Source: Patescibacteria group bacterium (lineage in GTDB: Bacteria; Patescibacteriota; Minisyncoccia; Minisyncoccales; RBG-13-36-15). Taken from it: a stretch of 64,000 nucleotides of DNA. This document shows positions 1 to 64,000 of the stretch, in pieces. A program made the translations under genes and the position numbers. Under the pieces are notes generated by a model. That model was not told the DNA's origin and did not search any database. It saw only the letters and a program-made list of their open reading frames with translations. Position 1 is the stretch's first letter, and each line of letters starts with the position of its first letter. The stretch lies in assembly GCA_018609195.1 (NCBI GenBank), contig JAHCSE010000001.1, positions 9,559-73,558 on the forward strand. Reading direction: 5' to 3'.

Positions 1-310
1 CTCTAAAAACTAAAGCCAATTGGCAAGAAAGTAAGACCTCTTCTAAAACTCGCTCTTTCCAGCTGTAAAATTTTCTATTTTGATAAGCAATTTTCTTTAG
101 GAAAAATCTCCCTCCTTCACCCTTTCTTAGAATAACGATAGCTACCGGGAAATTCGGTTCCTTCCCAGAAGAGGAATCGCATCCAACAATGATATCATAA
201 AATTTTTCTGGATGCTGCATCATATAACCAATTAACTCTCCCATAACTTCCTTTACACTCAGTTTTCCCTTCGTGGGATTGTAAAAATAACCTTGTTGAA
301 ATCTTTCCAT
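1..310 (-). CDS. YkuK/DUF458-like RNase H-fold protein (3' end cut by window edge)
   Basis: Own translation from ATG at 310: MERFQQGYFYNPTKGKLSVKEVMGELIGYMMQHPEKFYDIIVGCDSSSGKEPNFPVAIVILRKGEGG..., open to position 1. Family call is from memory of the DUF458 N-terminus. Confidence 0.45.
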   Translation of the reverse strand, partial: MERFQQGYFYNPTKGKLSVKEVMGELIGYMMQHPEKFYDIIVGCDSSSGKEPNFPVAIVILRKGEGGRFFLKKIAYQNRKFYSWKERVLEEVLLSCQLALVFR

Positions 311-343
311 GTTACTAAATAATAGCAAGAAGCTTTAAGGAAG

Positions 344-1105
344 TCAACTTCTACTAACTGCTTTTACTAATATAACAAATTCTCTGGGATCTAATGAGGC
401 TCCCCCAACTAATAAGCCTTGAAAATTTGCCTCAAAAATGTAGGAGGCGGCGTTCTTGCCATTCACGCTTCCTCCGTAGAGAATTTTTATGGTTTTAGCT
501 AATTTTTTGTCATAGATTTTGGAAATAACTTTTTTAATAACATCGAGAGATTTTTTAGCTTCCCTTGGTGAACAAGCTTTTCCTGTTCCTATTGCCCAAA
601 CAGGTTCATAAGCGATTGCTAATTTTGAGTTTTGAATGTTGAATGCTGAAATTTTTGATAGAGCTTTTTTTAATTGATTTTTTAATATTGTTTGTGTTTT
701 GCCCTGTCCTCTCTCTTTTCGAGTTTCACCAATACATAAAATTGGGCTTAATTTTCTCTTGAGAGTCACTTTCAATTTTTTATTTATCATTTCATCAGTT
801 TCCTTTAAATATCTTCTCCGTTCAGAATGACCAATAATAACATATTTACAACCTGAATCTTTTAGCATTTTAGGAGAAATTTCTCCTGTAAAAGCTCCCT
901 TTTCTTCCCAGAATACATCTTGTGCGCCTAAATGGGGTTTGTAGTTTGTAGTTTGCAGTTGGGATAAATAAAGAAATGGTGGACAGATAACCACTTCTAC
1001 ATTTTTAACATTTTTTATCCCTTTCTTAAGTGAATTAAAAAGCTGCTTAGCTTCAGTCAAAGATTGAGGGTTCATTTTCCAATTTGCGACAATGAGTGGT
1101 TTCAT
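344..1105 (-). CDS. tpiA: triosephosphate isomerase
   Basis: 253 aa with VANWKMN, IGHSERR and AYEPVWAIGTG motifs. Confidence 0.92.
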   Translation of the reverse strand: MKPLIVANWKMNPQSLTEAKQLFNSLKKGIKNVKNVEVVICPPFLYLSQLQTTNYKPHLGAQDVFWEEKGAFTGEISPKMLKDSGCKYVIIGHSERRRYLKETDEMINKKLKVTLKRKLSPILCIGETRKERGQGKTQTILKNQLKKALSKISAFNIQNSKLAIAYEPVWAIGTGKACSPREAKKSLDVIKKVISKIYDKKLAKTIKILYGGSVNGKNAASYIFEANFQGLLVGGASLDPREFVILVKAVSRS

Positions 1106-2208
1106 TGTTTCCTTAAATATTCAGCTGCTTTTTCCGGCTCAATAGTCGAAATTTCTATCCCTGTTCCCAGTTCAAAACCGGCCCAGACCCCAGTTTTAGG
1201 TAATACTTCAAAATGCCAGTGATAGTGATCATAATTTTTGCCATCGCAGGGAGCAGTATGTAAGAAAAAATTATAGGCAGGGTCATTTAAACCCTTAAAG
1301 ACTCTTTTGAGAGTCTGTTGAAGAGCTTCCGCCAAAGCCCATTTTTGCTCCTCATTTACTCGTTCAAAATAGGCGTGATGTTTGAGGGGGAAAATTCTGG
1401 TCTCAAAAGCCACTCTGGAAGCAAAAGGACACAATACCACAAAATCTTTATTTTTAAAGATAATCCTTCTGCCGTCTTTGAGATCCCAGTCAATCATTAC
1501 GCAATGGACGCACTTTTTATTTTCTTCAAAAAAGCGTTCAGATCCTTGAAGACTGGATTGAATATCAGGATCGGTTAAGGGCATGGCAATAATTTGAGAA
1601 TGGGGGTGGAAAACTGATGCTCCAGCTTCTGCTCCCTGATTATGGAAAATGGAAACGTAATTAACAAATTTCTCATTCATTAAATTCAAATATCTCTCTT
1701 GATAGGCATCTATTACCTCTTTAATTTGCTCTATTGAAAATTGAGCAATCTGTTTTACATGATCTCGGGTGATAACTACCTCATGAAAACCCATAGCATC
1801 CATTAACTGATAAGGACCTTCGGTTCTTTCATTTAAACTGGTATCTCTGGCAAAAGCTGGAAATTTATTAGGAATAACAATAGTTGTCCAGTTTTTAGGG
1901 ATGTCTAGGGGCCCGTCTTTAGCAGGAGGGCGGAGGGTGGGTTGGAGACCAAAGGGTACTTTTTTGCCTTCAGTGAAAATCAAAGTTGGTTTTTCTTGAG
2001 TTTCCAAATGACAAAAAGGGCAGGTCTTTTTTGGGGCGATAACAACTTTCCTTTTTTCTCTTTTAAAGGTCTCTGGCCGCTTAGCTCTGGCTGTAGCAAT
2101 AGTTATCCAGTCTTTAGAAACAAGGTCAAAACGAAGTTCGGAGGGACAAACTCCTGGGGGGCAAACCTTTAATTCTTTTTCGATCATTTTGATATGTTTT
2201 TTAGCCAT
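1102..2208 (-). CDS. galT: GalT-type hexose-1-phosphate uridylyltransferase (HIT superfamily)
   Basis: 368 aa with CPFC zinc knuckle, IPNKFPAF and FHPHSQ (HxHxQ) active site. Overlaps tpiA by 4 nt. Confidence 0.75.
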   Translation of the reverse strand: MAKKHIKMIEKELKVCPPGVCPSELRFDLVSKDWITIATARAKRPETFKREKRKVVIAPKKTCPFCHLETQEKPTLIFTEGKKVPFGLQPTLRPPAKDGPLDIPKNWTTIVIPNKFPAFARDTSLNERTEGPYQLMDAMGFHEVVITRDHVKQIAQFSIEQIKEVIDAYQERYLNLMNEKFVNYVSIFHNQGAEAGASVFHPHSQIIAMPLTDPDIQSSLQGSERFFEENKKCVHCVMIDWDLKDGRRIIFKNKDFVVLCPFASRVAFETRIFPLKHHAYFERVNEEQKWALAEALQQTLKRVFKGLNDPAYNFFLHTAPCDGKNYDHYHWHFEVLPKTGVWAGFELGTGIEISTIEPEKAAEYLRKQ

Positions 2209-2932
2209 ATTTTTTCGTGATCACATTCCATCTTATTTGGAAAACCTCAAAAAGCATCTTTATCATTCCTTTCAGTTTTACCTTGCTTTCAGGATCATTA
2301 ATCCACTTTACCGGGATCTCTTTTACTTTATAACCTAATGTCTTAGCTATTACTAAAATTTCAACATCAAAAGCCCAGCGATTAATTTTACATTTTGGTA
2401 AAATATCATCTACCGCCTTTTGTGTAAATCCTTTAAAACCACATTGAGTATCCCAAATCCCCCACAAGCCAGAAACTACCTGAACAATTAAATTAAAAAT
2501 ATCCCCCAATCTCCTTCTTATGAAAGATTGAGGAACAGCAATGACAGCTCCCTTGATATCTCTCGACCCAATAACAACTTCAAAACCCTTTTCAAGCTCT
2601 GGCCACATTTTCTCAACTTGATCAATAGAAGTAGCATTATCAGCATCAGTAAACAATCTGTACTCCCCTTTTGCCTCTAACATTCCTTGCCTTACCACAA
2701 AACCTTTCCCATTATTTTCTTTATTATCAATCAATCTCAGATTTTTTATTCGACTTTGTAAATTTTTTACAACTTCGGCAGTCTTATCTTTTGAGCCATC
2801 ATTAACCACAACTATCTCAGAATCATAATTTTGCTTTCTTAAATACTTATCAATCTCAGTCAAAGTTTTTGGCAAACGCCTTTCTTCATTATAAACAGGA
2901 ATGATAACGGATAAATAAGTTCTATTTGGCAT
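2201..2932 (-). CDS. family 2 glycosyltransferase (polyprenyl-phosphate hexosyltransferase-like)
   Basis: 243 aa with SVIIPVYNEE, VVNDGSKD and TDADN (DxD), indicating a GT-A fold. Confidence 0.8.
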   Translation of the reverse strand: MPNRTYLSVIIPVYNEERRLPKTLTEIDKYLRKQNYDSEIVVVNDGSKDKTAEVVKNLQSRIKNLRLIDNKENNGKGFVVRQGMLEAKGEYRLFTDADNATSIDQVEKMWPELEKGFEVVIGSRDIKGAVIAVPQSFIRRRLGDIFNLIVQVVSGLWGIWDTQCGFKGFTQKAVDDILPKCKINRWAFDVEILVIAKTLGYKVKEIPVKWINDPESKVKLKGMIKMLFEVFQIRWNVITKKYG

Positions 2933-2970
2933 TAGATTATTTTAGCACAAAAATTTTTAGAAACAAAAAC

Positions 2971-2995
2971 GGGGCGTTCAGCTAGCTGACACCCC
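2971..2995 (-). terminator. intrinsic terminator of small gene 3019..3246
   Basis: GGGGCGTTCAGC/GCTGACACCCC hairpin followed on the minus strand by GTTTTTGTTT. Confidence 0.6.
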
Positions 2996-3018
2996 TTTTA
3001 AGATAGGTATTTTGTGAA

Positions 3019-3246
3019 TTAGAAGGTGATGAGATAGATCTGATCCCCTCTCGGTGTTTTACAGGATTTCACTTCACGGTACTTATCGGCGAAGAATACT
3101 CGAATCCACTTTATTGCTTGGAGTGCATCATCATCAGGATTGCCTTTATTTGGCTCAGCGCTCATTGAAAGCGTTACATTGCCAGGTCTATCATGCTGGA
3201 CTACTTGAACTCGGAGCTGAACTGTCTTGTCGAACAAAACTGTCAT
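3019..3246 (-). CDS. hypothetical small protein (75 aa), cassette 1
   Basis: ORF with strong SD (AAGGAGGT 8 nt before ATG), its own TTGACA-N17-TATATT promoter and its own terminator. Locally GC-richer than the flanks. No family recognised. Confidence 0.55.
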   Translation of the reverse strand: MTVLFDKTVQLRVQVVQHDRPGNVTLSMSAEPNKGNPDDDALQAIKWIRVFFADKYREVKSCKTPRGDQIYLITF

Positions 3247-3309
3247 TCCCAGAACCTCCTTTTCTCCTCTGCCAAATGATCAGGACTTATGGAATTTTGT
3301 GCTGATTGT

Positions 3310-3338
3310 AATATAATCTATTGTTATAATTCTGTCAA
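3310..3338 (-). promoter_or_regulatory. sigma70-like promoter of cassette 1
   Basis: Minus strand TTGACA-gaattataacaatagat-TATATT. Shares AATAGATTATA and the leader AGCACAAAWTTCCA with the promoter at 3710..3738. Confidence 0.6.
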
Positions 3339-3347
3339 TAAAAAAAT

Positions 3348-3373
3348 GGGGCGCTCAGCCACTCGAGCGCCCC
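3348..3373 (-). terminator. intrinsic terminator of small gene 3422..3655
   Basis: Perfect 9-bp stem GGGGCGCTC/GAGCGCCCC followed by a T-run on the minus strand. Confidence 0.7.
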
Positions 3374-3421
3374 TTTCGGATGTGAACCCATTTTAGGCCT
3401 GGGTGAAGGATGAGAGATTTC

Positions 3422-3655
3422 TTATCTTCTTTTCCCGAACTCTAACTCTTTTGTTATAACAGCTATCGCTTCCTCCCTGTTTTTAGCAAATCTTATCGTC
3501 TGACCGGAGACCCAGGCAGTCCATGGGCGCTGGCGCCAAGAGTAATGCGTTATACCAGTAAAAAATTCCCTCGGGAAGTTTTGCATTTGTTCCTTAGTAG
3601 GGTCTTCAATGATTTTTATCGTCCTCCCAGCCACTATTATCTCTCCTGGCTGCAT
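3422..3655 (-). CDS. hypothetical small protein (77 aa), cassette 2
   Basis: ORF with purine-rich SD (GGAAAGGGAGAG), its own promoter and terminator. GC-richer than the flanks. No family recognised. Confidence 0.55.
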   Translation of the reverse strand: MQPGEIIVAGRTIKIIEDPTKEQMQNFPREFFTGITHYSWRQRPWTAWVSGQTIRFAKNREEAIAVITKELEFGKRR

Positions 3656-3709
3656 TTCTCTCCCTTTCCTATCTATAAAATGCAGGGCGTGGAAATTTGT
3701 GCTAACTTC

Positions 3710-3738
3710 CCTATAATCTATTATTCCAAATTTGTCAA
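3710..3738 (-). promoter_or_regulatory. sigma70-like promoter of cassette 2 (inside the 3' end of map)
   Basis: Minus strand TTGACA-aatttggaataatagat-TATAGG, homologous to the promoter at 3310..3338. Confidence 0.5.
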
Positions 3739-4470
3739 TACTCGGCTGCCATTTTTTGTTACCGCAATTGTTTGTTCAAAATGGGCTGAAAGAGAACCAT
3801 CTTGAGTTTCATAGCCAAACCCATCTTTTGTTTTTTTAAGTTTCCAATCCCCTATTGTTACCATAGGTTCAATGCAAATTACCATACCTTCTTTTAGCTC
3901 AATTCCTTTATGTCTTTTCCCATAGTTTAAAATTTTTGGGTCCTCATGTAATTCTTTGCCAATTCCGTGGCCACAGAGTTCTCTTACTACATTGTATCCT
4001 TGAGATTCCACATATCTTTGAATGGTATTTGAGATATCCCCTATGGTATTTCCTGGCCTTACTTTTTTAATTCCTCTTTTTAAAGCCTTTTTTGTTACTC
4101 TTATTAATCGTAATGTTTCCGGATTAACTTTTCCTACTGGTAAGGTCACCGCCATATCATTGTGAAAACCCTTATATAAAATCCCCAAATCCAAAGTTAA
4201 AACATCTCCTTCTTTCAAAACTCGATTAGAAGGAACAGAATGGACAATCTCTTCGTTGATTGAACTACAGAGACAGGTTGGAAAACCTTCATATCCTTTG
4301 AAAGAACATTTCCCCCCATATTTTAAAATCAGGCTCTCTGCGAGCCTGTTCAGTTCTTTAGTCGTTATTCCCGGTCTTACTTTCCCTATCAATTCTTTCA
4401 TTATCTTGCCAAGAATTTTTCCACCTTCTGTCATGATTTGAATTTCTTCTGAGGATTTAATCGTTATCAT
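3721..4470 (-). CDS. map: methionine aminopeptidase type I
   Basis: 249 aa with pita-bread motifs DLGILYKGFHNDMA, CGHGIG and ICIEPM. Canonical position after adk. Confidence 0.92.
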   Translation of the reverse strand: MITIKSSEEIQIMTEGGKILGKIMKELIGKVRPGITTKELNRLAESLILKYGGKCSFKGYEGFPTCLCSSINEEIVHSVPSNRVLKEGDVLTLDLGILYKGFHNDMAVTLPVGKVNPETLRLIRVTKKALKRGIKKVRPGNTIGDISNTIQRYVESQGYNVVRELCGHGIGKELHEDPKILNYGKRHKGIELKEGMVICIEPMVTIGDWKLKKTKDGFGYETQDGSLSAHFEQTIAVTKNGSRVLTNLE

Positions 4471-5159
4471 TTTAAAGCCTTTAAAATATCTTGAAAAACT
4501 GCCTCCACCGATTGTTCGCCATTAACTTCTTTTATTTGTAATCCGTGTTTTTTGAAATAATCTATCAAAGGAAGTGTTCTTTCTTGATATTCTTTTAATC
4601 TAACTTTAATCACTTCTCTGGTATCATCCTTACGAATTATTAATCTTGAACCATCTAAGGGACATTTTCTCAATTTGGCGGTTTCTTGTGTATACAAAAT
4701 CGGATGGCGCATTAACTTACAGATTCTTCTTCTTGTGCCTCTCCAGATAGATTGTTCTGGGCTTAATGTGATAAGAATTATTTTTATATTTGAGGCCTTA
4801 TATAATTTTTTTAGAAAAGGGGTAACTTCTTTCCCTTCGTATAGAGTCCGAGGAGAGCCGGCTATCGACAGTCCCTTCCCCACCTTTGCTAGTTCTTTAA
4901 TCTTATTTTTTATCCAAAAAACAATTAAAGGAGGACTCATTAGTTTTCCCCTCTCTCGCATTTTTTTTTCTTCAATTAAAAAATATTTCTTTCCTTTAAC
5001 AATAATAAAATCGTCTTTTTTAATATTTTTTAAATTAGCGTCGATAATCCTACTTGTCTCCAAGTAATACAAATTCAATTTCTCAGCTAATAACTCAGCT
5101 TGGGTCCCTTTCCCAGATCCCGGCGGCCCTAATAATATAATCACTTGTTTATTACTCAT
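4467..5159 (-). CDS. adk: adenylate kinase
   Basis: P-loop GPPGSGKGTQ and a LID segment. Canonical secY-adk-map order. Confidence 0.88.
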   Translation of the reverse strand: MSNKQVIILLGPPGSGKGTQAELLAEKLNLYYLETSRIIDANLKNIKKDDFIIVKGKKYFLIEEKKMRERGKLMSPPLIVFWIKNKIKELAKVGKGLSIAGSPRTLYEGKEVTPFLKKLYKASNIKIILITLSPEQSIWRGTRRRICKLMRHPILYTQETAKLRKCPLDGSRLIIRKDDTREVIKVRLKEYQERTLPLIDYFKKHGLQIKEVNGEQSVEAVFQDILKALK

Positions 5160-5178
5160 TACTTTCTTTTTGAGAACA

Positions 5179-6465
5179 TTAAAAAGTTTCGTATTCTCGC
5201 ATTTGAAGTTGGGCTCTGACTTGACGCATAGTCTCTAAAACCACTGAAACCACAATAAGCAAGGCTGTCCCCCCCACCAGAAACTGGAAAAGCACCACCC
5301 CAGTTATACCTTGAACAATAATGGGTAAAACGGCAATTGTCCCTAAAAATAAAGCCCCAATTAATAAGATTCGATTTAAAACATAATATAAAAAGTTGGC
5401 GGTTGAAGGTCCTGGCCTGATGCCTGGGATAAATCCTCCCATTTTTTGCAAATTAGAGGAAATGGCTTTGGGGTCAAAGGTGACAGCTGTATAAAAATAG
5501 GTAAAAAGGCCGACTAAAAGAAAATAGAGAATTCCGTAACTCCAAGGGTTTCTGGCAGGGTCCACAATACTTCCTATGGTTTGAGCTATATTTGAAATCA
5601 TACCTTCCCCACCCGCTAAAAAACTGGCAATCATTCCTGGGAAAAGTAAGATAGATAAGGCAAAAATGATTGGAATAACACCAGCTGGATTGATATTTAA
5701 GGGTAAATAGGTGGAAACACCACCGTACATTCGCATACCCCTGACTCTTTTTGCATAAGAAACCGGAATATTTCTTCTGGCCTCATTTACTAAAACCACT
5801 CCGGCAATAATAGCTAAGGCCCCAGCAAAAAAGAGCAAATAGGCGGGAATCCTTGAAGGATCATAAGTAATAATCAGTTGGCGGATATTATTTGGAAGAG
5901 CAGAAACAATCCCAGCAAAAATTAAAAGGGAAATACCATTGCCAATCCCTTTTTCTGAGATTAACTCCCCGAGCCACATTAAAAAAACAGCTCCAGCAGC
6001 GACAGTCAAAAGAGAAGTTAAAAGAGAGATTGGAGAAAGAGTCCCAATAATATTTTGACGCTGAAGTAAAATGAGAAGCCCGTACCCTTGAAGAGTAGCG
6101 AAAGGAACAGTTAAAAGGCGCCCATATTGATTAAATTTTTGGCGCCCCGTCTCCCCCTCCTCTTTATAAAGCTTCTCTAGCTGAGGAAAAATCATTGTGA
6201 GCAACTGCAAAATAATAACTGAAGTAATATAAGGCCCCAATCCCAGCATGATAATGGAAAGGTTATCAAGGGCACCGCCGGTAAAAATATTTAATAATCC
6301 CAAAAGTTGATTGGCCTCAAAAAATTCCCTCATTCTTGCGAGATCAATTCCTGGAATAGGAATATTAGCCATTATTCGAAAAATGACAAAAATTCCCAAG
6401 ATAAACAAGATTTTGTTGCGGAGATCACGGATCTTAAATATTTGGATGATTTTTTGATACCACAT
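5179..6465 (-). CDS. secY: preprotein translocase subunit SecY
   Basis: 428-aa polytopic membrane ORF directly after rplO, with typical SecY N-terminus and length. Confidence 0.95.
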   Translation of the reverse strand: MWYQKIIQIFKIRDLRNKILFILGIFVIFRIMANIPIPGIDLARMREFFEANQLLGLLNIFTGGALDNLSIIMLGLGPYITSVIILQLLTMIFPQLEKLYKEEGETGRQKFNQYGRLLTVPFATLQGYGLLILLQRQNIIGTLSPISLLTSLLTVAAGAVFLMWLGELISEKGIGNGISLLIFAGIVSALPNNIRQLIITYDPSRIPAYLLFFAGALAIIAGVVLVNEARRNIPVSYAKRVRGMRMYGGVSTYLPLNINPAGVIPIIFALSILLFPGMIASFLAGGEGMISNIAQTIGSIVDPARNPWSYGILYFLLVGLFTYFYTAVTFDPKAISSNLQKMGGFIPGIRPGPSTANFLYYVLNRILLIGALFLGTIAVLPIIVQGITGVVLFQFLVGGTALLIVVSVVLETMRQVRAQLQMREYETF

Positions 6466-6468
6466 GTT

Positions 6469-6900
6469 TTATTTTATTACGCCTCCTGCTTTCTCAATTT
6501 TCTCTTGAGCTTGCTTTGAAACCTGACATTCTTCAATTGATAACTTTTTTGTCAGTTTCCCTTTTCCTAGAATTTTAACCTGGGGCAATCTTCCTTTTAT
6601 TTTACGAAATATTCTTTTCTCATGCAAGACTTTAGGAGTAATTGTATCTCCCTCTTTAAATTTTTTTTCTAAAATTTCAACATTAATTACAGTTGGTTTT
6701 AATTGAAAACTCTTAAATCTATATCCTCTCAATTTTGGATACCTTTTTATCAATTCTCGAATAATGGGCTTTAATCTTCTGCCTGCTCTCGATTTTTGAC
6801 CTTTCATTCCCTTACCAGAATAAGTTCCGCGTTTACCCCCTCGGCCAACGCGCTTTTTTCTCTTTCTTTTATAATTTGGTTTTAGCTGATGAAGTTGCAT
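6469..6900 (-). CDS. rplO: 50S ribosomal protein L15
   Basis: KRVGRGGKRGTYSGKGMKGQKSR motif; position in the spc operon. Confidence 0.93.
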   Translation of the reverse strand: MQLHQLKPNYKRKRKKRVGRGGKRGTYSGKGMKGQKSRAGRRLKPIIRELIKRYPKLRGYRFKSFQLKPTVINVEILEKKFKEGDTITPKVLHEKRIFRKIKGRLPQVKILGKGKLTKKLSIEECQVSKQAQEKIEKAGGVIK

Positions 6901-6975
6901 AAATAATGGCTAAATGGCTCAATGGTTAAATGGTTATTTTTAACATAGCCATGTAGCCATTTAACCATGTAACCA
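6901..6975. repeat. degenerate short tandem/inverted repeat spacer (AATGGYTAAATGG units)
   Basis: aatggctaaatggctcaatggttaaatggtta ... tagccatgtagccatttaaccatgtaaccatt. Occupies the slot where rpmD (L30) normally lies. Confidence 0.7.
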
Positions 6976-7449
6976 TTATCTCGGTGCTTTTAACTGTTTT
7001 AACGCCTCGATGGTCGCTCTCGCATTATTCAACTTATTGCTTGTCCTTCCCAGAATCTTTGATGAAACATTTTTTATTCCAGCTAAAGTACAAATCACTC
7101 TTACTGTTCCTCCTGCTACCAGTCCCCTTCCTCTTCTTTGAGGTTTCAATAAAACTTTAGCTGGCCCAAATTTAGCATAAACTTCATGGGGAATAGTATC
7201 TTCAACAATGGGAATGGTAATTAAATTTTTCTTAGCTAATCTGGTAGCTTTTTCAATGGCTTGAGCAACATTAAGGCCTTTCGCCACTGCCACCCCAATT
7301 TTCCCTTCTTTATTACCAGTCACCACCACTGCCCGAAAGCTAAAACGCCGACCACCGGCTGTCACCCGAGTCACTCGAGCCAAATCTAAAAGCTTTGATT
7401 CAAATTCTTCCTTTTTTTCTTCTGCAATTATTTCTACCATATAGAACAA
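6976..7449 (-). CDS. rpsE: 30S ribosomal protein S5
   Basis: RVTRVTAGGRRFSFRAVVVTGN and GIKNVSSKILG motifs. Confidence 0.93.
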   Translation of the reverse strand: MFYMVEIIAEEKKEEFESKLLDLARVTRVTAGGRRFSFRAVVVTGNKEGKIGVAVAKGLNVAQAIEKATRLAKKNLITIPIVEDTIPHEVYAKFGPAKVLLKPQRRGRGLVAGGTVRVICTLAGIKNVSSKILGRTSNKLNNARATIEALKQLKAPR

Positions 7450-7860
7450 TTAAAATTTTAATCCTCCTTCTCTTGCTCCTTCGGCTAGCGCTTTTACTCT
7501 TCCGTGGTATTTGTAACCTCCTCTATCAAAAACTACTTTTTCAATTTTCTTTTTTAAAGCTTTTTCCGCAATTAATTTCCCGACCTTATAAGCTACGGCA
7601 ACTTTTCTCGTCAATTGCTTTTGGGTCTTTTTTATTTCAGTTTTTTGCCTGCCCCGCATCGAATTTTTGCTGGTGCGAGGTTTTTGAATCTCTTGGTCGC
7701 TGGAAGCTGCAAGAGTCTTGCCATTTTCATCATCGATTAATTGAGCATACATATGCTTTGCTGATCTAAATACACAAAGCCGAGGCCTCTGAGCGATGCC
7801 ATAGATCTTGGCTCGTACTCGTCTGTGGCGTCTAAATTTTTTTTGTTGCTTTTCTCGCAT
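7450..7860 (-). CDS. rplR: 50S ribosomal protein L18
   Basis: [16 protein letters not shown] and [26 protein letters not shown]. Start moved to MREKQQ (ATG ending at 7860) because the upstream 32 codons of the track ORF are encoded by a repeat spacer. Confidence 0.88.
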
Positions 7861-7956
7861 AAGATTTATAGCTGGTATTTTGTAGCTGGTAGTTCGGGAT
7901 ATTCGAATTTTTTCAAAATCTTCCCAAACTACAAACTGCCAACTACTAACTGCCAA

Positions 7957-8544
7957 TTAAGCTTCAGTTGCCGCCTTCTTTCCTGCCTTTCTTCGAATAA
8001 CTTCCCCAAAATATCTAATTCCTTTCCCTTTATATGGTTCAGGGGGCTTAACCTTTCTTATTTTAGCTGCAATCTGCCCCACCAACTCTTTATCAATTCC
8101 TGAAACAGAAATTACATTCTTTTCTACTGAAAATTTTATTCCCTCTGGAGCTTTTATTTTTACAGGATGAGTAAATCCAACTCGCAAAACTAAATCTTCT
8201 CCCTCAATTAAAGCTCGATAGCCCAAACCCTCTATTTCTAATTTTTTTTCGTAACCCGTAGTCAATCCCTCAATGGAGTTAGCTAAAAGACTCCTAGTTA
8301 AGCCCCAAAGAGCTTTAGTTCGCTTGGTTTCTATTCGGGGAGAAACCACTAAAATTTTTCCCGAGGGGCGAGCTTGAGGCGGGAGGGTGATCGAAGGAGT
8401 AGCGTCCTTCAATTCAATTTTAATTTCAGGCGGAAGCTCTTTCGAAAGCTCGCCCTTTGGACCTTTAATCGTCACTTTCTCCCCTTCAATTTTGACTTCA
8501 ACCCCTTGAGGTATTTCAATTGGTTTTTTGCCTACACGACTCAT
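7957..8544 (-). CDS. rplF: 50S ribosomal protein L6
   Basis: SRVGKKPIEIPQGV N-terminus, two-domain L6 length, operon position. Confidence 0.92.
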   Translation of the reverse strand: MSRVGKKPIEIPQGVEVKIEGEKVTIKGPKGELSKELPPEIKIELKDATPSITLPPQARPSGKILVVSPRIETKRTKALWGLTRSLLANSIEGLTTGYEKKLEIEGLGYRALIEGEDLVLRVGFTHPVKIKAPEGIKFSVEKNVISVSGIDKELVGQIAAKIRKVKPPEPYKGKGIRYFGEVIRRKAGKKAATEA

Positions 8545-8548
8545 AAAT

Positions 8549-8938
8549 TTACCAAATTTCGCAAATAACTTCTCCTCCTATTTTCTGCTTCCTTGCTTCT
8601 TTATTAGTCATTAACCCTTTTGAAGTTGAGATAATTGCTATTCCATAACCTCCTCTTACTAGTTTTAACTCTTTTGTACTCTTGTAAATTCTCTGACCAG
8701 GTTTTGAAATCCTTTTGAGACTAGAGATAGAGGGTACCTTTCCTTCATACTTTAAAGTAATTTCAATAATTTTATTTATATTTTTTCCTTTCTTCTCCAC
8801 TTTTTCTAAAAAACCTTGATGTTCTAAAATTTTAGCAATTTCATATTTCAAATTAGAAAAAGGCACATTTACCTTCGGATGCGAAACAGCTTTCGCATTA
8901 CGTATTCGGTTAAGAAGATCAGTTATTGGATCTGTCAT
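8549..8938 (-). CDS. rpsH: 30S ribosomal protein S8
   Basis: MTDPITDLLNRIRNA N-terminus and GGEVICEIW C-terminus. Confidence 0.93.
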   Translation of the reverse strand: MTDPITDLLNRIRNAKAVSHPKVNVPFSNLKYEIAKILEHQGFLEKVEKKGKNINKIIEITLKYEGKVPSISSLKRISKPGQRIYKSTKELKLVRGGYGIAIISTSKGLMTNKEARKQKIGGEVICEIW

Positions 8939-9005
8939 AATTCATATTAACATTTAAACGTTTAAGTATTTTAACATTTTATTTGTTTGTATGTCTAAAT
9001 AAAAG

Positions 9006-9191
9006 CTACCAGCTGCTTTTCTTAACTCCTGGTATCTCTCCTCTATTTGCCATTTCCCGAAAACAAATCCGGCACAAACCGAATTTTCTCATATATCCTC
9101 TTTTTCTCCCACATCTAAAACATCTGCGAACAATTCGAGTCGAAAACTTTGGTTTCTTTAAAGATTTTGCAATCTGTGCTTTAGTAGCCAT
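9006..9191 (-). CDS. rpsN: 30S ribosomal protein S14, zinc-ribbon (type Z)
   Basis: 61 aa with CFRCGR...CRIC (CxxC-CxxC) and KSSW C-terminus. Confidence 0.92.
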
Positions 9192-9199
9192 GTTTTGTT

Positions 9200-9757
9200 C
9201 TATGTTTTAATTGGGAATCCCAGCGACTTTAACAACTCTATTCCCTCCTCTTTGTTTTTAGCTGTCGTAACCACAGTTATTTCCAAACCGAAATTTAATT
9301 TTGTTTTTTCTGGGGATATTTCCGGAAAGGCAATATGTTCTCGAATACCTATAGTTAAATTTCCTTTTTTATCAACAGAATTTGAATTAATCCCCCGGAA
9401 ATCTCGGGATCTAGGTAGGACAATATTAATTAATCTTTCTAAAAAATCATACATTATTTTTCTTCTCAGGGTGGCTTTCGCTCCTATTGGCTGGTCTTTT
9501 CTAATTCTAAAACCAGAGATTGGCTTTTTAGCCTTACTCAAAATAGGCTTTTGTCCGCAAATTAAAGCTAAATCATTCAAAATACTGTCTGCAATTTTCT
9601 TTTGCTCCTCTGATGTTTTACCAGCTATAAATTTACCAAAGCCAGTATTGACTATCACTTTCTTAATGTTAGGAACAGCCATAGGATTTTTGTAGCCAAA
9701 CCTCTCTTTCATAGCCGGTATCACCTCTTTTTGATACTTTTCTTTTAAACTAAGCAT
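9200..9757 (-). CDS. rplE: 50S ribosomal protein L5
   Basis: 185 aa; PRSRDFRG and [11 protein letters not shown] motifs; operon position. Confidence 0.92.
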
Positions 9758-9769
9758 AAAGTAAAATTA

Positions 9770-10075
9770 TTACACTTCTTGACCACATTTTTTACAGATC
9801 CTATACTTTTTACCCTCAGTCACCTTATATCCAACTCGAGTAGCCTTCTCACACTTTGAACAAATTAGTTTAACACTGGAGACATGAATGGAAGCTGGAA
9901 ACTCTATAACTTGGCCTTTTTCTCCAGATTTGCGAGCTCTGCGATGTTTTTTTCTTACATTAATCCCCTCAACCACAATCCTTTCTTCTTTAGGAAGAGC
10001 CTTCAAAATCTTGCCCCGTCTCCCTCGGTCTTTCCCCGAAATTATTAAAGCTATGTAACCTTTTTTTATTTTCAT
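9770..10075 (-). CDS. rplX: 50S ribosomal protein L24
   Basis: KOW motif (KIKKGY..ISGKDRGRRGKI). Also carries a C-terminal CxxC...CxxC knuckle. Confidence 0.9.
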   Translation of the reverse strand: MKIKKGYIALIISGKDRGRRGKILKALPKEERIVVEGINVRKKHRRARKSGEKGQVIEFPASIHVSSVKLICSKCEKATRVGYKVTEGKKYRICKKCGQEV

Positions 10076-10076
10076 A

Positions 10077-10445
10077 TCAAACGAGTTCCTCTGCTAAAGC
10101 TGCTATTTTTTCAAATCCTTTCTCTCTTAATTCATAAGGCACAGGACCGAAAATTCTTCCTCCCTTAGGCTCTTTCTTTGTCTCTAAAATAACTGCTGCA
10201 TTATCATCAAAACGCACATAGGTCCCATCTTTTCTCCGGTAGGGTTTTCTTTGACGAATAATTACTGCTCTGACTATCTCGTGGGTTTTCACTGATCTTC
10301 TCGGTTCTGCCTTTTTAACTGTGGCCACAATCACATTTCCAATTTGAGCATATCTTCTTCTTGTTCCTCCCAACACTCGAAAACACTGAATAACTTTTGC
10401 TCCAGTATTATCGGCTACTTTTAACATTGTTCTTGGCTGAATCAT
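10077..10445 (-). CDS. rplN: 50S ribosomal protein L14
   Basis: MIQPRTMLKVADNTGAK N-terminus; 122 aa. Confidence 0.95.
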   Translation of the reverse strand: MIQPRTMLKVADNTGAKVIQCFRVLGGTRRRYAQIGNVIVATVKKAEPRRSVKTHEIVRAVIIRQRKPYRRKDGTYVRFDDNAAVILETKKEPKGGRIFGPVPYELREKGFEKIAALAEELV

Positions 10446-10541
10446 AAGCGCTTCGCTAAAATAAAATATTAAATATAAAAGGTAAAATATTTTTTTAACT
10501 TTTGATTTGTGTTTTTTATTTTTGCTTTTTTATCTTTTATT

Positions 10542-10775
10542 TTAGGCTTTGCCGATTACTCGCCATCTCTTCTCTTTACTTATTGGCCGACATTCTTCAA
10601 TAACAACTTTATCTCCCATATTATATTCTTCCTTTTCATCGTGGACTTTATATTTTTTATGGACTTTATATCGCTTTTTATATTTTGGATGTTGTATAAT
10701 CTCTTCAATTTCAACCACTATTGTTTTCTGCATTTTATTAGAAATAACTTTTCCAATTAATTGACGCTTAGGCAT
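10542..10775 (-). CDS. rpsQ: 30S ribosomal protein S17
   Basis: 77 aa; GKVISNKMQKTIVV and HDEKEEYNMGDKVVIEECRPISK motifs. Confidence 0.92.
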   Translation of the reverse strand: MPKRQLIGKVISNKMQKTIVVEIEEIIQHPKYKKRYKVHKKYKVHDEKEEYNMGDKVVIEECRPISKEKRWRVIGKA

Positions 10776-10787
10776 AAAAATTGTTGG

Positions 10788-10967
10788 CTAACTTTTTAAC
10801 ACCGTTAATATTCTCGCAATACCTTTTCTTATTTTTCTTAGCTCTCTAACATTTTTTATTTTCTTTGAAGATAGGTCAAATCGAAGTTGACGTAACTTTT
10901 CTCGGTTATTTTGGAGTAACCTTTGAAGTTCAGGTGTTGATTTTCCTTTTAACTCTTTAGCTTTCAT
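10788..10967 (-). CDS. rpmC: 50S ribosomal protein L29
   Basis: Own translation (59 aa, below the ORF-track cutoff): MKAKELKGKSTPELQRLLQNNREKLRQLRFDLSSKKIKNVRELRKIRKGIARILTVLKS. Lies between rplP and rpsQ as expected. Confidence 0.88.
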   Translation of the reverse strand: MKAKELKGKSTPELQRLLQNNREKLRQLRFDLSSKKIKNVRELRKIRKGIARILTVLKS

Positions 10968-10993
10968 ATTTTAAGTACAGCTTTCTTAATTAT

Positions 10994-11410
10994 TTATTTA
11001 CGGAAGACAAATTTTGTTTTGATTGGTAATTTATTCCCCGCTCTCCTCAAGGCTTCCTTCGCCTGTTCCATTTTTATCCCTTCTAACTCAAAAATAATCC
11101 GGCCTGGTTTTATTGGAAAGACATAATGATCAACTGATCCTTTCCCCCCACCCATTGGAACTTCTGTCCCTTTCATAGTCACTGGTTTCTGAGGAAAAAT
11201 TCTAATCCAAAGCTTCCCCCCTTTTTTCAAATATCTAATAATCGCTCTCCTCGCTGCCTCAATTTGCCTGGAACTAATCCATCTACTCTCAAGGCTTTTT
11301 AAACCAAAGCTACCGAGGACAAGCTCCGTTCCTCGGGTCTCAATCCCTTTCGATCTCCCCTTTTGCCATTTCCTATGTTTAACTTTTTTTGGGTAAAGCA
11401 TATTATTCAA
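10994..11410 (-). CDS. rplP: 50S ribosomal protein L16
   Basis: [16 protein letters not shown] and GKGSVDHYV motifs. The true start may be the ATG at 11401 (MLYPKK). Confidence 0.92.
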
Positions 11411-12047
11411 ATTTTTCTCCCTTATAAATCCAGACCTTCACCCCTATTACTCCATACGCACAAAAGGCTTCGGCAGTTGCATAATCAATATCCGCTCTTA
11501 AGGTCTGACGGGGAAGCCTTCCTTTTTTCTGCCATTCCTTTCTCGCAATCTCTCTCCCGCCCAATCTGCCCGAAACCTCTACCCTCGCCCCTTGGACTTG
11601 TTTTGAAGCCATGATTCTATCCAAGGCCTGTCTTAATACTCTTCTATAGAAGATTCTCTTTTCTATCTGCTGAGCCATCCATTGGCTAACCAATTGAGCA
11701 TGGGCCCAGGGGTCTCTAATCTCTCGAATTTCAACTTTAACCTCCCTTTTTTTATCTGCAGTTAAAATCTTTTTCGCTAAATCTTTTCTTAGTTTCTCAA
11801 TTCCTTCTCCCCCTCGACCAATAATTAAACCGGGTCGGGATGTCGTTATGATAATATTTAATTTCCCAGCAGATCTTTCAATTTCAATTTTCTCCAGGCC
11901 CATCTGGCTTAATCTTTTTTTTAAAAATTCTCTAATTCGGAAATCTTCCTCTAAAAATTTAGAGAAATCTTTTTTAGTTAGCCACCTCGAACCCCAATCG
12001 GCTGTCTCTTTTATTCTAAAAATTTTGGGATGAACTTTATGAGCCAT
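11403..12047 (-). CDS. rpsC: 30S ribosomal protein S3
   Basis: [12 protein letters not shown]-terminus, KH domain, [13 protein letters not shown]. Confidence 0.94.
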
Positions 12048-12049
12048 TT

Positions 12050-12541
12050 TTAGAAGGCTTTCCGCCTAAAGACCCGTTTAACCTCCCTTTCTACTTTCGG
12101 TCTGGGTAAGACTATCTCTGGCCTTAATTTAGGTTTCTCTTTTTTGAGAATTTTAATCTTTTCCACTTTTTCTACCTTTTTTGCTTCCTTAACTTTTTTA
12201 GGTTTTTTCGTAACCTCCTCTAATATCAAAGTGATGTGGGAAGTCTTTTTTTGAATTTCTGAAACCTGTCCCCGGGCTCGGGGCATCCATCTTTTTAGTT
12301 TTGGTCCCTCGTCAACTGTGATTTTTGAAATATAAAAATTGTCCTCAGTTAATTGGAGAGTATTTTTAGCATTGGAGATCGCTTGCTTTAAAAGCTTAAG
12401 TAAAGGAAGAGCTGCTCTTTTGGTAGTAAAATTTAAAATAGTTTGGGCTTCTAAAACTGACTTTCCCCTAACTAAATCAGTAACTAATCTCACTTTCCGG
12501 GGAGCAATTCGTAAATATCTTAACTTAGCTGTAACTGGCAT
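12050..12541 (-). CDS. rplV: 50S ribosomal protein L22 (Lys-rich C-terminal extension)
   Basis: AKLRYLRIAPRKVRLV N-terminus and KRWMPRARGQ motif, plus a tail of about 50 aa rich in K/E. Confidence 0.9.
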   Translation of the reverse strand: MPVTAKLRYLRIAPRKVRLVTDLVRGKSVLEAQTILNFTTKRAALPLLKLLKQAISNAKNTLQLTEDNFYISKITVDEGPKLKRWMPRARGQVSEIQKKTSHITLILEEVTKKPKKVKEAKKVEKVEKIKILKKEKPKLRPEIVLPRPKVEREVKRVFRRKAF

Positions 12542-12576
12542 AAAATAATAAACAAGATTGGTTATTCTTTTTCCTT

Positions 12577-12888
12577 TTATTTTAGTTTCTCTGTCTCTTT
12601 TGCTCTAGTTTTTTCCTCTAATTCTCTTTGCATCCTACCACCATGTCTAAAAAACTTCGTGGTTGGGGCAAATTCTCCCAATTTATGACCAACTATCTCT
12701 TCAGTTATAGTAACTGGAATATGTTCTTTGCCATTATGAACGCCGAAAGTAAAGCCGACCATTTCCGGAGTGATGGTACAGCTTCTTGACCAAGTCTTAA
12801 TAATTTCTTTCGTACCAGGTTTTAGATTTTTAATTTTTTTTAATAATTTTTGGTCAACAAAAGGACCTTTCTTTAATGAACGTGCCAT
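12577..12888 (-). CDS. rpsS: 30S ribosomal protein S19
   Basis: [19 protein letters not shown] and [10 protein letters not shown] motifs. Confidence 0.94.
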
Positions 12889-12889
12889 A

Positions 12890-13684
12890 TTATTTCTTTT
12901 TTCTTCTTTGAATTATGTATTTATCTGTCCATCTTTTTTTTCTGGTCCTCACCCCTCGAGCTGGTTTTCCCCAAGGAGTTTTTGGATGTTTCAAGCCAAT
13001 GGGAGCCTTCCCCTCCCCTCCCCCATGGGGATGATCAGGAGGAATCATGGCTGTTCCCCGAACAGTAGGTCTCCTTCCTTTTAATCTTGTTCTTCCTGCT
13101 TTGCTAATTATCTCGTAAATTTTTTCAGGGTGAGAGACCATTCCAATTGAAGCGAAACATCGATTGGAAATTTTTCTAATTTCTCTAGAAGGCATCTCCA
13201 AATGAGTAAATTGATCTTCTTGGGCCAAAACCCGAGCTCCGGTTCCAGCCCCCCTGACCAGTTTTCCTCCCCTGCCTGGCTCAATTTCAATATTATAGAT
13301 CATGGTGCCTAAGGGAATATTTTTTAATTTCATTCGATTTCCAGCAGATATTGGGGCTTTCTCTGAAATCTGAACCTCATCTTTAATTTTTAAGTTTTGG
13401 GGAGCTAAAATATATCTCCTCTCTCCATCCTCATATTCCAGAAGAGCTAAAAACCCAGATCTGTAAGGATCGTATTCAAGAGATATGACTTTAGCTTTCT
13501 TTCCCATTTTTTCCTGGCCAAAATCAACAATTCGATAGAGCCTTTTTACCCCTCCCCCTCGGTGCCGCACCGTAATCCTGCCACTTGATCCTCTGCCGGC
13601 CGCACTCTTTAAGTGCAGGAGTAATCTTTTTTCGGGCTCTTTTTTAGATAATATTTTAATTGATGTTGATTTATCTCTTTTCAT
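12890..13684 (-). CDS. rplB: 50S ribosomal protein L2
   Basis: [11 protein letters not shown] and [14 protein letters not shown] motifs. Confidence 0.95.
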
Positions 13685-13696
13685 AAAAATTAAGTT

Positions 13697-14113
13697 TTAT
13701 CTTGGCAACACTTCAATTTTTTGTCCCTCTTTTATTTTGACTATTGCTTTTTTATATCCTTTTCTCCAGCCAGTTATTCTCCCTAATCTTCTCCTTTTTT
13801 GAGGAATCTTTATAATTTTAACATCTACGACCTTCACTCCATAAAGACCTTCAATTACCCTTTTAATCTCAATCTTATTAGATCTGGAATAAACTTTAAA
13901 AACGTATTGATTTTTTTTAGTCAAATCGGTAGCTTTCTCTGTGATATGGAGGGATTTTAATATTCGATAGGCATGAAGGGGAATTCCCTTTCTCTCAATT
14001 CTTTTTTCTTCTGGAGGAATTTCAGGTTCTCTCACTTCCTTCACCTTCTTTTCTGGAATTTCTCTTTTCTCTTTTTTAATTTTTTTCTTTCGAAAACGGT
14101 CTAAAATTCCCAT
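13697..14113 (-). CDS. rplW: 50S ribosomal protein L23 (N-terminal K/E-rich extension)
   Basis: L23 core (YVFKV...IKRVIEGLYGVKVVDVKII) preceded by about 45 extra residues. Confidence 0.88.
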   Translation of the reverse strand: MGILDRFRKKKIKKEKREIPEKKVKEVREPEIPPEEKRIERKGIPLHAYRILKSLHITEKATDLTKKNQYVFKVYSRSNKIEIKRVIEGLYGVKVVDVKIIKIPQKRRRLGRITGWRKGYKKAIVKIKEGQKIEVLPR

Positions 14114-14132
14114 ATTGTTATTACAGAGCGAA

Positions 14133-14271
14133 GTCGCTCGCCCTCCTCCAGCCTTTGGCTGGCGGTCGCCTTCGGCGACCTTCGGGCTCGCTCTTTAGAA
14201 ACCCTCGGTTTCTAACACTCGCTTCGCTTGCTGTTTTCCTACACGGGAGAACCTATGGTTCTCCCGACCCC
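14133..14271 (-). repeat. module A element, copy A1 (4 hairpins)
   Basis: Sense strand: GGGGTCGGGAGAAC-CATAG-GTTCTCCCGTGTAGGAAAACAG..TTAGAAACC-GAG-GGTTTCTAA..GTCGCC-GAA-GGCGAC..CCAGCC-AAA-GGCTGG..AGGAGGGCGAGCGAC. Confidence 0.85.
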
Positions 14272-14923
14272 TCTCCATTTTGGGCAGCAAATTGGGTTTC
14301 AGGAATGTCTCTTTTATTATATTTATTGATTCTTTAGGTATTAATAAATATTTGAAAGAAAGTAAGTCCAAGGGATTTAAATCTTTAGTCTGGGTAGTTT
14401 CTACTTTAGGAATATTTTTTGAGGCTCTAATGACAGCTTCCTCTTTTGTAGGAAGAGCAATCAAACAAGATGCTTTTTTTATTGGTAGATTATTTAAAAT
14501 CTCAACAATCAATTTTGTCTTTGGTTTATCTAATTTTAAAGAATCCAAAAGAACTATTAAATTTTCTTTAGCTTTCGTTGATAATACCATAAACAAAGCT
14601 TTTCTTCTCATTTTTTTAGGAATTTTTTGCTTAAAAACTCTCGTTTTTCTTGGTCCAAAAGTGATTCCTCCTCCTCGCCAGATTGGAGAACGAATAGAGC
14701 CTGCCCTCGCTCTCCCTGTTCCTTTTTGCCGCCAGGGTTTTCTTCCTCCACCCCGAACCTCAGCTCTAATTTTGGTATGAGCGATAGGAATCCTTCTATT
14801 TGCCATCTGGCTCACCACTACCTGATGTACTAAATCAGGATTGATTTTCACATCAAAAATTTCTTTTGGTAATGAAGTTTTCCCAACTTCTTTTCCTTCT
14901 TGATTGTAAGTCTTAATAAACAT
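14195..14923 (-). CDS. rplD: 50S ribosomal protein L4 (C-terminus reads into repeat A1)
   Basis: L4 motifs (RGGGRKPWRQKGTGRAR). There is no stop before the repeat, so the last ~25 codons (..ERGRENHRFSRVGKQQAKRVLETEGF) are encoded by element A1. Confidence 0.9.
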   Translation of the reverse strand: MFIKTYNQEGKEVGKTSLPKEIFDVKINPDLVHQVVVSQMANRRIPIAHTKIRAEVRGGGRKPWRQKGTGRARAGSIRSPIWRGGGITFGPRKTRVFKQKIPKKMRRKALFMVLSTKAKENLIVLLDSLKLDKPKTKLIVEILNNLPIKKASCLIALPTKEEAVIRASKNIPKVETTQTKDLNPLDLLSFKYLLIPKESINIIKETFLKPNLLPKMERGRENHRFSRVGKQQAKRVLETEGF

Positions 14924-14931
14924 AAGTTAAT

Positions 14932-15080
14932 AGCGAGGGTAAGTTTTTCAAAGAGCATCTCGGAGGCATCGCTGGCATGGTGTCCGAGCGCAACGAGGAA
15001 CAGCGACGCCGAGAGTTGAACAAAATTTTCCTCGCTGGGGAAAATTATTGTGTCTCTTTGAGGAAGCTTTGCCCGAACGC
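14932..15080 (-). repeat. module B element, copy B1 (149 nt)
   Basis: About 91% identical (13 mismatches by eye) to 20288..20436. Fills the whole rplC-rplD spacer. Imperfect terminal inverted repeats GCGTTCGGGCAAAGC / GCTTACCCTCGCT. Confidence 0.85.
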
Positions 15081-15674
15081 TTATCCTCTAATTTCAAGCA
15101 GTGTTCCTTTTGCTCCTGGTACTGCTCCCTTCACTGCTAATAAATTATTTTCTGCATCAACTTTCACAACTTTTAAATTTTTCACTGTAACTCTTTCAAA
15201 GCCCATTCTGCCTGGCATTTTTTTTCCTTTAATCACTCTCTCTGGGAATGAAGAACCAACAGATCCCGGAGTTCTGGCTTCATGCTTTACTCCGTGAGAA
15301 GCTCCTCTTCCAGCAAATCCCCATCTTTTGACTACTCCGGCAAATCCTTTTCCTTTTGAGATACCAGAAATTTTCACTTTTTCTCCTTCCTCAAAAATTG
15401 AAACATCAATCTTTTGCCCTTCTTTAAAATCCTTTGCTTTATTTTTAAATTCTCTTAGAAATCTGAAAGGTTTTTTCCTCAGTGGTTTTTTAATCCGCTT
15501 TTTTTTCTCTATTTTTTTAAAACCGAGTTGAATAGCTTCGTACCTATCTTTTTCTTCGGTCTTCACTTGCGTGACAAAACAGGGGCCAGCCTCGATTACT
15601 GTTACTGACAAGACATTACCTTTTTCATCAAATATCTGGGACATTCCTAATTTTTGACCAAGAATAAACTTCAT
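15081..15674 (-). CDS. rplC: 50S ribosomal protein L3
   Basis: 197 aa; GKGFAGVVKRWGF and FKEGQKIDVS motifs. Confidence 0.93.
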   Translation of the reverse strand: MKFILGQKLGMSQIFDEKGNVLSVTVIEAGPCFVTQVKTEEKDRYEAIQLGFKKIEKKKRIKKPLRKKPFRFLREFKNKAKDFKEGQKIDVSIFEEGEKVKISGISKGKGFAGVVKRWGFAGRGASHGVKHEARTPGSVGSSFPERVIKGKKMPGRMGFERVTVKNLKVVKVDAENNLLAVKGAVPGAKGTLLEIRG

Positions 15675-15873
15675 ACTTTCCTACGAATTACTCTATCGCT
15701 AAGCGACTCCCCGGAGGGTTGATATTTGCGAATATACGAATAATAATTTTCCAACAAAATACCGGGCACTAACCCGGTACTTTATTTTGTAGGTTAGTTA
15801 ATTTTATAATTTTATAAATTTTTGAAATAATTATTTCTTATCATAATGAGATAAAAAATATATTCGTAGGTAT

Positions 15874-15900
15874 CTACATTTTTATTTCGATATCACCTCC
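15874..15900 (-). repeat. orphan duplicate of the last 8 codons + stop of rpsJ
   Basis: ctacatttttatttcgatatcacctcc versus 16010..16036 ctacatttttatttcgatgtcaactcc (25/27 identical). Lies on the far side of element A2. Confidence 0.85.
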
Positions 15901-15990
15901 GTCGCTCCGCTCCTTAGAAACCCGCGGTTTCTAACGCTCGCTTCACTCGCTGTTTTCCTACACGGGGAGACACCCAGTCTCCCCGACCCC
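15901..15990 (-). repeat. module A element, copy A2 (short form, hairpins 1-2)
   Basis: Sense: GGGGTCGGGGAGAC-TGGGT-GTCTCCCCGTGTAGGAAAACAG..TTAGAAACC-GCG-GGTTTCTAA-GGAGCGGAGCGAC. Confidence 0.85.
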
Positions 15991-16009
15991 TTCTGTGCGG
16001 AGTTGCCAT

Positions 16010-16354
16010 CTACATTTTTATTTCGATGTCAACTCCGGCTGGTAAATTTAAATTCATCAGAGAATCGATCACTTTTGAGCTAGGATTTAAAATATCAATG
16101 AGTCTTTTGTGAATTCTCGTTTCAAACTGTTCTCGGGCATCTTTGTGGATAAAAGAAGATCTATTGACGGTGTATTTGTGAATTTCAGTTGGTAAGGGGA
16201 CAGGTCCCGAGACCTCCGCCCCATATCTTAAAACAGTCTCCACAATCTGCCGAGCACTGCTATCTATAACTTTGTGGTCATAGGCTTTAAGCCTTATCCT
16301 AATCCTTGGCTTAACTTCTTCCTCAATTTCTTTTGATTTTTCCTTAACTTTCAT
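16010..16354 (-). CDS. rpsJ: 30S ribosomal protein S10
   Basis: 114 aa; [15 protein letters not shown] and [14 protein letters not shown] motifs. N-terminal K/E extension. Confidence 0.94.
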
Positions 16355-16376
16355 CTTAAAAAGGACAAAAAATTTT

Positions 16377-16447
16377 TAGGTTTTAGCGTTTAGGATCTAG
16401 GTCTATTAAGTGATATTAAATTTAAAAAAACTCGACGCTAAAACCTA
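16377..16447 (-). terminator. long hairpin between tuf and rpsJ (attenuator/terminator candidate)
   Basis: 12-bp stem TAGGTTTTAGCG/CGCTAAAACCTA followed on the minus strand by AAAATTTTTT. Confidence 0.4.
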
Positions 16448-16458
16448 GGCGCTAGACC

Positions 16459-17658
16459 CTATTTCACTATCTTCGTCACCACTCCTGCCCCCACTGTCTT
16501 TCCTCCCTCTCTGATGGCAAATCTTTGTTTTTCTTCCAAGGCGATAGGAAAAATTAATTTGATCTTCAAATTAACCGTATCCCCTGGCATAACCATTTCT
16601 GTACCTTCTAGTAAAGTTACCTCTCCTGTAACATCGGTGGTCCGGAAATAAAATTGGGGTTTATAACCAGAAAAGAAAGGAGTATGCCTTCCCCCTTCTT
16701 CTTTCGTTAGCACATAGACTTCTCCTTCAAAATCAGTATGGGGGGTAATTGAACCCGGTTTAGCTAGAACCTGACCTCTTTCCACTTCTTCTTTTTTTAA
16801 TCCCCTTACTAAGATTCCAACATTATCTCCTGCTCTTCCTTCGTCAAGTATTTTGTTAAACATTTCAATACTCACAACCACAGTTTTAATAGTAGGTCGC
16901 AAACCAACCAGTTCAACTTCTTCATTAGGGTGAACTATTCCCCGTTCGATTCTGCCCGTAGCCACCGTTCCTCTCCCTGCAATAGAGAAAACATCTTCAA
17001 TAGCCATCAAAACGGGTTTATCAATTTCTCTCACTGGTTCTGGAATAAAATCATCTAAGGCTTTAACCAAATCCAAAATTGGTTTAGCTTTTTCATCATC
17101 AGGGGAACTGGCCTCCAAGGCTTTCAAAGCCGATCCTCTAATTATTGGAGTTTTATCTCCTGGGAAACCATATTTTTTCAAAAGCTCCCTGAGTTCTGAC
17201 TCCACTAAGTTAATCATCTCTTGATCTTCTACGAGATCGCATTTATTCAAGAAAATAACAATTGAAGGCAGACCAACCTGTCTTGCTAATAAAATGTGTT
17301 CTCTAGTCTGGGGCATGGGGCCATCAGGAGCAGAAACTACTAGAATTGCTCCATCCATTTGAGCAGCTCCCGTAATCATGTTTTTGATGTAATCTGCATG
17401 GCCTGGACAATCAATATGAGCGTAGTGTCTTTTCTCGGTCTCGTATTCAACGTGAGTAATATTGATAGTCAATCCTCGAGCCCTTTCTTCGGGAGCTGAA
17501 TCAATTTCCTCCACTGTCTTTTTTGAGGTCCGCAATCCTTTTAACCCCAAGATTTTCAAAATAGCGGCAGTCAGCGTAGTCTTTCCATGATCGACATGGC
17601 CAATTGTCCCTACGTTGAGATGGGGTTTTACCCTTTCAAATTTTTCTTTCTCTGCCAT
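16459..17658 (-). CDS. tuf: elongation factor Tu
   Basis: [18 protein letters not shown] and NKCD GTPase motifs; 399 aa. Confidence 0.97.
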
Positions 17659-17748
17659 TTTGTAAGAGCTTCTAGGTTCTCGCTTCTAGGTTTTAGAAAT
17701 TTACTAATTATCTATAAGCTGAAAGCTAAAAGCTGATCTTATATTATT

Positions 17749-17776
17749 ATCTTAGTAAACCCTGAAAAATAGTCAA
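17749..17776 (-). promoter_or_regulatory. candidate sigma70-like promoter for tuf
   Basis: Minus strand TTGACT-N16-TAAGAT about 90 nt upstream of the tuf ATG. Confidence 0.4.
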
Positions 17777-17847
17777 GCTAGTTTACTAACTAATTTCCTT
17801 TGTATCAAAAATTCCTAACGGGGTCAATAGATTGGTTGTGGATTATC

Positions 17848-17925
17848 CTATTTCCTCTTTCCCTCAATGATCTCCTGAGTAATATTCTGAGGTACTTCTC
17901 CGTAATGGTCGAATTCCATCGTAAA
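17848..17925 (-). pseudogene. orphan second copy of the last 25 codons + stop of fusA
   Basis: Encodes [25 protein letters not shown] versus the fusA end [25 protein letters not shown] (22/25 aa identical, 54/78 nt identical). Confidence 0.85.
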
Positions 17926-18089
17926 GTCGCTCCGCTCCTCCAGTCTTCGGCTGGCGCTCCCCGCCAACATCTTCGAAGTTGTGGCGGGTCGCTTCGCTCC
18001 GCTCCCCAGACACCTCTCGGTTTCTGGCGGTCGTCGCTTCGCTCCTCCCTGTTTTCCTACACGGGAAAACACCCAGTTTTCCCGACCCC
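17926..18089 (-). repeat. module A element, copy A3
   Basis: Sense: GGGGTCGGGAAAAC-TGGGT-GTTTTCCCGTGTAGGAAAACAG..CCAGAAACC-GAGA-GGTGTCTGG..two further hairpins..GGAGCGGAGCGAC. Confidence 0.85.
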
Positions 18090-18120
18090 TTTCTGCTTCA
18101 CTATGGAGTTTTATCTAAAA

Positions 18121-20256
18121 TTATCTCCGTTTGCCTTCTATAATTTCTTGTGCGATGTTCCCTGGCACTTCACCGTAGTGATCAAACTCCATAGTAAACG
18201 TTCCTCGGCCTTCGGTCATCGATCGCAAAGCTGTGGCATAACCAAACATCTCAGCCAGAGGAACTTTAGCTGAAATTATTTTCAAATTTAACCTATCTTT
18301 TGTTTCTTCAATCTTCCCCCTCCTCGCTCCTAAATCCCCAATAGTATCTCCAAAAAATTCAGAAGGAATAATTACTTCTAATCTCATTATCGGTTCAAGT
18401 AAAATAGGTTTTGCTCTTTTGGCGGCCGTTTGCAAAGCAGCAGATGCAGCTATCTTGAAAGCAAATTCTGAGGAATCAACCTCATGATAGGAACCATCAT
18501 AAAGAGTCACTTCGATGTCAACCATAGGATAGCCTGCAGTTATCCCTTTTTCCATAGCTTCCTTCACTCCTTTTTTCACAGCGGGGATAAATTCTTTTGG
18601 GATGATTCCTCCTTTAATCTCGTCGATAAATTCAAATCCCTCTCCTCGTGTTTTGGGCCGAATTTTCAAGAAAACATGACCATATTGGCCTCTGCCGCCT
18701 GATTGTCTAATATATTTTCCTTCAGCTGAAGTTTCCTCTTTTATTGTTTCTTTATAGGCAACCTGAGGTCTTCCGGATGAAGCTTCCACCTTAAATTCTC
18801 TTCTCATTCGATCATTAATTATCTCTAAATGGAGCTCCCCCATTCCTGAGATAATAGTTTCTCCCGTTTCTAAATCACTTTTAATTTTAAAAGTGGGGTC
18901 TTCCTCAGCCAATCTTTTCAAAGCTAAACTCATTTTCTCTTGGTCGGCCTTCGTTTTCGGTTCAATTCGAATGGAAATGACAGGTTCTGGAAAGGTAATT
19001 TTTTCTAAGACAATGGGGTTATCAGGGTCACAAAGAGTATGACCAGTACTAGTTTTTTTTAATCCAACCGTAGCCCCAATATCTCCAGCGAAAAACTCTT
19101 GTACTTCCTCACGATCTGCCGCATGCATCCTTAAAATTCTCCCAATTCTCTCTTTCTCGCCCGTAGTTGCATTTAATACATAAGAACCTCTTTTTAAGCT
19201 ACCTGCATAAACTCGGAAATAATTTAAAGTTCCAACATAAGGATCAGCAGCAGATTTAAAAACCAAAGCGGAAAATGATTCTGAATCTAAAACTTTTCTT
19301 TCAATTTCCTGACCATTTCGAGGATCAACTCCTCTCACCGGAGGTAAATCCAAGGGGCTAGGCAAAAAATTCACAATTCCATCTAAGAGAGGCTGAATTC
19401 CTTTATTTCTCAAAGCTGATCCACAAAATACCGGGATGAGTTTGTAGGAAATTGTGGCTTTTCTCAATACTTCTCTCAATTCATTGATTGAAATTTCCTT
19501 TTTGGCTAAGTATTTCTCTAAAAGTTTCTCATCTTCAGCTGCAATTTTCTCCACTAATTTTTCTCGCCACTCTTTAGCGATCTTGCGCAAATTTTCAGGT
19601 ATCTCTTCTTCAACAACATTCTGGCCAAAGTCACCTTCAAATTTTAAGGCTCGCATTGTAAAGAGATCAATCACTCCTTCAAAATTTTCCTCGCTACCAA
19701 TTGGTAATTGAAGAACCACCGCCTGGGGAGATAATTTTTCCCAAATTGATTGCAAGCTCTTTTCAAAAGAAGCTCCTGTCCTATCCATTTTATTGATAAA
19801 GCAAATTCTGGGAACAGAAAATCTATCTGCTTGATGCCATACCGTCTCAGATTGAGGTTCTACTCCTGCTACTCCATCGAAAATCACTACCGCCCCATCC
19901 AAAACTCGCAAAGATCTTTGTACTTCCGCTGTAAAATCAATATGGCCAGGAGTATCAATAATGTTTATTCGATACTCATCTTTTTTGCTTTTTTCTTTGG
20001 ATTGACCGGGGGCGGTGTGTGGGTGATAGGTGGATGGAGTCCAAAAACAAGTAGTGGCTGCAGCTGTAATAGTAATTCCCCTTTCTTTTTCTTGAATCAT
20101 CCAATCCATTATTGCCTCCCCTTCATGAACTTCTCCAATTTTATGAGAAATTCCAGTATAGAAAAGCACCCGCTCAGTAACGGTTGTTTTCCCAGCATCG
20201 ATATGAGCAATAATACCAATATTGCGAGTTCGTTCTATTGGATACAAACGAGGCAT
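18121..20256 (-). CDS. fusA: elongation factor G
   Basis: [17 protein letters not shown] and NKMD motifs; 711 aa. Confidence 0.97.
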
Positions 20257-20287
20257 AATTTGTAGAAGCGGATTTACGCGGATCTAA

Positions 20288-20436
20288 AGCGAGGGTAAGC
20301 TTCTCAAAGAGCATCTCGGAGGCGTCGCTGGCAAGGTGTCCGAGTAAAGCGAGGAACAGCGACGCCGAGAGTTGAACAAAATTTTCCTCGCTGGGAAAAA
20401 TTATTGTGTCTCTTTGAGGGGGCTTTGCCCGAGCGA
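20288..20436 (-). repeat. module B element, copy B2 (149 nt)
   Basis: See B1. Contains a 10-bp stem GGCGTCGCTG/CAGCGACGCC and a long-range stem CTCAAAGAG/CTCTTTGAG. Confidence 0.85.
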
Positions 20437-20452
20437 ATCACCAAGCCAAATG

Positions 20453-20603
20453 GTCGCTCGCCCTCCTCCAGCGCAGAGCGCTGGCGGACGCCTTTGGCGT
20501 CCTTCGGGCTCACTCCCCAGACACCTCTCGGTTTCTGGCGCTCCTTCGCTTTCGCTCAGTCACTGTTTTCCTATACGGGGAAACACCCAGTTTCCCCGAC
20601 CCC
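20453..20603 (-). repeat. module A element, copy A4
   Basis: Sense: GGGGTCGGGGAAAC-TGGGT-GTTTCCCCGTATAGGAAAACAG..CCAGAAACC-GAGA-GGTGTCTGG..GACGCC-AAA-GGCGTC..CCAGCGC-TCT-GCGCTGG..AGGAGGGCGAGCGAC. Confidence 0.85.
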
Positions 20604-20609
20604 TTTCTG

Positions 20610-20635
20610 CCACTTTGCGTTACCACGCAAAGTGG
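20610..20635 (-). promoter_or_regulatory. 10-bp hairpin enclosing the rpsG stop codon
   Basis: CCACTTTGCG-TGGTAA-CGCAAAGTGG on the sense strand. The stop codon is in the loop, and the 3' arm abuts element A4. Confidence 0.7.
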
Positions 20636-21087
20636 GCAAAAGCTCTATTCGCCTCTGCCATCCTGTGAGTATTTTCTTTCTTTTTCACTGCCCAGCCAGT
20701 GTTATTTGCGGCTTCTATCATTTCTTCAGCCAATTTCTCTCTCATTGGTTTTCCTTTTCTTGATTTGGCAGCTTGGATAATCCAACGCATAGCTAAAGTT
20801 AGCCTTCTTTCCCCTTTCACTTCTCTCGGAACCTGATAGGTAGCACCTCCAATTCTTTTCGCTTTAACCTCAAGTAAGGGGGAGGCATTTTTCAGAGCCT
20901 GATCAAAAACTTCCAAGGGGTCTTTTTTCGTTTTTCCTTTAATTATATCAAAGGCCTGATAAACAATTCTTCTCGCCAGCATCTTTTTCCCTCGCCGCAT
21001 TACCTGATTGATAAACTTTGATACAATGATGTTATTGTAAACCGGGTCAGATGTAATTTCCCTTTTTTCTTTTTTCTTCCTCCTCAT
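20620..21087 (-). CDS. rpsG: 30S ribosomal protein S7
   Basis: 155 aa; [14 protein letters not shown] and RAFAHFAW C-terminus. Confidence 0.95.
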
Positions 21088-21090
21088 AAA

Positions 21091-21501
21091 TTATTTTTCT
21101 TTTTTTGTTCCATACCTTGATCTTCTTTGTTTTCTCTCCTCCACTCCTCCCGCATCTAAAACCCCCCTGACCACATAATATCTTACTCCTGGTAAATCCT
21201 TCACTCTTCCTCCCCGAAGTAAAACTATTGAGTGCTCTTGCAAATTATGGCCTTCCCCAGGTATGTAAGCTGTAACCTCCATACCATTGGTCAATCTTAC
21301 TCTCGCTACTTTTCTTAAGGCAGAATTTGGTTTCCTGGGAGTAACGGTAAATACTTTTAGACAAACTCCTCTTTTGAAAGGAGAAGGATAAAATTTTGGT
21401 CTATTTTTTAATACATTAAAGCTAAATTCCAAAGCTGGCCTCTTTCCAGGTTTTTTAATTCTCTTTCTCCCTTTTTTGATTAGTTGATGAATAGTTGGCA
21501 T
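21091..21501 (-). CDS. rpsL: 30S ribosomal protein S12
   Basis: [29 protein letters not shown] and [12 protein letters not shown] motifs. Confidence 0.96.
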
Positions 21502-21618
21502 AAACCCTACGAATTACGAATCAGTACGAATATACGAATAAATTTCCCCGACCCCTTCCGACGTGGGCTGCTATTTCTGTTTCGCAGACAATAGTAACAT
21601 TATCCTCTCAAAAATAAT

Positions 21619-21636
21619 TAAGCGGCTGACCGCTTA
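21619..21636 (-). terminator. terminator after the M50 protease gene
   Basis: TAAGCGG-TCAG-CCGCTTA followed by ATTATTTTT on the minus strand. Confidence 0.55.
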
Positions 21637-21671
21637 CATTTGAGATTATCAAATATTTTAATTTAAGTCAA

Positions 21672-22370
21672 TTAAATTCCAATAATAAACTTGAAAACTG
21701 CAAATATTAATGAAAATAAAGGTATTACGCCAGAGATTACCAGAAAAAGAAAAAATATCAAAATAAACATTCCATATGTTTCTAAATAAAATTTAATATG
21801 TTCTAAACGATAAGGTAAAATACTATAAAGAACTTTTGAACCATCTAAAGGTGGAATGGGAATTAAATTAAAGATAGCTAAAAGAACATTTAAAAAGACA
21901 ATGAAGCTAAAAATAAGAAAAACTGGAGCGAGGGGAGAAGCCTGAAGCAAGGAAGGTAAATCTTCTGTTCTCGCAGAAAAGAAAGCAAAAATTAAACTTG
22001 TTTTCAACTCTTGAGAAAGAGGCAAAATCCGGCTCAAAACCCCAAAAAGCATCGCTAACAAAAGGTTGGCAGCAGGTCCTGCTAGGGCAATTTTAGCTGG
22101 TCCCCATTTCTGATCTCTCAAGTTATAAGGATTGAAAGGAACAGGTTTTGCATAGCCAAAAAGGATTGGGCTTCGAAACAAAATTAAGAGTAAGGGTAAA
22201 AAAATGGAACCGAAAGGATCTAAATGCTTTATTGGATTTAAAGTAAGCCTGCCTGCGTATTTTGCCGTAGGATCACCCAAAAAATAAGCCGCTTGCCCAT
22301 GGGAAACTTCATGAATAACAACTGAAAAAAGTAAAACAATTAAAGAGAAGAGCAATAAGATAATTTCCAT
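21672..22370 (-). CDS. site-2 protease family (M50) zinc metalloprotease
   Basis: 232 aa, polytopic, with HEVSHG (HExxH) in the first TM helix. Confidence 0.8.
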   Translation of the reverse strand: MEIILLLFSLIVLLFSVVIHEVSHGQAAYFLGDPTAKYAGRLTLNPIKHLDPFGSIFLPLLLILFRSPILFGYAKPVPFNPYNLRDQKWGPAKIALAGPAANLLLAMLFGVLSRILPLSQELKTSLIFAFFSARTEDLPSLLQASPLAPVFLIFSFIVFLNVLLAIFNLIPIPPLDGSKVLYSILPYRLEHIKFYLETYGMFILIFFLFLVISGVIPLFSLIFAVFKFIIGI

Positions 22371-22434
22371 ATTATTTCATTTTAGCAAATTAAAAGTTAC
22401 TTGTAAAAACTGGAAACTCTGTTAAGTTTAATAT

Positions 22435-22623
22435 ATGTCTAAAAAATGCTCAATCTGTAGCAAGGGCTCCATGTTGGTTTGGCGAAGAGTTAAACTCCGG
22501 GGAAAATATAATCCAACTATAAAAAGAAGGCAATACCCTAATTTACAATGGGCAAAGTTGCCTTCTGGAAAAAGAGTTTTAGCTTGTACAAAATGTATTA
22601 AGGCGATGGGGAAAAGAAAATAA
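22435..22623 (+). CDS. rpmB: 50S ribosomal protein L28
   Basis: 62 aa; CSICSKG...NPTIKRRQYPNLQ...CTKC. One of few plus-strand genes. Confidence 0.85.
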   Translation: MSKKCSICSKGSMLVWRRVKLRGKYNPTIKRRQYPNLQWAKLPSGKRVLACTKCIKAMGKRK

Positions 22624-22697
22624 AAAATAATTAGCATATAAACACCCTATCTATTTTTTATCTTTTATATTTTATATTTGATTTTGAGCGAAGCGAA

Positions 22698-22770
22698 CGG
22701 GGCATAGTGTAATGGTTAACATTTGCGCATGGGGTGCGTAAGATTCTGGGTTCGAATCCCAGTGCCCCGA
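22698..22770 (+). tRNA. tRNA-Pro (anticodon GGG)
   Basis: Manual cloverleaf: acceptor CGGGGCA/TGCCCCG, D arm GTGT-AATGGTTA-ACAT, anticodon arm TGCGC-ATGGGGT-GCGTA, T arm CTGGG-TTCGAAT-CCCAG, discriminator A. CCA is not encoded. Confidence 0.88.
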
Positions 22771-22845
22771 CTAAAAGCAATTTCTCTCAATCCTAAGGAA
22801 AACATCTCTGAGAGATGAAAAAATTGAGGAACATGGTTTACAAAT

Positions 22846-23895
22846 ATGAGTAATAAATTTATTGTATCCTTAACTTTTATCATCTTTCTGGTTATTGTCG
22901 GAGGCCTTTTGTGGTTAGCCATTCAAAGTGACAATGCCGTTAGTGCCTTGCTTTCTTTTACCGCTGGGCTTTCCATGATATTTTTGCCCTGCACCTTGCC
23001 GTTAGCTTTTGTTATTATTCCTATTGCTGCCAAAGAACAAAAGCAGGGTCGAGCCCTGGGTATTGCGGTAGCTTTCGGTTTGGGGCTTTCGGTGACTCTG
23101 GCGCTTTATGGAATTGTCACAGCTTTCTTAGGTGATTACTTTGGACTTGATCAATTCACAAGAGTAATGTTTGTTGTAGCTGGAGCAATGGCTCTCATTT
23201 TTGCCTTGACCGAACTTAAGCTTTTGCAAATCCCACTTCCGATATTTACGCATCGTATTCCTAATTGGATTACGGGAGGATACGGCAAAACTTTTCTTTT
23301 AGGGATGTTTTTAGGAAATGCAGGAATTGGGTGTCCCAATCCTGCTTTTTATGTACTCTTAACCTACATCGCCTCTACAGGTTCATTGGTAACGGGAGGC
23401 TGGTTGGGCTTGGTTCACGGCCTCGGTCGAGCCACGCCTCTTATATTCCTCGTTCTTTTGACAATACTGGGAATCAAAAGTATCCAGTGGATGGGTAAAG
23501 CATCAGCAAAAATTCATATTTTAACTGGCGTAGGGTTAGTTCTTGCCGGAGCATTTATCCTTACCTATGGTCTTTTTGGTATGCACTGGTGGGAAGATTC
23601 TATATTTCATGCTTCATGGAATAGATCTGTATATAACATAGCTCCGAATCTTGCCGAACAACCCGGCCATCCTGTTGCCGAAGGAGTATGGGAGGCGCCG
23701 TCATGGGTAGGATGGTGGTCGCTAATCATATTCATGCTGATTCCTTTCATTTGGTATAAGCTCAGACACGGGGTGAAAAATAAAGTGTTTTGGATTGTGA
23801 GTGCATTCTTGATTCTTCTGGGGCTTTCTGCATCAGCTGGACTTATAGAGGTTGAGCATGGGCACGGAATTGAAGTTGAACAGGAACAACTTTAA
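22846..23895 (+). CDS. CcdA/DsbD-like thiol-disulfide transporter family membrane protein with Trp-rich C-terminal extension
   Basis: 349 aa, polytopic, with intramembrane Cys motifs LPCTLP and GCPNP. Confidence 0.6.
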   Translation: MSNKFIVSLTFIIFLVIVGGLLWLAIQSDNAVSALLSFTAGLSMIFLPCTLPLAFVIIPIAAKEQKQGRALGIAVAFGLGLSVTLALYGIVTAFLGDYFGLDQFTRVMFVVAGAMALIFALTELKLLQIPLPIFTHRIPNWITGGYGKTFLLGMFLGNAGIGCPNPAFYVLLTYIASTGSLVTGGWLGLVHGLGRATPLIFLVLLTILGIKSIQWMGKASAKIHILTGVGLVLAGAFILTYGLFGMHWWEDSIFHASWNRSVYNIAPNLAEQPGHPVAEGVWEAPSWVGWWSLIIFMLIPFIWYKLRHGVKNKVFWIVSAFLILLGLSASAGLIEVEHGHGIEVEQEQL

Positions 23896-23967
23896 TTATA
23901 GGCGTTACGATACAATAATTTTTTTTCAAAATAAGTTTGTACAAAATTTAGTAAATGCAACAAAAAA

Positions 23968-23990
23968 GCGCCACAATGTGGTGCCTTTTT
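23968..23990 (+). terminator. terminator after 22846..23895
   Basis: gcgccacaatgtggtgc hairpin followed by CTTTTT. Confidence 0.55.
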
Positions 23991-24135
23991 GAAGCCCTGC
24001 CTTCTTTCTAGAGAATCTTCCGGTAAATCATTTCTAGTGGGTGTCCGCACCCTGAGCCCACGGGCTCAAGAAATGTAGGACTCCCGAGAAAGAACTTTTG
24101 TTCCAGAATCTGGCTAGAAAAAACGAACAGGGCTA
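23991..24135. ncRNA. candidate structured small RNA of unknown class
   Basis: GC-rich ~145-nt block between convergent genes. Closing stems AGCCCTG/CAGGGCT and TTTCTAG/CTAGAAA. Inner stem CATTTCT/AGAAATG encloses hairpins GGGTG-TCCG-CACCC and GAGCC-CACG-GGCTC. Strand undetermined. Confidence 0.4.
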
Positions 24136-24251
24136 ATTTTATTGTAGCAGTTTAAGAAACTCAGTCAAGGTTTAAAATTTTACATATTTCTTCAGGATAT
24201 CCACAGTTTATTAACTATTTCCAAAAATTTTATTAGCTTTCTAAAGTATTT

Positions 24252-25325
24252 TCAGAAATGTAAAACATCTACCATTTGTTTAATTAAAGAAAGAACCACT
24301 GCCGGAGGCAATAAACTGTAAGAAGGAACTCCTTTATCATCAGGAAAAACCCAGGGTTTTTCAATTATTTCCACCTTTTTATCTTCCTCTATCCACTTAT
24401 AGTTATATTCGGGAGTAATTTCATAATCATCTACATATTCTTTTACCCTCTCTACAGGAACTGAATTTCTCAGAAGAATCCTGGGAATTCCATAAAGAGC
24501 GAAGGCTTGTTTAATCAACCGTTCATCCATTGTAAAACGCCTCTTTATTGGCTCTATTCCTCGCTCATCTCCTTCTTTTGCGACCATTTTTATTTCCTGA
24601 CAAGTGGGATTATCACAAATAAAGAAAAACTTTTTGCTCAGTTCATCGTATCTAACTTCTTTCGCTGGATGAAGCCTTAAATTTCTGGGGGTTTGACAGT
24701 TAGGACACACTACTCGAAATTTCATTCTCTCGTCAATTACTTTTCCAGGAACATCAATCAAAATAAAGACATCAGGGTCAGATCTGTAACCAATAAGGTC
24801 TCGGAAAAATAAAGAATATGAGATCTGATCCAAATCTCTCGGAAAACCATCTATAAAAAGGGCTTTTCTTTCCATTTTGTCTATCTCTCCTTTCGCTAAG
24901 GCTAAAATAAATTCAGTTGGCAAAAGAGTCTCCGTATTTCTACTCAAGAGTTTTTCAATTGCTTTCTCAATGGGAAGGAAGCCTCGATAATTTGAGGAAA
25001 GCCGGTGTATCAATTCTTCTTTGTTTTTTTGTTCTAAAATTTCTTGGTGCGATTTTCGAACGATATCTCCAATCGAAACGTGACTCACGCGTTCTTTATT
25101 AACAATCTCTGCAAATATCTTTGAGTAAGTTCCTTTGCCAGAATTCTTTTTCCCCAAGAGATAAGCAATGAAAGTATTTTTCTTGAGATACTCTCTTAAT
25201 TTCTTGATTTCCGATCCCGCCTTGAACTCAAAATATTCCTGTATCTCTTTGGGATCAGCTAAATTGAATTTCCGAGTGGGACCTTTAATTTTTGTTTTAA
25301 AAATCGGGAAGTTAATATCCCTCAT
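24252..25325 (-). CDS. long adenylate-kinase-family nucleotide kinase
   Basis: 357 aa; P-loop GKKNSGKGT and a zinc-type LID (CPNC...CDNPTC). Much longer than the canonical adk at 4467. Confidence 0.6.
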   Translation of the reverse strand: MRDINFPIFKTKIKGPTRKFNLADPKEIQEYFEFKAGSEIKKLREYLKKNTFIAYLLGKKNSGKGTYSKIFAEIVNKERVSHVSIGDIVRKSHQEILEQKNKEELIHRLSSNYRGFLPIEKAIEKLLSRNTETLLPTEFILALAKGEIDKMERKALFIDGFPRDLDQISYSLFFRDLIGYRSDPDVFILIDVPGKVIDERMKFRVVCPNCQTPRNLRLHPAKEVRYDELSKKFFFICDNPTCQEIKMVAKEGDERGIEPIKRRFTMDERLIKQAFALYGIPRILLRNSVPVERVKEYVDDYEITPEYNYKWIEEDKKVEIIEKPWVFPDDKGVPSYSLLPPAVVLSLIKQMVDVLHF

Positions 25326-25364
25326 AGTCCTACGAATTACGAATATTTACGAATATACGAACAG

Positions 25365-26219
25365 TTATTTTATTTTTAGATTTGTTCCGTCAGAAATAAT
25401 TTTAATATCTCCGTCTTCATCAGTCCTCAGCACTTTTATACCATGTTTCTTTAAAGTTTCCAAAGTTTCTTGATGGGGATGTCCGTAGCGATTATTCCTG
25501 CCGACCGGGATTACGGCGATCTCAGGAGTAACAGCTTCCAGAAACTCTTCGGCAGTTGAGGTCCTGCTGCCTTGATGAGCTACTTTTAAAATATCAGAAT
25601 CAATGAAAATGTTTTTCTCAACCAATGTTTTCTCCACTGATTTATAGATATCACCAGTCAGCAAAAAAGAATTTTCTCCAAAAACTAATCGAGCGACAAT
25701 TGAAGTATTGTTCGTATTTTTCACCGTTTTTCCTTCTAAATTTTCAGATGGATGTAAAATGTCTAAACGAGCTCTAGATGCCCCTATCCTTTGGCCAGCT
25801 TTGGCAATGAAAATCTGAGCTCCCTCTTTTTGAATTAACTTTTGCCATTCTCGAGCTTCGGACGTATCTTTCACAATTCCCGTCCATAAAATATTTTCCA
25901 CTTTATATCTTTTTAACACCTCCAAAAGCCCAGCAAGATGATCTTTATCAGGATGAGTTAAAATTATAAGATCAATCGTTCTATCGAAAAAAGGTATTTC
26001 CTTTCCCAGTTTTTCCAAAATAGTGGAATCCGGTCCCCCATCAATTAAAATTTGATGCGATTGCGGGGTTTCAATAAAAATAGCATCACCTTGGCCGACA
26101 TCAAAAAAAGTAACCTCAAGGAATCTTGGCTGGCTTAAATCGTAAACAGCAATCCAGGCTAAGATATTAAGGAAAAACAGAATACCTAAAATAATAAAAG
26201 CACTGTTATGCTTTTTCAT
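25365..26219 (-). CDS. membrane-anchored MBL-fold hydrolase (ComEC C-terminal-domain-like)
   Basis: N-terminal TM helix; DVGQGDAIFIE and ILTHPDKDHLAG metallo-beta-lactamase motifs. Confidence 0.75.
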   Translation of the reverse strand: MKKHNSAFIILGILFFLNILAWIAVYDLSQPRFLEVTFFDVGQGDAIFIETPQSHQILIDGGPDSTILEKLGKEIPFFDRTIDLIILTHPDKDHLAGLLEVLKRYKVENILWTGIVKDTSEAREWQKLIQKEGAQIFIAKAGQRIGASRARLDILHPSENLEGKTVKNTNNTSIVARLVFGENSFLLTGDIYKSVEKTLVEKNIFIDSDILKVAHQGSRTSTAEEFLEAVTPEIAVIPVGRNNRYGHPHQETLETLKKHGIKVLRTDEDGDIKIISDGTNLKIK

Positions 26220-26298
26220 TGATTTTATTATAACGAACTATGTTCGATATATCACGCTGCGCGTGCTATAGGTTAGTTTATTGTGATTGAAAACAAAA

Positions 26299-26317
26299 AA
26301 CCGCCTTCTTGGCGATT
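26299..26317 (-). terminator. family terminator AATCGCCAAGAAGGCGGTT(T)n, copy a
   Basis: 7-bp stem AATCGCC/GGCGGTT, loop AAGAA, then a T-run. Downstream of 26339..26704. Confidence 0.6.
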
Positions 26318-26338
26318 AGAATGGTATTTTAGTAACTT

Positions 26339-26704
26339 TTATTTTTTATACCTTCGTTCATTAGTTTTATAACCAGTATCTGATGACCAAATAAGAAACA
26401 GCCTCTTTTTAAACCCTCCCTTAATCTTTGTACCCTCTTTCTGGGCATTTTTTATTTGCTGATTTGTAATTCCCTTAAATCTCTTTATTTCCTGAACAAC
26501 ATCTAAAACATCGGCTAACTCTGAAATCAATTTCTTTTTAGTTTTTGCGGCAAGTAAACCGTCTGCTTCTTCCCCTACTTTTTTTATGAGTTCTTTTTCA
26601 AAATCTTTTGCGTTTAATTTTCTTATTTTAAAATCGCCCCCGCTCTTTTTAATCTTTTCTGGTATTTTGTCACGAATTAGCTTATTGTAGCATATCTTTT
26701 TCAT
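26339..26704 (-). CDS. MazG-like nucleoside triphosphate pyrophosphohydrolase
   Basis: 121 aa; YNKLIRDKIPEKI N-terminus and EEADGL...ELADVLDV helices. Confidence 0.65.
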   Translation of the reverse strand: MKKICYNKLIRDKIPEKIKKSGGDFKIRKLNAKDFEKELIKKVGEEADGLLAAKTKKKLISELADVLDVVQEIKRFKGITNQQIKNAQKEGTKIKGGFKKRLFLIWSSDTGYKTNERRYKK

Positions 26705-26722
26705 TATTTCATTCTATCAAAA

Positions 26723-26741
26723 AACCGCCTTCTTGGCGATT
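26723..26741 (-). terminator. family terminator, copy b
   Basis: Identical 19-mer aaccgccttcttggcgatt. Downstream of 26823..27479. Confidence 0.6.
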
Positions 26742-26822
26742 TTTTTGTGGCTTCATCTATGAAAAGAAAAAGGCGACACGATAACCTCGGGTCGCCACTA
26801 AAAAAGAACAATTATAGTTTTG

Positions 26823-27479
26823 TTATTCAAGCCTATAATCCATAATATCCAAGAACCAATAACCTTCCATTTTAACTGGCCTGCTTTTCAGTATCCTTAT
26901 TTTCTTCTTAAATAGCGGGCCATCTACTACAAGGGTATGGTATTCGCCGTTCTCACCGCAAGGGTCAATATGTTTATATGCTCTCAAGTCTTTAAGAAAT
27001 TCCATATCCAGTCTTCTTCCAATCCACTCTTCACCAAGAAGACTTGCTTGGGTGCTTACTATTATTGCCTCAAATCCCGAATCTATGAATTCTAAAAGAA
27101 TTTCTTCTGGATTGCGACCCCAGAGAGGTTCAACCAACCGAAGACCGAGTTCTCCGCAAATCTTCTCTGCCCACTCTAAACAGTGCTGGAGGTGAATATC
27201 ACCAAAGACCATTCCCGATACTCCTCCTGGAAGCAATCTCCGCACGGCTTCCTTAAATTCTTGTTCGTATCCATCGGGCGTAGTCTCTACTTGCAAAATG
27301 GGAATACCCATTACTTGGGCTTGTGTTTGGATAAGCCCGGCTTCTATGCCGTGGAATCGGACACGCTTGAATTCTCTGGAAATAGTGTTGAAGAGATACG
27401 AAATATCATATCCTTCACGCTTTGCCTTATAGACGGCAAGGCAACTATCTTTGCCGCCGCTCCAAGAGGAAATATACAT
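26823..27479 (-). CDS. Dph6/MJ0570-type PP-loop ATP pyrophosphatase
   Basis: 218 aa with SWSGGKDS PP-loop. Paralog of 34119..34805. Confidence 0.7.
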   Translation of the reverse strand: MYISSWSGGKDSCLAVYKAKREGYDISYLFNTISREFKRVRFHGIEAGLIQTQAQVMGIPILQVETTPDGYEQEFKEAVRRLLPGGVSGMVFGDIHLQHCLEWAEKICGELGLRLVEPLWGRNPEEILLEFIDSGFEAIIVSTQASLLGEEWIGRRLDMEFLKDLRAYKHIDPCGENGEYHTLVVDGPLFKKKIRILKSRPVKMEGYWFLDIMDYRLE

Positions 27480-27728
27480 TTTTCTCTTCCCTCCTTAACT
27501 GCAGATGTATTTTAAGTTAATTTAGATATTTGTAAAGAGTTAGGTTATATAGATTTTCACAAAAACAATCATTCAATAAAGAGTGGCGTTTTATTTTTTT
27601 AGGCTCCCAGACGGCGACTCAAACCCTTAAACCCTCACCTCCAACTCAAATTTAAGCCAATTATTGGACCATTGTCTATGGTCTCTCAGATTACGAACGG
27701 TGGTCTACTAATGGTTATTAAGGATAAA

Positions 27729-27747
27729 AACCGCCTTCTTGGCGATT
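27729..27747 (-). terminator. family terminator, copy c
   Basis: Identical 19-mer. Downstream of 27842..28087. Confidence 0.55.
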
Positions 27748-27841
27748 AAGTTGGCTCCCCAGTCTAAATCTTATTATAATTTTGGAGGATTGGGAATATG
27801 TGCAACATCTAAGAAATCGGGTAAGTGGTCTGACTCCCAAC

Positions 27842-28087
27842 TCATACCTGTAGAAAAACCCCAAAGAACTGAAGGCCAAATCCAATAGTAAAAAGGATAA
27901 AGCCAACTTTTCCCAACTTCCTACCTTTTAGGTGTCTCTTTTGCTTGTAATTACCTTTGTGATCCATATCTACGATAAGATCATCATCGACATTCTCATG
28001 TGCTCGCAAATAAGGATATAGCATCACTAACGATGCCGCTGTATTAAATAAGAGTCCTACCAAAATTAAAATGATAGAAAGGTCCAC
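27842..28087 (-). CDS. small two-TM membrane protein
   Basis: 81 aa; two hydrophobic helices flank a charged loop (ENVDDDLIVDMDHKGNYKQKRHLKGRK). Lies 5 nt after the 28093 gene. Confidence 0.5.
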   Translation of the reverse strand: MDLSIILILVGLLFNTAASLVMLYPYLRAHENVDDDLIVDMDHKGNYKQKRHLKGRKLGKVGFILFTIGFGLQFFGVFLQV

Positions 28088-28092
28088 AAATT

Positions 28093-28917
28093 TTATTCTT
28101 TAACCCGTGGAATTAAATCTTTTAACGACTGCTCATCCATTGGCCCAGCAAACTCAACAAGAATGTTATCTACTTCCTTATAACTCTCCGGGTCTTTTAA
28201 CTCCATGTAAGTCATTTTCAAAGCAATTAAAGTGGTCACCATAGCATTTTTTAGAGCCTCCATATTTCTCAAGGTATAATGTGCACCGCCATACCTATTC
28301 CAATCAAAATCTTCATTGAAAACATCTACACTATCCAAAAGTGCGGCGTAAGAACAATGTGTATACTTAGAAAAACCTCTATATACATCTGTGGCCATGC
28401 TGTAAGGTGACAAACCATGCTCTTCCACAGATTTAATGGATCCCTTCTTAATAAATTCATCTGACAACCGGCGAGCTACTCTATTCGTAATTATTTCACC
28501 CTCAAACCATTTTTTAAGATGCGTCTGTTCTTTGTCTAAATGAAATGTGTGAATTAGATCTAAATTTTCGTTGATTGATCGAGTCAACTCCATTATCTCA
28601 AAGTTATATCCTCTCCTAGCTAAAAGAAAAATTGCCTCCCATGTCTGAAGTACCTTCCCATATATTAAGTAAACAGCGCACAGAGTGGTTTGTTCTGATA
28701 TCTCCGGTATTAGACTTTTTAATTTTCTAACTTTCTCCTCTATCTGAAAGTGAATAGACTCCAATCCTTTTAACTTTTCTTGAATGTCCTGCAAATCTTT
28801 TCCTTGTTGTTGTTGAGGATAAGATGGATTCTGCTCAAAATATTTCCTCCCTCTGTGCGCCCTCATCTTAGCAACACGATCTTGAATAAGCTGCTTTATT
28901 TTTTCATCGAGACTCAT
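28093..28917 (-). CDS. hypothetical protein (274 aa)
   Basis: ORF trimmed to MSLDEKIKQL (ATG ending at 28917), because the track's TTG-start extension runs across the family terminator at 28938. No family recognised. Confidence 0.5.
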   Translation of the reverse strand: MSLDEKIKQLIQDRVAKMRAHRGRKYFEQNPSYPQQQQGKDLQDIQEKLKGLESIHFQIEEKVRKLKSLIPEISEQTTLCAVYLIYGKVLQTWEAIFLLARRGYNFEIMELTRSINENLDLIHTFHLDKEQTHLKKWFEGEIITNRVARRLSDEFIKKGSIKSVEEHGLSPYSMATDVYRGFSKYTHCSYAALLDSVDVFNEDFDWNRYGGAHYTLRNMEALKNAMVTTLIALKMTYMELKDPESYKEVDNILVEFAGPMDEQSLKDLIPRVKE

Positions 28918-28937
28918 ATATATAATTCTAACAAAAA

Positions 28938-28956
28938 AACCGCCTTTTTGGCAATT
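28938..28956 (-). terminator. family terminator, copy d (variant)
   Basis: aaccgcctttttggcaatt. Downstream of the 29072..29224 gene. Confidence 0.5.
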
Positions 28957-29071
28957 TGTGCAGCTGAAAACATCAGACCAAAATTTGATGCCCTTGAGCT
29001 GTTTCAATAAAAATAGAAAACCCAAAACCCTTTTAAGGCCTTGGGCTAAATAGTTTATAGTCTAAGGTTAT

Positions 29072-29224
29072 TTACTTTCCCAAAATTCTATACATTTTGG
29101 TGCCACATTTCGGGCAGGTTCCAGTCAAAGCTCTTCTCGTTGTTCCTCCCTTTCCCTTCATAGATACTTCTTTCTCATCTTGTATTTCTCTTTTGGCTTT
29201 ACATTTTACGCAATAAGCTTCCAT
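29072..29224 (-). CDS. DUF5679-like zinc-ribbon micro-protein (50 aa)
   Basis: Own translation: MEAYCVKCKAKREIQDEKEVSMKGKGGTTRRALTGTCPKCGTKMYRILGK. CxxC...CxxC pattern; below the track cutoff. Confidence 0.65.
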   Translation of the reverse strand: MEAYCVKCKAKREIQDEKEVSMKGKGGTTRRALTGTCPKCGTKMYRILGK

Positions 29225-29391
29225 AATTTTTTTATAGGTTGTAGTTTTAAGTTTTTAGATTTGATCGACCTTTTCCCTTTTTGTTCGTGGATTCCTTTGC
29301 CCCGTATCATCCGCCCAGGGCGGATTGGTGTGGGGTACTTATCCACAGGTTTATTTTAGCTTAATTTAAGCTAAAGATATAGTCAAGCCCC

Positions 29392-30594
29392 TTAAACTAT
29401 CTGAACAGAGGAATTTTTTACTGCCTCTTTAACTAATTTTTCAATATTTAGTTTTTTTTCTGTTTTTAAAATATCCTCTACTCTAGATTTCGTTTCAGGA
29501 TGTTTTGGTAAGAATCGAGAACAGCAATCTTGATGAGGCAAAATGGAAACATCAAAAGTGCCAATTTCTTTGGCTTTTTGTATTATCTCTTCTTTATCTT
29601 GGGAAATTAAAGGCCTGAAAACCGGGAGTTCAATTGTCTCTTCAATTACTTTTATATTCTCCAAAGTCTGGGAAGCAACTTGTCCAATACTTTCTCCGGT
29701 GAAAATTCCCAAAGCCTTTTCTCTTTTTGCTATCTCCTCCGCTATCTTTAACATAAATCTCCGATAGAGAATTACTCTTAATTTTGCTTGAGTTTTCATT
29801 AAAATCTCCTTTTGAATGTCAGCAAAAGGAATTAAATAGAGTTTTGATTTTCCCTGATAATCGCTTAAAATTCTGACTATTTTTATTGCCTTTTCAATAG
29901 AGGCTTTAGAGGCGAAAGGGTAGGCATGGAAATGTAAAAAAATAACTTTTACTCCTCTTTTCATTGCCAAAAAAGAAGCTACTGGTGAATCAATTCCACC
30001 TGAGAGCAGAGAAACTGCCTTTCCACTGGCACTAATTGGTAATCCTCCCTGGCCTCTGATTTTCTCCAAATATAAAAAAGCATAGTTTTCAACGATTTCA
30101 ATAAAGCAAGTTACATCTGGATTTTCCAAATCAACTTTAATTTTCGCTTGCGAGCCTAAGCCTTGGCGAAGGCGGGGTTTTTGAGTCTTTAATTTTTTTA
30201 AAACGTACGCCCCTACCCGCTCGTTGATCTGTGGGGAAGTTAACGAGAATTCTTTTTTTGATCTTTTGGTTGCAATTTTAAAAGTTTTAAATTTTTTATC
30301 CCTTAAAAGCTCAAGGGCCTTCTCTTGTATATTTTTTATTTTTTGAGGACAGCTAACAGCTAAAGCAGAATAGGCGATACCAAAAACCTTCTTGATATTT
30401 TCCTTAATCTCTTTTTCGTTTTCCTTTCCTTTTTTAGTTAATTTCACAATTATTCTCCCAGAAATTCTTTTAACAAATTCAAAAGAAGCGGATCCTAGGC
30501 TCCGCTTAATATTCTCCACTAATTTTTTTTCAAAAAATCTTCTATTCTTTCCTTTCAATCCAATCTCATGATAATGGCAGATAACAAAATCCAT
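29392..30594 (-). CDS. thiI: tRNA 4-thiouridine synthase ThiI
   Basis: SGGIDSPVA PP-loop and THUMP-like N-terminal half. Start set at MDFVICHYHEIGLKGKNR; the track ORF begins at an upstream TTG. Confidence 0.85.
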   Translation of the reverse strand: MDFVICHYHEIGLKGKNRRFFEKKLVENIKRSLGSASFEFVKRISGRIIVKLTKKGKENEKEIKENIKKVFGIAYSALAVSCPQKIKNIQEKALELLRDKKFKTFKIATKRSKKEFSLTSPQINERVGAYVLKKLKTQKPRLRQGLGSQAKIKVDLENPDVTCFIEIVENYAFLYLEKIRGQGGLPISASGKAVSLLSGGIDSPVASFLAMKRGVKVIFLHFHAYPFASKASIEKAIKIVRILSDYQGKSKLYLIPFADIQKEILMKTQAKLRVILYRRFMLKIAEEIAKREKALGIFTGESIGQVASQTLENIKVIEETIELPVFRPLISQDKEEIIQKAKEIGTFDVSILPHQDCCSRFLPKHPETKSRVEDILKTEKKLNIEKLVKEAVKNSSVQIV

Positions 30595-30657
30595 CTTGTT
30601 TAGGATAACAAAAAAAATCTCTTGAGCCAAGAGTTATTTCGTTCTTTTTAATTTAAA

Positions 30658-30679
30658 CTGCCCTTTTATAAAAGGGCAG
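30658..30679 (-). terminator. terminator after cobO
   Basis: CTGCCCTTTTATAAAAGGGCAG palindrome. Confidence 0.55.
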
Positions 30680-30731
30680 TCTTTGTTACATTTATTGGTA
30701 AGCTCTCGATGGTTTTACTTTTTCGTACCAT

Positions 30732-31253
30732 TTAGTATTCAACCCCTATTTTTGCTAAAACCCCTTTTTTAAAAGGGTGTTTTATTTCTTTACATTCAGT
30801 TGCCAAATCAGCAATCTTAATTAACTCTTTGGGGGCACCTCTCCCAGTAAGAATTAAATCTACTTCAGAAGGAGCTTTTTTTAGAATTTCCAAGACTTCT
30901 CTTAATTTAATGAGATTTAAAGAGATGGCAACATTTACTTCATCTAAAATTATCAAGTCAAATTCTCCAGAATGAATCGCATTTTTGGCAATTTTTAAGG
31001 TCTCTCGGGCTGCAAGTTCGTGAACTTCTCGGGGAAGCTTGTCCCCCATTATCCCAACAAAACCTTCTCCGCCTTTTATCAATTGAAATTTTGGTTCTAG
31101 GCTTTGGATGGTCTTTTCCTCGCCAGTTGGCCATTTTTTACTTTTAATGAACTGAATCATCAAAACTCGCTTTCCCTGGCCAACTGCCCGAATTCCCTGG
31201 CCAATGGCAGCTGTCGTTTTCCCTTTTCCATTCCCAGTAAAAACAAAAATCAT
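30732..31253 (-). CDS. cobO: ATP:cob(I)alamin adenosyltransferase (CobA/CobO/BtuR type)
   Basis: 173 aa; P-loop GNGKGKTTAA and ILDE motif. Overlaps nrdJ by 4 nt. Confidence 0.85.
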   Translation of the reverse strand: MIFVFTGNGKGKTTAAIGQGIRAVGQGKRVLMIQFIKSKKWPTGEEKTIQSLEPKFQLIKGGEGFVGIMGDKLPREVHELAARETLKIAKNAIHSGEFDLIILDEVNVAISLNLIKLREVLEILKKAPSEVDLILTGRGAPKELIKIADLATECKEIKHPFKKGVLAKIGVEY

Positions 31254-33553
31254 GTTTGAGGTATTTGAGCAGGTACACTCCCTTCTTCAGAGTCAAACTC
31301 ACACACACCTCCTACACAGGCTAACTCTTTGAAACCTGTGGTTTCATCTTCTTTCTCATAAACGATAATCTGGGCAAAGTCAACTTTTGGTAGTTTCTCT
31401 ACCAGTTCTTGATATTTTTCCTCATCGATTTCCTCGTAGGGAGCAAGTCGATAGACATGTTCTGCGCGTGGAATAAAAGAGAGCCCTCCTAAAATATTCC
31501 AGTTATCATAAAGCCAGTATGTAGCTTGAATCCACTCGTTCTCACCTACAGAAACGGTAACTGAGGGATTATGCTCGGTGAAATTTTCCTTCACCATCTT
31601 CCAGTGTCTAAGTTGATCGAGTGCTGTTAAATCATTTCGGAAAACAGCTCTCTCGGGAGATTTTACTGGAAACTCAAGCACAAAGGTCGTGGCCGAGTCC
31701 TCGAGCTGTCCAACTTCAGGATGATATGGAAATTTTTGTTCTTTCAACATTTGGAAAAGAGGGTCATTTGCCGATATACGAACTCGTCTAATATAAAAGG
31801 GAGAGTGTCGAGGGTGCATACCAGAGGCAGCATCCACAAGTTGAGATAATGTACCTGAAGGTTTGACACAGGTGATGCAGGTTGATTCCGAAATCCCAAA
31901 TTTCTTGGCATATTCACGATTGATTTCGAGCGATCTTTCCCGAAGTTTCCTGAGGGTTTCGGCTGATCTAGCTGCAGGACAATCCCACTGACCGGTTATC
32001 GAAATTCCTAAAAGCCTTTCCTCCTCGCAGTTTTGCTTCCATTCTTTTGAAAGATAAGAAAAATTGGTGAGAGTAGATTGATAGGTACCGAGCAAGGTGG
32101 CGATTTCGATCTTTTTCAGAAGAGATTCTTCAGTATCCTCGGGTCTGGCCACTACCTCGGTTAAATTGCAAAATTGTTTGGATCTTAATATAATTTCTCC
32201 GCATGGATTTGTGCCGGCAGTGGCCCAATATTTTTTAAATGTCTTCCAGCGCCTCTCTGGTAATTGATGTTTTAATCCTCCTCTATTAAAAATGCCTCTC
32301 TCGCCAGTTCCACTTTTAGCGAGCGCTAACCATTCTTCAAGAAACTGGATTGCGCTGGGTTTCTCATTATAAACCGCGGAGTTGTTGGCCATCGATCTCT
32401 GAGGATCAGTAACATAAAACTGGCCAGCTTTAGCTCCCCTCATATCTTCATCGTCGAGATCAGAAAGGGATATTAAAGCAGATCTTCGCACTCCACCCAT
32501 CACTACAATTTCCCCAATTTTGCAGATAATGTCATGAACATCAAGATTGGAGAGGCGTTTTCCTTGACGACTCAAAACTTTAGAGCGAACAAAATCTAAA
32601 AGTGATTTAAGTGCCCCAGGGCCTGAACTTCGACCTCCCATGGTCTTTAACTTTGATCCTGCTGGCCGAATCTTGGAGTAATCAAATATAATATCTTTAC
32701 CATTATACCAGGCTTTAAGTCCGATAGTTAACGCATCTCCCCATCCCTCTTTGCTGTCTAAAATTACATGGGCAGGTAATACTTGACCGGTCTGGCGTTT
32801 CACAATTGGTAGCTGCTGGACCGTTTGACTCTCCACTGAGAAGCCAACTCCTGTACCGCACATTAAAAGATATATAATTTCAGCAAAATCACGAAACTCG
32901 CTTGGTGCAATAAAAGAACAGTTATACACTGAGACATTGGAAGCCCTCGCTGCTTTCCCGGCAGCCCATAAAAGTCTCATCGATGGCATCACTTGATGAT
33001 TTAGGATTGCCTCTTTTATTTCCTGGTATTCGTTATCTCTTAACTTCTTGCCAAGATTCTCTCTCATGAAATCCACATAGCGATTGACCGTCTCAATCCA
33101 GGTTTCTCTCCTTCCCTCCTCTTCAATCCAGCGAGAATAAGTACGATAATAAATAAACTCAGCCAGCTCATTCCTGAAATATTTCCTACTCTTTCGCACA
33201 AGACCCTGCACCCGCTCGGGAATTAACTTCTTTTTTTCCCGAACTTCAGCTCTTGCTTGCCGATAGAGAATGTAAGCTTTTGCTGTCTTTGGAAAATCTC
33301 TCAGAATCAGAGTTTCTTCTACTAAGTCTTGAGTCCCCTCCACTTGAGGAATGTGAGGAGGAGGATAACGCTTCTCGAGTTTTTTCACTACCCTGTCTGA
33401 AATTCGAAGAGGATCTCGCGAAAGATTCCCTTCCCCAGCAGCTTGCATTGCTTTGGAGATTGCATTGGTAATTCGATTTTGGTCAAACGGAACAATATTG
33501 CCTTCTCTTTTTCGAATTTCTTTAATTTTATTTTTCAATTTTGGAAGCTGCAT
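31250..33553 (-). CDS. nrdJ: class II (adenosylcobalamin-dependent) ribonucleotide reductase with N-terminal ATP-cone
   Basis: 767 aa; ATP-cone (VRKREGNIVPFDQNRITNAI), TNPCGEI active-site loop, C-terminal Cys pair. Confidence 0.88.
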   Translation of the reverse strand: MQLPKLKNKIKEIRKREGNIVPFDQNRITNAISKAMQAAGEGNLSRDPLRISDRVVKKLEKRYPPPHIPQVEGTQDLVEETLILRDFPKTAKAYILYRQARAEVREKKKLIPERVQGLVRKSRKYFRNELAEFIYYRTYSRWIEEEGRRETWIETVNRYVDFMRENLGKKLRDNEYQEIKEAILNHQVMPSMRLLWAAGKAARASNVSVYNCSFIAPSEFRDFAEIIYLLMCGTGVGFSVESQTVQQLPIVKRQTGQVLPAHVILDSKEGWGDALTIGLKAWYNGKDIIFDYSKIRPAGSKLKTMGGRSSGPGALKSLLDFVRSKVLSRQGKRLSNLDVHDIICKIGEIVVMGGVRRSALISLSDLDDEDMRGAKAGQFYVTDPQRSMANNSAVYNEKPSAIQFLEEWLALAKSGTGERGIFNRGGLKHQLPERRWKTFKKYWATAGTNPCGEIILRSKQFCNLTEVVARPEDTEESLLKKIEIATLLGTYQSTLTNFSYLSKEWKQNCEEERLLGISITGQWDCPAARSAETLRKLRERSLEINREYAKKFGISESTCITCVKPSGTLSQLVDAASGMHPRHSPFYIRRVRISANDPLFQMLKEQKFPYHPEVGQLEDSATTFVLEFPVKSPERAVFRNDLTALDQLRHWKMVKENFTEHNPSVTVSVGENEWIQATYWLYDNWNILGGLSFIPRAEHVYRLAPYEEIDEEKYQELVEKLPKVDFAQIIVYEKEDETTGFKELACVGGVCEFDSEEGSVPAQIPQT

Positions 33554-34122
33554 TATTTTATTGTACCAAATTTTGTTTTGGGCAACAAAATGGCTCTCTT
33601 TAATAGATAGTATATGAGTCTTTTATTCAAAACGAACTCGTAAACTCCGAAAAACAAGGTGACATAGAAAAGATTTCCTAAAATTGTATTTTTAAAAAAT
33701 AGTAAAGCCATGTAATAAGAAAGAAGCAATCCAGAAAGATCCTCTGGATACCAAGGGGTAAAAGCCCAGACAGCAAAATTAGTGATGAGATAAAACAATA
33801 GCGCTGCAAATAAAGAACTACTCAATATCATTCCCGGGCCTTTGTGTTTCCTCAACCAAAGGCCTATTAGACCGATTATACCAAAGCTCCCATATACTGC
33901 AATCATTAATTTTAAGCTATAAAACCCGATAAAATAATCACTTATCAACATGGCGAGAAGAGGCGCAACCAAGAAATACTTTTTTCTAAGATAAACACCG
34001 CCAAACAAAGAAATAGCTGCAATGGGAGCAAAATTAGGGGGGTGGGGCAAAAGCCTTAGACTCACTCCGATGATAATTAAGACCAATACACCTAAAATTT
34101 CTAAAATTTTTTCTTTTTTCAT
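33553..34122 (-). CDS. ECF-S-component-like membrane protein (DUF6580-type); putative corrinoid transporter by context
   Basis: 189 aa, about 6 TM helices, LLPHPPNFAPI motif. Translationally coupled to nrdJ. The function is an inference. Confidence 0.5.
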   Translation of the reverse strand: MKKEKILEILGVLVLIIIGVSLRLLPHPPNFAPIAAISLFGGVYLRKKYFLVAPLLAMLISDYFIGFYSLKLMIAVYGSFGIIGLIGLWLRKHKGPGMILSSSLFAALLFYLITNFAVWAFTPWYPEDLSGLLLSYYMALLFFKNTILGNLFYVTLFFGVYEFVLNKRLIYYLLKRAILLPKTKFGTIK

Positions 34123-34805
34123 TTATTTTTTAGGGATACTTTTTGTATATTCATATACATTAGCGAATCTTTTGCATGCTTCGAATAAACATTTATATGA
34201 ATGCTTTTCTTAAATGGTGGCCCATCTACAACCATGGTATGATACTCCCCTTGTTCCCCACAAATATCAAGCCCCGTTTCGGCATTTATTGCCCGCAACC
34301 GCTCTAAAGAATCCTTCTTAAGTTCCATTCCAAGCAAATTATCATCCGTAAACCAAGGTTTCTTTATACAAGTAAAAATTAATTTAAATCTGTATGAAAG
34401 AAGTCGATTAAGAAGTTCTAATCTATCACGTCCCCACAGTGGAGTTAGGACACCAATACCTGAATATTTACTGCATTCTCTTACCCAATTAGGGTGGCCA
34501 TCAACTTCTGCAATATCGCCAGTTATTAATGTAGCTATTCCGTGTTTTTCTTTTAAAGAATGAATAGCTTTTTCATAGCTTTCTTTGAATGGCTCATTAA
34601 CCTCCAATGCATAATGTGGAATACCCAAAGCTTCTGCTTGATATTTCATAAAACTAAGAGGATGAGCAAGAAATTCTGGTTCACTGGGAATGAACGTAAC
34701 TAGACTTATAACTCTATATCCCAACAACTTTGCTTCATAAAGAGCCAAAGAAGAATCTTTCCCACCAGTCCACGATACGGCTGCGTTCCTCATCACTTTA
34801 TTCAT
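34119..34805 (-). CDS. Dph6/MJ0570-type PP-loop ATP pyrophosphatase
   Basis: 228 aa with SWTGGKDS PP-loop. Paralog of 26823..27479. Confidence 0.7.
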   Translation of the reverse strand: MNKVMRNAAVSWTGGKDSSLALYEAKLLGYRVISLVTFIPSEPEFLAHPLSFMKYQAEALGIPHYALEVNEPFKESYEKAIHSLKEKHGIATLITGDIAEVDGHPNWVRECSKYSGIGVLTPLWGRDRLELLNRLLSYRFKLIFTCIKKPWFTDDNLLGMELKKDSLERLRAINAETGLDICGEQGEYHTMVVDGPPFKKSIHINVYSKHAKDSLMYMNIQKVSLKNK

Positions 34806-34829
34806 AATTTAATAATTCCCAATTTTATA

Positions 34830-35297
34830 TCATTCAAATTGAGATTGAAAAAATTTCCATTCTACGATATCTCCATCTTCTAACTGAAACTGGCTTGCTC
34901 CAACTTGCGCGTATTCATTGTTGACCCAATACTGCCAGTATTTATTATCTTTACCATTTTCTTTATCACCAATTTGTTTAATAAAGGAGCCAAATTCTGG
35001 GTGCAAATCATAATCTAACGCAAAAGGATTTTCTGTATCACTTGAGCAAATCTCTAATAAATCAAGTACAGTTCTTTTTTCTTTTAGTTTCTGATTATTG
35101 CAAGTGATAATTTTCCCATCTGAAAAATCAAGCATCAAAGAAACACTAATTTCTTCTTTTGGTTGAACAGATTTCTCAAAATCTTGAACTGGAGGAGGCG
35201 CAATCTCTCCTTGAAAAATAAAAGAGCCTGCTGTTAAACCTAAAGCAAAACCAGCTCCGAAAATGATGATAGTTTTCATTCCATTAAACATCTTCAT
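34830..35297 (-). CDS. membrane-anchored DUF4430 (transcobalamin-beta-domain-like) protein, putative B12-binding
   Basis: 155 aa; N-terminal TM helix; YWQYWVNNEYAQVGASQFQLEDGDIVEWKF C-terminus typical of DUF4430. Confidence 0.65.
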   Translation of the reverse strand: MKMFNGMKTIIIFGAGFALGLTAGSFIFQGEIAPPPVQDFEKSVQPKEEISVSLMLDFSDGKIITCNNQKLKEKRTVLDLLEICSSDTENPFALDYDLHPEFGSFIKQIGDKENGKDNKYWQYWVNNEYAQVGASQFQLEDGDIVEWKFFQSQFE

Positions 35298-35308
35298 AGA
35301 AATAAAAA

Positions 35309-35605
35309 TTAAAATCGAGGAATTAAACTCATAATTCCTTTCGAACCAACTAAAACGGCAGCAATCAGGAAAAGGAAGTTAGGAAGAACTACCCAAAAAC
35401 TTAAGAGAAGCAATCCTCCTCCCGTAATATCCATCAGGCCTCCGATATCTAAGGGAAAAAGAAAACCTTTTATCAATAAATAGCCCCCGAAAATAATTAA
35501 AATGAGTAGAGAAACATCCACTTGAAAGGCTCTTGATAATAATAAGCCTGCACTCGCGATGTCCATTAATCCCAAGGAGAACATAAAAGAAATTAAAAAT
35601 CCCAC
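35309..35605 (-). CDS. small polytopic membrane protein (98 aa)
   Basis: First ORF after the cobalamin riboswitch. GTG start (an alternative ATG lies 7 codons in). About 3 TM helices. Confidence 0.5.
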   Translation of the reverse strand: MGFLISFMFSLGLMDIASAGLLLSRAFQVDVSLLILIIFGGYLLIKGFLFPLDIGGLMDITGGGLLLLSFWVVLPNFLFLIAAVLVGSKGIMSLIPRF

Positions 35606-35679
35606 CTCGAGTGGGATGGAAACTCCCCAAGCTTAGTCGCTTGGGTTGGCCTTTCCCTTTGCTCGAAGGTAGAGGTTAA

Positions 35680-35826
35680 AAAAATGTGTCCTCCTCCGTT
35701 AAAACTTTGGAGGACATGGATGGCATTCTGACTTTCACAGTTACGGCATAGTCCCGGATTTCCTGCCCGCATCGCTATACGAAGTATTGCAGGCGGGTCA
35801 CCGGAGTTCCCCATCCGTTTTCAAAG
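35680..35826 (-). promoter_or_regulatory. cobalamin riboswitch with terminator expression platform
   Basis: Sense strand: GGATGGGGAACTCCGGTGA...GGAAATCCGGGACTATGCCGTAACTGTGAAAGTCAGAATGCCATCC (B12-box-like AGTCAGAATGCC; P1 stem GGATGG/CCATCC). This is followed by the hairpin TGTCCTCC...GGAGGACA and T7. Confidence 0.78.
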
Positions 35827-35837
35827 TCCGTTAATAA

Positions 35838-35867
35838 ATAATATCAGCTTGCACGAAGTAGTGTCAA
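35838..35867 (-). promoter_or_regulatory. sigma70-like promoter of the riboswitch operon
   Basis: Minus strand TTGACA-N18-TATTAT just upstream of the aptamer. Confidence 0.6.
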
Positions 35868-35915
35868 GAGAAAATCTGGGGATAACTGATTTAATTTGGA
35901 GAGATTTCTTAAAAT

Positions 35916-36494
35916 CTAAATTTTACCTACTAATTTTAATCCGGGTTTTAAGGTTCTCTTTCCAGGTTCCCAACTGGCTGGGCAAACCAATCCTTTGTGT
36001 TCTCTGACAAATTTAGCTGCCTGCAATTTTCGTAAGATTTCTTTGACCGATCTGCCAATGCTATTGTTGTGCATTTCAAAAGCTTTAAGCTGACCATCAG
36101 GATCAATAATGAAAGTTCCTCGTAAAGAAAGACCTTCTTTTTCAATGTAGGTACCAAATTCTTGGCAAAGCTTTCCCGTTGGATCAGCTACCATCGGGAA
36201 TTTAATCTTTTTAATCGAAGGAGAATTATCATGCCAGGCCTTATGTACAAAAGCCGTATCGGTGCTCACACTTAAGATCTCTGCTCCCAATTTCTTAAAT
36301 TCAGAATAATATTTCGCAGCTTCTTCTAATTCTGTTGGGCAAACAAACGTAAAATCAGCAGGATAAAATAGCAATATAATCCATTTTCCCTTGTAATCAG
36401 AAAGTTTAATTTTTTTTATTTTTCCACTATGAAAAGCTTCCAACTCAACATCAGGTACTTTTTGATCAATTTTAACCATAGTTTTGTTAAACAA
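35916..36494 (-). CDS. 2-Cys peroxiredoxin (AhpC/Prx1 type)
   Basis: 192 aa; FTFVCPTEL peroxidatic Cys motif and a resolving Cys (GLVCPASW). Confidence 0.9.
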   Translation of the reverse strand: MFNKTMVKIDQKVPDVELEAFHSGKIKKIKLSDYKGKWIILLFYPADFTFVCPTELEEAAKYYSEFKKLGAEILSVSTDTAFVHKAWHDNSPSIKKIKFPMVADPTGKLCQEFGTYIEKEGLSLRGTFIIDPDGQLKAFEMHNNSIGRSVKEILRKLQAAKFVREHKGLVCPASWEPGKRTLKPGLKLVGKI

Positions 36495-36588
36495 TTTTAA
36501 TTTTTATTGCGACCTTTTACCCCGTTAGAAATTTGTTCTTTCTACACTTTCTCCATTGTATTTGGTATTTCTAACGGGGTTTACTTTA

Positions 36589-36957
36589 TTAAATAAATAT
36601 TATTTTCCCTAAAACTAAATTTTTATTCACTTGACCAAAATTTTTACTCGATTCTGACCAGGAAACAGTGCCTTCTACAAAATAAAAATTATTTTTTATT
36701 TCTTTCACTTTTTTCACAAATATTTCTTTTCGGTTTTTTGGGTTTTGAAAAACAATAAAATCAGAAACTTTGGGTTTCAACAAATTAGTGGCCAAATACC
36801 TTTTCTCCGGAACTAAATTTGGCCAAGCTGATTCCCCTTCAACTTTTACCAGAAAAATCAATCCCAAAATTTTAGTAAAGTTTATCAGTGATTTCTTTAT
36901 AGGATTTAAATCTCTCTGGGACATTTTTAACCTCATAGAAGATTTTCGCAATTTCAT
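36589..36957 (-). CDS. sodX: S26-family peptidase, Ni-SOD maturation protease SodX-like
   Basis: GESAWP (catalytic Ser) and FVKKVKEI (Lys) motifs. Immediately downstream of sodN. Start uncertain because the ORF overlaps the sodN 3' end. Confidence 0.6.
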   Translation of the reverse strand: MKLRKSSMRLKMSQRDLNPIKKSLINFTKILGLIFLVKVEGESAWPNLVPEKRYLATNLLKPKVSDFIVFQNPKNRKEIFVKKVKEIKNNFYFVEGTVSWSESSKNFGQVNKNLVLGKIIFI

Positions 36958-37345
36958 CTACTGCATCTAATAATTTCTTGGCAGCTGTTTCATTTACTTC
37001 CTGTTTATTTTGAGAGCAAAGTTTTACTGCCTTCCAGAAAAGTTCATGAAGATTAGGAAACTTCTCGAGATGTTCTTCTTTGAAGAAATCAGACCACAAA
37101 ATCTCAAGTTCCTTTTTGCAAAGCTCTGCATGGTCTTCCTTATTTTTGATTCTTCTTGCCACGCTATTGAAATACTGCAAAAGAGAGTCTTTGTCCATAA
37201 TATCTCTTGGTAATTCCAATTCCTTCAATTGTTGAATCATCCTGGCAACGGTTTTCGCAGCAATTTTGGCAGGAGTAGGTTCATAAATTGCACAAGGAAT
37301 ATCACAATGCGCTTGAGCTATAATTTTTGGAAAAAAATTCATCAT
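36872..37345 (-). CDS. sodN: nickel superoxide dismutase precursor
   Basis: MMNFFPKIIAQA pro-peptide followed by the HCDIPCAIYEP Ni-hook. Start trimmed from the track ORF, whose extension crosses an upstream hairpin. Confidence 0.82.
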   Translation of the reverse strand: MMNFFPKIIAQAHCDIPCAIYEPTPAKIAAKTVARMIQQLKELELPRDIMDKDSLLQYFNSVARRIKNKEDHAELCKKELEILWSDFFKEEHLEKFPNLHELFWKAVKLCSQNKQEVNETAAKKLLDAVDEIAKIFYEVKNVPERFKSYKEITDKLY

Positions 37346-37498
37346 AATCTTCGATCTATTTAAAGGAAAACTGACCTCGACCTTTCCCCCCACCACTTCT
37401 GCACTCGCTTTATGATACTTGTGCCAAAGGCACAAGTAGAAAAGTGGTGGGGGGTTTATCTAAGATTTTTATCATTTTGAATAAAAAAATCAAGTTTT

Positions 37499-38530
37499 TC
37501 AAAAAATCTCTGCGAAAAGTTTATTTGAAAAATAAATAACTTGCCAGAAATCTTTAGAAAATAAATCTTTTAAAGATGGTCTTTCTGGAGAAACGTGGCC
37601 GTACTTTTCAGATATTACTACCGTCTTTTTGCCAGAGTAAATTTCAGAAAGAAAAAGAGAATGAGGAAAAGGAATTAATTGATCCTTTTTTCCATGGAGA
37701 ATAAAGAGAGAGGCTTTAACTTCTGGAACCACGGTTTTTGGCGAGAGCGATTCGAGAATTTCATTGGTATAAGGTGGCAAGTCTCGAAAAAGTTTTTCTA
37801 ACTCTTCTCTCTGTTTGCTTTCCATAATTTTTTCAATAATTATTTTTCCTTCCAGAGTTTTTTCTTCTTCAAAAAATCTTTGAAGATTTTTTTCCACTAC
37901 CTCTTTAATTCTCAATGAAGGATCCCAAGAATTTACCTTTTCTTGATAAACAAAACTTTCAGAAAGCACCTCTTGAATAAGTTGCTTTGCATCAAAGTAT
38001 CCACCACTCCATAAAATGTATTTAACTTTCTCTTGAATCTCAGGATCTGCAGCTGCCAAGAAAGCAAGAGAGGAACCTACGGAAAGACCAAAAAAACCAA
38101 TTGTGCTAGAATCAATATAAGGTTTCTTTTCAAGGAATTGAAAGGCCTCTACAAGATTTTTTATTTCTTTTTTATCAATCAAGGAATCTTTTAAAGCTGA
38201 CGAGTCAACAGTGATAACCACTACTCCATTTTGTACCAATCCTTGAAAAAGTTTTTGTAAATTTTTCTCCTCAGCTCCTTGAGGATGAATACCAAGAGAA
38301 ATAACAACCCCCGGGTGCCTATTGTCATCAGCTGGACGGAAAATATAAAAGGTGGAGTCTTTATCTTTGGGGTAAATTTCTTGAATTACATCTTCTGAAA
38401 GTTCGGTTGCCTCTATTGGTAAAATAGAGAAGAGGAAGCTCAATGTTTTGAATGTCATTCCCAAGGGAGTAGCAACGAAAAGAAAGGTAATTACTGCCAA
38501 AAAAATAAATATTACAATAAAGAGCCTCAT
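37499..38530 (-). CDS. alpha/beta hydrolase (membrane-anchored)
   Basis: 343 aa; GLSVGSS nucleophile elbow; C-terminal GHV; N-terminal TM helix. Confidence 0.6.
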   Translation of the reverse strand: MRLFIVIFIFLAVITFLFVATPLGMTFKTLSFLFSILPIEATELSEDVIQEIYPKDKDSTFYIFRPADDNRHPGVVISLGIHPQGAEEKNLQKLFQGLVQNGVVVITVDSSALKDSLIDKKEIKNLVEAFQFLEKKPYIDSSTIGFFGLSVGSSLAFLAAADPEIQEKVKYILWSGGYFDAKQLIQEVLSESFVYQEKVNSWDPSLRIKEVVEKNLQRFFEEEKTLEGKIIIEKIMESKQREELEKLFRDLPPYTNEILESLSPKTVVPEVKASLFILHGKKDQLIPFPHSLFLSEIYSGKKTVVISEKYGHVSPERPSLKDLFSKDFWQVIYFSNKLFAEIF

Positions 38531-38555
38531 TGATTATTCTTAAGTAAATACAAAT

Positions 38556-39476
38556 ATGCCTTGGCTTATTTTTGCAATTTTAGCTTATTTCTTTTTTGCT
38601 ATCAGCGTTTTTATTGATCGATTTTTAATGAAAGGTCCCCTGAAAAGTCCTTTCGCCTACGCCTTTTACGCAGGAGTGTTGACGAGTAGCGCAGTCTTTT
38701 TGCTTTTTTTGGATCTCGTATTTGATTTTTTTGAACCAGTATCTGTCACAACAATCACTCTTGGGCTTCTGGCTGGTTTTTTCGCAGTATGGACCTTATT
38801 GGTCTGGTTTACTTTGGTGTTAAAAGAAGAGGTATCGAGAGCAAGCCCAACGGTAGGGGCAATTCAGCCTATTTTTATAGTTGGAATTTCTTTATTATTC
38901 TTTCTCAAACAGGCCCTCCCTTCTCTTAATGAACTTTCTGCCTTTGTATTATTTTTGATAGGAAGTGTGATAATAATGCAAAAACCTGGAGAATTTCCTT
39001 TATTAAAAAATCACACAGCTCTTTTTATCTTGAGTGCTTTTTATTTTGCCTTTAGCTGGGTGATGCTAAAAACTATTTTTTTGTTAACTAATTTTTGGAC
39101 TGCTCTCTTTCTTTTGGGCGCGGGGGCTGTAATTGGAACAGCAGCCTTGCTTGTATTTCCAGAAACTCGCTCAGATTTAGCTAAAAAAGGTTTGCCAATT
39201 CAAAAAAGGGTTTTTCTCCCTTTTCTGATTGGTAGGGTCACCGGGGCATTGGGAGCAATTTTCCAATTGGTTGCTATCCGTTTTGCAACAATCACCCAGC
39301 TCCCTCTCATTGGAGCATTAACAGGAATTCAGTTTCTCTTTCTTTATGTAATTCTTTTCTTTTTTATCGGTCGATTCCCTCAAATGGAAGAACAAATGAC
39401 AGGTAAAGCCTTTTTCCAAAAACTCGGAGGAGTGGCAATTATTGGCCTTGGATTCTTAGCTTTAACTTTTGGATAA
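38556..39476 (+). CDS. DMT/EamA-like 10-TM transporter
   Basis: 306 aa with two-fold repeated hydrophobic architecture. Plus strand. Confidence 0.5.
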   Translation: MPWLIFAILAYFFFAISVFIDRFLMKGPLKSPFAYAFYAGVLTSSAVFLLFLDLVFDFFEPVSVTTITLGLLAGFFAVWTLLVWFTLVLKEEVSRASPTVGAIQPIFIVGISLLFFLKQALPSLNELSAFVLFLIGSVIIMQKPGEFPLLKNHTALFILSAFYFAFSWVMLKTIFLLTNFWTALFLLGAGAVIGTAALLVFPETRSDLAKKGLPIQKRVFLPFLIGRVTGALGAIFQLVAIRFATITQLPLIGALTGIQFLFLYVILFFFIGRFPQMEEQMTGKAFFQKLGGVAIIGLGFLALTFG

Positions 39477-39499
39477 TTATTTATGGTGAGCTTGTCGAA

Positions 39500-40279
39500 C
39501 TACTGAACGGTTAATTCTCCTTTCATGCCGTTTGCCCGGTGGCCAGGAACTGAGCAGAAAAAGGTATAAGTTCCGGAGGCTGAAGCAGTAAATTCAATCG
39601 TATCTGTCTTGCCAGAACCAATAGTTTTTGTTCCTACTCCTAATTCAGTAATTTTAAAATTGTGGATAATACTGCCATCGTTCCTGAAAGTTATTTTCAG
39701 TTGATCCCCAGCTGAAACAGTGATGGAAGCTGGGCTAAGACTAAATTCAGTACCACTGACGGTAATCTCTCTCACTATCGATGCTGGAGCAATACTCTTT
39801 GTAACCGTCATTGACTTTACCACAATCTTATCATCAACTTTCACTGGTACATCATCTCCTGGAAACTCATAGATGTCATCTCCATCATCAATATGGATCA
39901 TGGCAAAAAGGAAATTCTCTCCTTCTTGAAGCTCACTTACCACAACAGAAATGTTATTGTAGGTTCCAGATTCAACGAAATCAGAATTCCCAAGAACTTT
40001 CCCTGGTTTTCCATCTTCTGAAAGGTGAATCACAACATAGCCTGGGTCTTTAAAGCTTACCTCTTGGATAGTCACTTGATCTTCTGTAACCTGCTGATCC
40101 TGAACAGTAATCGCAGCCTGGGTTACTGGTGGTAGGAGTACTGTAGGTAGTGCTTCTGGTGGCTGATATCCTCCTTTCAATAGAAAATAGCCACCAATAA
40201 TAACCACCAAAATAATCACTATCACCCCTATCCACTTACACCCGCACATCTTCTCTGATTTACAAATTAGACATTTCAT
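39500..40279 (-). CDS. membrane-anchored type-1 copper (cupredoxin/plastocyanin-like) protein
   Basis: C-terminal domain with Cu ligands H (IHNF), C-x2-PGH-x4-M (FFCSVPGHRANGM). Cys-rich N-terminus plus a TM helix. Confidence 0.75.
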   Translation of the reverse strand: MKCLICKSEKMCGCKWIGVIVIILVVIIGGYFLLKGGYQPPEALPTVLLPPVTQAAITVQDQQVTEDQVTIQEVSFKDPGYVVIHLSEDGKPGKVLGNSDFVESGTYNNISVVVSELQEGENFLFAMIHIDDGDDIYEFPGDDVPVKVDDKIVVKSMTVTKSIAPASIVREITVSGTEFSLSPASITVSAGDQLKITFRNDGSIIHNFKITELGVGTKTIGSGKTDTIEFTASASGTYTFFCSVPGHRANGMKGELTVQ

Positions 40280-40377
40280 AATTTTTTATCTTTAATTTTT
40301 TATTTTAAAGCTCGACCTTTTACATCCTAATTATATTCTAACAAAAATTAAATAATTTCAAATATCCCTGGCCTTTT

Positions 40378-40842
40378 TTATTTTTCCTCAATTCTTTTTA
40401 TTTTTTTAATTCGCCTTTTATGGCGAGGTAATTGGCTAAATTTTGTTTTTAAAAATTTCTTCACAATCTCTCTTGCTTTTTTCTCTCTGATTTCCCAACC
40501 ATCAAGGCATAAAATATTAATGTCATCTTCCTCTCTTAGTTTTTTTGCCTGTAAAGGGGTAAAAGCTTGAGCTGCCCTAATACCTTTGATTTTGTTTGCT
40601 ACAATACATACTCCAGCTCCAGAACCACAAATTAAAATTCCTTTATCTTTTGTTTTAGCCACTTTTTTGGCAACGGGAATTGCAAAGTCTGGGTAGTCAT
40701 CTTTTGGATCAAATTTTGTGTTTCCCAAATCTCTATAATCAATACCTAATTTTTTGAGGTATTTTTTTATTACCTTTTTTAGCTTAAAACCATTATGGTC
40801 AGCTCCCAGAAGAATTTTCATCTCGTTAAAAATTTCTTTCAT
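40378..40842 (-). CDS. rpiB: ribose-5-phosphate isomerase B
   Basis: LGADHNGFKLK and ILICGSGAGVCIVANK motifs. Confidence 0.88.
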   Translation of the reverse strand: MKEIFNEMKILLGADHNGFKLKKVIKKYLKKLGIDYRDLGNTKFDPKDDYPDFAIPVAKKVAKTKDKGILICGSGAGVCIVANKIKGIRAAQAFTPLQAKKLREEDDINILCLDGWEIREKKAREIVKKFLKTKFSQLPRHKRRIKKIKRIEEK

Positions 40843-40858
40843 GTTTTTATTGAACCAA

Positions 40859-41692
40859 TTAACCTATGCACAGCTCTCTCGCTTCCTTCTGAAGTTTTTT
40901 GACAGCCCTTGGCTGAAGGCCAATTATTTGAACTAAATCGTATAATGAATATTTTAATATATCTTTAGCTAACATCAGTTTCTTTTCAGCTAATCTCTGT
41001 CTGGCGTATTTCGTAAGCGAAGGTAAAATCGTAATCGGGTAAAGTCCCTTCTTCTCAATTAAATACTCCAAGCTTTCATCTCTCGGATAGTGCCAACCAA
41101 TGATTTTCAAACCGACACAGCGAGCATAGCCAATTGCCTCACTCGTGCATCTGGTATTCGTTACCAACCAAGCTTGATGAAAATGCTGCCCTTTTTCTCT
41201 GATTTTTTCCCAAGCCTTTTTTATATCTAAAAATCTGGCAAAAGTATACAAAGCTACTTTTATATCAGAACGGCTCCCCCGGCTATTGTGATATTTGCAC
41301 TCAACCATAAAATGCTTTTTTCCTTTCTGGGCAATGACATCAATTTCATGACGAACACAATATCCCCTCACTATTCTTCCTATTTTTGTATTATAACCAT
41401 ATCCTCTTAAAATTTCTGAAACGTATTTTTCAAAAAGAAAACCAGCTGGCCCCAATTTCATAATCGCTCTTTTTAGATTATATCGAGCAGCTAATATGGG
41501 ATTTTCTCTTCTCAGGCATTGCGTAACTTGACTCAAAATCTTTCCCGAACTATCGCCGGGGACAATAGTTCTGGCCACCTCCTGACAAACTTCTTGAGCC
41601 AGTTTTGGCTGAACGCCAACCCGTTTGAGGGAGCTATAGATTTTCTCTTTGCTGAATTTTTCTTTCTCACCTGAAGCTTTGATTATATCCAT
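40859..41692 (-). CDS. ATP-cone domain fused to Mrr/PD-(D/E)xK restriction-endonuclease-like domain
   Basis: N-terminal ATP-cone (IIKASGEKEKFSKEKIYSSLKRVGV), core HEIDVIA...FMVECKYH, and a C-terminal HhH-like tail. Confidence 0.65.
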   Translation of the reverse strand: MDIIKASGEKEKFSKEKIYSSLKRVGVQPKLAQEVCQEVARTIVPGDSSGKILSQVTQCLRRENPILAARYNLKRAIMKLGPAGFLFEKYVSEILRGYGYNTKIGRIVRGYCVRHEIDVIAQKGKKHFMVECKYHNSRGSRSDIKVALYTFARFLDIKKAWEKIREKGQHFHQAWLVTNTRCTSEAIGYARCVGLKIIGWHYPRDESLEYLIEKKGLYPITILPSLTKYARQRLAEKKLMLAKDILKYSLYDLVQIIGLQPRAVKKLQKEARELCIG

Positions 41693-42405
41693 TATTTATT
41701 TCGGATAGGTGTCTTTTTAATAATAGCAAAAGCCTCTTCTGCTGAATCAACAAGATGAAAAATTTGCAGATCCTTTCTCCTCACTGCTTTTTGTTTTTTG
41801 AAAACCTCGTTTTCAATCCAATGAAATAATGGCTGCCAATACTCTTTGCCAACAGCAACAACAGAAACTTGCTGAGGTAATTTTCTCGTTTGGATTAAAG
41901 TCACCATTTCAAAAAATTCATCCAAAGTACCAAAACCACCAGGAAAAAAGACATAGCCGCAACAAGCAGAAGAAAGCATTACTTTCCGAGTAAAAAAATA
42001 GTGAAAACCAATTGGGCTTTTGACATATTCGTTCATGCTCTGGCCTTCGGGAAGTTGGATGTTAATGCCAACCGATTCTCCCCCGACTTCAAAGGCTCCC
42101 CGATTGGCAGCTTCCATGATTCCGGGCCCCCCGCCAGTCATTACCGCATAACCTGCTTTAGCCAATAATTGAGCTAATTTTCTGGCTTCTTGATAATAAG
42201 GATTTTTGGGAGAAAAGCGAGTTGAGCCAAAAATAGCTACTGATTTTTTAAAATCTGCGATAAACTGAAAACCCTCCACAAATTCAGCCATTATTCTAAA
42301 AATTCTCCACTGGAAGGTCTTTCTAAAATCCTCTTTTACTGGAGGGAGTTCACTTTCTGGCAGACAAATTATTTTTTTTAATTTTGGAACTTTTGATTTT
42401 TTCAT
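41692..42405 (-). CDS. LOG family (TIGR00730) nucleotide phosphoribohydrolase
   Basis: GGGPGIMEAANRGA and PGGFGTLDE motifs. Confidence 0.85.
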   Translation of the reverse strand: MKKSKVPKLKKIICLPESELPPVKEDFRKTFQWRIFRIMAEFVEGFQFIADFKKSVAIFGSTRFSPKNPYYQEARKLAQLLAKAGYAVMTGGGPGIMEAANRGAFEVGGESVGINIQLPEGQSMNEYVKSPIGFHYFFTRKVMLSSACCGYVFFPGGFGTLDEFFEMVTLIQTRKLPQQVSVVAVGKEYWQPLFHWIENEVFKKQKAVRRKDLQIFHLVDSAEEAFAIIKKTPIRNK

Positions 42406-42416
42406 TATTCGTAGGA

Positions 42417-43328
42417 TTATCTCTTCACTTTATGGTGGCCGAATTGTTCTCTGAGAGCGGAAAGGATTTTTCCAGTATAGTTTGGTTTCTTCTGGCTTGA
42501 GACGCGGAATTGAAAAGAATCTTCAATCACTTTCACTTTAATTTTCCATTTTTTAGCTACTTTCACCGTCCACTCCCCTTCCCCGGTATGAGAAACCTTA
42601 CCTGAAACATCTTGAAGATTCTCACCATGTTTTTCAAAGGCTTTTTTTAACCAATCCATTAAGCGAGATTGAATGACGCTGCCGTAATTATAAACATCAG
42701 CCACTCTTTTTAAATCAAGTTTAAAAGGAGCGCTTCGTATCAAATTAAAACCTTCTGCAATTGATTGCATCATTCCATACTCAATCCCGTTGTGAACCAT
42801 TTTCACAAAGTGGCCAGCTCCCACTCCCTCAAAAAATTGAAAACCATTTTTCGTTGCCAAATCTCTAAAAAGGGGTTTTAACTTTTCAAAGTTTCTTTTC
42901 TTCCCTCCAATCATTAAGCAAGCGCCTTTCCGAGCTCCCTCTGGACCTCCTGATACCCCCACATCGAAAAACTCAATTCCTTTCTTAGCAAGTTTTTTTG
43001 ATCTTTTTATTGAATCTAAATAAAAAGAATTGCCTCCATCAATCACTATATCTCCTTTTTTTAAAAAATATATTAAGCCGCCCTTCCTAAATAAAACCTC
43101 ATCTACTGGTTTTCCAGCGGGTATCATTAACCAAATCAATCTTGGAGGAGAAAGTCTTTTTATTAAATCTTCTGGAGAATCAACAGAAATTGCTCTTTTC
43201 TTTGACAATTCTTTTTTCGGTCTAGGATTTTTATCGTAAACAATAACTTTCCAATTTCTTCCCAGTAATCTCAAAGCCATATTTTTCCCCATTTTCCCTA
43301 AACCGATAAGACCTATTTCTTTTTTCAT
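42417..43328 (-). CDS. gnd: 6-phosphogluconate dehydrogenase, short (decarboxylating) type
   Basis: IGLIGLGKMGKNMA Rossmann motif and GAGHFVKMVHNGIEYG. Confidence 0.82.
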   Translation of the reverse strand: MKKEIGLIGLGKMGKNMALRLLGRNWKVIVYDKNPRPKKELSKKRAISVDSPEDLIKRLSPPRLIWLMIPAGKPVDEVLFRKGGLIYFLKKGDIVIDGGNSFYLDSIKRSKKLAKKGIEFFDVGVSGGPEGARKGACLMIGGKKRNFEKLKPLFRDLATKNGFQFFEGVGAGHFVKMVHNGIEYGMMQSIAEGFNLIRSAPFKLDLKRVADVYNYGSVIQSRLMDWLKKAFEKHGENLQDVSGKVSHTGEGEWTVKVAKKWKIKVKVIEDSFQFRVSSQKKPNYTGKILSALREQFGHHKVKR

Positions 43329-43348
43329 ATTTTTTTAATTCTCAAATT

Positions 43349-44602
43349 TTATTTTCGTAAAATTTTCCTGGTCTCTTTTTTATACAATTCAACTCCTGGT
43401 TGGTCAAAGGCATTCACGCGCATCAACTTTGCCAAAAAGATAATTTCTATCATTTTCATTTGAAAGAGCGCTCCCAGACTTCTTTCATCCAATTCTGGCA
43501 AAATTGTCTCGGTAAAAGGGAGTTTTTTCTTGATATAGGCCTTTTTCACTCCCTCAAAAATTGCCAAAGTGAGTTCCCAGATTTTCTTTCCTTCGCTCCC
43601 CGGAAAAAGGAAATCAAGATCTCTATTTGGAGGAATCTGAAAGTCATGATTTAAATTTTTAACAAAAACAAAATTGATTAATTTATCCCTTGGCCCATCA
43701 AAATAAAGTTGAGCTAAAGAGTGAAAGTCAGTAGTGCCAACCGTAACAGTTGGAGTAATACCCTTTTTATCTTTGCCTAAACTTTCTGCCATTAATTGAC
43801 AATACCATCTCCCAAAGAATTCCAAATCCGGGGGAAAGACAAAATTACTATAAATGTTTTTCCCTTCCTTGTAGTGATAAAAAATGATTAAAGCTGAAGC
43901 TAAGGCTGGGTTTTTTAAAGGATTTGCTATCAAACAAATTTTATTTACCTCCTTAGCTCCCGCAAGCAACTCTTTTGGGTCAACCCCTGCCAAGGCTAAG
44001 GGAAAAATGCCAACATTACTCAAAACAGAATATCTCCCAGAAACCTCTTTCGGAATGGAAAGTATGGAGTAATTTCTTTTTTTCGCAAAATCCCAAAGAA
44101 TTGATCCTTCATTAGTGATGACAAAGATTTTAGGTTGATATCTTTTCAGAACTCTCAAAAGAACAAAAAAATTGGCAATGGTCTCAAAAGTCTTGCCTGT
44201 TTTACTCACCAGACAAACTGCAATCTCATCTCTTTTAAGAGGAGCTAATTTCAATTTTGAAATAAGTTCAGAAAAAGAAAGAGGGTTAAGAGTGTCAAGG
44301 AAAAAAATTTCAACTAAATCTGCTTTCTTTCTTTTCAGTGCTTTATAGACTGCCTCCGTCCCCAAACTCGATCCTCCAATTCCTACTACAATAATCAACT
44401 TGAGATTTTTTGGAATTTTTTTTAAAAAAATTGGCTTTTCAGTAGGTAACAATAAAAAACTTTCTGGAAATTTATAATTCTTTTCTTTTAAAATATTTTT
44501 AATCTTTTTCAGATAATTACTAATTTCTCCTTTTTTGTGAAAAAAAGTCAAAGGTACTTGGCTAATTTTTTGGAAGTTAAATTGGAACATGGGTCTCATC
44601 AT
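43349..44602 (-). CDS. pgi: glucose-6-phosphate isomerase
   Basis: 417 aa; VGIGGSSLG and SKTGKTFET motifs. Confidence 0.85.
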   Translation of the reverse strand: MMRPMFQFNFQKISQVPLTFFHKKGEISNYLKKIKNILKEKNYKFPESFLLLPTEKPIFLKKIPKNLKLIIVVGIGGSSLGTEAVYKALKRKKADLVEIFFLDTLNPLSFSELISKLKLAPLKRDEIAVCLVSKTGKTFETIANFFVLLRVLKRYQPKIFVITNEGSILWDFAKKRNYSILSIPKEVSGRYSVLSNVGIFPLALAGVDPKELLAGAKEVNKICLIANPLKNPALASALIIFYHYKEGKNIYSNFVFPPDLEFFGRWYCQLMAESLGKDKKGITPTVTVGTTDFHSLAQLYFDGPRDKLINFVFVKNLNHDFQIPPNRDLDFLFPGSEGKKIWELTLAIFEGVKKAYIKKKLPFTETILPELDERSLGALFQMKMIEIIFLAKLMRVNAFDQPGVELYKKETRKILRK

Positions 44603-46030
44603 TTAAAATTTGCTTTTCGGCCCCTCAGATCCTGGTTTATACATTTTCAAAGGGGAAAGATTTTTTTGCCAACCTTTTAAAATTTGATCAATAAATCGCC
44701 AGCTATTCAGAGTCTCTCCGGTACTGACAAACAAAGTCTGATCACCCAAAAAAGAATCAATTAAAAGTTTTTCATAGGCTTCTAAAAGTTTTGCTTTGGG
44801 ATAGGCTTCTTGATAAATAAAGTGGAAAGTTTTTTTCTCAATTTCCATTTTTGGTCCTGGCTTTTTGACATTAAAACAATAGGATATGCCTTCTTTAGGT
44901 TGAATTTGAAAACATAAAGTATTTTTATAATGTTCTAACTCAGCTGGTGGACAAAAAAGACAAGGAGTGGTTTGTCTAAAAGTGATTAAAATCTCAGCTA
45001 CGTCCTGGTTTAATTTTTTACCACTTTCTAAATAAATAGGGACTCCCTCCCACCTTGGATGATGTAAAAAAGTCTTGATTTTAAAATAAGTCTCTCTCCG
45101 GGAATGGGGTTTAACTCCTGGGATTTCCAAATAGCCCTGGTATTGCCCTCTTACCGTATTCATTTTAATATCTTTTTTCGTCATTTTGGGGAGATATTTC
45201 AAAATCTCCGCTTTTTTTTCTCTAATCTCTTGGGGAGCTAAGTTAGGAGGAGCATCCATTGTGATTAAAGCCAGCATTTGTAAAAGGTGGTTTTGGCCAA
45301 CATCTCGTAAAGCCCCGAGGGGATCATAGAATAATCCTCTCTTTTCCACACCTTCTTTCTCCAAAAGCCTTATTTCAATTTTTTCAATAAAATCTTTGTT
45401 CCAGAGATTCTCAAAAACTGAGTTGGCAAAACGGAAAACTAATAAATTGGAAATCGTCTCTTTGGCTAAATAATGGTCAATTCGGAAAACCTGAATTTCT
45501 TTAAATAATTTGCCTAAAAGTTGATCCAACTTCTGAGCTCTCTCTAAATCTTGGCCAAAAGGCTTTTCCACCAAAACTCGAGTCCACCCTTCCTCAGGAC
45601 TACAAGGTTGCGTCAAACCGGATTTAGCTAAATTTTTAAAAATTATTTCATAATAATTTGGCGGGACAGCCAAATAAAATAATTTATTGGCACAAGTTCG
45701 AAATTTTCCATCAATGTGGCCTAATTTTTTACCTAGTGCAAAATAGCTTTCCATATTTTCAAAAAGCCCTGGTTGGTAGGAGAATTTTTTCAAAAGATCC
45801 TCAACCTTTGGGCTTTTTTTTAATAAATTTTTTCTTAACCAACCTTGATATTCTTTTTCTGTAAAATTTTCTTTTGCAAAACCAATAACTTGAAACATCT
45901 TTGGCAGAAAACCAGTTTGAGACAAATGCAAAATGCTTGGGAGTAATTTCCTTTCCATCAAATCTCCAGTGGCTCCAAAAATTATTAAAATCGTTGGGAA
46001 ATTTTCTAATTTCCTTTCAAGATTTTTCAT
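44603..46030 (-). CDS. zwf: glucose-6-phosphate 1-dehydrogenase
   Basis: FGATGDLMERKL, RIDHYLAKE and EKPFG motifs. Confidence 0.92.
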   Translation of the reverse strand: MKNLERKLENFPTILIIFGATGDLMERKLLPSILHLSQTGFLPKMFQVIGFAKENFTEKEYQGWLRKNLLKKSPKVEDLLKKFSYQPGLFENMESYFALGKKLGHIDGKFRTCANKLFYLAVPPNYYEIIFKNLAKSGLTQPCSPEEGWTRVLVEKPFGQDLERAQKLDQLLGKLFKEIQVFRIDHYLAKETISNLLVFRFANSVFENLWNKDFIEKIEIRLLEKEGVEKRGLFYDPLGALRDVGQNHLLQMLALITMDAPPNLAPQEIREKKAEILKYLPKMTKKDIKMNTVRGQYQGYLEIPGVKPHSRRETYFKIKTFLHHPRWEGVPIYLESGKKLNQDVAEILITFRQTTPCLFCPPAELEHYKNTLCFQIQPKEGISYCFNVKKPGPKMEIEKKTFHFIYQEAYPKAKLLEAYEKLLIDSFLGDQTLFVSTGETLNSWRFIDQILKGWQKNLSPLKMYKPGSEGPKSKF

Positions 46031-46287
46031 AGATACTTAAGTTCTTTTACGTATGTGAGCCAGGGTTTTATCTCCACTGTCACCTGCTTTCCAGCGAATT
46101 CGTTTCGCTTCATATCTTCTAAAATCTCAGTATTTATCTCGCATTCTTTGCATTCACTCTTTATTGTAATGCCGAATTTACTTCCTGCCCAGCACCAGAG
46201 CGAAGCTCGGTGCTGGGCTAGTCCCGCACCGAAACAAAGTTTCTGGTGCGGGGCCCAGAGATACATTGTAATTTTTACTGATTTCAT
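46027..46287 (-). CDS. small protein (86 aa) carrying an in-frame palindromic GC-rich insertion
   Basis: ATGA overlap with zwf. Residues ~13-35 (APHQKLCFGAGLAQHRASLWCWAG) are encoded by two GC hairpins. Confidence 0.45.
   Translation of the reverse strand: MKSVKITMYLWAPHQKLCFGAGLAQHRASLWCWAGSKFGITIKSECKECEINTEILEDMKRNEFAGKQVTVEIKPWLTYVKELKYL
46186..46258. repeat. double-hairpin GC-rich palindromic element inside a CDS
   Basis: CCCAGCACC-AGAGCGAAGCTC-GGTGCTGGG and CCCGCACC-GAAACAAAGTTTCT-GGTGCGGG. Shares the GCGAAGC motif with module A. Confidence 0.75.
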
Positions 46288-46304
46288 ATTCTAATCCGGA
46301 GTTT

Positions 46305-47420
46305 TTACCCAAAAGTAAATGTAAAGACCTGAAGTCCTGGTGAGTGAATTATTATTTCTAACGTGTGCCATCCGTACTCCTTCCCCGTATCTACAAGATT
46401 ATAGAGTTTTGATTCTTTGACCTTCGCGAATGACTTCCCCTCTTTAAAAAACGAGTCAGCCCCTTTGTTTTGCTCGGTAAGATATTCTCCATCGAGCTTT
46501 ACTTCAAGCGTAATCTCTGAATTTTCTCGATTTTCGAGCACTACATTTACCTTATTGGCCTTGTAGCGAAGGATGAGTTTTCCTTTCTCATCCACAAATT
46601 CTGCAAATTCAGGGTTAATACTCCAAGTGCCCACAAAATAAAAGCGGTTTCGCGCGATGCGCTCAGGTTCTACAAATGTATGTGGTTCATTCGGGCGAAC
46701 ATTTTTATCTTTATTACCAAGATTATTTATGCGCAAATACCCGAGATATATTTCCGGAGTCCCAATTTTTCGGAACTCAACACCAAGAGGTGCTTCTTTG
46801 ATTTCTGAAATTTTGTCAATCGAGAGAAATCCAGCTTCCAAAAGAAGCTGTTGAATTGCTCGTTCGGTTTCTGCATAACGGCCCTCTCCGAAATGATGGT
46901 AACGAATATTTCCATTAACGTCTATCAAATATTCAGCCGGCCAGTATTGGTTTTGAAAGGCATTCCAGGTTTTGTGATCGTTGTCCAAGGCAACGGGATA
47001 TTCCAGATTATATTTGCGAACTTCTTGTAAAACATTTTCCTTCTTTTTTTCAAAATCAAATTCCGGAGAATGAACGCTTAAAAGAACAAAGCCGCTATCT
47101 TTATATTTTCGATGCCACTCCGAAAGATGCGGAAAGGTACGGATGCAGTTAATGCAGGTGTAGGTCCAAAAATCGACCAAAACTACTTTGCCTCTTAGTT
47201 CCTCGAGGGTCAATGGCTCGGAATTAATCCAATCTTCAATACCTACCAACTCAGGTGCCTTTCTTTCAATGGGCAATTTTTGTAATTGCGGAATGGGCAT
47301 GATTCCTTTGAAAGTAATAAGACCTTTTTTATTTAGATATGAAATAGTACCCGCGATCAAAAGAAGCGCTAAAAGAAATAAAAAAATATACCTCATTGAA
47401 GTAATTTGCTTTGCAAACAA
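46305..47420 (-). CDS. membrane-anchored thioredoxin-fold protein with C-terminal beta-sandwich (DipZ C-terminal-like)
   Basis: VVLVDFWTYTCINCIRTFPHL (CxxC) redoxin domain plus about 170 aa of C-terminal domain. Confidence 0.7.
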   Translation of the reverse strand: MFAKQITSMRYIFLFLLALLLIAGTISYLNKKGLITFKGIMPIPQLQKLPIERKAPELVGIEDWINSEPLTLEELRGKVVLVDFWTYTCINCIRTFPHLSEWHRKYKDSGFVLLSVHSPEFDFEKKKENVLQEVRKYNLEYPVALDNDHKTWNAFQNQYWPAEYLIDVNGNIRYHHFGEGRYAETERAIQQLLLEAGFLSIDKISEIKEAPLGVEFRKIGTPEIYLGYLRINNLGNKDKNVRPNEPHTFVEPERIARNRFYFVGTWSINPEFAEFVDEKGKLILRYKANKVNVVLENRENSEITLEVKLDGEYLTEQNKGADSFFKEGKSFAKVKESKLYNLVDTGKEYGWHTLEIIIHSPGLQVFTFTFG

Positions 47421-47429
47421 ATGTGCTTT

Positions 47430-48185
47430 TTAGTTTTCTTGAACCCAATTAAGTTTTGCTATATGCGGAATCCACCCCTCTTTATCGACAGGCATATAGA
47501 TAGCTTCATACGTTTGCCCTGGCTTCAATCTCGGTTTTGGCTTAGGTTCATGATAATAGTAGGGCACCTCCACATCTATATCCGGAAAGCGCCACTTCTG
47601 TAAAAGTGAATAAATACCAGTTACCATTTTCTTGCCATCATTAATCAATAAAAATGATATCCAATAGGGATGCCCCTGCTCTTTTGGCCACGAAAATTCT
47701 GGTTCTTTTTGTTTTGAAATTGAGAGAACATCATTCTTTTGAATTGACGGTAGGGTATCAATTTTACCAAGAACAGTATTAGAGGCGATAATTTTCCTCC
47801 CTTTTCGAGCTCTTATTATGTAATGTGCACGGTCCTTATAATTATCGGTTACAAAGGCATAAAGGGAACCCTCAAACATTGGGAGTAATTTCGCATTAAT
47901 CTTCTTAAACGAATTGTAATTCTTGCAATCTTGATCCTTGCTTAACCTGCATTCCCATAACTCAAAATCTCTCGCTTTCACTGCTGGCCGAAATAGAATA
48001 GTGGTTGGTTCTGATTCACCCTTTTTTAACAAATCTACCTTCCCGCCGTATACACAGGCAAGAATAAATTTTGAACCAAAAAGAATCTTCGCCCGATGCG
48101 CCAAAACAGATTTATACGAAATCCATGCCGCTAACTTAATAAAAGTGCGACCTAAGATATTTTTTGTATCAAAAAGGAAAAACAT
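47430..48185 (-). CDS. hypothetical protein (251 aa)
   Basis: Intact ORF packed between the Trx-fold gene and ccdA. No family recognised. Confidence 0.5.
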   Translation of the reverse strand: MFFLFDTKNILGRTFIKLAAWISYKSVLAHRAKILFGSKFILACVYGGKVDLLKKGESEPTTILFRPAVKARDFELWECRLSKDQDCKNYNSFKKINAKLLPMFEGSLYAFVTDNYKDRAHYIIRARKGRKIIASNTVLGKIDTLPSIQKNDVLSISKQKEPEFSWPKEQGHPYWISFLLINDGKKMVTGIYSLLQKWRFPDIDVEVPYYYHEPKPKPRLKPGQTYEAIYMPVDKEGWIPHIAKLNWVQEN

Positions 48186-48202
48186 TAATACGGATCCTTC
48201 TA

Positions 48203-48979
48203 TTACAAATAATCAAGTATCCGCTCGTAGTCTATAAATTGCAAAGCTCTAAACCCCCAGGAAATTAAGAGCACCATCTTATTAGTAAGAAGCAGGATAC
48301 CAAGGAGGATAAGGAATGCGCCTCCGATAATTTCTACCCAGTGTAAATATCGAGTTATTTTTGTAATCGCAGAGGATACTGCTCCAATACCAGCGGCAAT
48401 AAGTAAAAAAGGGATAGCTAACCCCATAGAGAAAACGAAAAGGAGAAAGCCGCCCTGAAAGGCGGTAGAAGAAGTCGAAGCAAGAAAGAGAATTGCACCA
48501 AGAATTGGTCCCACACATGGTGTCCAGCCAGTGGCAAAAGCTGAACCAAGTAGAGCTGAACTCAATGGATTTCCGCGTCTGACTTGAAAAGGGAGTCTTA
48601 CCTTTCGTTCTTTGCTGAGGAATGAGGTAAGAAAAGGAATCCTGAAAATTCCTAACATAGAGAGACCGAAAAGTATGACAAATACGCCGGCAATACGCGT
48701 GAGCCAAATGCGATAAGCGCCAAAGGCTTGCCCTGCAAGACCTGCTAACGTTCCGAAGAGAACAAAAATAACCGTGACTCCCGCCATAAAAAATAGGCCG
48801 TTCAAAAAAATCTTCCTGCGGGCACTTCTTGCTTTTGTAGGATCTCTGAGTTCTTCAGCAGAGGTTCCACTGATAAAACCTAAATAAGCCGGTATAAGAG
48901 GAAGAGTGCAAGGGGCTAAGAACGTAATAATGCCGGCAATAAAAGCCGGGATAATGAGGGCAATTACTTCAGGGGTCAT
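48203..48979 (-). CDS. ccdA: cytochrome c-type biogenesis/thiol-disulfide transporter CcdA
   Basis: Canonical motifs LAPCTLPLIPAYLGF and WTPCVGPILGA; 258 aa. Confidence 0.85.
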   Translation of the reverse strand: MTPEVIALIIPAFIAGIITFLAPCTLPLIPAYLGFISGTSAEELRDPTKARSARRKIFLNGLFFMAGVTVIFVLFGTLAGLAGQAFGAYRIWLTRIAGVFVILFGLSMLGIFRIPFLTSFLSKERKVRLPFQVRRGNPLSSALLGSAFATGWTPCVGPILGAILFLASTSSTAFQGGFLLFVFSMGLAIPFLLIAAGIGAVSSAITKITRYLHWVEIIGGAFLILLGILLLTNKMVLLISWGFRALQFIDYERILDYL

Positions 48980-49506
48980 AATGCAAAAAGTTGTTGTACC
49001 TTAGATTTCATCTCATCAAAGGTCATGGGGCCCCGCTTATGGAAGAGGATATTTCCTTCTCCATCAACAAAAATTGTCTCTGGCATAGAAAATCCTCCGA
49101 TTGAGCGATAAAAAGAATCTTTGGGATCGAGGAGGAAAATAAGGGTATCTGTCACACCGAGATCATCTGTATAGCTCTTGGTTAGCTCAAGAGATTCAGC
49201 TCGGTCAATTGGAATAATGGTGATTTTATCTCCAAATTCCTGTTGGAGTTTTGCAAAATCCCCCAGTTCCTTAACGCAGAATGGACACCACACTGCCCAG
49301 GAATTTACAATAATGGATTTGCCTTGGAAATCGGAAAGAGCCACTGTGTTGCCACTATAGTCTTTCAAACTGAAATTGGGCGCTGGCTCAGGTTTTGGGG
49401 GCGTAAGAGTTTGAGTATCCTGTTTCTGACCCCCGCCCGAAACTATAAAAAAGATGATAATGGAGGCAAGAATAATAATTCCCACCACTACAAAGATTTT
49501 ATTCAT
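48976..49506 (-). CDS. TlpA/ResA-like membrane-anchored thioredoxin
   Basis: VNSWAVWCPFCVKE CxxC motif and N-terminal TM helix. Overlaps ccdA by 4 nt. Confidence 0.82.
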   Translation of the reverse strand: MNKIFVVVGIIILASIIIFFIVSGGGQKQDTQTLTPPKPEPAPNFSLKDYSGNTVALSDFQGKSIIVNSWAVWCPFCVKELGDFAKLQQEFGDKITIIPIDRAESLELTKSYTDDLGVTDTLIFLLDPKDSFYRSIGGFSMPETIFVDGEGNILFHKRGPMTFDEMKSKVQQLFAL

Positions 49507-49562
49507 AATAAATGCTAAAGCGAACCCACGGATGTATCACATTGCCGTGGGTTTGCTAAGAA

Positions 49563-49721
49563 TTATGCACATCCACCGCAGCCCCCTTTTTCTTTATGAG
49601 TATGTCCGCACTTCGAACATTTTTCCTGACGCTCCGCTCCACAGCAGGTCCCAGGGCTTTCAGTAGACTCTGAACCACAGCCGGGACAAATATGTGTTTT
49701 TTCGGTTGTTTCTTCTGCCAT
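49563..49721 (-). CDS. 8-Cys micro-protein 1 (52 aa), unannotated
   Basis: Own translation: MAEETTEKTHICPGCGSESTESPGTCCGAERQEKCSKCGHTHKEKGGCGGCA. Paralog of 51189..51338. Confidence 0.6.
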   Translation of the reverse strand: MAEETTEKTHICPGCGSESTESPGTCCGAERQEKCSKCGHTHKEKGGCGGCA

Positions 49722-49778
49722 ATTTTATATTTTTTGAAAATTTAATTTTACAATTTTTTCGACCTTTTCTTGGTTGTA

Positions 49779-50834
49779 TTATTTATACAATTCGGTATCT
49801 GGATAAGCTGCCACCCACGAAAACCAAAAAGCAGAAAAGGGATTGATGCGCTCCTCGCTGCCATCTGGCAATATCTTAAACATCCTGATCACATCAAGTT
49901 CTTTATCAGGCCGCAAGATAATAGTGGTATCTTGAAAAACATCCTCTACAGTGCCTTTTTCTTTTACTGCATCAATGTGGTATGCCTTAGCTTCTCCATT
50001 GATAACAATCCCGAATACAAAAGCATCATTAGGAAGTCGGGTATCAGTAGGTTTGGCAAGGGATAATGCCAAGTTTGTAGTTGAAAAATAATCGCCATAA
50101 GGCTTTGAGCCATAAAAGCGAAGAGCTCCCGTATCTTTGGAAAGAATTTCGCCATCAGGATGTAATTTTTTCCAGTTGCCGTAGCGCATCTGGTCTGAGG
50201 GCAATACTTTGAGTTTTGTTCCTGTCATTTCTCCTACAGCGGCTTCTCCCAAAATTTGCGGCCACAGGCTATCTGTCTTCCTATCATACATCACCAAGTT
50301 TGCCTTCCAGAGTTTTCCTGAGGTTCCAAACTCAACTCTCTCCCCTTTTACCAGAGGATCAAATATATACCCAGTGAGACAGAGAGGACAATAAGTAACA
50401 AGAACGCGTTCTCCCTCCACAATATCATTGACGATTTCATGCCAGACAGTAATCTGATAGGGATAAAAACGGTGAGTGTTTCCTCTCGAAAAAGCAATAC
50501 CTGGCTCTTCATCACTTAACCACTGATTTGCCTCTGTAATAGAAATAAACTTTGGATTATCAATAGAGGGAATGCCGTCTTTGGGCGGACCTCCACTAAT
50601 AATTTCTTCCAAAGGTATACTATGTTTAACTCCATCCGTCACCATAATTTCTTTTTCGGTTACCACAATTTCTTTTTCTCCTTCTTTGGTGATAATTTCC
50701 TCTTCTATGAGAACTTTTTCCTCTCGTGTTTCTCCTTTCGGCAGTTCAAACCTTTCTTTTCCAAATCTTTGGAAAATTAAAAAACCTACTCCTAAAAGAA
50801 TTAAAACTAAAATAGCAATATTAATAATCTTCAT
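49779..50834 (-). CDS. DUF3179 domain protein (membrane-anchored)
   Basis: GGPPKDGIPSIDNPKF motif, WHE...VTYCPLC, and an N-terminal TM helix. Confidence 0.7.
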   Translation of the reverse strand: MKIINIAILVLILLGVGFLIFQRFGKERFELPKGETREEKVLIEEEIITKEGEKEIVVTEKEIMVTDGVKHSIPLEEIISGGPPKDGIPSIDNPKFISITEANQWLSDEEPGIAFSRGNTHRFYPYQITVWHEIVNDIVEGERVLVTYCPLCLTGYIFDPLVKGERVEFGTSGKLWKANLVMYDRKTDSLWPQILGEAAVGEMTGTKLKVLPSDQMRYGNWKKLHPDGEILSKDTGALRFYGSKPYGDYFSTTNLALSLAKPTDTRLPNDAFVFGIVINGEAKAYHIDAVKEKGTVEDVFQDTTIILRPDKELDVIRMFKILPDGSEERINPFSAFWFSWVAAYPDTELYK

Positions 50835-50844
50835 TGGAATCTTT

Positions 50845-51099
50845 TTACTTTTTAGCCCACTGTTTTACCCTTTCGTAATCAACTTCGCCACAAATGAAAT
50901 CTTCGTTTGCAGTGTTGAAGAAAAATGGTACTCCCATACACCTCCCCTCCGCATATTCTCTCATTTTTTGAGCACTGTCTTTATTATGCCACACTTCGTA
51001 TTTTTCAACTTTTACCCCTTCTTCTTTCTCTAATCTCTCTATCAAAGGGTGCATATTCATACAATGAGGGCATTCTTCCCCGTAAAATTCCAAAAGCAT
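50845..51099 (-). CDS. small thioredoxin/glutaredoxin-like protein
   Basis: 84 aa; FYGEECPHC CxxC; GVPFF cis-Pro region. Confidence 0.75.
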   Translation of the reverse strand: MLLEFYGEECPHCMNMHPLIERLEKEEGVKVEKYEVWHNKDSAQKMREYAEGRCMGVPFFFNTANEDFICGEVDYERVKQWAKK

Positions 51100-51188
51100 G
51101 AGGTTAAAAAATCTGAAAGGCGCCTTAAAAACGAACCAGTCGCTCAGCTCCTTGTAATGCTTCGTATTAAAAGGCGTCTCAGGCTATT

Positions 51189-51338
51189 TTAAGCTGCGCA
51201 ACACTCTTTGGCGTACTTACCCGAACCACATCCACAAACCTTTTCTCTTGATGCACCACAACACGTTCCTCCTTCTTCACCCTCGGGAGGTGTACTGCCA
51301 CAGCTTTGGCATTTGTACTGGTCTTTTTCTTCAGCCAT
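51189..51338 (-). CDS. 8-Cys micro-protein 2 (49 aa), unannotated
   Basis: Own translation: MAEEKDQYKCQSCGSTPPEGEEGGTCCGASREKVCGCGSGKYAKECCAA. Confidence 0.6.
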   Translation of the reverse strand: MAEEKDQYKCQSCGSTPPEGEEGGTCCGASREKVCGCGSGKYAKECCAA

Positions 51339-51465
51339 AAATTGCTAAAAATTTAACGGTATTTTTGTTTTTTCGACCTTTCCCCGTAGAGAAATTTTGA
51401 CATCCGCCTTTGGCGGAAATAGTGTTTTGTTTAACAAAACACCAGTCAAAATTCTTCTACGGGGT

Positions 51466-51780
51466 TTATTTTAATAATCCTTTAATTTTTTCAGCAAGGG
51501 AGTAGCAAGCCATTCTCCCAATCTTCACCCTTCTTACCAAACCTGCTCTCTCAAGTAAACTCAATTGATGGGAAACAGCGCTTATACTAATATGTAAAAT
51601 TTGTGAAAAGTCAGTAGGACACAATTTTTTATAGTGTTTGAGCAAAAAAATAATTTTAAGGCGGGTGGGGTCAGAACAAAGATAATAAAAACTGCTTTTT
51701 TCTTTAATTTTTTGAGAAAGTTTTGCTAATTCTCTCTGGGAATTTTTGATTTCTCTTCCCTTAAGAAGCATTAATTGCAT
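51466..51780 (-). CDS. ArsR/SmtB-family transcriptional regulator
   Basis: 104 aa; winged HTH (DPTRLKIIFLL...ISISAVSHQLSLLERAGLV). Confidence 0.8.
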   Translation of the reverse strand: MQLMLLKGREIKNSQRELAKLSQKIKEKSSFYYLCSDPTRLKIIFLLKHYKKLCPTDFSQILHISISAVSHQLSLLERAGLVRRVKIGRMACYSLAEKIKGLLK

Positions 51781-51798
51781 ATTTGCTCAACTATTTAA

Positions 51799-51826
51799 AT
51801 ATTATCTGGATAAAAAAACTTGTCAA
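51799..51826 (-). promoter_or_regulatory. promoter of ArsR-1 with TTATC-N2-GATAA inverted repeat in the spacer
   Basis: Minus strand TTGACA-agtttttttatccaga-TAATAT. Confidence 0.5.
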
Positions 51827-51941
51827 GTGGTAGGTTGTGGAAAACTCAACCTTAAGAAATAAAAAGCCACTTTAAAACTTGGGGGTTTAAACTTTTGAAT
51901 CAACATGTTTTTGTCTTATTACTCTTTTTCCTTAAGATTAA

Positions 51942-52799
51942 CTACGGCAGAATTTGAAGTAGCCGTTCGCTTAACGTGATTACAATATTAAAGGCACCCA
52001 TAAGGATGAGGAAAAAGCCTCCTAATAACCTGATAGGTTTCATTTGCCTAACCAATGTTTGTGTCAAGGATTCTCTCGCAAATCCAGCTATAACTGAAAG
52101 TGATATCATGAGCAAAGCCATAACAGTACTTGCAAGTATAAAGACAGTTAAAGCAGAGGATAACCCGCCGCCACTCAAGGCAAAAAGAGAAAGTCCACCA
52201 ACTAAGGGAGCTACACAACCTATCCCAGCTAAAGTATATCCAAATCCAAACATAAAAAATTTACCAAACATTCCGCGGCCTCTTTTCGATATTTCAGTGC
52301 CAAGATGTTCCACTTTTCCTAAACTGACGAATACTTTATTGGTTACCAATGCCAACCCAAGTCCTATCAACAAAACACCAATGATTCGTCTAAACCATAG
52401 CAGTGCCGTTGTTCCTGGTTTAATAAAATTAATAAATGTTTCTCCCAAAAGTCCGATGACAATTCCGAAAAGAATCATAAACGCTAAAAGACCTAATGCA
52501 GCATAGAATCCATTACGAATCAGTTTTCCTCGAGAAAGTACTCGCCCTCCCCCACTCACCACCTCTGTTTGATAAACCAAATAAGATGGGAGGATCGGTA
52601 AAACACACGGATTAAAGAAAGCCGCTATCCCGACACCTAAGCCAGCGACAATAAGCGTAACCAAGGATATATCCGATGGTTTCATAAAACTTTTTGTAGC
52701 CGAAAAGAGGTAAAATCCGATAACTGCTATAACAATAAAAAACACTGCTAAGCCGATGTAAAGTAGAACAGGATGAGTTTTTGTCTGAGTATTATTCAT
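51942..52799 (-). CDS. CcdA/DsbD-like thiol-disulfide transporter paralog
   Basis: 285 aa; FFNPCVLPILPSYLVY and GIGCVAPLVGG motifs. Confidence 0.72.
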   Translation of the reverse strand: MNNTQTKTHPVLLYIGLAVFFIVIAVIGFYLFSATKSFMKPSDISLVTLIVAGLGVGIAAFFNPCVLPILPSYLVYQTEVVSGGGRVLSRGKLIRNGFYAALGLLAFMILFGIVIGLLGETFINFIKPGTTALLWFRRIIGVLLIGLGLALVTNKVFVSLGKVEHLGTEISKRGRGMFGKFFMFGFGYTLAGIGCVAPLVGGLSLFALSGGGLSSALTVFILASTVMALLMISLSVIAGFARESLTQTLVRQMKPIRLLGGFFLILMGAFNIVITLSERLLQILP

Positions 52800-52896
52800 A
52801 GGTACTATTTGAAGTTATAAGCTATTAGTTAATCATTTTAGAACTCGACCTTTGATTTCTTTTTCTTTAACTAATGCCCTCGTGGTTATAATAGGT

Positions 52897-53064
52897 TTAT
52901 TGATGCCTGTCCTGTAGGACGTGCTTATTAATTTCGAGATTGCAGCTTTTGTGTTCTCTGCACCAAGCCTCACATTTCTCTGCCCACTCTTCATCTTCAT
53001 ACTTATATCCACATTCCTCGCATTGATATAATTCTTTGTTTTCTTGTTCTATTTTCTTAACCAT
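52897..53064 (-). CDS. Cys-rich zinc-ribbon protein (55 aa), unannotated paralog of 57515..57700
   Basis: Own translation: MVKKIEQENKELYQCEECGYKYEDEEWAEKCEAWCREHKSCNLEINKHVLQDRHQ. Overlaps the upstream gene by 8 nt. Confidence 0.65.
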   Translation of the reverse strand: MVKKIEQENKELYQCEECGYKYEDEEWAEKCEAWCREHKSCNLEINKHVLQDRHQ

Positions 53065-53332
53065 TTTGGGGAGATAATTCTTTTAATTTTTCTACTAACT
53101 TATTTTTATCAAGCCCTCCAACTGCAAAAAGCTCTCCATTAACGACAATACCAGGCGAAACCATAATACCGTATTCCTGAACCATTTTCTGGCCTTGTTC
53201 AGAAAACATATCAATGTATTCAATTTCCGCATCTGGAAATTGGGGTTTAATTTCTTCTTCTAAAGTTTTCTTTGCCGTGGCACAGTGACTACACCCTGGT
53301 GTTGAAAGTTCTTGAATTTTTATCTTATTCAT
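53057..53332 (-). CDS. small thioredoxin-fold protein (redox-active disulfide protein 2-like)
   Basis: 91 aa; TPGCSHCATAKK CxxC; SPGIVVNGE. Confidence 0.75.
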   Translation of the reverse strand: MNKIKIQELSTPGCSHCATAKKTLEEEIKPQFPDAEIEYIDMFSEQGQKMVQEYGIMVSPGIVVNGELFAVGGLDKNKLVEKLKELSPQNG

Positions 53333-53882
53333 ATTCTCTTAAGGCTTGGAAAGAATTATCTAATATATTATTGACCTTATCCCAATATCCTTGACTGATA
53401 GCATCATTCAACTCCTCTTCAATAAATACTTCGAGAGAGACTCCTCGTTCTGCAAGTCCTTGAGCGAGTATGCTTAATTTGAATTCAATTTCTTGAGGAA
53501 TTTCTGTTACTTGCCCCCGAGAAGTAGTGCCGGTATATGCCTGGTCAGCAAGGATACGAGCAGAATATGCTTGAAAAATTGAAGCATCTATAATTTGTTC
53601 TTTCGTAATGCTCGTAGAATCATATATTACCCAACCAGAATCAGTTCTCGGGTCAGCATCTGCTTGCACAACTCCTGGTATGCCCAATAAGGAATTTACC
53701 ACACTTGAACGACATCCCAGACAAAACATATTGTTAATCTCCAAATCCACCTTCCGAAGGTTTGCTTGGACAACATCTCCTCCAAGAGAAGTATCCTTAC
53801 TGCTGCCACCGAATAGAAACACTCCTCCGATAATTGCCCCCACAATAATTATTGACAATGGTATGAGAAGACTCTTATTCAT
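53325..53882 (-). CDS. membrane-anchored heavy-metal-associated (HMA) domain protein
   Basis: N-terminal TM helix; NNMFCLGCRSSVVNSLLGIPGVVQADAD is an MxCxxC ferredoxin-like metal-binding domain. Confidence 0.65.
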   Translation of the reverse strand: MNKSLLIPLSIIIVGAIIGGVFLFGGSSKDTSLGGDVVQANLRKVDLEINNMFCLGCRSSVVNSLLGIPGVVQADADPRTDSGWVIYDSTSITKEQIIDASIFQAYSARILADQAYTGTTSRGQVTEIPQEIEFKLSILAQGLAERGVSLEVFIEEELNDAISQGYWDKVNNILDNSFQALREYE

Positions 53883-53905
53883 AGAGGTTTAATAATAGTG
53901 TAAGT

Positions 53906-54075
53906 CTACTACATCCCCCAAATAAAAAATATAGTAAACATCCACATGCTTGTTAAAACTAATATTCCGCCTGCAACCTTTTTCATTGTTTCTGTTTTTC
54001 CAATCATTGTTTTGAAAAAAGTGTGCTTACCCTGTCCGATAAATACGGTAACTGCAATAAGAAATAGGGCTTGAA
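53906..54075 (-). pseudogene. orphan 3'-terminal fragment of a CcdA-like gene
   Basis: About 93% identical (about 12 mismatches in ~170 nt by eye) to 55384..55553, the 3' end of 55387..56214. No upstream coding part remains. Confidence 0.8.
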
Positions 54076-54077
54076 AT

Positions 54078-54200
54078 TTAAAAACCCGCAGCTCGTTCCA
54101 TGACTTCAGCCACTTGTTCTTTTGTAATGTTTTTTGCTATTTTGATTACACTTTCGCAGCAGGTGCAATCTTTTATATGGATTATAGTTAGCGTTGTCAT
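54078..54200 (-). CDS. 40-aa ORF resembling a truncated HMA domain
   Basis: Own translation: MTTLTIIHIKDCTCCESVIKIAKNITKEQVAEVMERAAGF. May be a gene fragment. Confidence 0.3.
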   Translation of the reverse strand: MTTLTIIHIKDCTCCESVIKIAKNITKEQVAEVMERAAGF

Positions 54201-54235
54201 AATATGTGTTTAATTAGTTATTATTTTTCTATACA

Positions 54236-55357
54236 TTACCTTACTGAAGTATATTCTCCGAGCAGACCTTTTTTCGATAATACTATCTGCCATTGCTGGG
54301 CTTTTCGAGCCCGGAAGGATCCTGCAGCCGAGAGAAGATAGTATTTCCACATTCGATAAAATCTATCCCCATATTTAGTGCGCAATTCATTCCAGTGCGA
54401 ATTAAAGTTGTCCCACCAGTGCATAAGAGTCGTATCGTAGTGAGTACCAAAGCTATGCCAGTCCTCAAGAACAAACAGCCCTTCCGCTGCCTTTGCGATC
54501 TGTTTGTATGACGGAAGCATTGTATTCGGAAAAATATATTTCAAATACCACGGATCCAATCCAATTGAGGACGTACTAACACCTCCTGCGTCTAAGAGAA
54601 AAAGTCCATCATCGCTAAGCATGGAGTGAACCTTTTCCATGTAGAGTCGGTAATTTTTGTATCCGACATGCTCAAACATCCCTAACGAAACAATATGGTC
54701 AAACGTTCCATCAATATCACGATAATCCTGTAGACGAGTTTCTGTCGGCAAATCACCGCGCTGTGCGTTCGCATAGTCCGCCTGCTCTTTCGACACCGTA
54801 ATCCCTACACATTGAGCCCCGTAGCGCTCAGCAGCAAAGTTGATAAAGCTGCCCCACCCTGAGCCAATATCGAGAATTCGATCGCCTTTTTGTATTCCAA
54901 GTTTCCTGCACGTAAGGTCGAGTTTTAATTCCTGTGCCTCGTCAAGTGTTTGCGCATTCTTCCAGTACCCACATGTGTAGGTCAGTCGTTTGTCGAGCAT
55001 TGCCTTAAATAAGTCATTGCCAATGTCATAGTGATCTTCTCCAACCTGAAACGCGCGCAAACGCGGCATGTTGATGAGCTTTGCCTTGAGATAATTCCAT
55101 ACCAATACTGGATTTATGCGTGCCTGTTTTTCAAGTCTCGAGCGAAGAACTTTGTTAAAAAATTCATCAAGCTCTTTCACGTCCCACCAGCCGTCCATAT
55201 ACGACTCACCAAGCCCGAGAGAGCCCTGGCTTAGGACACGACCGTAGAATTTCTCGTTGTGCACTTGAATATCCCATGGTCGATCGCCATTGATTGTAAT
55301 ACCTGCCTCCGAAGCTAATTGTTCAATAACTACTTTAGGTGTAAACGGCATATTCAA
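54236..55357 (-). CDS. cfa: cyclopropane-fatty-acyl-phospholipid synthase
   Basis: 373 aa, colinear with classic Cfa (GSLGLGESYMDGWWD, VLDIGSGWG, GMFEHVG, YDTTLMHW). Visibly GC-richer than its neighbours. Confidence 0.88.
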   Translation of the reverse strand: MNMPFTPKVVIEQLASEAGITINGDRPWDIQVHNEKFYGRVLSQGSLGLGESYMDGWWDVKELDEFFNKVLRSRLEKQARINPVLVWNYLKAKLINMPRLRAFQVGEDHYDIGNDLFKAMLDKRLTYTCGYWKNAQTLDEAQELKLDLTCRKLGIQKGDRILDIGSGWGSFINFAAERYGAQCVGITVSKEQADYANAQRGDLPTETRLQDYRDIDGTFDHIVSLGMFEHVGYKNYRLYMEKVHSMLSDDGLFLLDAGGVSTSSIGLDPWYLKYIFPNTMLPSYKQIAKAAEGLFVLEDWHSFGTHYDTTLMHWWDNFNSHWNELRTKYGDRFYRMWKYYLLSAAGSFRARKAQQWQIVLSKKGLLGEYTSVR

Positions 55358-55386
55358 TTATTTTTCTACAAACGTTAGAAAGATTA

Positions 55387-56214
55387 CTACATTCCCCATA
55401 TAAAGAATATAGCAAACATCCACATACTTGTTAAGACTAATATTCCGCCTGCGACCTTTTTCATTGTTTCTGTTTTTCCAATCATTGTTTTGAAAAACGT
55501 GTGCTTTCCCTGCCCGATAAATACGGTAACTGCAATAAGAAATAATGCTTGAGCAAGACTAAAAATCAGAAAGCTTGAAATACTGACTAAAAATTCTCCA
55601 CCCACAAGAGGGAAGAATACCAATGGTAAAAAGATGGGCAAGAAACACATCAATCCTCCAGCCCCATATACAATGCCAAAGCCAAAAAGATTAACGCTTT
55701 GTGAACGCCCACGACTCATTTTATTAACTTTATCTCTGAAGGAAGAAAGAAAATTAATATTGATAGATTTGCCACGCAAAAAAGCAATGCCGATAAACAA
55801 AATGAGAATTGCAACGGCAAATTTCAATTGGCTAGCATAGGAAGCCAGAAATGTCCCGATAGTCGCAAAAAGTAAACCAAGGACAATAAAGAAGCTGAAT
55901 ACACCGAGTGAGGCAATAATGCCAAGCTTGATACTTCTTTTAATTGGCGAGTGTTTTTCTTCTCCCTCGTCCATTCCAAGATAAAAAGACATATAAGCCG
56001 GAAGCACTCCTAAGGAACAGGGTCCAAAATTCACAATAAGCCCGGCAATGAAAGCAAAGCCCAAAATACCAAGCGTGCTAAAGGCAGCAAGATTGCTTGT
56101 CTGGGGAATAATAATCCCATACAGAACTTTCCAGCCAAAGATACTGGCAACCACAAAAATAGTAAGTGCTGCCAATATCCAAATGCTATAAGTTACTATT
56201 TTTGACTTAATCAT
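55387..56214 (-). CDS. CcdA/DsbD-like thiol-disulfide transporter paralog
   Basis: NFGPCSLGVLPAYMSFY motif. Start set at MIKSKIV (4 nt after the stop of the upstream gene) rather than the track's 56286. Confidence 0.68.
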   Translation of the reverse strand: MIKSKIVTYSIWILAALTIFVVASIFGWKVLYGIIIPQTSNLAAFSTLGILGFAFIAGLIVNFGPCSLGVLPAYMSFYLGMDEGEEKHSPIKRSIKLGIIASLGVFSFFIVLGLLFATIGTFLASYASQLKFAVAILILFIGIAFLRGKSININFLSSFRDKVNKMSRGRSQSVNLFGFGIVYGAGGLMCFLPIFLPLVFFPLVGGEFLVSISSFLIFSLAQALFLIAVTVFIGQGKHTFFKTMIGKTETMKKVAGGILVLTSMWMFAIFFIWGM

Positions 56215-56218
56215 AAAA

Positions 56219-57076
56219 TTAAGGAAAAAGAATTTTTGTAAATGGAGTGATGAAAACAGAAGAAAGAATAAGGAAAATTCCGACAATAAGAAGTAGAACG
56301 CCGCTTACTCTTTTGATAGCAACGGTTGATTGGCGAAGACTTTGGAGTAAAGTTTCTTTGGAAAAAGCAATGAGCAGTGATACAACAATCATCAGAAGTG
56401 CCATTACTAATGAATAAACCACAAAAGCCAGAAACGCATCTGAGAAGCCACCTTGAGATAGTGCAAATACAATGAGCCCACCCATGATTGGGCCTCCACA
56501 ACCGATACCAAGTAGTGGATAGCCAAAACCATAGCCATAGAGTTTTCCAAATCCCGCTTGTTTTTCTTCCGGCAATGATTTCGGATGCCATAAATGCCCT
56601 AATCTCCCAAAAGGATTCCCTCTCCCTGTGGCGTGGCTAAAACCAAGATACAGAAGAAACACTCCTACAATGCCACGCAGCCATCTTACTGGTATGCTTG
56701 GGTTTTCTCCTGCAAGCCCTAATGATTTCCCAAAACCAGCTCCTAAAATACCAATGCCAATACCGAGTAAAAGATTAAAGGTGATAAGACCTAATGCTGC
56801 TGCTAATCCAGAGAGGAGTAGTTTCGTTGCTGACTTTTTACTTTCACCTTCTTTTGTTGTGTAGTATTGAGCAAAGTAGGCAGGAAGCAATGGAAAAGCA
56901 CAAGGGTTAAAGAAACTTGCCACTCCTGCAACTACCGCAACAAATAGTAACCCAAAAGCAGCACCTCCCTTCATTATGTTGATAACAAACCAGATAAATA
57001 ACCCATACCCGCCTGCTACCAAAACAAAAATAATAAAAAAAAGAAAAATGAGCTTGCTCCAATCTTTTAACGACAT
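56219..57076 (-). CDS. CcdA/DsbD-like thiol-disulfide transporter paralog
   Basis: 285 aa; FFNPCAFPLLPAYFAQY and GIGCGGPIMGG. Overlaps ArsR-2. Confidence 0.72.
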   Translation of the reverse strand: MSLKDWSKLIFLFFIIFVLVAGGYGLFIWFVINIMKGGAAFGLLFVAVVAGVASFFNPCAFPLLPAYFAQYYTTKEGESKKSATKLLLSGLAAALGLITFNLLLGIGIGILGAGFGKSLGLAGENPSIPVRWLRGIVGVFLLYLGFSHATGRGNPFGRLGHLWHPKSLPEEKQAGFGKLYGYGFGYPLLGIGCGGPIMGGLIVFALSQGGFSDAFLAFVVYSLVMALLMIVVSLLIAFSKETLLQSLRQSTVAIKRVSGVLLLIVGIFLILSSVFITPFTKILFP

Positions 57077-57369
57077 AGCTTTTTGCAGAATTTGTTAATA
57101 TGCTTATCCATTAACCCAAGAAGCGGCTTTGTTGTTTCTTTGTTTAGAGTATAAATGCGTTCTTTTCCATTTCTTTCCATGCTTACAAAACCACATTTTT
57201 GAAGCCGTCCTAAGTGATGCGAGACAAGACTTTGCTCATAGCCAAGTTTCTTGGCAATAGCAGTTACATTTAGCTTTCCTTTTCGAAGCAAATGGATAAT
57301 ATCCCACCTTGTTTTATTCCCCAGGGTTTCAAAAAAGATTTTATATGGTTCGCGAATAATTCTCTTCAT
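57067..57369 (-). CDS. ArsR/SmtB-family transcriptional regulator
   Basis: 100 aa; LGNKTRWDIIHLL...QSLVSHHLGRLQKCGFV winged HTH. Confidence 0.82.
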   Translation of the reverse strand: MKRIIREPYKIFFETLGNKTRWDIIHLLRKGKLNVTAIAKKLGYEQSLVSHHLGRLQKCGFVSMERNGKERIYTLNKETTKPLLGLMDKHINKFCKKLCR

Positions 57370-57376
57370 AGTATGA

Positions 57377-57404
57377 ATTATATTTCATATGAAACTTATG
57401 TCAA
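57377..57404 (-). promoter_or_regulatory. consensus promoter of ArsR-2 with palindromic operator; transcript probably leaderless
   Basis: Minus strand TTGACA-taagTTTCATATGAAA-TATAAT. The 12-bp perfect palindrome fills the spacer, and the -10 box ends only 7 nt before the ATG. Confidence 0.65.
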
Positions 57405-57457
57405 GTGTATTTTTCCACAAGAGTTCTCATTGTTTTGTTTTGTATAGAGATATAAAA

Positions 57458-57476
57458 AACCGCCTTCTCGACGATT
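57458..57476 (-). terminator. family terminator, copy e (variant)
   Basis: aaccgccttctcgacgatt. Downstream of 57515..57700. Confidence 0.5.
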
Positions 57477-57514
57477 GATTAAGATTTCAGCCTACCCTGT
57501 TGCTCCCTATTTCT

Positions 57515-57700
57515 TTAGCTCTCTGACTTCTCAAGGAAAGCAGGTTCTTTCACAGCGTGCTCGGTAATCTCAAGGTTACAGCTTTTGTGTTCCAAGCACC
57601 AAGCCTCGCATTTCTCTGCCCACTCTTTTTCTCTATAAGTAAAACCGCACTCTCTGCACTGGTAATACGTTTTATTGTTTTGAGTAATAACTTTTGGCAT
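57515..57700 (-). CDS. Cys-rich zinc-ribbon protein (61 aa)
   Basis: YYQCRECGFTYREKEWAEKCEAWCLEHKSCNLEI. Paralog of 52897..53064. Confidence 0.65.
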   Translation of the reverse strand: MPKVITQNNKTYYQCRECGFTYREKEWAEKCEAWCLEHKSCNLEITEHAVKEPAFLEKSES

Positions 57701-57729
57701 AAATCACTTATATAAAAAGCAAAAGTAAA

Positions 57730-58107
57730 TTATTCATTACTTCTTCTCCAAAATCTAAAATTTTCTGGCCAGGCACTAATCGCTAAAGCCAAGGCTGCAG
57801 TAAATAATCCAATATCGCGAACTGTAATTGTATTAATACCAGAGACTGTAAGAACGGTGACTAAGTGCAAAGCTCCAAGAAGTGCTGCTAACCAAGTGAA
57901 GTAATCTATTAAAAGCAAAGCACCAATAATAATATCAAAAAGGGCTGTTCCAATCATTACTCCTTTTAAGGAGATTGGTAAAAGATTAGCTGCCCAGGGT
58001 TGCACGTAGCCTCCCCACCCTACTGGGTCCCGTAAAATGAGAATGCCAATCCACAAGAAAGTAATGGCCATTCCCACTCGTAATATGTGAAATGCACTTG
58101 ATTTCAT
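57730..58107 (-). CDS. DoxX-like 4-TM membrane protein
   Basis: 125 aa; ILRVGMAITFLWIGILIL N-terminus and four hydrophobic helices. Confidence 0.5.
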   Translation of the reverse strand: MKSSAFHILRVGMAITFLWIGILILRDPVGWGGYVQPWAANLLPISLKGVMIGTALFDIIIGALLLIDYFTWLAALLGALHLVTVLTVSGINTITVRDIGLFTAALALAISAWPENFRFWRRSNE

Positions 58108-58175
58108 AAATAATACTAGATTTTAAAGAATATGAACTTTATCTTCGATAAAGACCGTATAATTTTCGTTTCGCT

Positions 58176-58589
58176 TCAAATTATAAGCTCGCTAATTAAT
58201 ACAATAAGTCCCATAGCAAAAACGGTAAAGGCAGACAGTACACACCAAAAACACCAAGCTTTGATAACCCGCCATTGAAGATAGGTCAAAATGATTGATA
58301 TAACTACTCCAGCTCCAATAAGAATCTTTACCAACATATCCCAAAAGATCAGTGGTTCAACCCCAATTATCAAAAAAGCAGTGAAAAGGGAAATTAAAAC
58401 ATAAAATGTAAATCCCAAAACTTCATTATGAATACCAATAATTTTATTGTACTTACTTCCCAAGACTTCATAGCACTCCTCGCCGAAAATACAGACAGGT
58501 TCCTCTTTTGCTATTCTTTTACGAATTAAATAAACTGTCTCTGAAATACCTATGGCGGCGAGTGTGAAAAGAAGGGCATGTGGAGTCAT
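58176..58589 (-). CDS. vitamin K epoxide reductase (VKOR) family protein
   Basis: 137 aa; loop Cys pair (PVCIFGEEC) and a TM CxxC (AWCFWCV). Confidence 0.68.
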   Translation of the reverse strand: MTPHALLFTLAAIGISETVYLIRKRIAKEEPVCIFGEECYEVLGSKYNKIIGIHNEVLGFTFYVLISLFTAFLIIGVEPLIFWDMLVKILIGAGVVISIILTYLQWRVIKAWCFWCVLSAFTVFAMGLIVLISELII

Positions 58590-58594
58590 GGTTG

Positions 58595-58810
58595 TTATTT
58601 TCGCTCTTGATCACGGTGGATGAGCGTCCCTACACCAAAGGCAATGGAAACAAGTAATAATGTTATTGCGTCATTGTAAAAATCTCCTTGAGACAATCCA
58701 AGAAAAGTGCCATACGTTCTCACAATCCAAGCGCCAAAGAGCGATAATATGCCTAAAATTCCAGAAATCATGGCAACGTGGTGTAAAATTGGTGACCATT
58801 TCATATTCAT
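58595..58810 (-). CDS. small two-TM membrane protein (71 aa)
   Basis: ORF between the SPFH and VKOR genes with two hydrophobic helices. Confidence 0.45.
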   Translation of the reverse strand: MNMKWSPILHHVAMISGILGILSLFGAWIVRTYGTFLGLSQGDFYNDAITLLLVSIAFGVGTLIHRDQERK

Positions 58811-58837
58811 AGAATGTATCTAATAAATTTACGTTTA

Positions 58838-58895
58838 GGCCTGCCTGCCCCGTAGGGAAGCGAAGCTTCTCCTTCGGGGCTTAATCTTACAGGCC
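58838..58895 (-). terminator. nested GC hairpin after the SPFH gene
   Basis: GGCCTG..CCCCG..GGAAGC-GAA-GCTTCTCC..CGGGG..CAGGCC. Contains the GCGAAGC mini-hairpin motif. Confidence 0.5.
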
Positions 58896-58917
58896 ATTTA
58901 TTGTTCAATAGGGTCTC

Positions 58918-59703
58918 CTATTTTTCATTTCCCTCGTTCTTGTTCTCTTCTGGTAATTTTTTGCCAAATCTTTCAAAGGCTCTAAGAATTTCCAAAGGCA
59001 CAGCAAAAATAATCGTATTTGATTTATCAGAGCTTATATCATTGATTGATTGAAGAGTTCTTAAATGAAGGGCTCCCTTAGCCTCAGATAGAGTCCGGGC
59101 AGCTTTTGCCAGATTACCGGAGGCAATTACTTCTCCTGCGGCCTTAATAATTATTGCTCTTTTTTCCCTTTCTGCTTCAGCTTGCTTTCCAATTACCCTC
59201 TTCATTCCTTCTGGTAAAGTTATATCTTTTAATTCCACATTGAGAACTTTAATTCCCCAAGGATCGGTAGCCTTATCTATAATGCTTCTTATGTTTTCTG
59301 AAACCCTGTCTCTTTGAGAAAGGAGGCCATCTAAATCTACTTGACCTACGGCATTTCGCATTGTTGTTTGGGCTAACTGAGAAATGGCAAAGAAAAAATC
59401 CTCTACTTCCAAAACTGCCTTATCAGCTTCTTGGACTTTATAATAGATAACAGCATTAACCCTAACTGAGATATTATCCTTGGTAATTGCCTCCTGATCT
59501 GGTACATCTACCGCCTTTACTCTTAAATCTATTTTTCGATAAAACTGAACAATAGGCAAAACTATTCTCCAGCCAGGTTCCATCAAACCGATATACTTAC
59601 CCAGCATAAACTTAACTCCCTTTTGATACTGATTAATCTGCTTAATGGAGGTTAAAATAATCAAGACAATTATTGCTAAAATTACCCAACCTATATTTGG
59701 CAT
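58918..59703 (-). CDS. SPFH/band-7 (stomatin/slipin-like) protein
   Basis: 261 aa; N-terminal TM helix, KDNISVRVNAVIYYKV, and an EAEREKRAII coiled region. Confidence 0.85.
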   Translation of the reverse strand: MPNIGWVILAIIVLIILTSIKQINQYQKGVKFMLGKYIGLMEPGWRIVLPIVQFYRKIDLRVKAVDVPDQEAITKDNISVRVNAVIYYKVQEADKAVLEVEDFFFAISQLAQTTMRNAVGQVDLDGLLSQRDRVSENIRSIIDKATDPWGIKVLNVELKDITLPEGMKRVIGKQAEAEREKRAIIIKAAGEVIASGNLAKAARTLSEAKGALHLRTLQSINDISSDKSNTIIFAVPLEILRAFERFGKKLPEENKNEGNEK

Positions 59704-59723
59704 ATTTTTTTGAAGTTAATTAA

Positions 59724-60359
59724 TTATTCGACCTTTAAGGAACCCAGCATTCCATTGGCGCGGTGACCAGGGATAGCACAATAATACTCAAAGGTACCTA
59801 GCTTATCGGGTATGAAAGAGACAGTTTTCGATCCAGTACCATAGTAACCACCAGATAGTGAGTAGTTAACTCCTAGTTCATCGATAGTAAAAGTATGGGT
59901 GCCAGAGATGGAAAAGTTAATCTTAAGTTCTTGTCCTTTTTGAACCGTTGCTGAATTTGGAATAAACGCAAAGTTGCGTGCCGTCATTGAAATCTCTTTA
60001 GTTGGAAGTGGCTCAGGAGTAGGTTCAGGTTCAGGGGTTGGCTCAGGCTCTGGAGTAGGTTCTTGCATAGGTTCAGGTTCAGACTCTGGTTCTGGGGTTG
60101 GTTCGGGTGTAATCATCTGTTCTTCTGTCAGTGCTGGAGCGATTGCCTCTTCTTCATCTGGGAGAGACACCTCCTCGGGTGGACTAGGAATTTGTTCTCC
60201 TGGGGCGACTTTTTCTGGTGCTAGAGGCCCGGTTGGAGTTGGAGTTGGGGCTTGATAACCTCCTTTTAAAATAAAATATCCACCCACAATGACTGCAAAC
60301 GCCACCGCTGCAATAATAATACCCCACGTTACTTTATCCATATATTCCCTACCTTTCAA
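59724..60359 (-). CDS. membrane-anchored cupredoxin with Pro/Glu/Thr-rich linker
   Basis: C-terminal domain with GTHTF...YYCAIPGHRANGM type-1 Cu ligands. The true start may be MDKVTW (ATG ending at 60341). Confidence 0.75.
   Translation of the reverse strand: MKGREYMDKVTWGIIIAAVAFAVIVGGYFILKGGYQAPTPTPTGPLAPEKVAPGEQIPSPPEEVSLPDEEEAIAPALTEEQMITPEPTPEPESEPEPMQEPTPEPEPTPEPEPTPEPLPTKEISMTARNFAFIPNSATVQKGQELKINFSISGTHTFTIDELGVNYSLSGGYYGTGSKTVSFIPDKLGTFEYYCAIPGHRANGMLGSLKVE
60007..60108 (-). repeat. coding tandem repeat (PEPTPEPEP linker)
   Basis: ggttcaggt/ggctcaggc-type 6- to 9-nt periodicity encoding (T/E)PEP repeats. Confidence 0.7.
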
Positions 60360-60891
60360 TAAATTCTTTTATTTTATCTTCATCAAAACCATCTAAAATT
60401 TCTCTTTTGTTAAGCTTGGTTAAGATAATTTTCCCATCATAATTATTGGGAGCTAAATAAACATTGTCTGGGTATTGTTTTACTAAAGCTGTGATCTTTT
60501 CTATTAAACCTAATTTACACTTAAACTTATCACAGTTGTATTGAATGATAACTCCTGGTTTGCCTCTGCCATCGGCATGCTCTAACATGTGTTTTTGGAT
60601 GACTTCTGGTATAGGTTGCGAAAGAATGTGAGCTGGGGGTATTGCTTCTGAATGATTAAGGAGTGTCGTTGGAGGTAAATCAGGACTGCTGGTTAAAAAC
60701 CATCCTAAACCAAAAATTCCTCCTCCTATCACCAAGACAATTAAGCTTAAATTTAGTGTCTTTTTAAATCGCAGTCTCCGTCTTCCCCCCTCTTGTTCTT
60801 TTTGTCTAAGTTTTCTTTTGAGAAGTCGACGCTCTTTTTTTGTCAGTTGTTGATCCTCAACGAGAACCTTGTTTTTCTCTAATTCCTCCAT
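60349..60891 (-). CDS. membrane-anchored DUF3105-like protein
   Basis: 180 aa; basic N-terminus plus a TM helix; HMLEHADGRGKPGVIIQYNCDKFKC core. Family assignment is tentative. Confidence 0.4.
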   Translation of the reverse strand: MEELEKNKVLVEDQQLTKKERRLLKRKLRQKEQEGGRRRLRFKKTLNLSLIVLVIGGGIFGLGWFLTSSPDLPPTTLLNHSEAIPPAHILSQPIPEVIQKHMLEHADGRGKPGVIIQYNCDKFKCKLGLIEKITALVKQYPDNVYLAPNNYDGKIILTKLNKREILDGFDEDKIKEFIER

Positions 60892-60917
60892 TTTCCTTTA
60901 AGTAAAACCGGATCCTT

Positions 60918-61613
60918 TTATTTCAGATCAGCCAATGCCTGATCTACTGCGGCCTTGAAGGTTGAGTAAGGAACTGCTCCAGGAATGGATCGCCCATTTA
61001 CAAAACTTCCCGGAGTCCCTCTTACTCCTGTCTTTATCCCCTCTTGATAATCAGCGGCTACCTTATCTTTGTATTTTCTGGAAGAAAAACAACTATTAAA
61101 CTGATCTATATTAAGCCCGAGATTTCCTGCTAATTCTTGATAAAGTGCTTTTCCCAATCTGGATTGATTTTCAAATGCGCCATCTACAAACTGCCAAAAT
61201 CCATCATTTCCCGTTTGTTCCCAGACGCACTCGGATGCTTCAGCTGCAGGGGTTGCCTGAGGATGAATTTGGTCTAAAGGAAAGTGCTTGTACACCCAAC
61301 GGACTTGACCGGAATACTCTGCCAAAATCTGCTTCAGAGTGGGATGAAGTCTATCGCAAAATGGACACTCAAGATCAGAATATTCAACAATAGTTACGGG
61401 GGCCTCAAAATCTCCTCGGATATGATCTTTCTCGGAAATAGTAAGCGTTCCTCCTGGACTTCCTTTTTGAGACTCTGTTTGAGAAATATCAGCCTGCGAT
61501 TTTTGAGTTAATCCAGTGGATTGTTGAGGGCTTTTTGTATAAATCAAAGCTCCAACAATCAGTAAAGCACCTACAATTATTGAGACTGGTAAATATAATT
61601 TTTCTCCTCTCAT
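60918..61613 (-). CDS. DsbA-family thiol:disulfide oxidoreductase
   Basis: YSDLECPFCDRLHP CxxC, GTPGSFVNG cis-Pro loop, N-terminal TM helix. Confidence 0.82.
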   Translation of the reverse strand: MRGEKLYLPVSIIVGALLIVGALIYTKSPQQSTGLTQKSQADISQTESQKGSPGGTLTISEKDHIRGDFEAPVTIVEYSDLECPFCDRLHPTLKQILAEYSGQVRWVYKHFPLDQIHPQATPAAEASECVWEQTGNDGFWQFVDGAFENQSRLGKALYQELAGNLGLNIDQFNSCFSSRKYKDKVAADYQEGIKTGVRGTPGSFVNGRSIPGAVPYSTFKAAVDQALADLK

Positions 61614-61730
61614 AGATTTATTTGAATAAAGTATAATCCGACCTTTTCCCCCACCACTTTTTGATTCGCTTCGCGAATGAGTCCATGAATATATCCAAAA
61701 GTGGTGGGGGATTTTTATCTCATATCAACT

Positions 61731-62225
61731 TTACCAAGTATTTTTAATCTTGGCAAGCCCGCCTAAGTTTTTTTTCAAAAAATTTGGGTGGGCAAGGATT
61801 TTTGAAATAGCCTCCCTTGGTCTAATTTTATCTGTATTTATAGAAAGATCAGGTTTTAAAGGTTTTTCCATTTCTCGGTTTAAAATGTGAATAACTTTAT
61901 CTGGAAGGCTTGGCTTCCTTTCTTTATTTCTTTTGAGACAAGTTTCTAAAGAGCAATAAAGATAAATAGTTAAAGCTTTCTTTGAATTTACTAATTTGTA
62001 CACCATATTTTGCCACTTTCTTTTATAAAAAGTGGCATCAATTAAAAGAAAATCTACCTTGTTTTTATTCTCCTTAACAATTTTCCCAATTTTTTCGTAG
62101 ATTCTGCCTGAAATTTTATCAGAGGAGAAAAGCTTTACAGTCCCGAGCTTTTGGAGTTTTCTGGCCAAAAGCCGAGCAATAGTCGATTTTCCCACGCCGG
62201 GAATTCCAGAAAAAATTATAATCAT
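61731..62225 (-). CDS. P-loop kinase-like ATPase
   Basis: 164 aa; IIIFSGIPGVGKST Walker A motif. Confidence 0.5.
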   Translation of the reverse strand: MIIIFSGIPGVGKSTIARLLARKLQKLGTVKLFSSDKISGRIYEKIGKIVKENKNKVDFLLIDATFYKRKWQNMVYKLVNSKKALTIYLYCSLETCLKRNKERKPSLPDKVIHILNREMEKPLKPDLSINTDKIRPREAISKILAHPNFLKKNLGGLAKIKNTW

Positions 62226-62337
62226 AATATTTTAAATCTGCCAAAATCATTCATATCTTAGGGCATCGGCTGGTTTAAATCTGGCTGCTCGGATTTATTT
62301 ATACAAAGTCTGCTCCTCTACGATGCGAAACTAGAGG

Positions 62338-62664
62338 CTATTTTAATTCTCCTTTTATCCAATTGATATAATCTTTGTTCATGCCTTTAATTTCAATAAA
62401 CCCAATAAAGGGAAGCTTGTCTGAATGAAGTCTTTTTACTTCCTTTGCCACCAAATTATATTTCTCTTTGAAGGTTTCAATAATTAAAGTGGCCCCTTTC
62501 GCTTTCTCAATCTTTCCACTTTTTGGGGGCCAATAGTAAACAGCCAAGTGCCGGGGAATGATATCAAAACAAACTGAGGACCTCTTTTTTAATATTTTCT
62601 CCCCTATGAATTTTGCTTCTTTTATACTATTGCAATTGACTAAAATCCAAATTACTTGAGTCAT
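62338..62664 (-). CDS. cutA: CutA-like divalent-cation tolerance protein
   Basis: Core VIWILVNCNS...VCFDIIP...YYWPPKSGKIEKAKGATLIIET. Start trimmed to MTQVIW, since the track ORF overlaps nth by more than 100 nt. Confidence 0.55.
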   Translation of the reverse strand: MTQVIWILVNCNSIKEAKFIGEKILKKRSSVCFDIIPRHLAVYYWPPKSGKIEKAKGATLIIETFKEKYNLVAKEVKRLHSDKLPFIGFIEIKGMNKDYINWIKGELK

Positions 62665-62668
62665 AAAA

Positions 62669-63346
62669 TTAACGTGATGTAAACCAACGATTGGCAGCAG
62701 GAGGATAGATTTTTGTGAGAGGGTGAGATTTACAATCGTGCGATCTCGCAGGACAAATTTTTCTTCCATAGTCAATCATCCGATAGGTAAAATCGGACCA
62801 TTCTTTTTTTGGTAAAATTCTCATGAGATCTTTTTCGATCTTATCTGGATTTTTTGAGTCGGTTAAATCAAATTTTAAGGAAAGGCGCCTTACATGTGTA
62901 TCAACAGCTATCCCCTCTACTATTCCGTAAACATTACCTAAGACAATGTTTGCAGTCTTTCTGCCAATTCCAGGAAGCTGAGTTAATTCCTCCATACTTT
63001 TTGGAATCTTTCCTTTGTACTTTTCTTTAATAATTTTGGCAGTTGAAAGTATATTTTTTGCTTTCGTTTTATAAAGTCCTATTTCTCTGATATCTGCTTC
63101 AAATTCTTTCAAATTAGCTTTTGCATAATTATCAAGAGTTTTGTATTTTTGAAAAAGACTTTTCGTAACCTCATTAACTTTTTTATCAGTCGTTTGGGCA
63201 GACAAAACTACAGTTACCAGCAGCGCCCAATTGTTTTTATAATGTAAAGCAATTTTTGTTTTAGGAAATAATCTTTTTAACTCTTTCACAATTTTTAAAA
63301 TTCTTTCTTTTCTCTCTTGAAATTTTTTATCCTCTTTAGCGTTCAT
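62669..63346 (-). CDS. nth: endonuclease III
   Basis: HhH-GPD (LTQLPGIGRKTANIVL), catalytic K/D region, C-terminal Cys cluster. Confidence 0.85.
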   Translation of the reverse strand: MNAKEDKKFQERKERILKIVKELKRLFPKTKIALHYKNNWALLVTVVLSAQTTDKKVNEVTKSLFQKYKTLDNYAKANLKEFEADIREIGLYKTKAKNILSTAKIIKEKYKGKIPKSMEELTQLPGIGRKTANIVLGNVYGIVEGIAVDTHVRRLSLKFDLTDSKNPDKIEKDLMRILPKKEWSDFTYRMIDYGRKICPARSHDCKSHPLTKIYPPAANRWFTSR

Positions 63347-63390
63347 TCTCTTTTATTGTATTGGAATTTTAATTCCGATACAACACAGGA

Positions 63391-63512
63391 GGGGTCGGGA
63401 GGATTGGGTATCCTCCCGTATAGGAAAACAGGCTTTCAGGTGAGCGAAGCGAAGACTGAAAACGTTAGAAACCGTGGGTGTCTAAAGAACATGGTGCCGA
63501 GCGTTAGCGAGG
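63391..63512 (+). repeat. module A element, copy A6 (opposite orientation)
   Basis: Plus strand: GGGGTCGGGAGGAT-TGGGT-ATCCTCCCGTATAGGAAAACAG..GAGCGAAGCGAAG..TTAGAAACC-GTG-GGTGTCTAA.. Confidence 0.8.
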
Positions 63513-63550
63513 TCTATGTTCTTATACCGCATTTTATTCACAAACAAAAA

Positions 63551-63567
63551 AGACCCGAAACGGGTCT
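63551..63567 (-). terminator. terminator after thyX
   Basis: GACCCGTTTCGGGTC followed by TTTTTT on the minus strand. Confidence 0.65.
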
Positions 63568-63583
63568 TTGAAATACTGGCCAA

Positions 63584-64000
63584 TTACTTGTAGAGAGAAT
63601 CAATTGCATCACTTTCCCCTGTCCAATACTCTTTATACCAAGTTTGGAATAAAATTGGGAATTGCTCGGCAAAAATTTCGGCGATTTTCATAGCATACCG
63701 GCGGTGTTCCTCTTGGGCATGCCAATCACAGCGCAGGTTGAGAAAGTTAAAGAGCTCTATTCCATCGCTGTTGCGCAAAACTTGAACATAAAAACAGTAA
63801 GGAAGGAATCGTTCAGCGTACTTTGGAGGTATCCCCTTTAGTAAAAATTCTCCATAGCGGTTTCTCCGCTCTTCCACATATTCGTTAAAAGCTTGGGTTA
63901 ACGCGGTGTTCTCTCTCTGATTAAATTGTTCGAAGACATATCTCGATCCTTTGGTCTGTGCTCTCCATTGTTGGGGAATATAAAAGTGGTCAGTAATTTC
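63584..64000 (-). CDS. thyX: FAD-dependent thymidylate synthase ThyX (5' end outside window)
   Basis: The frame is open to the window edge upstream of the track's GTG start. C-terminal FLNLRCDWHAQEEHRRYA matches the ThyX NLR..LR....AQ.EIR.YA signature. Confidence 0.6.
   Translation of the reverse strand, partial: EITDHFYIPQQWRAQTKGSRYVFEQFNQRENTALTQAFNEYVEERRNRYGEFLLKGIPPKYAERFLPYCFYVQVLRNSDGIELFNFLNLRCDWHAQEEHRRYAMKIAEIFAEQFPILFQTWYKEYWTGESDAIDSLYK

Follow-up and report, generated by a model that had tools for sequence, protein, structure and literature searches.

In a very small genome of the CPR/Patescibacteria type, right where a ribosomal-protein operon ends, the gene map is followed on the minus strand by two monocistronic units, which are flanked by map, adk and secY on one side and by a GT2 glycosyltransferase gene, a galT-like gene and tpiA on the other. 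Each unit is composed of a TTGACA-N17 promoter, a leader with AGCACAAAWTTCCA, a purine-rich Shine-Dalgarno (SD) sequence, an ORF of 77 or 75 aa and a terminator consisting of a hairpin and a U-run. The promoters, the points where transcription starts and the terminators were all predicted by consensus from the sequence of the window, i.e. the whole 64-kb stretch of DNA that was analysed. A first-pass annotation had described two small-gene cassettes with homologous promoter, leader and terminator but unrelated coding sequences, and every one of these sequence features was recovered in its place on the minus strand, the terminators being similar. The cassettes had further been regarded as an insertion at the point where the rest of the alpha operon is expected, with infA and rpmJ absent after map. 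The break is real, but its description was overstated: infA and rpmJ were not lost from the genome and are located some 10 kb downstream of map, to the left of where the window starts, and the gap between map and infA holds twelve genes, i.e. the two cassettes and ten others.

Architecture and composition of the two units

In unit 2, which adjoins map, the promoter/leader copy (3690–3740, minus strand) has its -35 box TTGACA at 3738–3733 and, after a 17-nt spacer, its -10 box TATAGG at 3715–3710, with a consensus-predicted start near A3703 of AGCACAAATTTCCA. Since the stop codon of map is situated at 3723–3721, the -35 box coincides with Leu-Thr codons of map, and the promoter lies inside the end of that gene, as had been annotated. 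The 5' UTR (3656–3703, minus strand) contains the purine-rich SD GGAAAGGGAGAG, which is still purine-rich in the related lineage L001 (GGAGGAGGAGG), and is followed by ORF77 (3422–3655, minus strand). The predicted terminator (3340–3373, minus strand) has a 10-bp GC stem at 3373–3348 (-21.6 kcal/mol), then U7, and abuts the next promoter; in L005, a second related lineage, the hairpin is kept with a changed stem sequence. Unit 1 comprises promoter/leader copy 1 (3290–3340, minus strand; -35 box TTGACA at 3338–3333, -10 box TATATT at 3315–3310, and AGCACAAAATTCCA), a 5' UTR (3247–3303, minus strand) with the SD AAGGAGG and TCCTGATCATTTGGCAG, ORF75 (3019–3246, minus strand) and a predicted terminator (2961–2995, minus strand), in which a bulged stem at 2995–2971 (-15.7 kcal/mol) is followed by the U-run GUUUUUGUUU.

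The distance between the two -35 boxes is exactly the 400 nt first reported. The proposed promoter layout with its 17-nt spacer also holds, and copy 1 is the best promoter match (11/12) of the first 12 kb; TATAGG of unit 2 is a weak -10 box (4/6). A repeat search returned one 51-nt direct repeat (3290–3340 and 3690–3740, spacing 400), in which 39 of 51 positions are identical (76%; chance P ~1e-7, corrected for all pairs within 1 kb), and with the 12 hexamer positions excluded 31 of 39 matches remain (P ~5e-6). Both copies carry AATAGATTATA and AGCACAAAWTTCCA, and the composite TTGACA-N11-ATAGATTATA-N8-AGCACAAA is present at these two sites only in the 64 kb, where 0 are expected. Over both strands (128 kb) the composite motif was found three times, always in the cassette region. 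The third copy, TAGATTAT..AGCACAAA (2933–2951, plus strand), is inverted and shortened, overlaps the GT2 start codon and is conserved in L005; its minus-strand reading is TGCTAAAAT, an extended -10-like sequence 8 nt before the ATG. Judged by these comparisons, diverged copies of one promoter/5'-leader module, together with similar terminators, enclose unrelated coding sequences in the two units.

The idea that further cassettes with the same promoter-leader might exist was not borne out. An 18-base promoter/leader pattern gave 28 single matches in genome contigs, none of them with a -35 box or a TTCCA tail, and a 24-base pattern gave 0 matches in metagenome contigs; a looser promoter pattern gave 14 matches, all generic consensus promoters except the P0011 locus, the viral collection (IMG/VR) contained no real match to the promoter module, and an nhmmer profile of the promoter/leader found no further full-length copy over the DNA examined. 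No further cargo with the module was thus met in genome, metagenome and viral scans, which covered collections without the source contig, and as the source genome was not recovered by these scans either, they are weak negatives. On the contig-collection scans and the nhmmer search, the promoter/leader as a widespread mobile element was rejected. A structured RNA or riboswitch-like leader is likewise unsupported: whole-transcript folding compared with shuffled sequences gave z +1.0 for unit 1 and z -0.8 for unit 2, Rfam yielded no match at E<=1 for either unit, the leader consensus structure is worth only -3.3 kcal/mol, and an SD-occluding hairpin is significant only in the unit-2 leader of L001 (z -4.1), the five other leaders behaving like shuffles.

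In composition the cassette region is GC-richer than its flanks, as first stated, with 43.0% compared to 37.7% in the window (top 6.7% of equal-sized windows), and GC3 amounts to 0.46 and 0.43 in the two ORFs versus 0.31 ± 0.046 for genes. High-expression codon bias was rejected as the source of this difference because ribosomal-protein genes, like the neighbouring genes, have a GC3 of only 0.22–0.35. The rarity of strong SDs in this genome was also confirmed: 65 of the 73 long ORFs in the window are without even a 4-nt SD core, and no SD was found at most gene-called starts of the genome, including nearly all ribosomal-protein genes, ORF77 and ORF75 being among the very few SD-bearing genes. 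Some Parcubacteria have been reported to be without any anti-SD (10.1101/2022.01.07.475337).

ORF77, ORF75 and their relatives

The two proteins, which had been noted to resemble neither each other nor anything recognisable, are indeed unrelated in every frame: BLASTP, hhalign, DNA alignment and a six-frame HMM search revealed no similarity, by which ORF75 as a diverged or frameshifted copy of ORF77 was rejected. ORF77 is a basic (pI 10.0), soluble protein of 77 aa and a member of a very rare small-protein family that carries no annotation and numbers about 10 members among roughly 15 billion proteins (~10 when 1.8 billion representatives and 5.8 billion clusters were searched). Its small homologues were detected by profile search with E 9e-11 to 8e-4; large TPR and HYR proteins were rejected as members, being repeat artefacts of that search. 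The family motif, G..I.II.NP...I..L.R..FTG(L/I)T...(Q)PW.VW..G..I.F..TKEEA, spans ~65 residues and is present in ORF77; A5, I13, I16, P19, T33, G34, W48 and G51 are invariant in the alignment. ORF77 displays a dN/dS of 0.39–0.44 and indels in multiples of 3 (3 and 9 nt), and its AF2 model reached pLDDT 70 and pTM 0.61.

ORF75, a basic (pI 8.9), soluble orphan of 75 aa, is lineage-restricted: its sole homologue belongs to a close relative, the protein collection does not contain the exact ORF75 sequence, and no relative was found in L037, L038, L039 and L040 (BLASTP, tblastn). It is probably coding. In L005 its frame is open with SD and ATG conserved, while the antisense ORF is truncated; its AF2 model has pLDDT 61, and a regular beta-beta-alpha-beta-beta secondary structure is predicted. 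Its dN/dS of 0.76, derived from only 17 substitutions, does not demonstrate selection on the protein. Homology searches and structure prediction for both proteins thus brought to light the rare ORF77 family but no Pfam, PDB or fold match: Pfam, NCBIfam and PADLOC contained nothing at E<=1 for either, and PDB sequence searches with single proteins and profiles nothing below E=0.77. That both are small nucleic-acid- or ribosome-binding regulators is a doubtful guess, drawn only from the basic pI, the compact alpha/beta prediction and sub-threshold dsRBD/HPF-like fold matches.

Members of the ORF77 family in other genomes are found in unrelated contexts, where sequence comparison marks the block as reaching from the -35 box to the terminator. 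The stretch of homology between L038 and L040 has the -35 box as its exact start and the terminator as its end, the DNA upstream being unrelated, and identity decreases from 95% in the promoter and 90% in the leader to 69% in the coding nucleotides and 51% in the protein; unit 2 of the window and L040 share 84% of the promoter and 36% of the protein. On these identities the promoter/leader module is more conserved than the protein driven by it, with the limit that the leader of unit 2 is 57–63% similar to distant members, barely above the aligner's background of roughly 55%. An exact 17-mer, CTGACTATTTAGCAGGC, is common to the ORF75 leader of L005 and the ORF77-family leader of L040 (chance ~5e-7), and TCCTGATCATTTGGCAG in the 5' UTR of unit 1 is the counterpart of this block. 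In L041, L042 and L045 the neighbours of the family gene are glycosyltransferase and tRNA-synthetase genes. In L037 the family gene and an unrelated 77-aa gene carry the exact common promoter ATTGACAAAAGCGAAATCATGTAATAG and sit in an array of promoter-terminator units; a HicAB pair is located near the homologue. A duplicated promoter in front of unrelated genes is seen independently in the lineage of the window and in L037, where its sequence differs. An SD is borne by the small orphan genes of L037, L038 and L040 and is missing from the housekeeping genes of those contigs, and on the ORF77-family contigs housekeeping genes are also without SD.

Origin of the units

We slightly favour the explanation that two genes, each monocistronic and independent of the other, encode small basic cytoplasmic proteins and are packaged as promoter-SD-ORF-terminator modules, which were moved or rebuilt as accessory cargo. 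Such cargo would be relocated as whole promoter-to-terminator modules, and new units would emerge when the promoter/leader module, possibly with the terminator, is duplicated locally and then flanks a different ORF, by which the orphan ORF75 may have acquired its ORF77-type leader. The common promoter would allow the two genes to be co-expressed independently of the ribosomal-protein operon, and the SD would permit SD-dependent translation where the remaining genes of the genome do without it. Exchange from strain to strain may have proceeded by homologous recombination; between the window and L001, 48 mismatches are concentrated within 3790–3509 versus 7 across the other roughly 720 nt, and between the window and L005 there are 0 mismatches across 3229–3143, the flanks being ~20% diverged. 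Of the mobile or moron-type cargo originally proposed, the autonomous units, the foreign-looking GC3 and SD usage and the discrete block in L038 and L040 speak for mobility and nothing for a phage origin; on an anti-defence role the evidence points neither way.

In both L001 and L005 the two ORFs are present at the same position with GC above that of the flanks. No empty site was found, since each of the three related lineages that were available has both cassettes in this place, and an insertion is therefore deduced and not seen. Of the contrary view, conserved core genes at this position with genome-like GC, the position is kept in L001 and L005, whereas the GC is higher, and core status is denied to ORF77 and ORF75 because the ORF77 family numbers only ~10 members. 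This shared position would also be expected of vertically inherited, lineage-specific small genes with nothing mobile about them, the promoters of which are alike as near-consensus sigma-70 sequences with AT-rich spacers or through a common operator. The dS of ORF77, which equals that of the neighbouring GT2 gene (window versus L005), fits such a history, as do the many unrelated consensus promoters in metagenomes that match looser patterns, and the third, inverted motif copy at the GT2 start could be such an operator. We nevertheless consider it unlikely, given that the similarity extends beyond the hexamers to 31 of 39 other positions, that the homologous stretch of L038 and L040 opens at the -35 box next to unrelated upstream genes, that both GC3 and SD usage deviate strongly from what is normal in the host, ribosomal-protein genes included, and that the ORF77 family is extremely sparse.

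Phage morons are independent transcription units in prophages with their own promoter and terminator and a GC content unlike that of their flanks (PMC3594210). This anatomy recurs here, in that one small gene with its own predicted promoter and terminator lies between unrelated genes and differs from the flanks in GC, which in the manner of morons implies horizontal origin; two small orphan proteins, and an ORF77 that evolves fast and in mosaic fashion between near-identical strains, would also suit morons or anti-defence genes that a phage has left behind in the chromosome. Unlike morons, the cassettes adjoin the housekeeping genes map and GT2 and no phage or prophage, a common promoter module serves two units, and from genome to genome the gene family is accompanied by its promoter. 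No PHROG match below E=0.04 was obtained for either protein, IMG/VR yielded neither an ORF75 relative nor a match to the promoter module, and a dN/dS of ~0.4 indicates no diversifying selection. Although missing phage matches are weak evidence, since phages of CPR bacteria are poorly sampled, the phage derivation first suggested appears improbable. The cassettes of integrons have no promoter and are terminated by an attC site, on which the integrase acts. With these the locus has in common tandem short units of unrelated ORFs and conserved boundary sequences, but here every unit is driven by a predicted promoter of its own and closed by an ordinary intrinsic terminator.

Little credence is given to unit 1, possibly both units, as a gene for a non-coding or dual-function RNA in which ORF75 is incidental. 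The gene callers overlooked ORF75 in three assemblies of this genome, its high dN/dS and the conservation at nucleotide level of its 141-nt core, with one synonymous change compared to L005 (dS 0.57 in the neighbours), would agree with an RNA, and in L037 two ORF-less promoter-terminator units flanking the ORF77-family gene are strongly folded (z -3.5 and -4.3). Yet the unit-1 transcript folds no better than its shuffles and has no Rfam relative, the strong SD and its proper spacing to the conserved ATG are kept in L005, the predicted secondary structure of ORF75 is regular, and the low divergence is explained equally well by a recent recombination tract, which also extends over the terminator and the GT2 start. 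A toxin-antitoxin pair, also raised at first, is effectively refuted: two adjacent genes of ~75 aa are reminiscent of type II modules, as is the HicAB pair in L037, but the strong terminator and the separate promoter between the genes argue from sequence against co-transcription, no ORF75 relative occurs near seven ORF77-family loci, and neither Pfam nor PADLOC supplied a family match.

Small accessory genes in SD-poor Patescibacteria

Relocation and rebuilding of whole modules, as favoured above, could be part of a wider pattern. Tentatively, we propose that SD-poor Patescibacteria possess a distinct class of accessory small genes in portable modules, the promoter/leader of which is copied onto unrelated ORFs or RNAs and gives rise to co-regulated arrays. 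As these genes are nearly the sole SD bearers in their own genomes, a separately translated regulon is possible. SD-bearing exceptions are known from SD-poor bacteria, for example rpsU in Flavobacteriia, the strong SD of which allows translation by a subpopulation of ribosomes. The present locus is similar in that few genes have a strong SD and the others, ribosomal-protein genes included, have none; it differs in that nothing here points to ribosome heterogeneity. ORF75, with its one homologue and weak evidence of purifying selection, resembles lineage-restricted orphan or de novo genes, but in contrast to de novo genes that emerge within existing transcription it is equipped with a full set of borrowed expression signals. 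If the proposal is true, such copying of modules could be a route by which small genes like ORF75 are born with ready-made expression signals.

Genomes of CPR/Patescibacteria are rich in small hypothetical genes, and for these the locus offers a checkable pattern, in which a module outlasts the protein, serves unrelated cargo and marks the few SD-dependent genes of SD-independent genomes. Should the pattern not be general, the locus would consist of two orphan small genes beside a ribosomal operon; if it is general, it would help to find small genes of accessory nature or recent birth in such genomes and would let one ask whether their ribosomes keep the anti-SD for a special set of genes.

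Anatomy of the cassettes and their setting

The cassette pair next to map is a real, cleanly delimited feature. Promoter, leader, Shine-Dalgarno sequence (SD), ORF and terminator of both units were located on the minus strand, which carries nearly all genes of the window, and both are built as the first-pass annotation had described. In the upstream unit 2 the -35 box TTGACA (3738-3733) is followed after 17 nt by TATAGG, in unit 1 (3338-3333) after 17 nt by TATATT, and the two boxes are, as claimed, exactly 400 nt apart. Downstream of each -10 box lie AGCACAAAWTTCCA, a purine-rich SD, an ORF starting with ATG and a GC hairpin that leads into a U-run; the ORFs encode 77 aa in unit 2 (ORF77, 3422-3655, minus strand) and 75 aa in unit 1 (ORF75, 3019-3246, minus strand). 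A block of 51 nt is repeated at 3290-3340 and 3690-3740 with 39/51 positions identical (P ~1e-7, corrected for all pairs within 1 kb), and 31/39 still match when the twelve hexamer positions are omitted. Within the window the composite promoter/leader pattern occurs in both cassettes only, with none expected. Over the first 12 kb no promoter matches better than that of unit 1, and no terminator better than that of unit 2. The spacer of the unit-2 promoter contains the map stop codon (3723-3721), and its -35 box therefore coincides with the Leu-Thr codons of map, which places this promoter inside the end of the gene as proposed.

Across the 64 kb there are only nine sites of the form TTGAC[AT]-N16-18-TAnnnT. 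An AdoCbl-II riboswitch (35713-35827, minus strand; 39.1 bits, above the gathering score) has one of them, TTGACA-18-TATTAT, on its 5' side (promoter at 35867) and a small hydrophobic ORF on its 3' side (35309-35434), which suggests that such promoters are in use in this organism.

The spc-type ribosomal operon, in the minus-strand order rplF, rplR, rpsE, rplO, secY, adk and map, ends with map (3721-4470, minus strand), followed by the two small ORFs and, 3' of these, a family-2 glycosyltransferase gene (GT2, 2201-2932, minus strand), a GalT/HIT-like gene and tpiA. In this operon rplO stands directly after rpsE without an L30 gene (6900-6976), the arrangement reported for CPR bacteria, all of which are said to lack L30 and to have S5 and L15 adjacent (10.1101/2022.01.07.475337). 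Together with a 750-kb contig that carries the exact proteins and the 37.7% GC of the window, this points to a bacterium of the CPR/Patescibacteria type. The alpha operon genes, initially held to be missing, are not lost: infA and rpmJ were found ~10 kb downstream of map in the same genome, past the left edge of the window (L002:19815-20234), and infA has its own promoter, TTGACT-17-TATCCT. The spc and alpha parts are split by twelve genes, and the block between map and infA continues after the cassettes with GT2, the GalT-like gene, tpiA, an RNase H-like gene, mnmA, an 85-aa gene, alaS, an ftsA-like gene and a 421-aa gene. It is this large block that splits the operon, and the cassettes are merely its first 0.8 kb.

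An inverted, shortened third copy of TAGATTAT..AGCACAAA overlaps the GT2 start at 2932 (2933-2951, plus strand), and all three occurrences of this composite motif in the window lie inside 800 nt. Read on the minus strand it is TGCTAAAAT, resembling an extended -10 element 8 nt 5' of the GT2 ATG, so that the GT2 mRNA may be leaderless or the motif may be an operator common to these genes. The copy is kept in L005, a related lineage with the same locus.

Composition, SD usage and the ORF77 family

With 43.0% GC vs 37.7% for the window (top 6.7% among equal-sized windows), the cassette region is indeed richer in GC than its surroundings. The stronger compositional signal is third-codon-position GC (GC3), which is 0.46 and 0.43 in the two ORFs vs a gene mean of 0.31 ± 0.046. 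Codon bias of high expression was ruled out as its source, since GC3 is 0.22-0.35 in ribosomal-protein and neighbouring genes. Most of the starts called in the same genome (L002) have no SD; this holds for nearly all ribosomal-protein genes as well as for adk, map, alaS and infA, and a purine-rich core was detected only at the two cassette ORFs and in a few incidental matches. Elsewhere in the window, a strong SD (AGGAGG) was found at just one full-length gene, a diphthamide-synthase-like one (26823-27479, minus strand; PF01902, E 1e-56), whose GC3 is likewise raised (0.40) and which is possibly another acquired gene. The rarity of SDs noted at first reading was thus borne out.

ORF77 has close relatives in P0002 (79% identical), located on L001, a further lineage with the same locus, and in a 75-aa version on L005. 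Its indels are of 3 and 9 nt, its dN/dS is 0.39-0.44 and its dS vs L005 is 0.57, equal to that of the neighbouring GT2 gene (dN/dS 0.31 in the same comparison); ORF77 is a protein-coding gene under moderate constraint. An exhaustive profile search assigned it to a tiny family, made up of proteins of 67-86 aa and the N-terminus of one 452-aa protein, with the motif G..I.II.NP...FTG(L/I)T...PW.VW..G..I.F..TKEEA; large TPR and HYR proteins were rejected as members, their matches being repeat artefacts. The family genes lie on short contigs, and their neighbours differ widely: in L037 the gene follows HicAB and an MBL-fold gene, in L038 it precedes an engB-like gene, in L040 it follows a deacetylase-like gene, in L042 it converges with a tRNA-synthetase-like gene, and in two further contigs (L041:201-413, L045:407-643) it stands between GT2-like and GT4 glycosyltransferase genes. 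The latter two have TTGAC promoters, almost no leader and no SD. ORF77 is likewise one gene from a glycosyltransferase, a weak hint at a recurrent link with such genes. No ORF75 relative was found near the family genes on these contigs. In L037, L038 and L040, SDs are absent from housekeeping genes and present on small orphan genes.

Conservation of the module and exchange between lineages

L038 and L040 share the promoter/leader of the window, TATTGACTAATTTTGAATAATAGAYTATATA...CTGACTATTTAGCAGGC...AAGGAGGG. Homology between these contigs begins abruptly at the -35 box and fades past the terminator, the upstream DNA being unrelated, and identity amounts to 95% in the promoter, 90% in the leader, 69% in the CDS and 51% in the protein. 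For unit 2 vs L040, promoters are 84% alike and proteins 36% identical. A 17-mer of the L040 family leader recurs exactly in the leader of ORF75, where L005 shows it best (chance ~5e-7), and ORF75 would therefore be driven by an ORF77-type module. What is conserved is the expression module.

On L037 three copies of one promoter, unlike that of the window in sequence and with the exact stretch ATTGACAAAAGCGAAATCATGTAATAG in two, precede three different things, namely a structured unit lacking an ORF, the family gene and an unrelated gene of 77 aa, with terminators between the units; the same logic as in the window cassettes is followed with a different promoter sequence. Short promoter-to-terminator units surround the family gene here as a tandem array (L037:1493-2963). 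Two units without a long ORF (~1555-1806 and ~2198-2403; folding z -3.5 and -4.3 vs shuffles), the second a ~140-nt extended hairpin, gave no Rfam or ARAGORN match and are candidate structured RNAs.

The window and L001 are otherwise ~99% identical (2/~450 positions differ in map, 5/274 downstream), but 48/282 positions (17%) differ in 3790-3509, a tract spanning the map end, promoter and leader of unit 2 and the initial two thirds of ORF77. Against L005, ORF77 and distal GT2 are ~20-25% diverged, whereas 3229-3143 is identical and ORF75 through the GT2 start is 94% identical (2862-3229; elsewhere ~78%). From these sharp mosaic tracts it follows that alleles of the cassette region were evidently exchanged between lineages by recombination.

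Nature and origin of the cassettes

Sequence comparison establishes two autonomous units with a common module, unrelated cargo, atypical GC3 and SD, and mosaic exchange between lineages; it also shows that, in foreign contexts, homology is confined to a block with the limits of the module. Conservation and reuse of the module together with SD exclusivity constitute an unusual, reproducible regularity, though comparative evidence overall is thin. We infer that the units are accessory cargo relocating as promoter-to-terminator modules. Local duplication of a module would create new units around other ORFs, the common promoter would let both genes be co-expressed independently of the ribosomal operon, and the SD would provide an initiation mode unused by the rest of the genome.

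That these are vertical lineage-specific genes with promoters alike by convergence is unlikely, yet keeps some weight because no empty site was found. The moron-type, phage-derived or anti-defence cargo suggested at first stood as to anatomy, which fits the moron definition (PMC3594210), but no positive evidence of a phage or anti-defence origin was obtained, and such an origin is improbable.

ORF75 is less certain as a gene than ORF77. Its single relative is P0003 (84% identical, on L005), it was not gene-called in three source-genome assemblies, its exact sequence is absent from the protein collection, and its dN/dS of 0.76 derives from 17 substitutions only. Several features speak for it: both SD and ATG are conserved, neither lineage interrupts the frame, L005 has a truncated antisense ORF, secondary-structure prediction gives a regular pattern, and the transcript shows no unusual degree of folding (z = +1.0). 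ORF75 is probably coding, and a non-coding or dual-function unit 1 is improbable. The toxin-antitoxin pair considered in the first-pass annotation is effectively excluded.

As had been noted, the cassette CDSs are unrelated, no similarity being found between the proteins in any frame. Both are basic and hydrophilic (pI 10.0 for ORF77, 8.9 for ORF75), and a low-confidence guess would be small nucleic-acid- or ribosome-binding regulators. With phage morons, the accessory cargo envisaged here has in common the theme of autonomous small genes and differs in its non-phage setting; the cassettes represent a moron-like 'autonomous small gene' theme met outside phages, in a CPR context.

Follow-up and report, generated by a model that had tools for sequence, protein, structure and literature searches.

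Why do rplD, rpsJ, fusA and rpsG of a patescibacterial genome carry compact multi-hairpin elements at their ends, and are these elements fixed features of the operon or insertions into it? In the window, i.e. the whole analysed stretch of 64 kb, five full copies and one 5' remnant of such an element of 90–165 nt, here called module A, are present, and four of the five full copies are packed into 6.5 kb of the str/S10 operon. A preliminary description of the locus had offered three roles, an mRNA-stability or termination-coupling element, a protein-binding RNA, or a non-autonomous mobile element guided in trans. From the empty sites, long duplications and decayed and antisense copies described below the last of these fits best, and module A appears to be a previously undescribed family of mobile DNA across the Patescibacteria (CPR).

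The module A family and its copies in the window

A covariance model trained on 87 members of the family recovered the five full copies at the places first given for them with 83–97 bits (E 1e-18 to 1e-21), and with filters off no other match above 15 bits was found in the rest of the 64 kb. Rfam gave no match to module A. The core occurs in about 90 loci of Patescibacteria MAGs (95 genome hits in total). The model detects 103 copies in 609 kb from these loci, and EF-G, ribosomal proteins, tRNAs and 16S are enriched among the neighbours. The 5' part consists of a purine leader (CARRRAGG), GGGGTCGGG and stem H1, followed by the linker CCCGTRTAGGAAAACAG, a variable hairpin and stem H2 (YYAGAAACC...GGTTTCTRR), and the 3' part of zero to three further hairpins and a terminal run of (G/A)GCGA repeats ending GAGCGAC. 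CCCGTRTAGGAAAACAG occurs exactly five times in the window (0.3 expected by chance), and AGGGGTCGGG is found at all five copies and the remnant. The single-stranded linkers do not vary between candidate phyla and the boundaries are fixed to within 1–2 nt at unrelated targets; every element reaches about 6 nt further 5' than first described, via a purine linker (CAGAAA). Two variants show a circular permutation with the break in the H1 loop, a hint of a circular or concatemeric intermediate. The elements of the window are:

14114–14132, minus strand: 3' extension of A1, CTTCGCTCTGTAATAACAAT, abutting the rplW start codon
14133–14284, minus strand: copy A1, long form, 96.9 bits, ending GAGCGAC
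14195–14296, minus strand: C-terminal extension of rplD, 33 codons and stop, read from the spacer and A1
15901–15997, minus strand: copy A2, short form, including the purine linker CACAGAAG, 95.0 bits
17926–18096, minus strand: copy A3, long form, 88.3 bits
20453–20609, minus strand: copy A4, long form, 87.0 bits
21543–21570, minus strand: 5' remnant of 28 nt, CAGCCCACGTCGGAAGGGGTCGGGGAAA, with the extra 5' hairpin and the first core bases, truncated upstream of rpsL
63358–63521, plus strand: copy A6, 83.2 bits, antisense to both neighbouring genes

In A1 the core (H1, linker, H2) is flanked 5' by an extra hairpin CCCAAAATGGAGAGGGG and 3' by a domain in which a GCCC/GGGC helix surrounds H3 and H4. 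Its 3' extension conforms to a conserved 'class 2' type, CTRACTTnGTAnTACCAC(T)ATG, which abuts start codons, tRNA genes or 16S at about 18 of the compared loci. All four copies described as lying in sense behind rplD, rpsJ, fusA and rpsG are indeed sense, but A1 is not simply 3' of its gene: the rplD frame (14195–14923) runs into it and stops at a TAA inside its hairpin H2, unlike L4 of the relative JACZRI01, which ends ...ETFLKNANS*. The supposed 5' tip at 21541–21558 is in fact the longer remnant listed above. A6 had been placed correctly on the other strand, to which its antisense position relative to the neighbouring genes can now be added; its 5' (GTATTGGAATT/AATTCCGATAC) and 3' (GAACATGG.../...CTATGTTC) hairpins are both common to the CAYGBM01 copies.

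That the hairpins covary is borne out by the 87 copies. H1 and H2 covary strongly, with 98.6% paired cells versus 88.4% in shuffles, and the stems hold 186 double-change cells versus 53; none of 500 shuffles reaches the observed values. The individual stems had been quoted correctly except for H2 of A3 and A4 (CCAGAAACC/GGTGTCTGG), which contains one internal A-G mismatch. Folding gave z-scores between -4.0 and -5.6 for RNA and of -7.9 for DNA, both strands fold about equally well, and just 2.9% of the pairs in the stems are G-U. Such nearly pure Watson-Crick stems are compatible with DNA palindromes, or with hairpins made or corrected by templated copying. With so few G-U pairs and with decayed copies in existence, covariation is insufficient for the earlier view that each locus maintains its structure and does not decay as a MITE would.

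Occupied sites, empty sites and duplicated targets

Module A is absent at the sites of the window in about 70–80 related operons, and the covariance model matches only three of 80 related str/S10 loci. The spacers in these 80 operons have medians of 30–172 nt; for this clade the norm of a few nucleotides assumed earlier does not hold. Those of the window are enlarged by comparison. In the nearest genome, JACZRI01, the fusA and rpsG sites are filled and the rpsJ and rplD sites empty. The rpsJ site of A2, empty in about 69 of 70 related operons, is filled in L166 as well but empty in closer relatives, showing recurrent use; an insertion in L061 sits at the same rplD codon as A1; and the fusA site of A3 is also filled in L002, L004 and L007, and the duplicated segment is single-copy in 47 related loci. 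Decayed cores are still in place at the rpsG site of JACZRI01 and in L166. Judged by these comparisons, module A is an insertion and not a fixed feature of the operon.

The insertions share the layout U-T-[s]-X*-E-T-D. Here T denotes the target sequence that begins at the insertion point and includes the gene end (15–112 nt); it is present on both sides of the element. As T is duplicated, the upstream gene is complete and a fragment, R, stays downstream. The junction with the element's 3' end lies 15–110 nt inside a conserved gene or at a tRNA T-loop. Between the upstream T and the 5' edge of the element lies X*, 9–20 nt that are the reverse complement of the first bases of T (from position 0 up to 9–20 in most cases mapped). 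X* is predicted to form a hairpin spanning the stop codon and can also pair with R, closing the element. Nothing else at the locus is as informative as the duplication of the gene ends and the inverted segment derived from the target, both of which the preliminary description had missed. In the window the junctions are as follows, with T(L) as the functional copy of the target:

15872–15900, minus strand: R of A2, displaced duplicate of the rpsJ end with a Val to Gly change
15998–16007, minus strand: X* of A2, GGCAACTCCG, inverted repeat of the start of the duplicated rpsJ end
16008–16037, minus strand: T(L) of A2, last 8 rpsJ codons, TAG stop and 2 more nt
17848–17925, minus strand: R of A3, second copy of the C-terminal 25 codons and stop of fusA
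18097–18115, minus strand: X* of A3, its core AAACTCCATAGT pairing 12/12 with ACTATGGAGTTT in fusA
18121–18198, minus strand: T(L) of A3, last 25 fusA codons and stop
20438–20452, minus strand: R of A4, CATTTGGCTTGGTGA (HLAW*), displaced duplicate
20610–20619, minus strand: X* of A4, CGCAAAGTGG, pairing 10/10 with CCACTTTGCG
20620–20635, minus strand: T(L) of A4, last rpsG codons (HFAW) and TAA stop

The direct repeat of A2 (16008–16037 versus 15872–15900) covers 30 nt with 28 identical, and the predicted X* hairpin encloses the last 8 rpsJ codons and the stop codon. The joint of T and X* shows microhomology, as the GAT ending T is complementary to the ATC after X in T. At A3, R and T(L) differ by 19 synonymous and 3 non-synonymous codons. 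Behind the R copies of rpsJ and rpsG the native downstream sequence resumes: R of A2 is followed by ACCTACGAATAT, and in relatives (T)ACCTACGAATTACGAAT stands immediately 3' of the rpsJ stop codon; R of A4 is followed by a second repeat family (D2), as in relatives, where the rpsG stop leads directly into TTCGCTCGG... (L158, L099, L120, L105). The decayed insertion at the site of A4 in JACZRI01 is probably orthologous to A4, and both R copies have the derived CATTTGGC in common. There GGCAAAATGG is paired with CCATTTTGCC, two compensatory double changes relative to the window; such compensatory change in the X/X* hairpin between orthologous insertions speaks in favour of the preliminary description.

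The same signature is found across the family, with targets including the last codons of rpsJ, rpsG, fusA and rplD, the first codons of fusA, and tRNA T-loops. A flanking direct repeat is present in 25 of 79 copies versus 0.5% in mismatched-locus controls, and the 5' and 3' flanks are complementary in 23% versus 3.5%. Young duplications span 52–112 nt with 96–100% identity (L007, L070, L009, L004, L041). In 26 of 31 cases the upstream copy is continuous with an intact gene or tRNA, and in a single, ambiguous case only the downstream copy is. Antisense copies, as in L007, have the same junction architecture as the sense copies. The X* segments associated with tRNAs each pair with the T-arm of their own tRNA (12–17 out of 12–17), and these copies are positioned beyond the terminator-like hairpin of the tRNA itself. 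They also carry an additional GCGAAGCG mini-module within the duplicated T-loop, which a simple insertion model does not predict. X* is of nearly constant length regardless of the length of T, which random snap-back would not predict and a protein ruler or a guide fits better. No duplication is detectable in about two thirds of the copies, which could be decayed intergenic targets or the result of a second insertion mode.

A proposed copy-in mechanism and its alternatives

We lean, with modest conviction, towards module A being a non-autonomous mobile element specific to the Patescibacteria (CPR) that enters by target-primed snap-back copying and then spreads by recombination. Every step is inferred from the junction sequences. 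A nick at the target would supply a primer, from which the element is copied in with RNA or single-stranded DNA as template. The compact hairpin cluster would return the new 3' end to the primer region, where snap-back copying generates X*, and synthesis would then restart on the target a variable distance downstream, generating T; only insertions with T reaching the gene end would survive. The enzyme would act in trans and be encoded outside the window; a reverse transcriptase is one candidate, a nicking protein of the HUH/Rep type recognising the GAGC/AGCGA repeats another. As already noted for the window, no transposase, reverse transcriptase or integrase was found there, and there is none among the neighbours in 90 loci (8 kb flanks). 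Established copies may spread between genomes by homologous recombination with the gene body and R as arms, and recombination with functional alleles might explain why R of old tRNA and fusA copies is more conserved than expected of a neutral relic. In line with such spread, 19 synonymous versus 2–3 non-synonymous codons separate the upstream and downstream fusA copies, and those of L004 and L007 are mosaic, with an identical 5' and a diverged 3' part.

A host-selected cis-acting RNA in polycistronic mRNAs (a REP-like 3' stabiliser, processing site or protein-binding module), with mobility incidental or ancient, seems unlikely to us. Between co-directional genes 53 copies are sense and 13 antisense, and tRNA-adjacent copies are sense in 26 of 26; this bias, the highly expressed neighbours and the rpsG stop-codon hairpin that is still paired after two double changes relative to JACZRI01 would fit a selected RNA function, as would the invariant linkers and the very stable predicted folds. 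Against it, the same spacers do without the element in the 70–80 related operons, JACZRI01 being empty at rpsJ and rplD, and decayed cores persist. Antisense copies such as that of L007 share the junction architecture, the scarcity of G-U and near-equal folding of both strands do not point to RNA, A1 has replaced the rplD stop codon, and the tRNA copies sit beyond a terminator-like hairpin.

Somewhat less probable still is that X* acts as a guide and is no by-product, an element transcript or single strand with X* pairing with the conserved target sequence X and directing the 3' end of the element there in a homing programmed by base pairing, with new guides arising rarely. Sites are reused in distant genomes (fusA 3' in four, fusA 5' in three, rpsJ in two), as are T-loops of at least ten tRNA species; the targets rank among the most conserved cellular sequences; X* of near-constant length adjoins a conserved scaffold; and X* of L004 agrees with the ACG allele of other genomes and not with the local ACA. 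However, each X* follows its own target down to the peculiar bases, and this holds for more than 12 different tRNAs and for unrelated genes; at a new site the guide would thus have to be produced from the target anyway. Furthermore, no effector protein is seen in association in the window or the 90 loci, and direction by a guide alone leaves the duplication of 15–112 nt unexplained.

We give very little credence to miniature integrative (CIME-like) elements moved by a tyrosine or serine recombinase, with the duplicated gene ends as att sites. This reading likens module A to islands that use the 3' end of a tRNA gene as integration site, and both the crossover in the T-loop with duplication to the tRNA 3' end and the reading frames restored by duplicated 3' ends agree with it. 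But more than 15 unrelated targets each have their own long identical duplication, and a site-specific recombinase at new sites duplicates just a short overlap region. Moreover, att sites have nothing corresponding to X*, the inserts are merely 90–165 nt long, and the same flanks and window are free of integrases. Chimeric joins at GC-rich repeats from assembly or binning are of negligible probability: short-read assemblies do break within the elements, and Logan contig L178 has its two ends in H1 of A3 and A2, but this independent assembly is 100% identical over 15961–18078 including the junctions, the same architecture recurs in about 90 MAGs from many studies, and reading frames and duplicated codons are coherent.

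Returning to insertion by target-primed copying, the sense-oriented copies of the window are probably co-transcribed with the str/S10 operons. If so, they add stable structure after rpsG, fusA, rpsJ and rplD, which we regard as a side effect. REP elements likewise place stable structure after genes, and a similar effect of module A on the mRNA is possible but would be secondary.

Copies of the element and other repeats in the window

All genes in the 10–22 kb part of the window are encoded on the minus strand, and four copies of the multi-hairpin element (module A, in the formulas below E) lie among them in the following order:

21501-21091, minus: rpsL
21087-20620, minus: rpsG, followed by copy A4 and then by a repeat of a second family, D2
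20256-18121, minus: fusA, followed by copy A3
17658-16459, minus: tuf
16354-16010, minus: rpsJ, followed by copy A2, a short form
15674-15081, minus: rplC, followed by the second D2 copy
14923-14195, minus: rplD, followed by copy A1
14113-13697, minus: rplW, the last gene in this order

The five full copies proposed in the preliminary description (A1–A4 and A6) are real. The 17-mer CCCGTRTAGGAAAACAG occurs five times exactly compared to 0.3 expected occurrences, the alignment of the five window copies contains long invariant blocks, and a covariance model trained on 87 family members gives them 83–97 bits while the rest of the 64 kb stays at or below 15 bits with filters off. Their G+C content of 50–60% compares with about 37% for the window. 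The stems quoted for the hairpins H1 to H4 are correct as well, except that H2 of A3 and A4, described as fully complementary, carries one A-G mismatch, and the 5' "tip" piece is present as a 28-nt 5' remnant at 21543-21570. A1 is not simply located 3' of rplD as had been assumed but overlaps it, as the rplD frame runs on for 33 codons through the spacer and A1 to a TAA within H2, and L4 gains a 33-residue tail. The copies are also no assembly chimeras: an independent Logan assembly contig is 100% identical over 15961-18078, junctions included, and its breaks within H1 of A2 and A3 are those that real repeats would cause. None of the copies matched Rfam 15 at gathering thresholds, and no match was found on 13900-21700 with E values up to 10. 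The only Rfam matches in the window are:

35713-35827, minus: AdoCbl-II riboswitch, 39.1 bits, above the gathering score
22698-22770, plus: tRNA gene

Several other repeats are present in the window. The two D2 copies at 14932-15079 (rplC-rplD spacer) and 20288-20435 (rpsG-fusA spacer), both on the minus strand, are 92% identical; the nearest reference genome, JACZRI01, carries D2 in both of these spacers, its internal stems covarying, and D2-related sequence follows the rpsG stop codon in four further loci (L158, L099, L120, L105). The D2 sense strand contains GATGCTCTTTGA(G/A)AA, which we take to resemble the boxA antitermination motif. Short TACGAAT-type repeats are located upstream of rpsL (21508-21540), of rplC (15684-15745) and of another gene (25337-25356), as well as after the rpsJ stop codon in many relatives, and may represent a promoter or regulatory array. 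Five near-identical copies of AAAAAACCGCCTTCTTGGCGATT (26286-26317, 26710-26741, 27716-27747, 28925-28956 and 57445-57476) form a small GC hairpin followed by a T-run on the gene strand, suggesting one intrinsic-terminator-like unit that is reused at several gene ends. Dispersed direct repeat pairs among small redox and membrane genes (53902-54074/55380-55552 with 92% and 52920-53046/57556-57682 with 73% identity) look like local gene-segment duplications.

Insertion signature and history of the sites

Comparison with related loci indicates that the element is an insertion. A metagenome scan using the window S10 protein resulted in 80 related str/S10 loci with 66–85% S10 identity, of which three are matched by the element model, and the spacers of the window are longer than those of the relatives:

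Spacer lengths in relatives (median) and in the window
rpsG-fusA: relatives 75 nt, window 363 nt
rpsJ-rplC: relatives 172 nt, window 335 nt
rplC-rplD: relatives 39 nt, window 157 nt
rplD-rplW: relatives 30 nt, window 168 nt

As EF-G and EF-Tu cross-match, the fusA site in relatives was assessed by a C-terminal peptide search. JACZRI01, whose EF-G, EF-Tu and S10 are 82%, 89% and 85% identical to those of the window, carries elements at the rpsG and fusA sites and none at the rpsJ and rplD sites, showing that A2 and A1 are younger than A3 and A4. An exact S10 protein look-up for filled or empty population variants returned the same sequence only.

The structural observation of the preliminary description is confirmed and its interpretation supported in part only; absent from it was the insertion signature, which reads U-T-[s]-X*-E-T-D in element orientation. 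U and D are the sequences flanking the target upstream and downstream, T is a direct target duplication, s a spacer of 0–60 nt and X* the reverse complement of the first 9–20 nt of T. The upstream T belongs to the functional gene, and R denotes the displaced downstream copy.

Target duplication (T), inverted target copy (X*) and displaced copy (R) of three window copies
A2: T, last 8 codons of rpsJ plus TAG plus 2 nt, 16008-16037; X*, GGCAACTCCG; R, 28/30 identical, 15872-15900
A3: T, last 25 codons of fusA plus stop, 18121-18198; X* core, AAACTCCATAGT; R, 17848-17925
A4: T, CCACTTTGCGTGGTAA; X*, CGCAAAGTGG; R, CATTTGGCTTGGTGA

The R copies are followed by what is, according to the relatives, the native downstream sequence of rpsJ (ACCTACGAAT...) and rpsG (D2, TTCGCTCGG...), and these are thus true target duplications. 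Across the family a flanking duplication was found in 25 of 79 copies compared to 0.5% in mismatched-locus controls, and complementarity between 5' and 3' flanks is enriched 6-fold. The duplication length varies from 15 to 112 nt, and several young insertions have long and nearly identical duplications:

L007: 112 nt
L070: 96 nt
L004: 73 nt
L009: 66 nt, ending exactly at a stop codon
L041: 52 nt, the 3' part of a tRNA and its terminator

More than 15 unrelated targets were identified, each with its own duplication, and no sequence motif is common to the insertion points. Where tRNAs are the target, a complete tRNA is located upstream, in many cases followed by a terminator-like hairpin, the X* matches the T-arm of this very tRNA in 12–17 out of 12–17 positions, and beyond the element a fragment from the T-loop to the acceptor end is found. 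Insertions near gene 5' ends (fusA codon ~20; L007, L076 and L083) are antisense with unchanged architecture. The upstream copy continues an intact gene or tRNA in 26 of 31 cases, the downstream copy alone never convincingly. The element ends are precise to 1–2 nt, and at the T/X* joint of A2 a 3-nt microhomology (GAT/ATC) is present. Precise ends, a duplicated T, an X* templated on the start of T and a polar architecture can be read directly from the sequences.

Some loci show additional features. The relative L124 (1-160) carries in its fusA tail a 30-nt hairpin insert that repeats the T-X*-insert-T arrangement, with the last 17 codons of fusA in two copies and AACTTCTTC as the inverted copy; the insert is either a different mini-element on the same pathway or a heavily deleted family copy. 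A tandem 23-nt duplication including the fusA start codon (TTGGATATAATCTTGGCATATAT, twice) is found on the minus strand of L007 at ~6660-6710, in both copies of its 112-nt target duplication, and may have been left behind by an earlier insertion that was later excised. Displaced tRNA-Gln-type 3' fragments in L017, L030 and L073 end with ...AGCCA; the intact upstream tRNA genes have ...AGC and then an A/T-rich trailer, meaning that CCA is not encoded there, and a mature tRNA or a donor genome with a CCA-encoding gene could be the source of the fragments. In tRNA copies such as L024, L017, L026, L033 and L082 the downstream T-loop is split into GGTTCnA, a GCGAAGCG-type mini-module and GAATCC, so that the terminal motif of the element is present twice with 6–8 target bases in between.

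The same sites are used again in genomes that are only distantly related. The fusA 3' site (F-T-M-E-F) is occupied in the window, L002, L004 and L007, and three genomes have an element at the fusA 5' site. L061 shares the rplD site with the window, and L166 shares the rpsJ site, which is empty in closer relatives. For rpsG, JACZRI01 and the window have a common derived R (CATTTGGC) with Leu replacing a conserved Phe, which argues for one ancestral insertion. The functional rpsG ends of the two differ at two positions (CCACTTTGCG in the window vs CCATTTTGCC), and the X* has changed to match at both of them (CGCAAAGTGG vs GGCAAAATGG); the hairpin at the rpsG stop codon is either under selection or kept perfect by templated quasi-palindrome correction. 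The two fusA copies differ by 19 synonymous vs 3 non-synonymous codons in the window and by 19 vs 2 in L002. Those of L004 and L007 are mosaics with an identical 5' part and only synonymous differences in the last 5–11 codons. The simplest reading of the fusA copies would be recombination between diverged lineages with one crossover within T. The element and the upstream gene end would enter a new genome by homologous recombination, with R as the downstream arm.

Distribution, consensus and strand-specific structure

A scan of 185,579 species genomes with the pattern GTCGGG-N12-20-CCCGTNTAGGAAAAC matched 95 stretches, about 90 of them from Patescibacteria MAGs, with labels such as Paceibacterota, Nealson-, Niyogi-, Staskawicz-, Colwell-, Lipton- and Jorgensenbacteria and with many labelled Saccharibacteria. 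The 5 matches in other phyla, where the remainder of the element is missing, are due to chance. Judged by these matches, the element is a large family confined to Patescibacteria, with few exact-motif matches per genome (3–5 in the best-sampled MAGs) and without a description in the literature accessible to us. Viral contigs scanned with two motifs contained no copy, the two matches to the H2 motif being unrelated high-GC phage palindromes.

The family consensus is (C)ARRRAGGGGTCGGG-H1-CCCGTRTAGGAAAACAG-(variable hairpin)-CG-H2-GGAGCG-(0-3 hairpins)-GAGCGAC with YYAGAAACC GNGG GGTTTCTRR as H2. The proposed covariation of the stems was confirmed with 87 copies, in which five positions covary in H1 and two in H2. 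Over both stems 98.6% of the cells are paired compared to 88.4% after shuffling, and 186 cells with double changes stand against 53 in the shuffles. The observed covariation values were reached by 0 of 500 shuffles, and slid controls collapse. Two circularly permuted variants (L041 2141-2223; L135/L138 8820-8915) start with the CCCGTGTTGGAAAA linker and H2 and end with GGGGTCGGGG, whereby H1 becomes the closing helix; this permutation at the H1 loop hints at a circular or a concatemeric/tandem intermediate. About 18 loci (among them L027, L032, L062, L065, L078, L088, L093, L095 and the window at 14114-14132) have a conserved 3' extension, CTRACTTnGTAnTACCAC(T), which ends exactly at a start codon or tRNA 5' end or just ahead of 16S, and this subfamily also has an additional 5' hairpin (CCCAnnTCGGARGGGG). 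The extension may be an outward-facing expression signal or a transduced ancestral target.

Between co-directional genes 53 copies are sense and 13 antisense, and all 26 tRNA-adjacent copies are sense; the neighbours are mostly EF-G, ribosomal proteins and tRNAs, in one case 16S. As the stems are 97% Watson-Crick, selection at the RNA and at the DNA level gives the same picture in G-U content and strand folding energy: sense and antisense folding are nearly equal (54:33; mean difference 1.2 kcal/mol), and folding is equally significant for DNA and RNA. The linkers contain GCGAAGC motifs, known as an unusually stable DNA mini-hairpin, and the 3' end consists of tandem (G/A)GCGA / GAGC repeats that look like a protein-binding iteron. 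We conclude that strand-specific structure matters, at the level of either RNA or single-stranded DNA.

If transcription reads through, the four sense copies of the window would be part of the str and S10 operon transcripts. According to the predicted folds each would add a stable multi-helix domain after a cistron, and a 10–15 bp hairpin enclosing the stop codon is predicted ahead of each of them. A protective or processing role as for REPs would be plausible. The spacers retain an EF-G pseudo C-terminus and small rpsJ and rpsG end fragments.

Possible route of insertion and comparison with known systems

The absence of mobility genes noted for the window holds true and extends to 90 flanks of 8 kb. 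Clustering of all ORFs from the 90 element-bearing loci revealed no linked transposase, reverse transcriptase or integrase, the clusters being EF-G, ribosomal proteins and housekeeping genes only. A Pfam analysis of ten unannotated window ORFs detected no domain linked to mobility; an ORF for one Mrr-like nuclease that has an ATP-cone is unrelated in position.

Regarding a probable mechanism, a nick at the U/T boundary would prime copying of the element, whose folded hairpin cluster would bring the growing end back to the primer region, where copying would yield X*. Synthesis would then restart on the target 15–112 nt downstream and generate T, and only events with a T reaching the gene end would be viable. 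The nearly constant length of X*, independent of T, fits better with a protein ruler, for example nicking at a set distance from the GAGC repeats, the way rolling hairpins are resolved. X* acting as a guide would fit as well, and both are retained as alternatives. We can only tentatively suggest, and consider it rather doubtful, that this represents an unprecedented bacterial route in which a structured RNA or ssDNA is copied into a nick in a conserved gene, the closing stem being built from the target or used as a guide to the same site in new genomes and the gene-end duplicate serving as a homology arm for horizontal homing. If true, it would be a programmable, transposase-less insertion directed to the cell's most conserved sequences, namely tRNA T-loops, EF-G and ribosomal proteins.

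Other explanations were rejected. Intron-like excision joining the gene body to R conflicts with the tRNA copies located behind the tRNA's own terminator-like hairpin, with the antisense copies sharing the architecture and with A1 having no R. The distance is too long for translational bypass, the copies are too few for a DNA uptake sequence, and ARAGORN called no tRNA gene in the element copies tested (21 loci), speaking against a tRNA-like structure; an integron attC site and a CRISPR or TIGR array were dismissed as well.

Patescibacteria have tiny streamlined genomes with few recognised mobile elements, and a widespread structured element in their most conserved and most highly expressed genes, inserted without inactivating them, alters this picture. 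It also explains why assemblies recurrently break in the ribosomal operons on which phylogeny and binning rely, and the duplicated gene ends are a source of annotation errors such as an extended L4, EF-G pseudo C-termini and tRNA 3' fragments. The signature points to polymerase-driven or guide-assisted insertion, and the enzyme may be a housekeeping or widely shared one. If confirmed, the pathway would be a new DNA insertion route with precise, sequence-addressable junctions.

Among known systems, the REP/BIME elements of Enterobacteria are similar as GC-rich palindromic units with mosaic, modular make-up in AT-richer genomes, which lack a transposase of their own, are extragenic after stop codons in operons and are co-transcribed with mRNA-stabilising potential; the insertion points of our element, however, are inside genes. 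A GTAG is also present in its conserved linker, here inside CCCGTGTAGGAAAACAG and 8 nt from the next stem, whereas a REP is a single imperfect palindrome of 20–40 nt with GTAG at the stem foot. The element is one multi-helix unit of 90–165 nt with long invariant single-stranded linkers and gives few exact-motif matches per genome, where REPs have hundreds of copies. It also differs by its long target duplication and inverted target copy, and we know of no target duplication reported for REPs. No RAYT (Y1 HUH) gene was found in the window or the 90 flanks of 8 kb. MITEs and modular repeats (Correia/NEMIS, BOX, RUP, ERIC and the Rickettsia palindromic elements, RPEs) are likewise small, non-autonomous, structured and intergenic or at times within genes of reduced genomes; BOX shares the modular build (A-B-C) and RPEs the extension of reading frames. 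In contrast to MITEs the element has no terminal inverted repeats, as its ends CARRRAGGGGTC... and ...GAGCGAC are non-complementary, its duplication is variable instead of fixed at 2–10 bp, and its 5' flank is a templated inverted target copy. No parent insertion sequence was present in the fetched loci (8-kb flanks) or the viral contigs. In PATE, derived from IS200/IS605, insertion takes place 3' of a fixed motif of four or five nucleotides and leaves no duplication, unlike our element with its long duplications and no fixed insertion motif.

Tyrosine-integrase islands and CIMEs in 3' ends of tRNA or protein genes also insert within the gene (tRNA T-loop), have direct repeats corresponding to the target gene 3' end and restore the gene upstream with a fragment downstream. 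Here, however, the insert is ~100 nt with no integrase in the element, window or 8-kb flanks, and dozens of unrelated targets plus an X* replace one or few conserved attachment sites. Non-LTR retroelements and SINEs using target-primed reverse transcription share target duplications of variable length, additional templated bases at the 5' junction and dependence on a trans-acting polymerase. Unlike SINEs, the element has GAGCGAC and no A-rich tail at its 3' end, and its sole truncated copy (21543-21570) keeps the 5' end, not the 3' end; a partner reverse transcriptase was found neither in the window nor in the 8-kb flanks. A DGR likewise has a hairpin beside the target gene 3' end and a second gene-end copy downstream, yet the 24 differences between the fusA copies span all base types, are not adenine-specific and are mostly synonymous, excluding a VR/TR pair. 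The parvovirus ITR is similar in form only, being a GC-rich multi-arm hairpin of ~125–145 nt with GAGC-type tandem repeats beside the junction. GAGC repeats are the Rep-binding element of AAV, and in the parvovirus rolling hairpin nicking at a set distance from the hairpin leads to an inverted copy of adjoining sequence; here we have a bacterial chromosomal repeat, and no Rep gene was found. Fungal mitochondrial GC clusters, double-hairpin and byp elements are GC-rich hairpins that also invade AT-rich reduced genomes including coding regions, and in Allomyces atp6 a duplicated, foreign gene 3' end is reportedly involved too. They differ in sequence, size and host, and our loci give no evidence for translational bypassing.

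In summary, the element is similar in habit to REP/BIME, BOX-type modular repeats and RPEs, in gene preservation to tRNA-targeting islands and in its variable duplications to target-primed retroelements, and going by its sequence features it fails the defining features of each of them. To our knowledge, the searchable literature describes no bacterial element combining a long duplication to the gene end with a templated inverted target copy, and we classify it as a structured non-autonomous repeat with an insertion signature for which we know of no match among described bacterial elements.

Follow-up and report, generated by a model that had tools for sequence, protein, structure and literature searches.

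A repeat-encoded C-terminal tail on ribosomal protein L4 in a Patescibacteria genome as a probable by-product of a structured insertion element

In the 64-kb window analysed here (the whole stretch of Patescibacteria DNA under study), the gene for ribosomal protein L4 (rplD, uL4) lies between those for L3 and L23 in the S10 operon, with the genes for L2, S10, EF-Tu, EF-G, S7 and S12 also nearby, and its reading frame runs without a stop into a repeat. Is the resulting tail a selected extension of an essential protein, an artefact of sequencing or assembly, or a by-product of an element that inserted behind the gene?

The L4 reading frame and its ancestral end

The rplD frame (14923..14195, minus strand) comprises 242 codons with the C-terminus ...IIKETFLKPNLLPKMERGRENHRFSRVGKQQAKRVLETEGF before the stop, and residues 17-205 of the 242 match Ribosomal_L4 (PF00573, E = 3e-65, Pfam scan). 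Alignment of the best 120 L4 homologs located their common end: nearly all stop at ...KETFLK or a few residues away, with a length of 209 aa in 46 of the 120 and of 208-217 aa in most others. Since the homologs nearly all stop at or near this point, K209 (14297-14299) is the ancestral C-terminus of L4, and what follows is an extension of 33 aa; the sequence PNLLPKMERG... occurs in none of the best 120 homologs. An earlier, sequence-only reading had proposed that rplD has no stop before the repeat, that the repeat encodes a tail of ~25 residues, and that translation ends at a TAA inside hairpin H2. The frame bears out this outline, the TAA (14195-14197) ending the hairpin TTAGAAACC-GAG-GGTTTCTAA (14195-14215; H2 of that reading, P3 in our nomenclature and the third hairpin of the element). 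The proposed length was too short, as ~25-26 residues is the portion encoded by the conserved core alone. The features of the locus are as follows.

14297..14923, minus strand: native part of rplD (uL4), codons 1-209, ending ...KETFLK (ORF, Pfam PF00573, homolog ends)
14198..14296, minus strand: element-encoded L4 extension, 33 codons, PNLLPKMERGRENHRFSRVGKQQAKRVLETEGF (ORF; absent from the 120 homologs)
14195..14197, minus strand: L4 stop TAA, the final 3 nt of the 3' arm of hairpin P3 (M2)
14114..14296, minus strand: element copy A1, type-1 subfamily, filling the entire L4-L23 spacer (boundaries from comparison with 59 type-1 copies; covariance model, 96.9 bits)
14273..14296, minus strand: left module of A1, apparently duplicated (CCCAATTTGCTG + CCCAAAATGGAG), encoding PNLLPKME; the type-1 consensus is cATCCCAcATCGGAG
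14231..14272, minus strand: M1, made up of AGGGGTC, hairpin P1 (CGGGAGAACC/GGTTCTCCCG) and GTGTAGGAAAACAG (invariant flanks, compensatory changes)
14216..14230, minus strand: variable hairpin P2 region with a GCGAAGC mini-hairpin inside
14195..14215, minus strand: M2, hairpin P3, TTAGAAACC-GAG-GGTTTCTAA (compensatory changes)
14133..14194, minus strand: M3, GAGCGAG-CCC, two hairpins with GAA/AAA loops, then GGG-CGAGCGAC, the conserved 3' end of the core (GAGCGAC)
14114..14132, minus strand: right module TTCGCTCTGTAATAACAAT, adjoining the L23 ATG (homologous modules at unrelated loci)
13697..14113, minus strand: rplW (uL23), its ATG directly after the element

The RNA fold of the 187-nt L4 copy has z = -5.6. 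We infer that the left module of A1 was duplicated in tandem. TAG or TAA stops occur in all three frames of A1, 17, 31 and 75 nt from the start of M1. The right module has relatives elsewhere (TTCGCCCTGTATTACCACT in L119, TTCACTTGGTATTACCACT in L153; consensus TAACTTTGTATTACCACT), and at unrelated loci dozens of copies have this module immediately in front of the ATG of the following gene or the 5' end of a tRNA. Some copies end exactly at tRNA +1, the RNase P site. The first 12 nt of the right module, TTCGCTCTGTAA (14121-14132), had been read as a possible displaced end of L4. They belong instead to the element, and no displaced L4 end is present in the window.

The repeat family and the origin of the tail

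The family to which A1 belongs, here called E, consists of non-coding, GC-rich, highly structured elements of about 100-190 nt (also given as 100-350 nt), found at the termini of highly expressed genes; it is widespread in Patescibacteria and apparently confined to them. Our set comprises at least 165 copies, from the 64-kb window and 160 fetched loci, and is biased because retrieval used the exact M1 pattern. In genomes E was found at 38 loci, none labelled as outside Patescibacteria and several labelled just 'bacterium', in addition to metagenome loci; the viral contigs searched contained no copy. The covariance model finds exactly five copies in the window (E = 1e-22 to 1e-25), four of them within 6.5 kb of the str/S10 operon. 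The conserved core reads AGGGGUC-P1-GUGUAGGAAAACAG-P2-P3-...GAGCGAC. Compensatory changes affect 5 of the 9 pairs of P1 (35 copies), which shows no wobble bias (10 G:T versus 7 A:C), and in P3 a UA pair is replaced by CG, again in a compensatory manner, in 8-9 of 35 copies. A search of 13.9-21 kb against Rfam 15, at the gathering threshold and at E <= 10, gave nothing relevant. Elements like E were likewise not described in the literature covered, which was incomplete and hence gives weak evidence of novelty; the family is apparently undescribed so far.

The L4-L23 junction of the closest relative (L041, 78% identical) is empty: L4 ends in TFLKND and a stop, with no tail, and an AT-rich spacer follows. 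In an independent public MAG (L039, JBHIEB010000020), ...KETFLK is likewise fused to an element of the same family, and here a displaced L4 end is indeed kept downstream of the element, as 33 nt plus TAA. A 1-nt indel in P1 shifts the frame, so that the two L4 tails differ in amino-acid sequence. Nor are the two elements each other's closest relatives, A1 sharing 77-80% identity with type-1 copies from different loci of other genomes and only 58% with the L4 copy of L039. How A1 may have arrived at L4 is argued from its family membership together with the L039 junction.

In the scenario that we propose, a type-1 element would have come to occupy the L4-L23 spacer with its left module joined to the last sense codon of L4 (AAA/CCCA). 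Because of this direct fusion the TAA that normally precedes the left module is missing, and ribosomes would therefore pass the left module, P1 and P2 and halt only in P3, whose 3' arm contains a conserved TAA, the first stop in frame, adding 33 predicted residues. Across the family, genes read through into E in roughly 10 of 165 copies, which argues for a by-product of the insertion element rather than a selected extension. We regard this origin of the L4 tail as very probable.

If the tail were instead a functional, selected C-terminal extension of uL4, domesticated as has been proposed for Rickettsia palindromic elements (RPEs), its basic character would make sense, given that L4 binds rRNA, as would the existence of two further L4 genes (P0032 and P0096) that run into an element. 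We consider this highly unlikely: 118 of the 120 close L4 homologs have no such tail, the L039 tail differs in amino acids and frame, the two L4 elements are not closest kin, and the case in L040 seems to be a frameshift in a run of Ts, with the TAA itself intact. Moreover, the 33-residue sequence carries no selection signal, and nucleotide conservation tracks the hairpins rather than the codons. An artefact of sequencing or assembly might be suspected from the fact that the window is probably metagenome-assembled, with chimeric joins possible at repeats, and from the likely homopolymer frameshift in L040. However, no single-base change restores an ETFLK stop: the +1 frame past the L4 end meets a TAG in the loop of the first hairpin, and the remaining frame has a TGA within ttcCTGAaa that would cut off the conserved ETFLK. 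Since the AAA/CCCA junction is also independently present in L039, and the element is complete and in register on both sides with 59 other type-1 copies, an artefact is scarcely credible.

Spare gene ends, guides and a possible mode of insertion

About 45 copies share a layout in which a spare gene or tRNA end (U) is followed by a guide of 8-25 nt antisense to the start of U, by the three-hairpin core and, immediately after the core's GAGCGAC, by the resident terminal segment (D). A sequence search at the L4 element for a guide or a D copy gave only noise; this copy belongs to the type-1 subfamily, whose guide is undetectable and whose left and right modules show no complementarity by eye, RNAalifold giving just a short invariant helix, GGGGUC:GAC. 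The four copies in the window other than A1 are listed here.

15872..16037, minus strand: guide-type copy at the S10 end (U 16008-16037, guide 15998-16007, core 15901-15997, D 15872-15900)
17848..18198, minus strand: guide-type copy at the EF-G end (U 18121-18198, guide 18097-18111, core 17926-18096, D 17848-17925)
20438..20635, minus strand: guide-type copy at the S7 end (U 20620-20635, guide 20610-20619, core 20453-20609, D 20438-20452)
63358..63521, plus strand: fifth copy, upstream of nth, antisense to the flanking genes and preceded by the hairpin GTATTGGAATT/AATTCCGATAC

The U/D duplications span 9-112 nt and involve the ends of EF-G, S10, S7, L33, L18, GAPDH and GyrB and the T-loop-to-3' ends of tRNAs. 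D runs on into native downstream sequence, and empty sites exist; thus the D of the S10 copy is continuous with the native spacer motif cctacgaat, which is also found at the empty sites of L039 and L041. In the tRNA cases U is part of an intact tRNA and reaches the end of the terminator, that is, the end of the transcript, and D is just a fragment. Differences between U and D are mainly synonymous, 143 nt differences changing only 50 aa where 97 would be expected under random substitution, and D keeps its ORF and stop. At the EF-G end, U and D comprise 25 codons plus a stop apiece, with mostly synonymous differences, and the S7 pair reads HLAW versus HFAW, each before its stop.

A distance of 5-7 nt separates the guide from P1 on its 3' side, and the guide is complementary to the first bases of U. 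The 33 unique guide:U helices have a median length of 14 bp and contain 22 G:T wobbles versus 5 A:C mismatches. Of 21 comparisons of how well the guide fits, 14 favour U over D, 7 are ties and none favours D. Orthologs from different genomes share an identical insertion point with covarying guides (e.g. L083 versus L126), and more than 15 different targets have one and the same core, combined in each case with a matching guide. Nested arrays of E are present at a single tRNA in L016. Three copies (L003, L033 and the one at 63.4 kb in the window) lie antisense, opposite to a gene whose 5' end is replaced.

The mobile unit would, we infer, consist of U, guide and core, and may insert 5' of the guide-complementary sequence in an empty allele, a form of homing that would leave the gene intact. 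Base pairing by the guide might take place in an intermediate of single-stranded DNA or RNA on which an enzyme supplied in trans would act. A Pfam scan of 59 window ORFs (8.5-63.3 kb) detected no transposase, reverse transcriptase or integrase, and clustering of ORFs in the 8-kb flanks of 38 loci revealed no recurrent protein beside the copies except EF-G. Among known systems, E would appear closest in logic to the guide-directed single-strand transposition of IS200/IS605. A bolder reading, which we consider somewhat less likely than not, is that E would represent a new class of protein-less, nucleic-acid-guided homing elements with a structured core of ~100 nt, a self-encoded guide of 8-25 nt and a recoded rescue gene end, targeting sites close to the ends of tRNAs and of essential, highly expressed genes; a change of guide would suffice to retarget it, and the catalyst might be its own RNA or ssDNA or a housekeeping enzyme.

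Movement could instead proceed via RNA, with the transcript cut at a guide-defined 5' site as in R2, reverse-transcribed and integrated, as an alternative to a ssDNA route. This seems to us rather unlikely, since host read-through cannot supply the sense RNA of those copies that replace the 5' end of a gene and lie antisense to it, and no reverse transcriptase was detected nearby (window ORFs and flanks). The hairpins are also rich in C-GAA-G and GCGAAGC motifs, which are typical of very stable DNA mini-hairpins. Nevertheless, the targets are abundant RNAs (tRNAs and the mRNAs of r-proteins, EF-G and GAPDH), U extends to the terminator end in the tRNA cases, the guide:U helices have an excess of G:U wobbles, and R2 provides a precedent (PMC3774820). 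Excision or processing of E at the RNA level, in the manner of an intron or ribozyme, would give a mature L4 mRNA without the tail. The junctions after U and between GAGCGAC and D, both 5' of a guide-complementary stretch, would suit it, as would the retention of ORF and stop in D copies, the copies ending at tRNA +1 and a possible closing helix, GGGGUC:GAC, that sets the junction opposite a purine-rich bulge. It becomes quite improbable in light of the L4 copy, which has neither guide nor D, so that excision cannot restore the stop and would result in a non-stop mRNA; in addition, no known ribozyme or intron model in Rfam matches, and U copies are complete and constrained, which would be needless if they were spliced out. 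The conserved structure with covariation, the occurrence in highly expressed operons, the dozens of type-1 right modules at 0 nt from an ATG or tRNA +1 and the absence of an enzyme among the window ORFs and 8-kb flanks could all be accommodated if E were a host cis-acting RNA element (a stabiliser, processing site or translation insulator) spread by ordinary recombination. We think this improbable, as it leaves unexplained the spare gene ends with their covarying antisense guides, the shared insertion point in distant orthologs, the empty sites in close relatives and the nested tRNA arrays of L016.

Several further candidates were rejected. A diversity-generating retroelement (VR/TR at a gene 3' end) does not fit U/D differences that are not adenine-specific or targets that are r-proteins and tRNAs, and a long target-site duplication with neutral decay of D conflicts with the synonymous bias and the intact D stops. 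Campbell-type single crossover of a circle predicts a guide matching the start of D, the opposite of what is observed. The match of the guide to the U copy within the element itself speaks against an RNA-guided nuclease with homology-directed repair. Replication-strand specificity is at odds with a GC skew that is uniform over the window and with the inverted copy at 63.4 kb. Classical MITEs were set aside as E has no TIRs, its guide complements the target rather than the right end, and its duplications (9-112 nt) vary in length and differ in sequence. Group I and II introns and known self-cleaving ribozymes had no relevant Rfam 15 match in 13.9-21 kb.

Relation to known systems and significance

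The likeness to RPEs drawn in the sequence-only reading holds loosely: in each case the genome is reduced and AT-rich, and the ORF of an essential protein takes in a short, structured repeat. RPEs lie in frame inside ORFs that continue beyond them. In contrast, the L4 frame is fused terminally and ends at the in-element TAA, with L23 following from its own ATG and no resumption of the frame; A1 is not open throughout but has stops in all three frames, read-through into E is rare, and the phylum is another. We know of no guide and spare-gene-end architecture in RPEs. REP/BIME, BOX and ERIC resemble E in being modular, GC-rich, hairpin-forming and intergenic, often just after operon genes, but these intergenic repeats have no target-specific guide or duplicated gene ends.

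Integrative islands (ICE, IME and CIME) insert into the 3' ends of tRNA, tmRNA and ribosomal-protein genes and restore them. E resembles them in its duplicated gene end, the element's copy U completing EF-G, S10, S7 and tRNAs and D being left as a fragment. However, islands are kilobases long with one fixed site per integrase, whereas E has no ORF or integrase and places one core at more than 15 targets. Insertions of free-standing homing endonucleases can similarly bring a foreign C-terminal segment and leave a resident remnant downstream, as in Allomyces macrogynus atp6. The order of gene body, foreign functional 3' end, selfish element and displaced native 3' end, with synonymous differences, is shared with E; the endonuclease is encoded there, whereas E is non-coding and has an antisense guide.

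E is analogous to IS200/IS605 (IS608) and its non-autonomous PATE derivatives in its hairpin-rich ends and in a predicted recognition of the target through base pairing, by a short guide that the element carries immediately 5' to a hairpin near its end; insertion would be oriented and site-specific, and non-autonomous copies would be mobilised in trans. IS608 has been engineered for extended target pairing over 12/17 nt (PMC5934647, PMC3201880), and the natural 8-25 nt guides of E resemble these extended guides. The guide length and guide-to-P1 geometry differ, however. IS608 recognises 4 nt and inserts 3' of them without duplication, whereas E is situated on the 5' side of the sequence recognised and brings along a copy of it together with the rest of the gene end, so that the target sequence is present twice (U and D, 9-112 nt). 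No TnpA (Y1 HUH) was found in the scanned window ORFs (8.5-63.3 kb) or as a recurrent protein in the 8-kb flanks of 38 loci. In R2 retrotransposons a 5' HDV-like ribozyme cuts within upstream 28S sequence (PMC3774820). As there, the mobile RNA of E would begin with host target sequence, a host-element helix would set the 5' cut, and the carried sequence would aid integration at the same site; unlike R2, E has no HDV-like fold (Rfam negative) and no RT/endonuclease ORF, its host is bacterial, and its helix is separated by the entire spare gene end.

Taken with the by-product reading of the tail, the L4 case shows that even in a reduced genome an essential ribosomal protein can apparently bear 33 residues of junk imposed by selfish DNA, and 'long' r-proteins annotated in Patescibacteria MAGs can reflect biological repeats rather than assembly. 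Gene callers and the extraction of phylogenomic markers can likewise be misled by duplicated gene ends that have diverged at synonymous sites. If the guide does direct insertion, E would constitute a compact, naturally programmable insertion system that preserves gene ends and is of interest for genome engineering; the logic of base pairing known from IS200/IS605, group II introns and bridge/omega RNAs would here take on a new architecture. 'Home-and-rescue' gene drives would have a natural counterpart in E if the homing reading is true. Despite the very small genomes of Patescibacteria, E is scattered through their most conserved operons, and such a mechanism, if correct, would explain how selfish DNA lives inside essential genes.

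The L4 reading frame and the extent of A1

The window is AT-rich (~37% GC), and nearly every gene lies on its minus strand. Pfam matches show the customary str/S10 gene order, with S12, S7, EF-G, EF-Tu, S10, L3, L4, L23, L2 and additional ribosomal proteins. The best L4 homologs come from MAGs of Candidatus Nealsonbacteria and other Patescibacteria (identity up to 81%); the window's exact protein has no entry in the database. The L4–L23 junction comprises the following features.

14923..14195, minus strand: rplD ORF, 242 aa, C-terminus ...IIKETFLKPNLLPKMERGRENHRFSRVGKQQAKRVLETEGF*
14195-14197, minus strand: TAA terminating L4, final triplet of the hairpin TTAGAAACC-GAG-GGTTTCTAA
14114-14296, minus strand: element A1, occupying the entire L4–L23 spacer

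The sequence-only reading held that rplD has no stop before A1, a copy of the GC-rich structured repeat family E, and acquires a repeat-encoded tail. Indeed, the frame closes only at the hairpin TAA. Alignment with related L4 proteins, as proposed there, located the ancestral C-terminus at ...KETFLK*. The Ribosomal_L4 domain (Pfam) is already complete at residue 205; 46 of the best 120 homologs have 209 aa and most others 208-217 aa, and nearly all end in KETFLK* or a few residues off. From these lengths and ends we place the native end at K209 (14297-14299), which makes the tail 33 aa rather than the ~25 residues first estimated. None of the 120 homologs carries this tail, and no element-free ortholog was found to share it: in L041, the closest relative with a contig, L4 ends TFLKND* and is followed by an 87-nt AT-rich spacer without the repeat. 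Nor did a check of the frames of the window sequence reveal any single-base error whose reversal would recreate ETFLK*; the other two frames are closed by a TAG within the loop of the first hairpin or by a TGA cutting into the conserved L4 end.

The main reading is thus correct, but its displaced-stop detail is wrong. The 12 nt past the element boundary drawn there, TTCGCTCTGTAA, had been taken as a remnant of the L4 end, which is ruled out by a homologous module in other copies at other genes. We compared 69 other copies of the same left-end type (type-1), 58 of them delimitable on the right. In the latter, an 18-19 nt module directly follows the core end GAGCGAC (consensus TAACTTTGTATTACCACT; variants TTCGCCCTGTATTACCACT in L119, TTCACTTGGTATTACCACT in L153 and TTCACTTTGTAAGACCGCT in L049) and directly adjoins the next gene's ATG or tRNA position +1. 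The genes 3' of it, named from their first codons, include L14, S14, S12, L27, S3, L32, S20, GroEL, DnaK, NusA, NusG and EF-G, and TTCGCTCTGTAATAACAAT-ATG(L23) of the window is one further variant. Since the motif is absent from the element-free junctions of the window, the right module belongs to the element, and A1 therefore spans the whole spacer.

The element family, its spare ends and guides

The window holds five E copies, at L4/L23, S10/L3, EF-G/tuf, S7/EF-G and, on the opposite strand, 63.4 kb. An exact-pattern scan collected 38 loci in ~30 species-representative genomes, and no record title places any of them outside Patescibacteria (several titles say just 'bacterium'); pattern scanning of metagenomes gave at least 120 more. 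There were none among 2.9 million viral contigs scanned, and E has no Rfam match. The core reads (linker) AGGGGUC - P1 - GU(G/A)UAGGAAAACAG - variable P2 - P3 (UUAGAAACC..GGUUUCUAA) - AAGAGCG - optional hairpins - GAGCGAC, where P1-P3 are hairpins; compensatory changes at 7 pairs back P1 and P3 (35 copies). In the type-1 alignment a further stem, P4, encloses two hairpins, and GGGGUC:GAC is a possible closing helix. C-GAA-G is frequent in hairpin loops, and the motif GCGAAGC recurs.

In ~45 copies the terminal part of the neighbouring gene occurs as a direct repeat on either side of the core, as a spare end upstream (U) and a second end downstream (D). In the window, the EF-G end (25 codons plus stop, giving two 25-residue peptides), the S10 end ((G)VDIEIKM*) and the S7 end (HFAW* and HLAW*) are each present twice. 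Elsewhere the duplicated ends, named from C-terminal peptides, resemble GAPDH (~5 loci), L33, L18, GyrB and several unidentified ORFs; at many tRNAs the duplicated part runs from the T loop through the 3' end and includes the terminator, with U lying within an intact tRNA and D only a fragment (ARAGORN). Between U and the core lies a guide of 8-25 nt (median 14), the reverse complement of the first U bases; 33 unique guide:U helices contain 449 Watson-Crick pairs, 22 G:T, 5 A:C and 17 other.

D starts right after GAGCGAC. At the window S10 locus the native spacer motif cctacgaat lies 3' of D, and the empty sites in L039 (a Paceibacterales MAG) and L041 have it after S10 as well; the L039 EF-G end is empty too. 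This continuity, together with the empty sites, argues that D is the resident end and [U-guide-core] the inserted unit. U and D differ at 143 nucleotide and only 50 amino-acid positions, against 97 expected under random substitution, and the stop codon is usually kept in D. Hence the two ends evolved apart as coding sequence in separate lineages, which rejects a plain long target-site duplication that later decayed. A Campbell-type single crossover predicts a guide matching D and was likewise rejected. The guide instead fits U: in 21 informative cases the fit was better to U in 14, equal in 7 and worse in none (15 mismatches to U against 53 to D over 309 nt), and where orthologous genes carry insertions (e.g. 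L083 and L126), guide and U change together. Insertion points are shared for EF-G in three genomes, S10 in two and the GAPDH-like end in ~five.

Several tRNA loci show further arrangements. In L008, L012, L014, L067 and L143 the T loop of the displaced fragments is interrupted, precisely between TTC and GA, by a short GC hairpin, (y)AGCGAAGCG (junction GAGCGAC-GGTTC-hairpin-GAnTCC...). Some copies without duplication end exactly at +1 of the downstream tRNA, the RNase P cleavage site (L017 2683-2820, L037 2148-2302, L028 991-1141); in L017 and L037 the element lies between two tRNA-Met genes. In L016 (1850-2300) a single tRNA-Lys carries a nested or tandem array: the tRNA, a terminator, a guide and an element come first, then a 3' fragment, another terminator, a degenerate element and a 3' fragment that again has the first terminator.

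A1 as a type-1 copy and neighbouring features

A1 belongs to type-1 (70 of the 165 copies examined), whose copies lack a recognisable guide and have fixed left (cATCCCAcATCGGAG) and right modules, usually with a stop codon directly ahead of the left one. As L039 shows, a type-1 copy can also carry the flanking target duplication; A1 has no D copy, its left module is apparently tandem-duplicated (CCCAATTTGCTG|CCCAAAATGGAG) and the TAA is missing. D and its stop may have been deleted later, or the element may have replaced the TAA-spacer segment outright. Under either origin L4 must be predicted to be made with its tail, because nothing downstream could restore the native end, and P1-P3 of A1 would have to be unwound by translating ribosomes.

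Only two of the best 120 L4 homologs owe their length to the element (P0096, P0032). In L039, L4 (...KETFLK) is fused to CCCAGTGAGGAA-GGGGGTCGGGG... at the same AAA|CCCA junction as in the window; the right module, a 33-nt L4-end copy with stop (agtgtaaaggtaattaaagagacttttttaaaaTAA) and the L23 ATG follow, the downstream copy reading SVKVIKETFLK* against SIKIIKETFLK upstream. Its 50-aa tail is unlike that of the window since P1 there is 1 nt longer. In L040 an intact TAA was probably shifted out of frame by a T-run indel. Type-1 copies from unrelated loci in other genomes match A1 at 77-80% identity, the L039 copy at only 58%; elements have probably settled at this junction on more than one occasion. 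An upstream ORF (at least 70 codons) reads into the element in ~10 of the 165 copies scanned (L4 three times, C-termini resembling S17 and L15, and a few others). With such rare read-through and differing tails, we regard the L4 tail as an occasional accident and unselected by-product, not a conserved feature.

Several other features of the window were noted, two of them with the following positions.

Window 15857-15870 and 15721-15741 (minus strand), L039 2130-2165 and 395-465, L041 1328-1395 and 1515-1550: TACGAAT/ATTCGTA clusters in ribosomal-protein operon spacers, which may be a protein-binding or regulatory repeat
35713-35827, minus strand: AdoCbl-II riboswitch (Rfam, 39 bits)

Near the riboswitch (30.7-35.3 kb) lie DUF4430, DUF6580, a corrinoid adenosyltransferase and a B12-dependent ribonucleotide reductase. 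uL23 has a ~50-residue Lys/Glu-rich N-terminal extension (13964-14113, minus strand) ahead of its Pfam domain, with extensions of like length in L039 and L041. A second repeat family, B (14932-15079 and 20288-20435, minus strand; 148 nt, 92% identical), is bounded by imperfect terminal inverted repeats (GGGCAAAGC..CTCAAAGAG / CTCTTTGA..CTTACCCTCGC). One of its copies takes up the L3–L4 spacer; the other lies upstream of fusA, after the displaced S7 end. The motif ATCCGCGTAAATCCGCTTCTACAAA lies directly upstream of the fusA ATG (20259-20283, minus strand) and within the L041 L3–L4 spacer (~2232-2256). A hairpin, AAGTACCGGGTTAGTGCCCGGTATTTT, in the S10–L3 spacer (15756-15782, minus strand; L039 2245-2270; L041 1484-1510) is conserved across the three genomes, shows compensatory changes and looks like a terminator or attenuator ahead of L3, and a long-range inverted repeat in the tuf–S10 spacer (TAGGTTTTAGCG / CGCTAAAACCTA; 16374-16447, minus strand) is a possible S10-operon leader structure. 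Five copies of AAAAACCGCCTTCTTGGCGATT, shared by unrelated genes (26296, 26720, 27726, 28935 and 57455, plus strand), look like intrinsic terminators read on the minus strand. Diverged duplicated stretches at 51.9-57.7 kb (families D1, D4 and D9; 70-92% identical) overlap paired 285-aa ORFs with no Pfam match and adjoin a DsbD-like ORF; thiol-redox genes are unusually many in the window (DsbD_TM x4, AhpC/TSA or redoxin x4, VKOR, DsbA, Ni-SOD).

Proposed mobility and its precedents

We infer from these comparisons that E behaves as a site-specific homing element. The mobile unit would begin with a copy of the sequence its own guide recognises, plus the rest of the gene end, and would insert 5' of the recognised sequence, so that the target gene is not inactivated. 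Retargeting would need only a guide complementary to some stretch of the upstream gene, and precise loss could occur through the U/D direct repeats, which fits D copies looking mostly young. Targets include 5' ends of opposite-strand genes (L003, L033, and probably the 63.4-kb copy upstream of nth), in which U bears the start codon and promoter region. Such targets speak against the need for a host read-through transcript and tip the balance slightly towards a DNA-level mechanism.

By analogy, the nearest mechanistic precedent may be IS608, in which a 4-nt guide beside a subterminal hairpin selects the target by pairing with it; engineered versions reach 12/17-nt specificity (PMC5934647). IS608, however, goes in on the 3' side of its target and makes no duplication, whereas E would insert 5' of the recognised sequence, which is present in both U and D. 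At the RNA level the nearest may be R2, whose ribozyme cuts within upstream 28S sequence such that the RNA begins with target sequence (PMC3774820). No enzyme candidate emerged from the Pfam-scanned window ORFs or from ORF clustering in the 8-kb flanks of the 38 loci, and the guide-plus-rescue-copy architecture had no match in Rfam or in the accessible literature, the coverage of which was incomplete. The object of interest is the element family itself, which may move by means of its guide while a rescue copy would keep the target gene intact.
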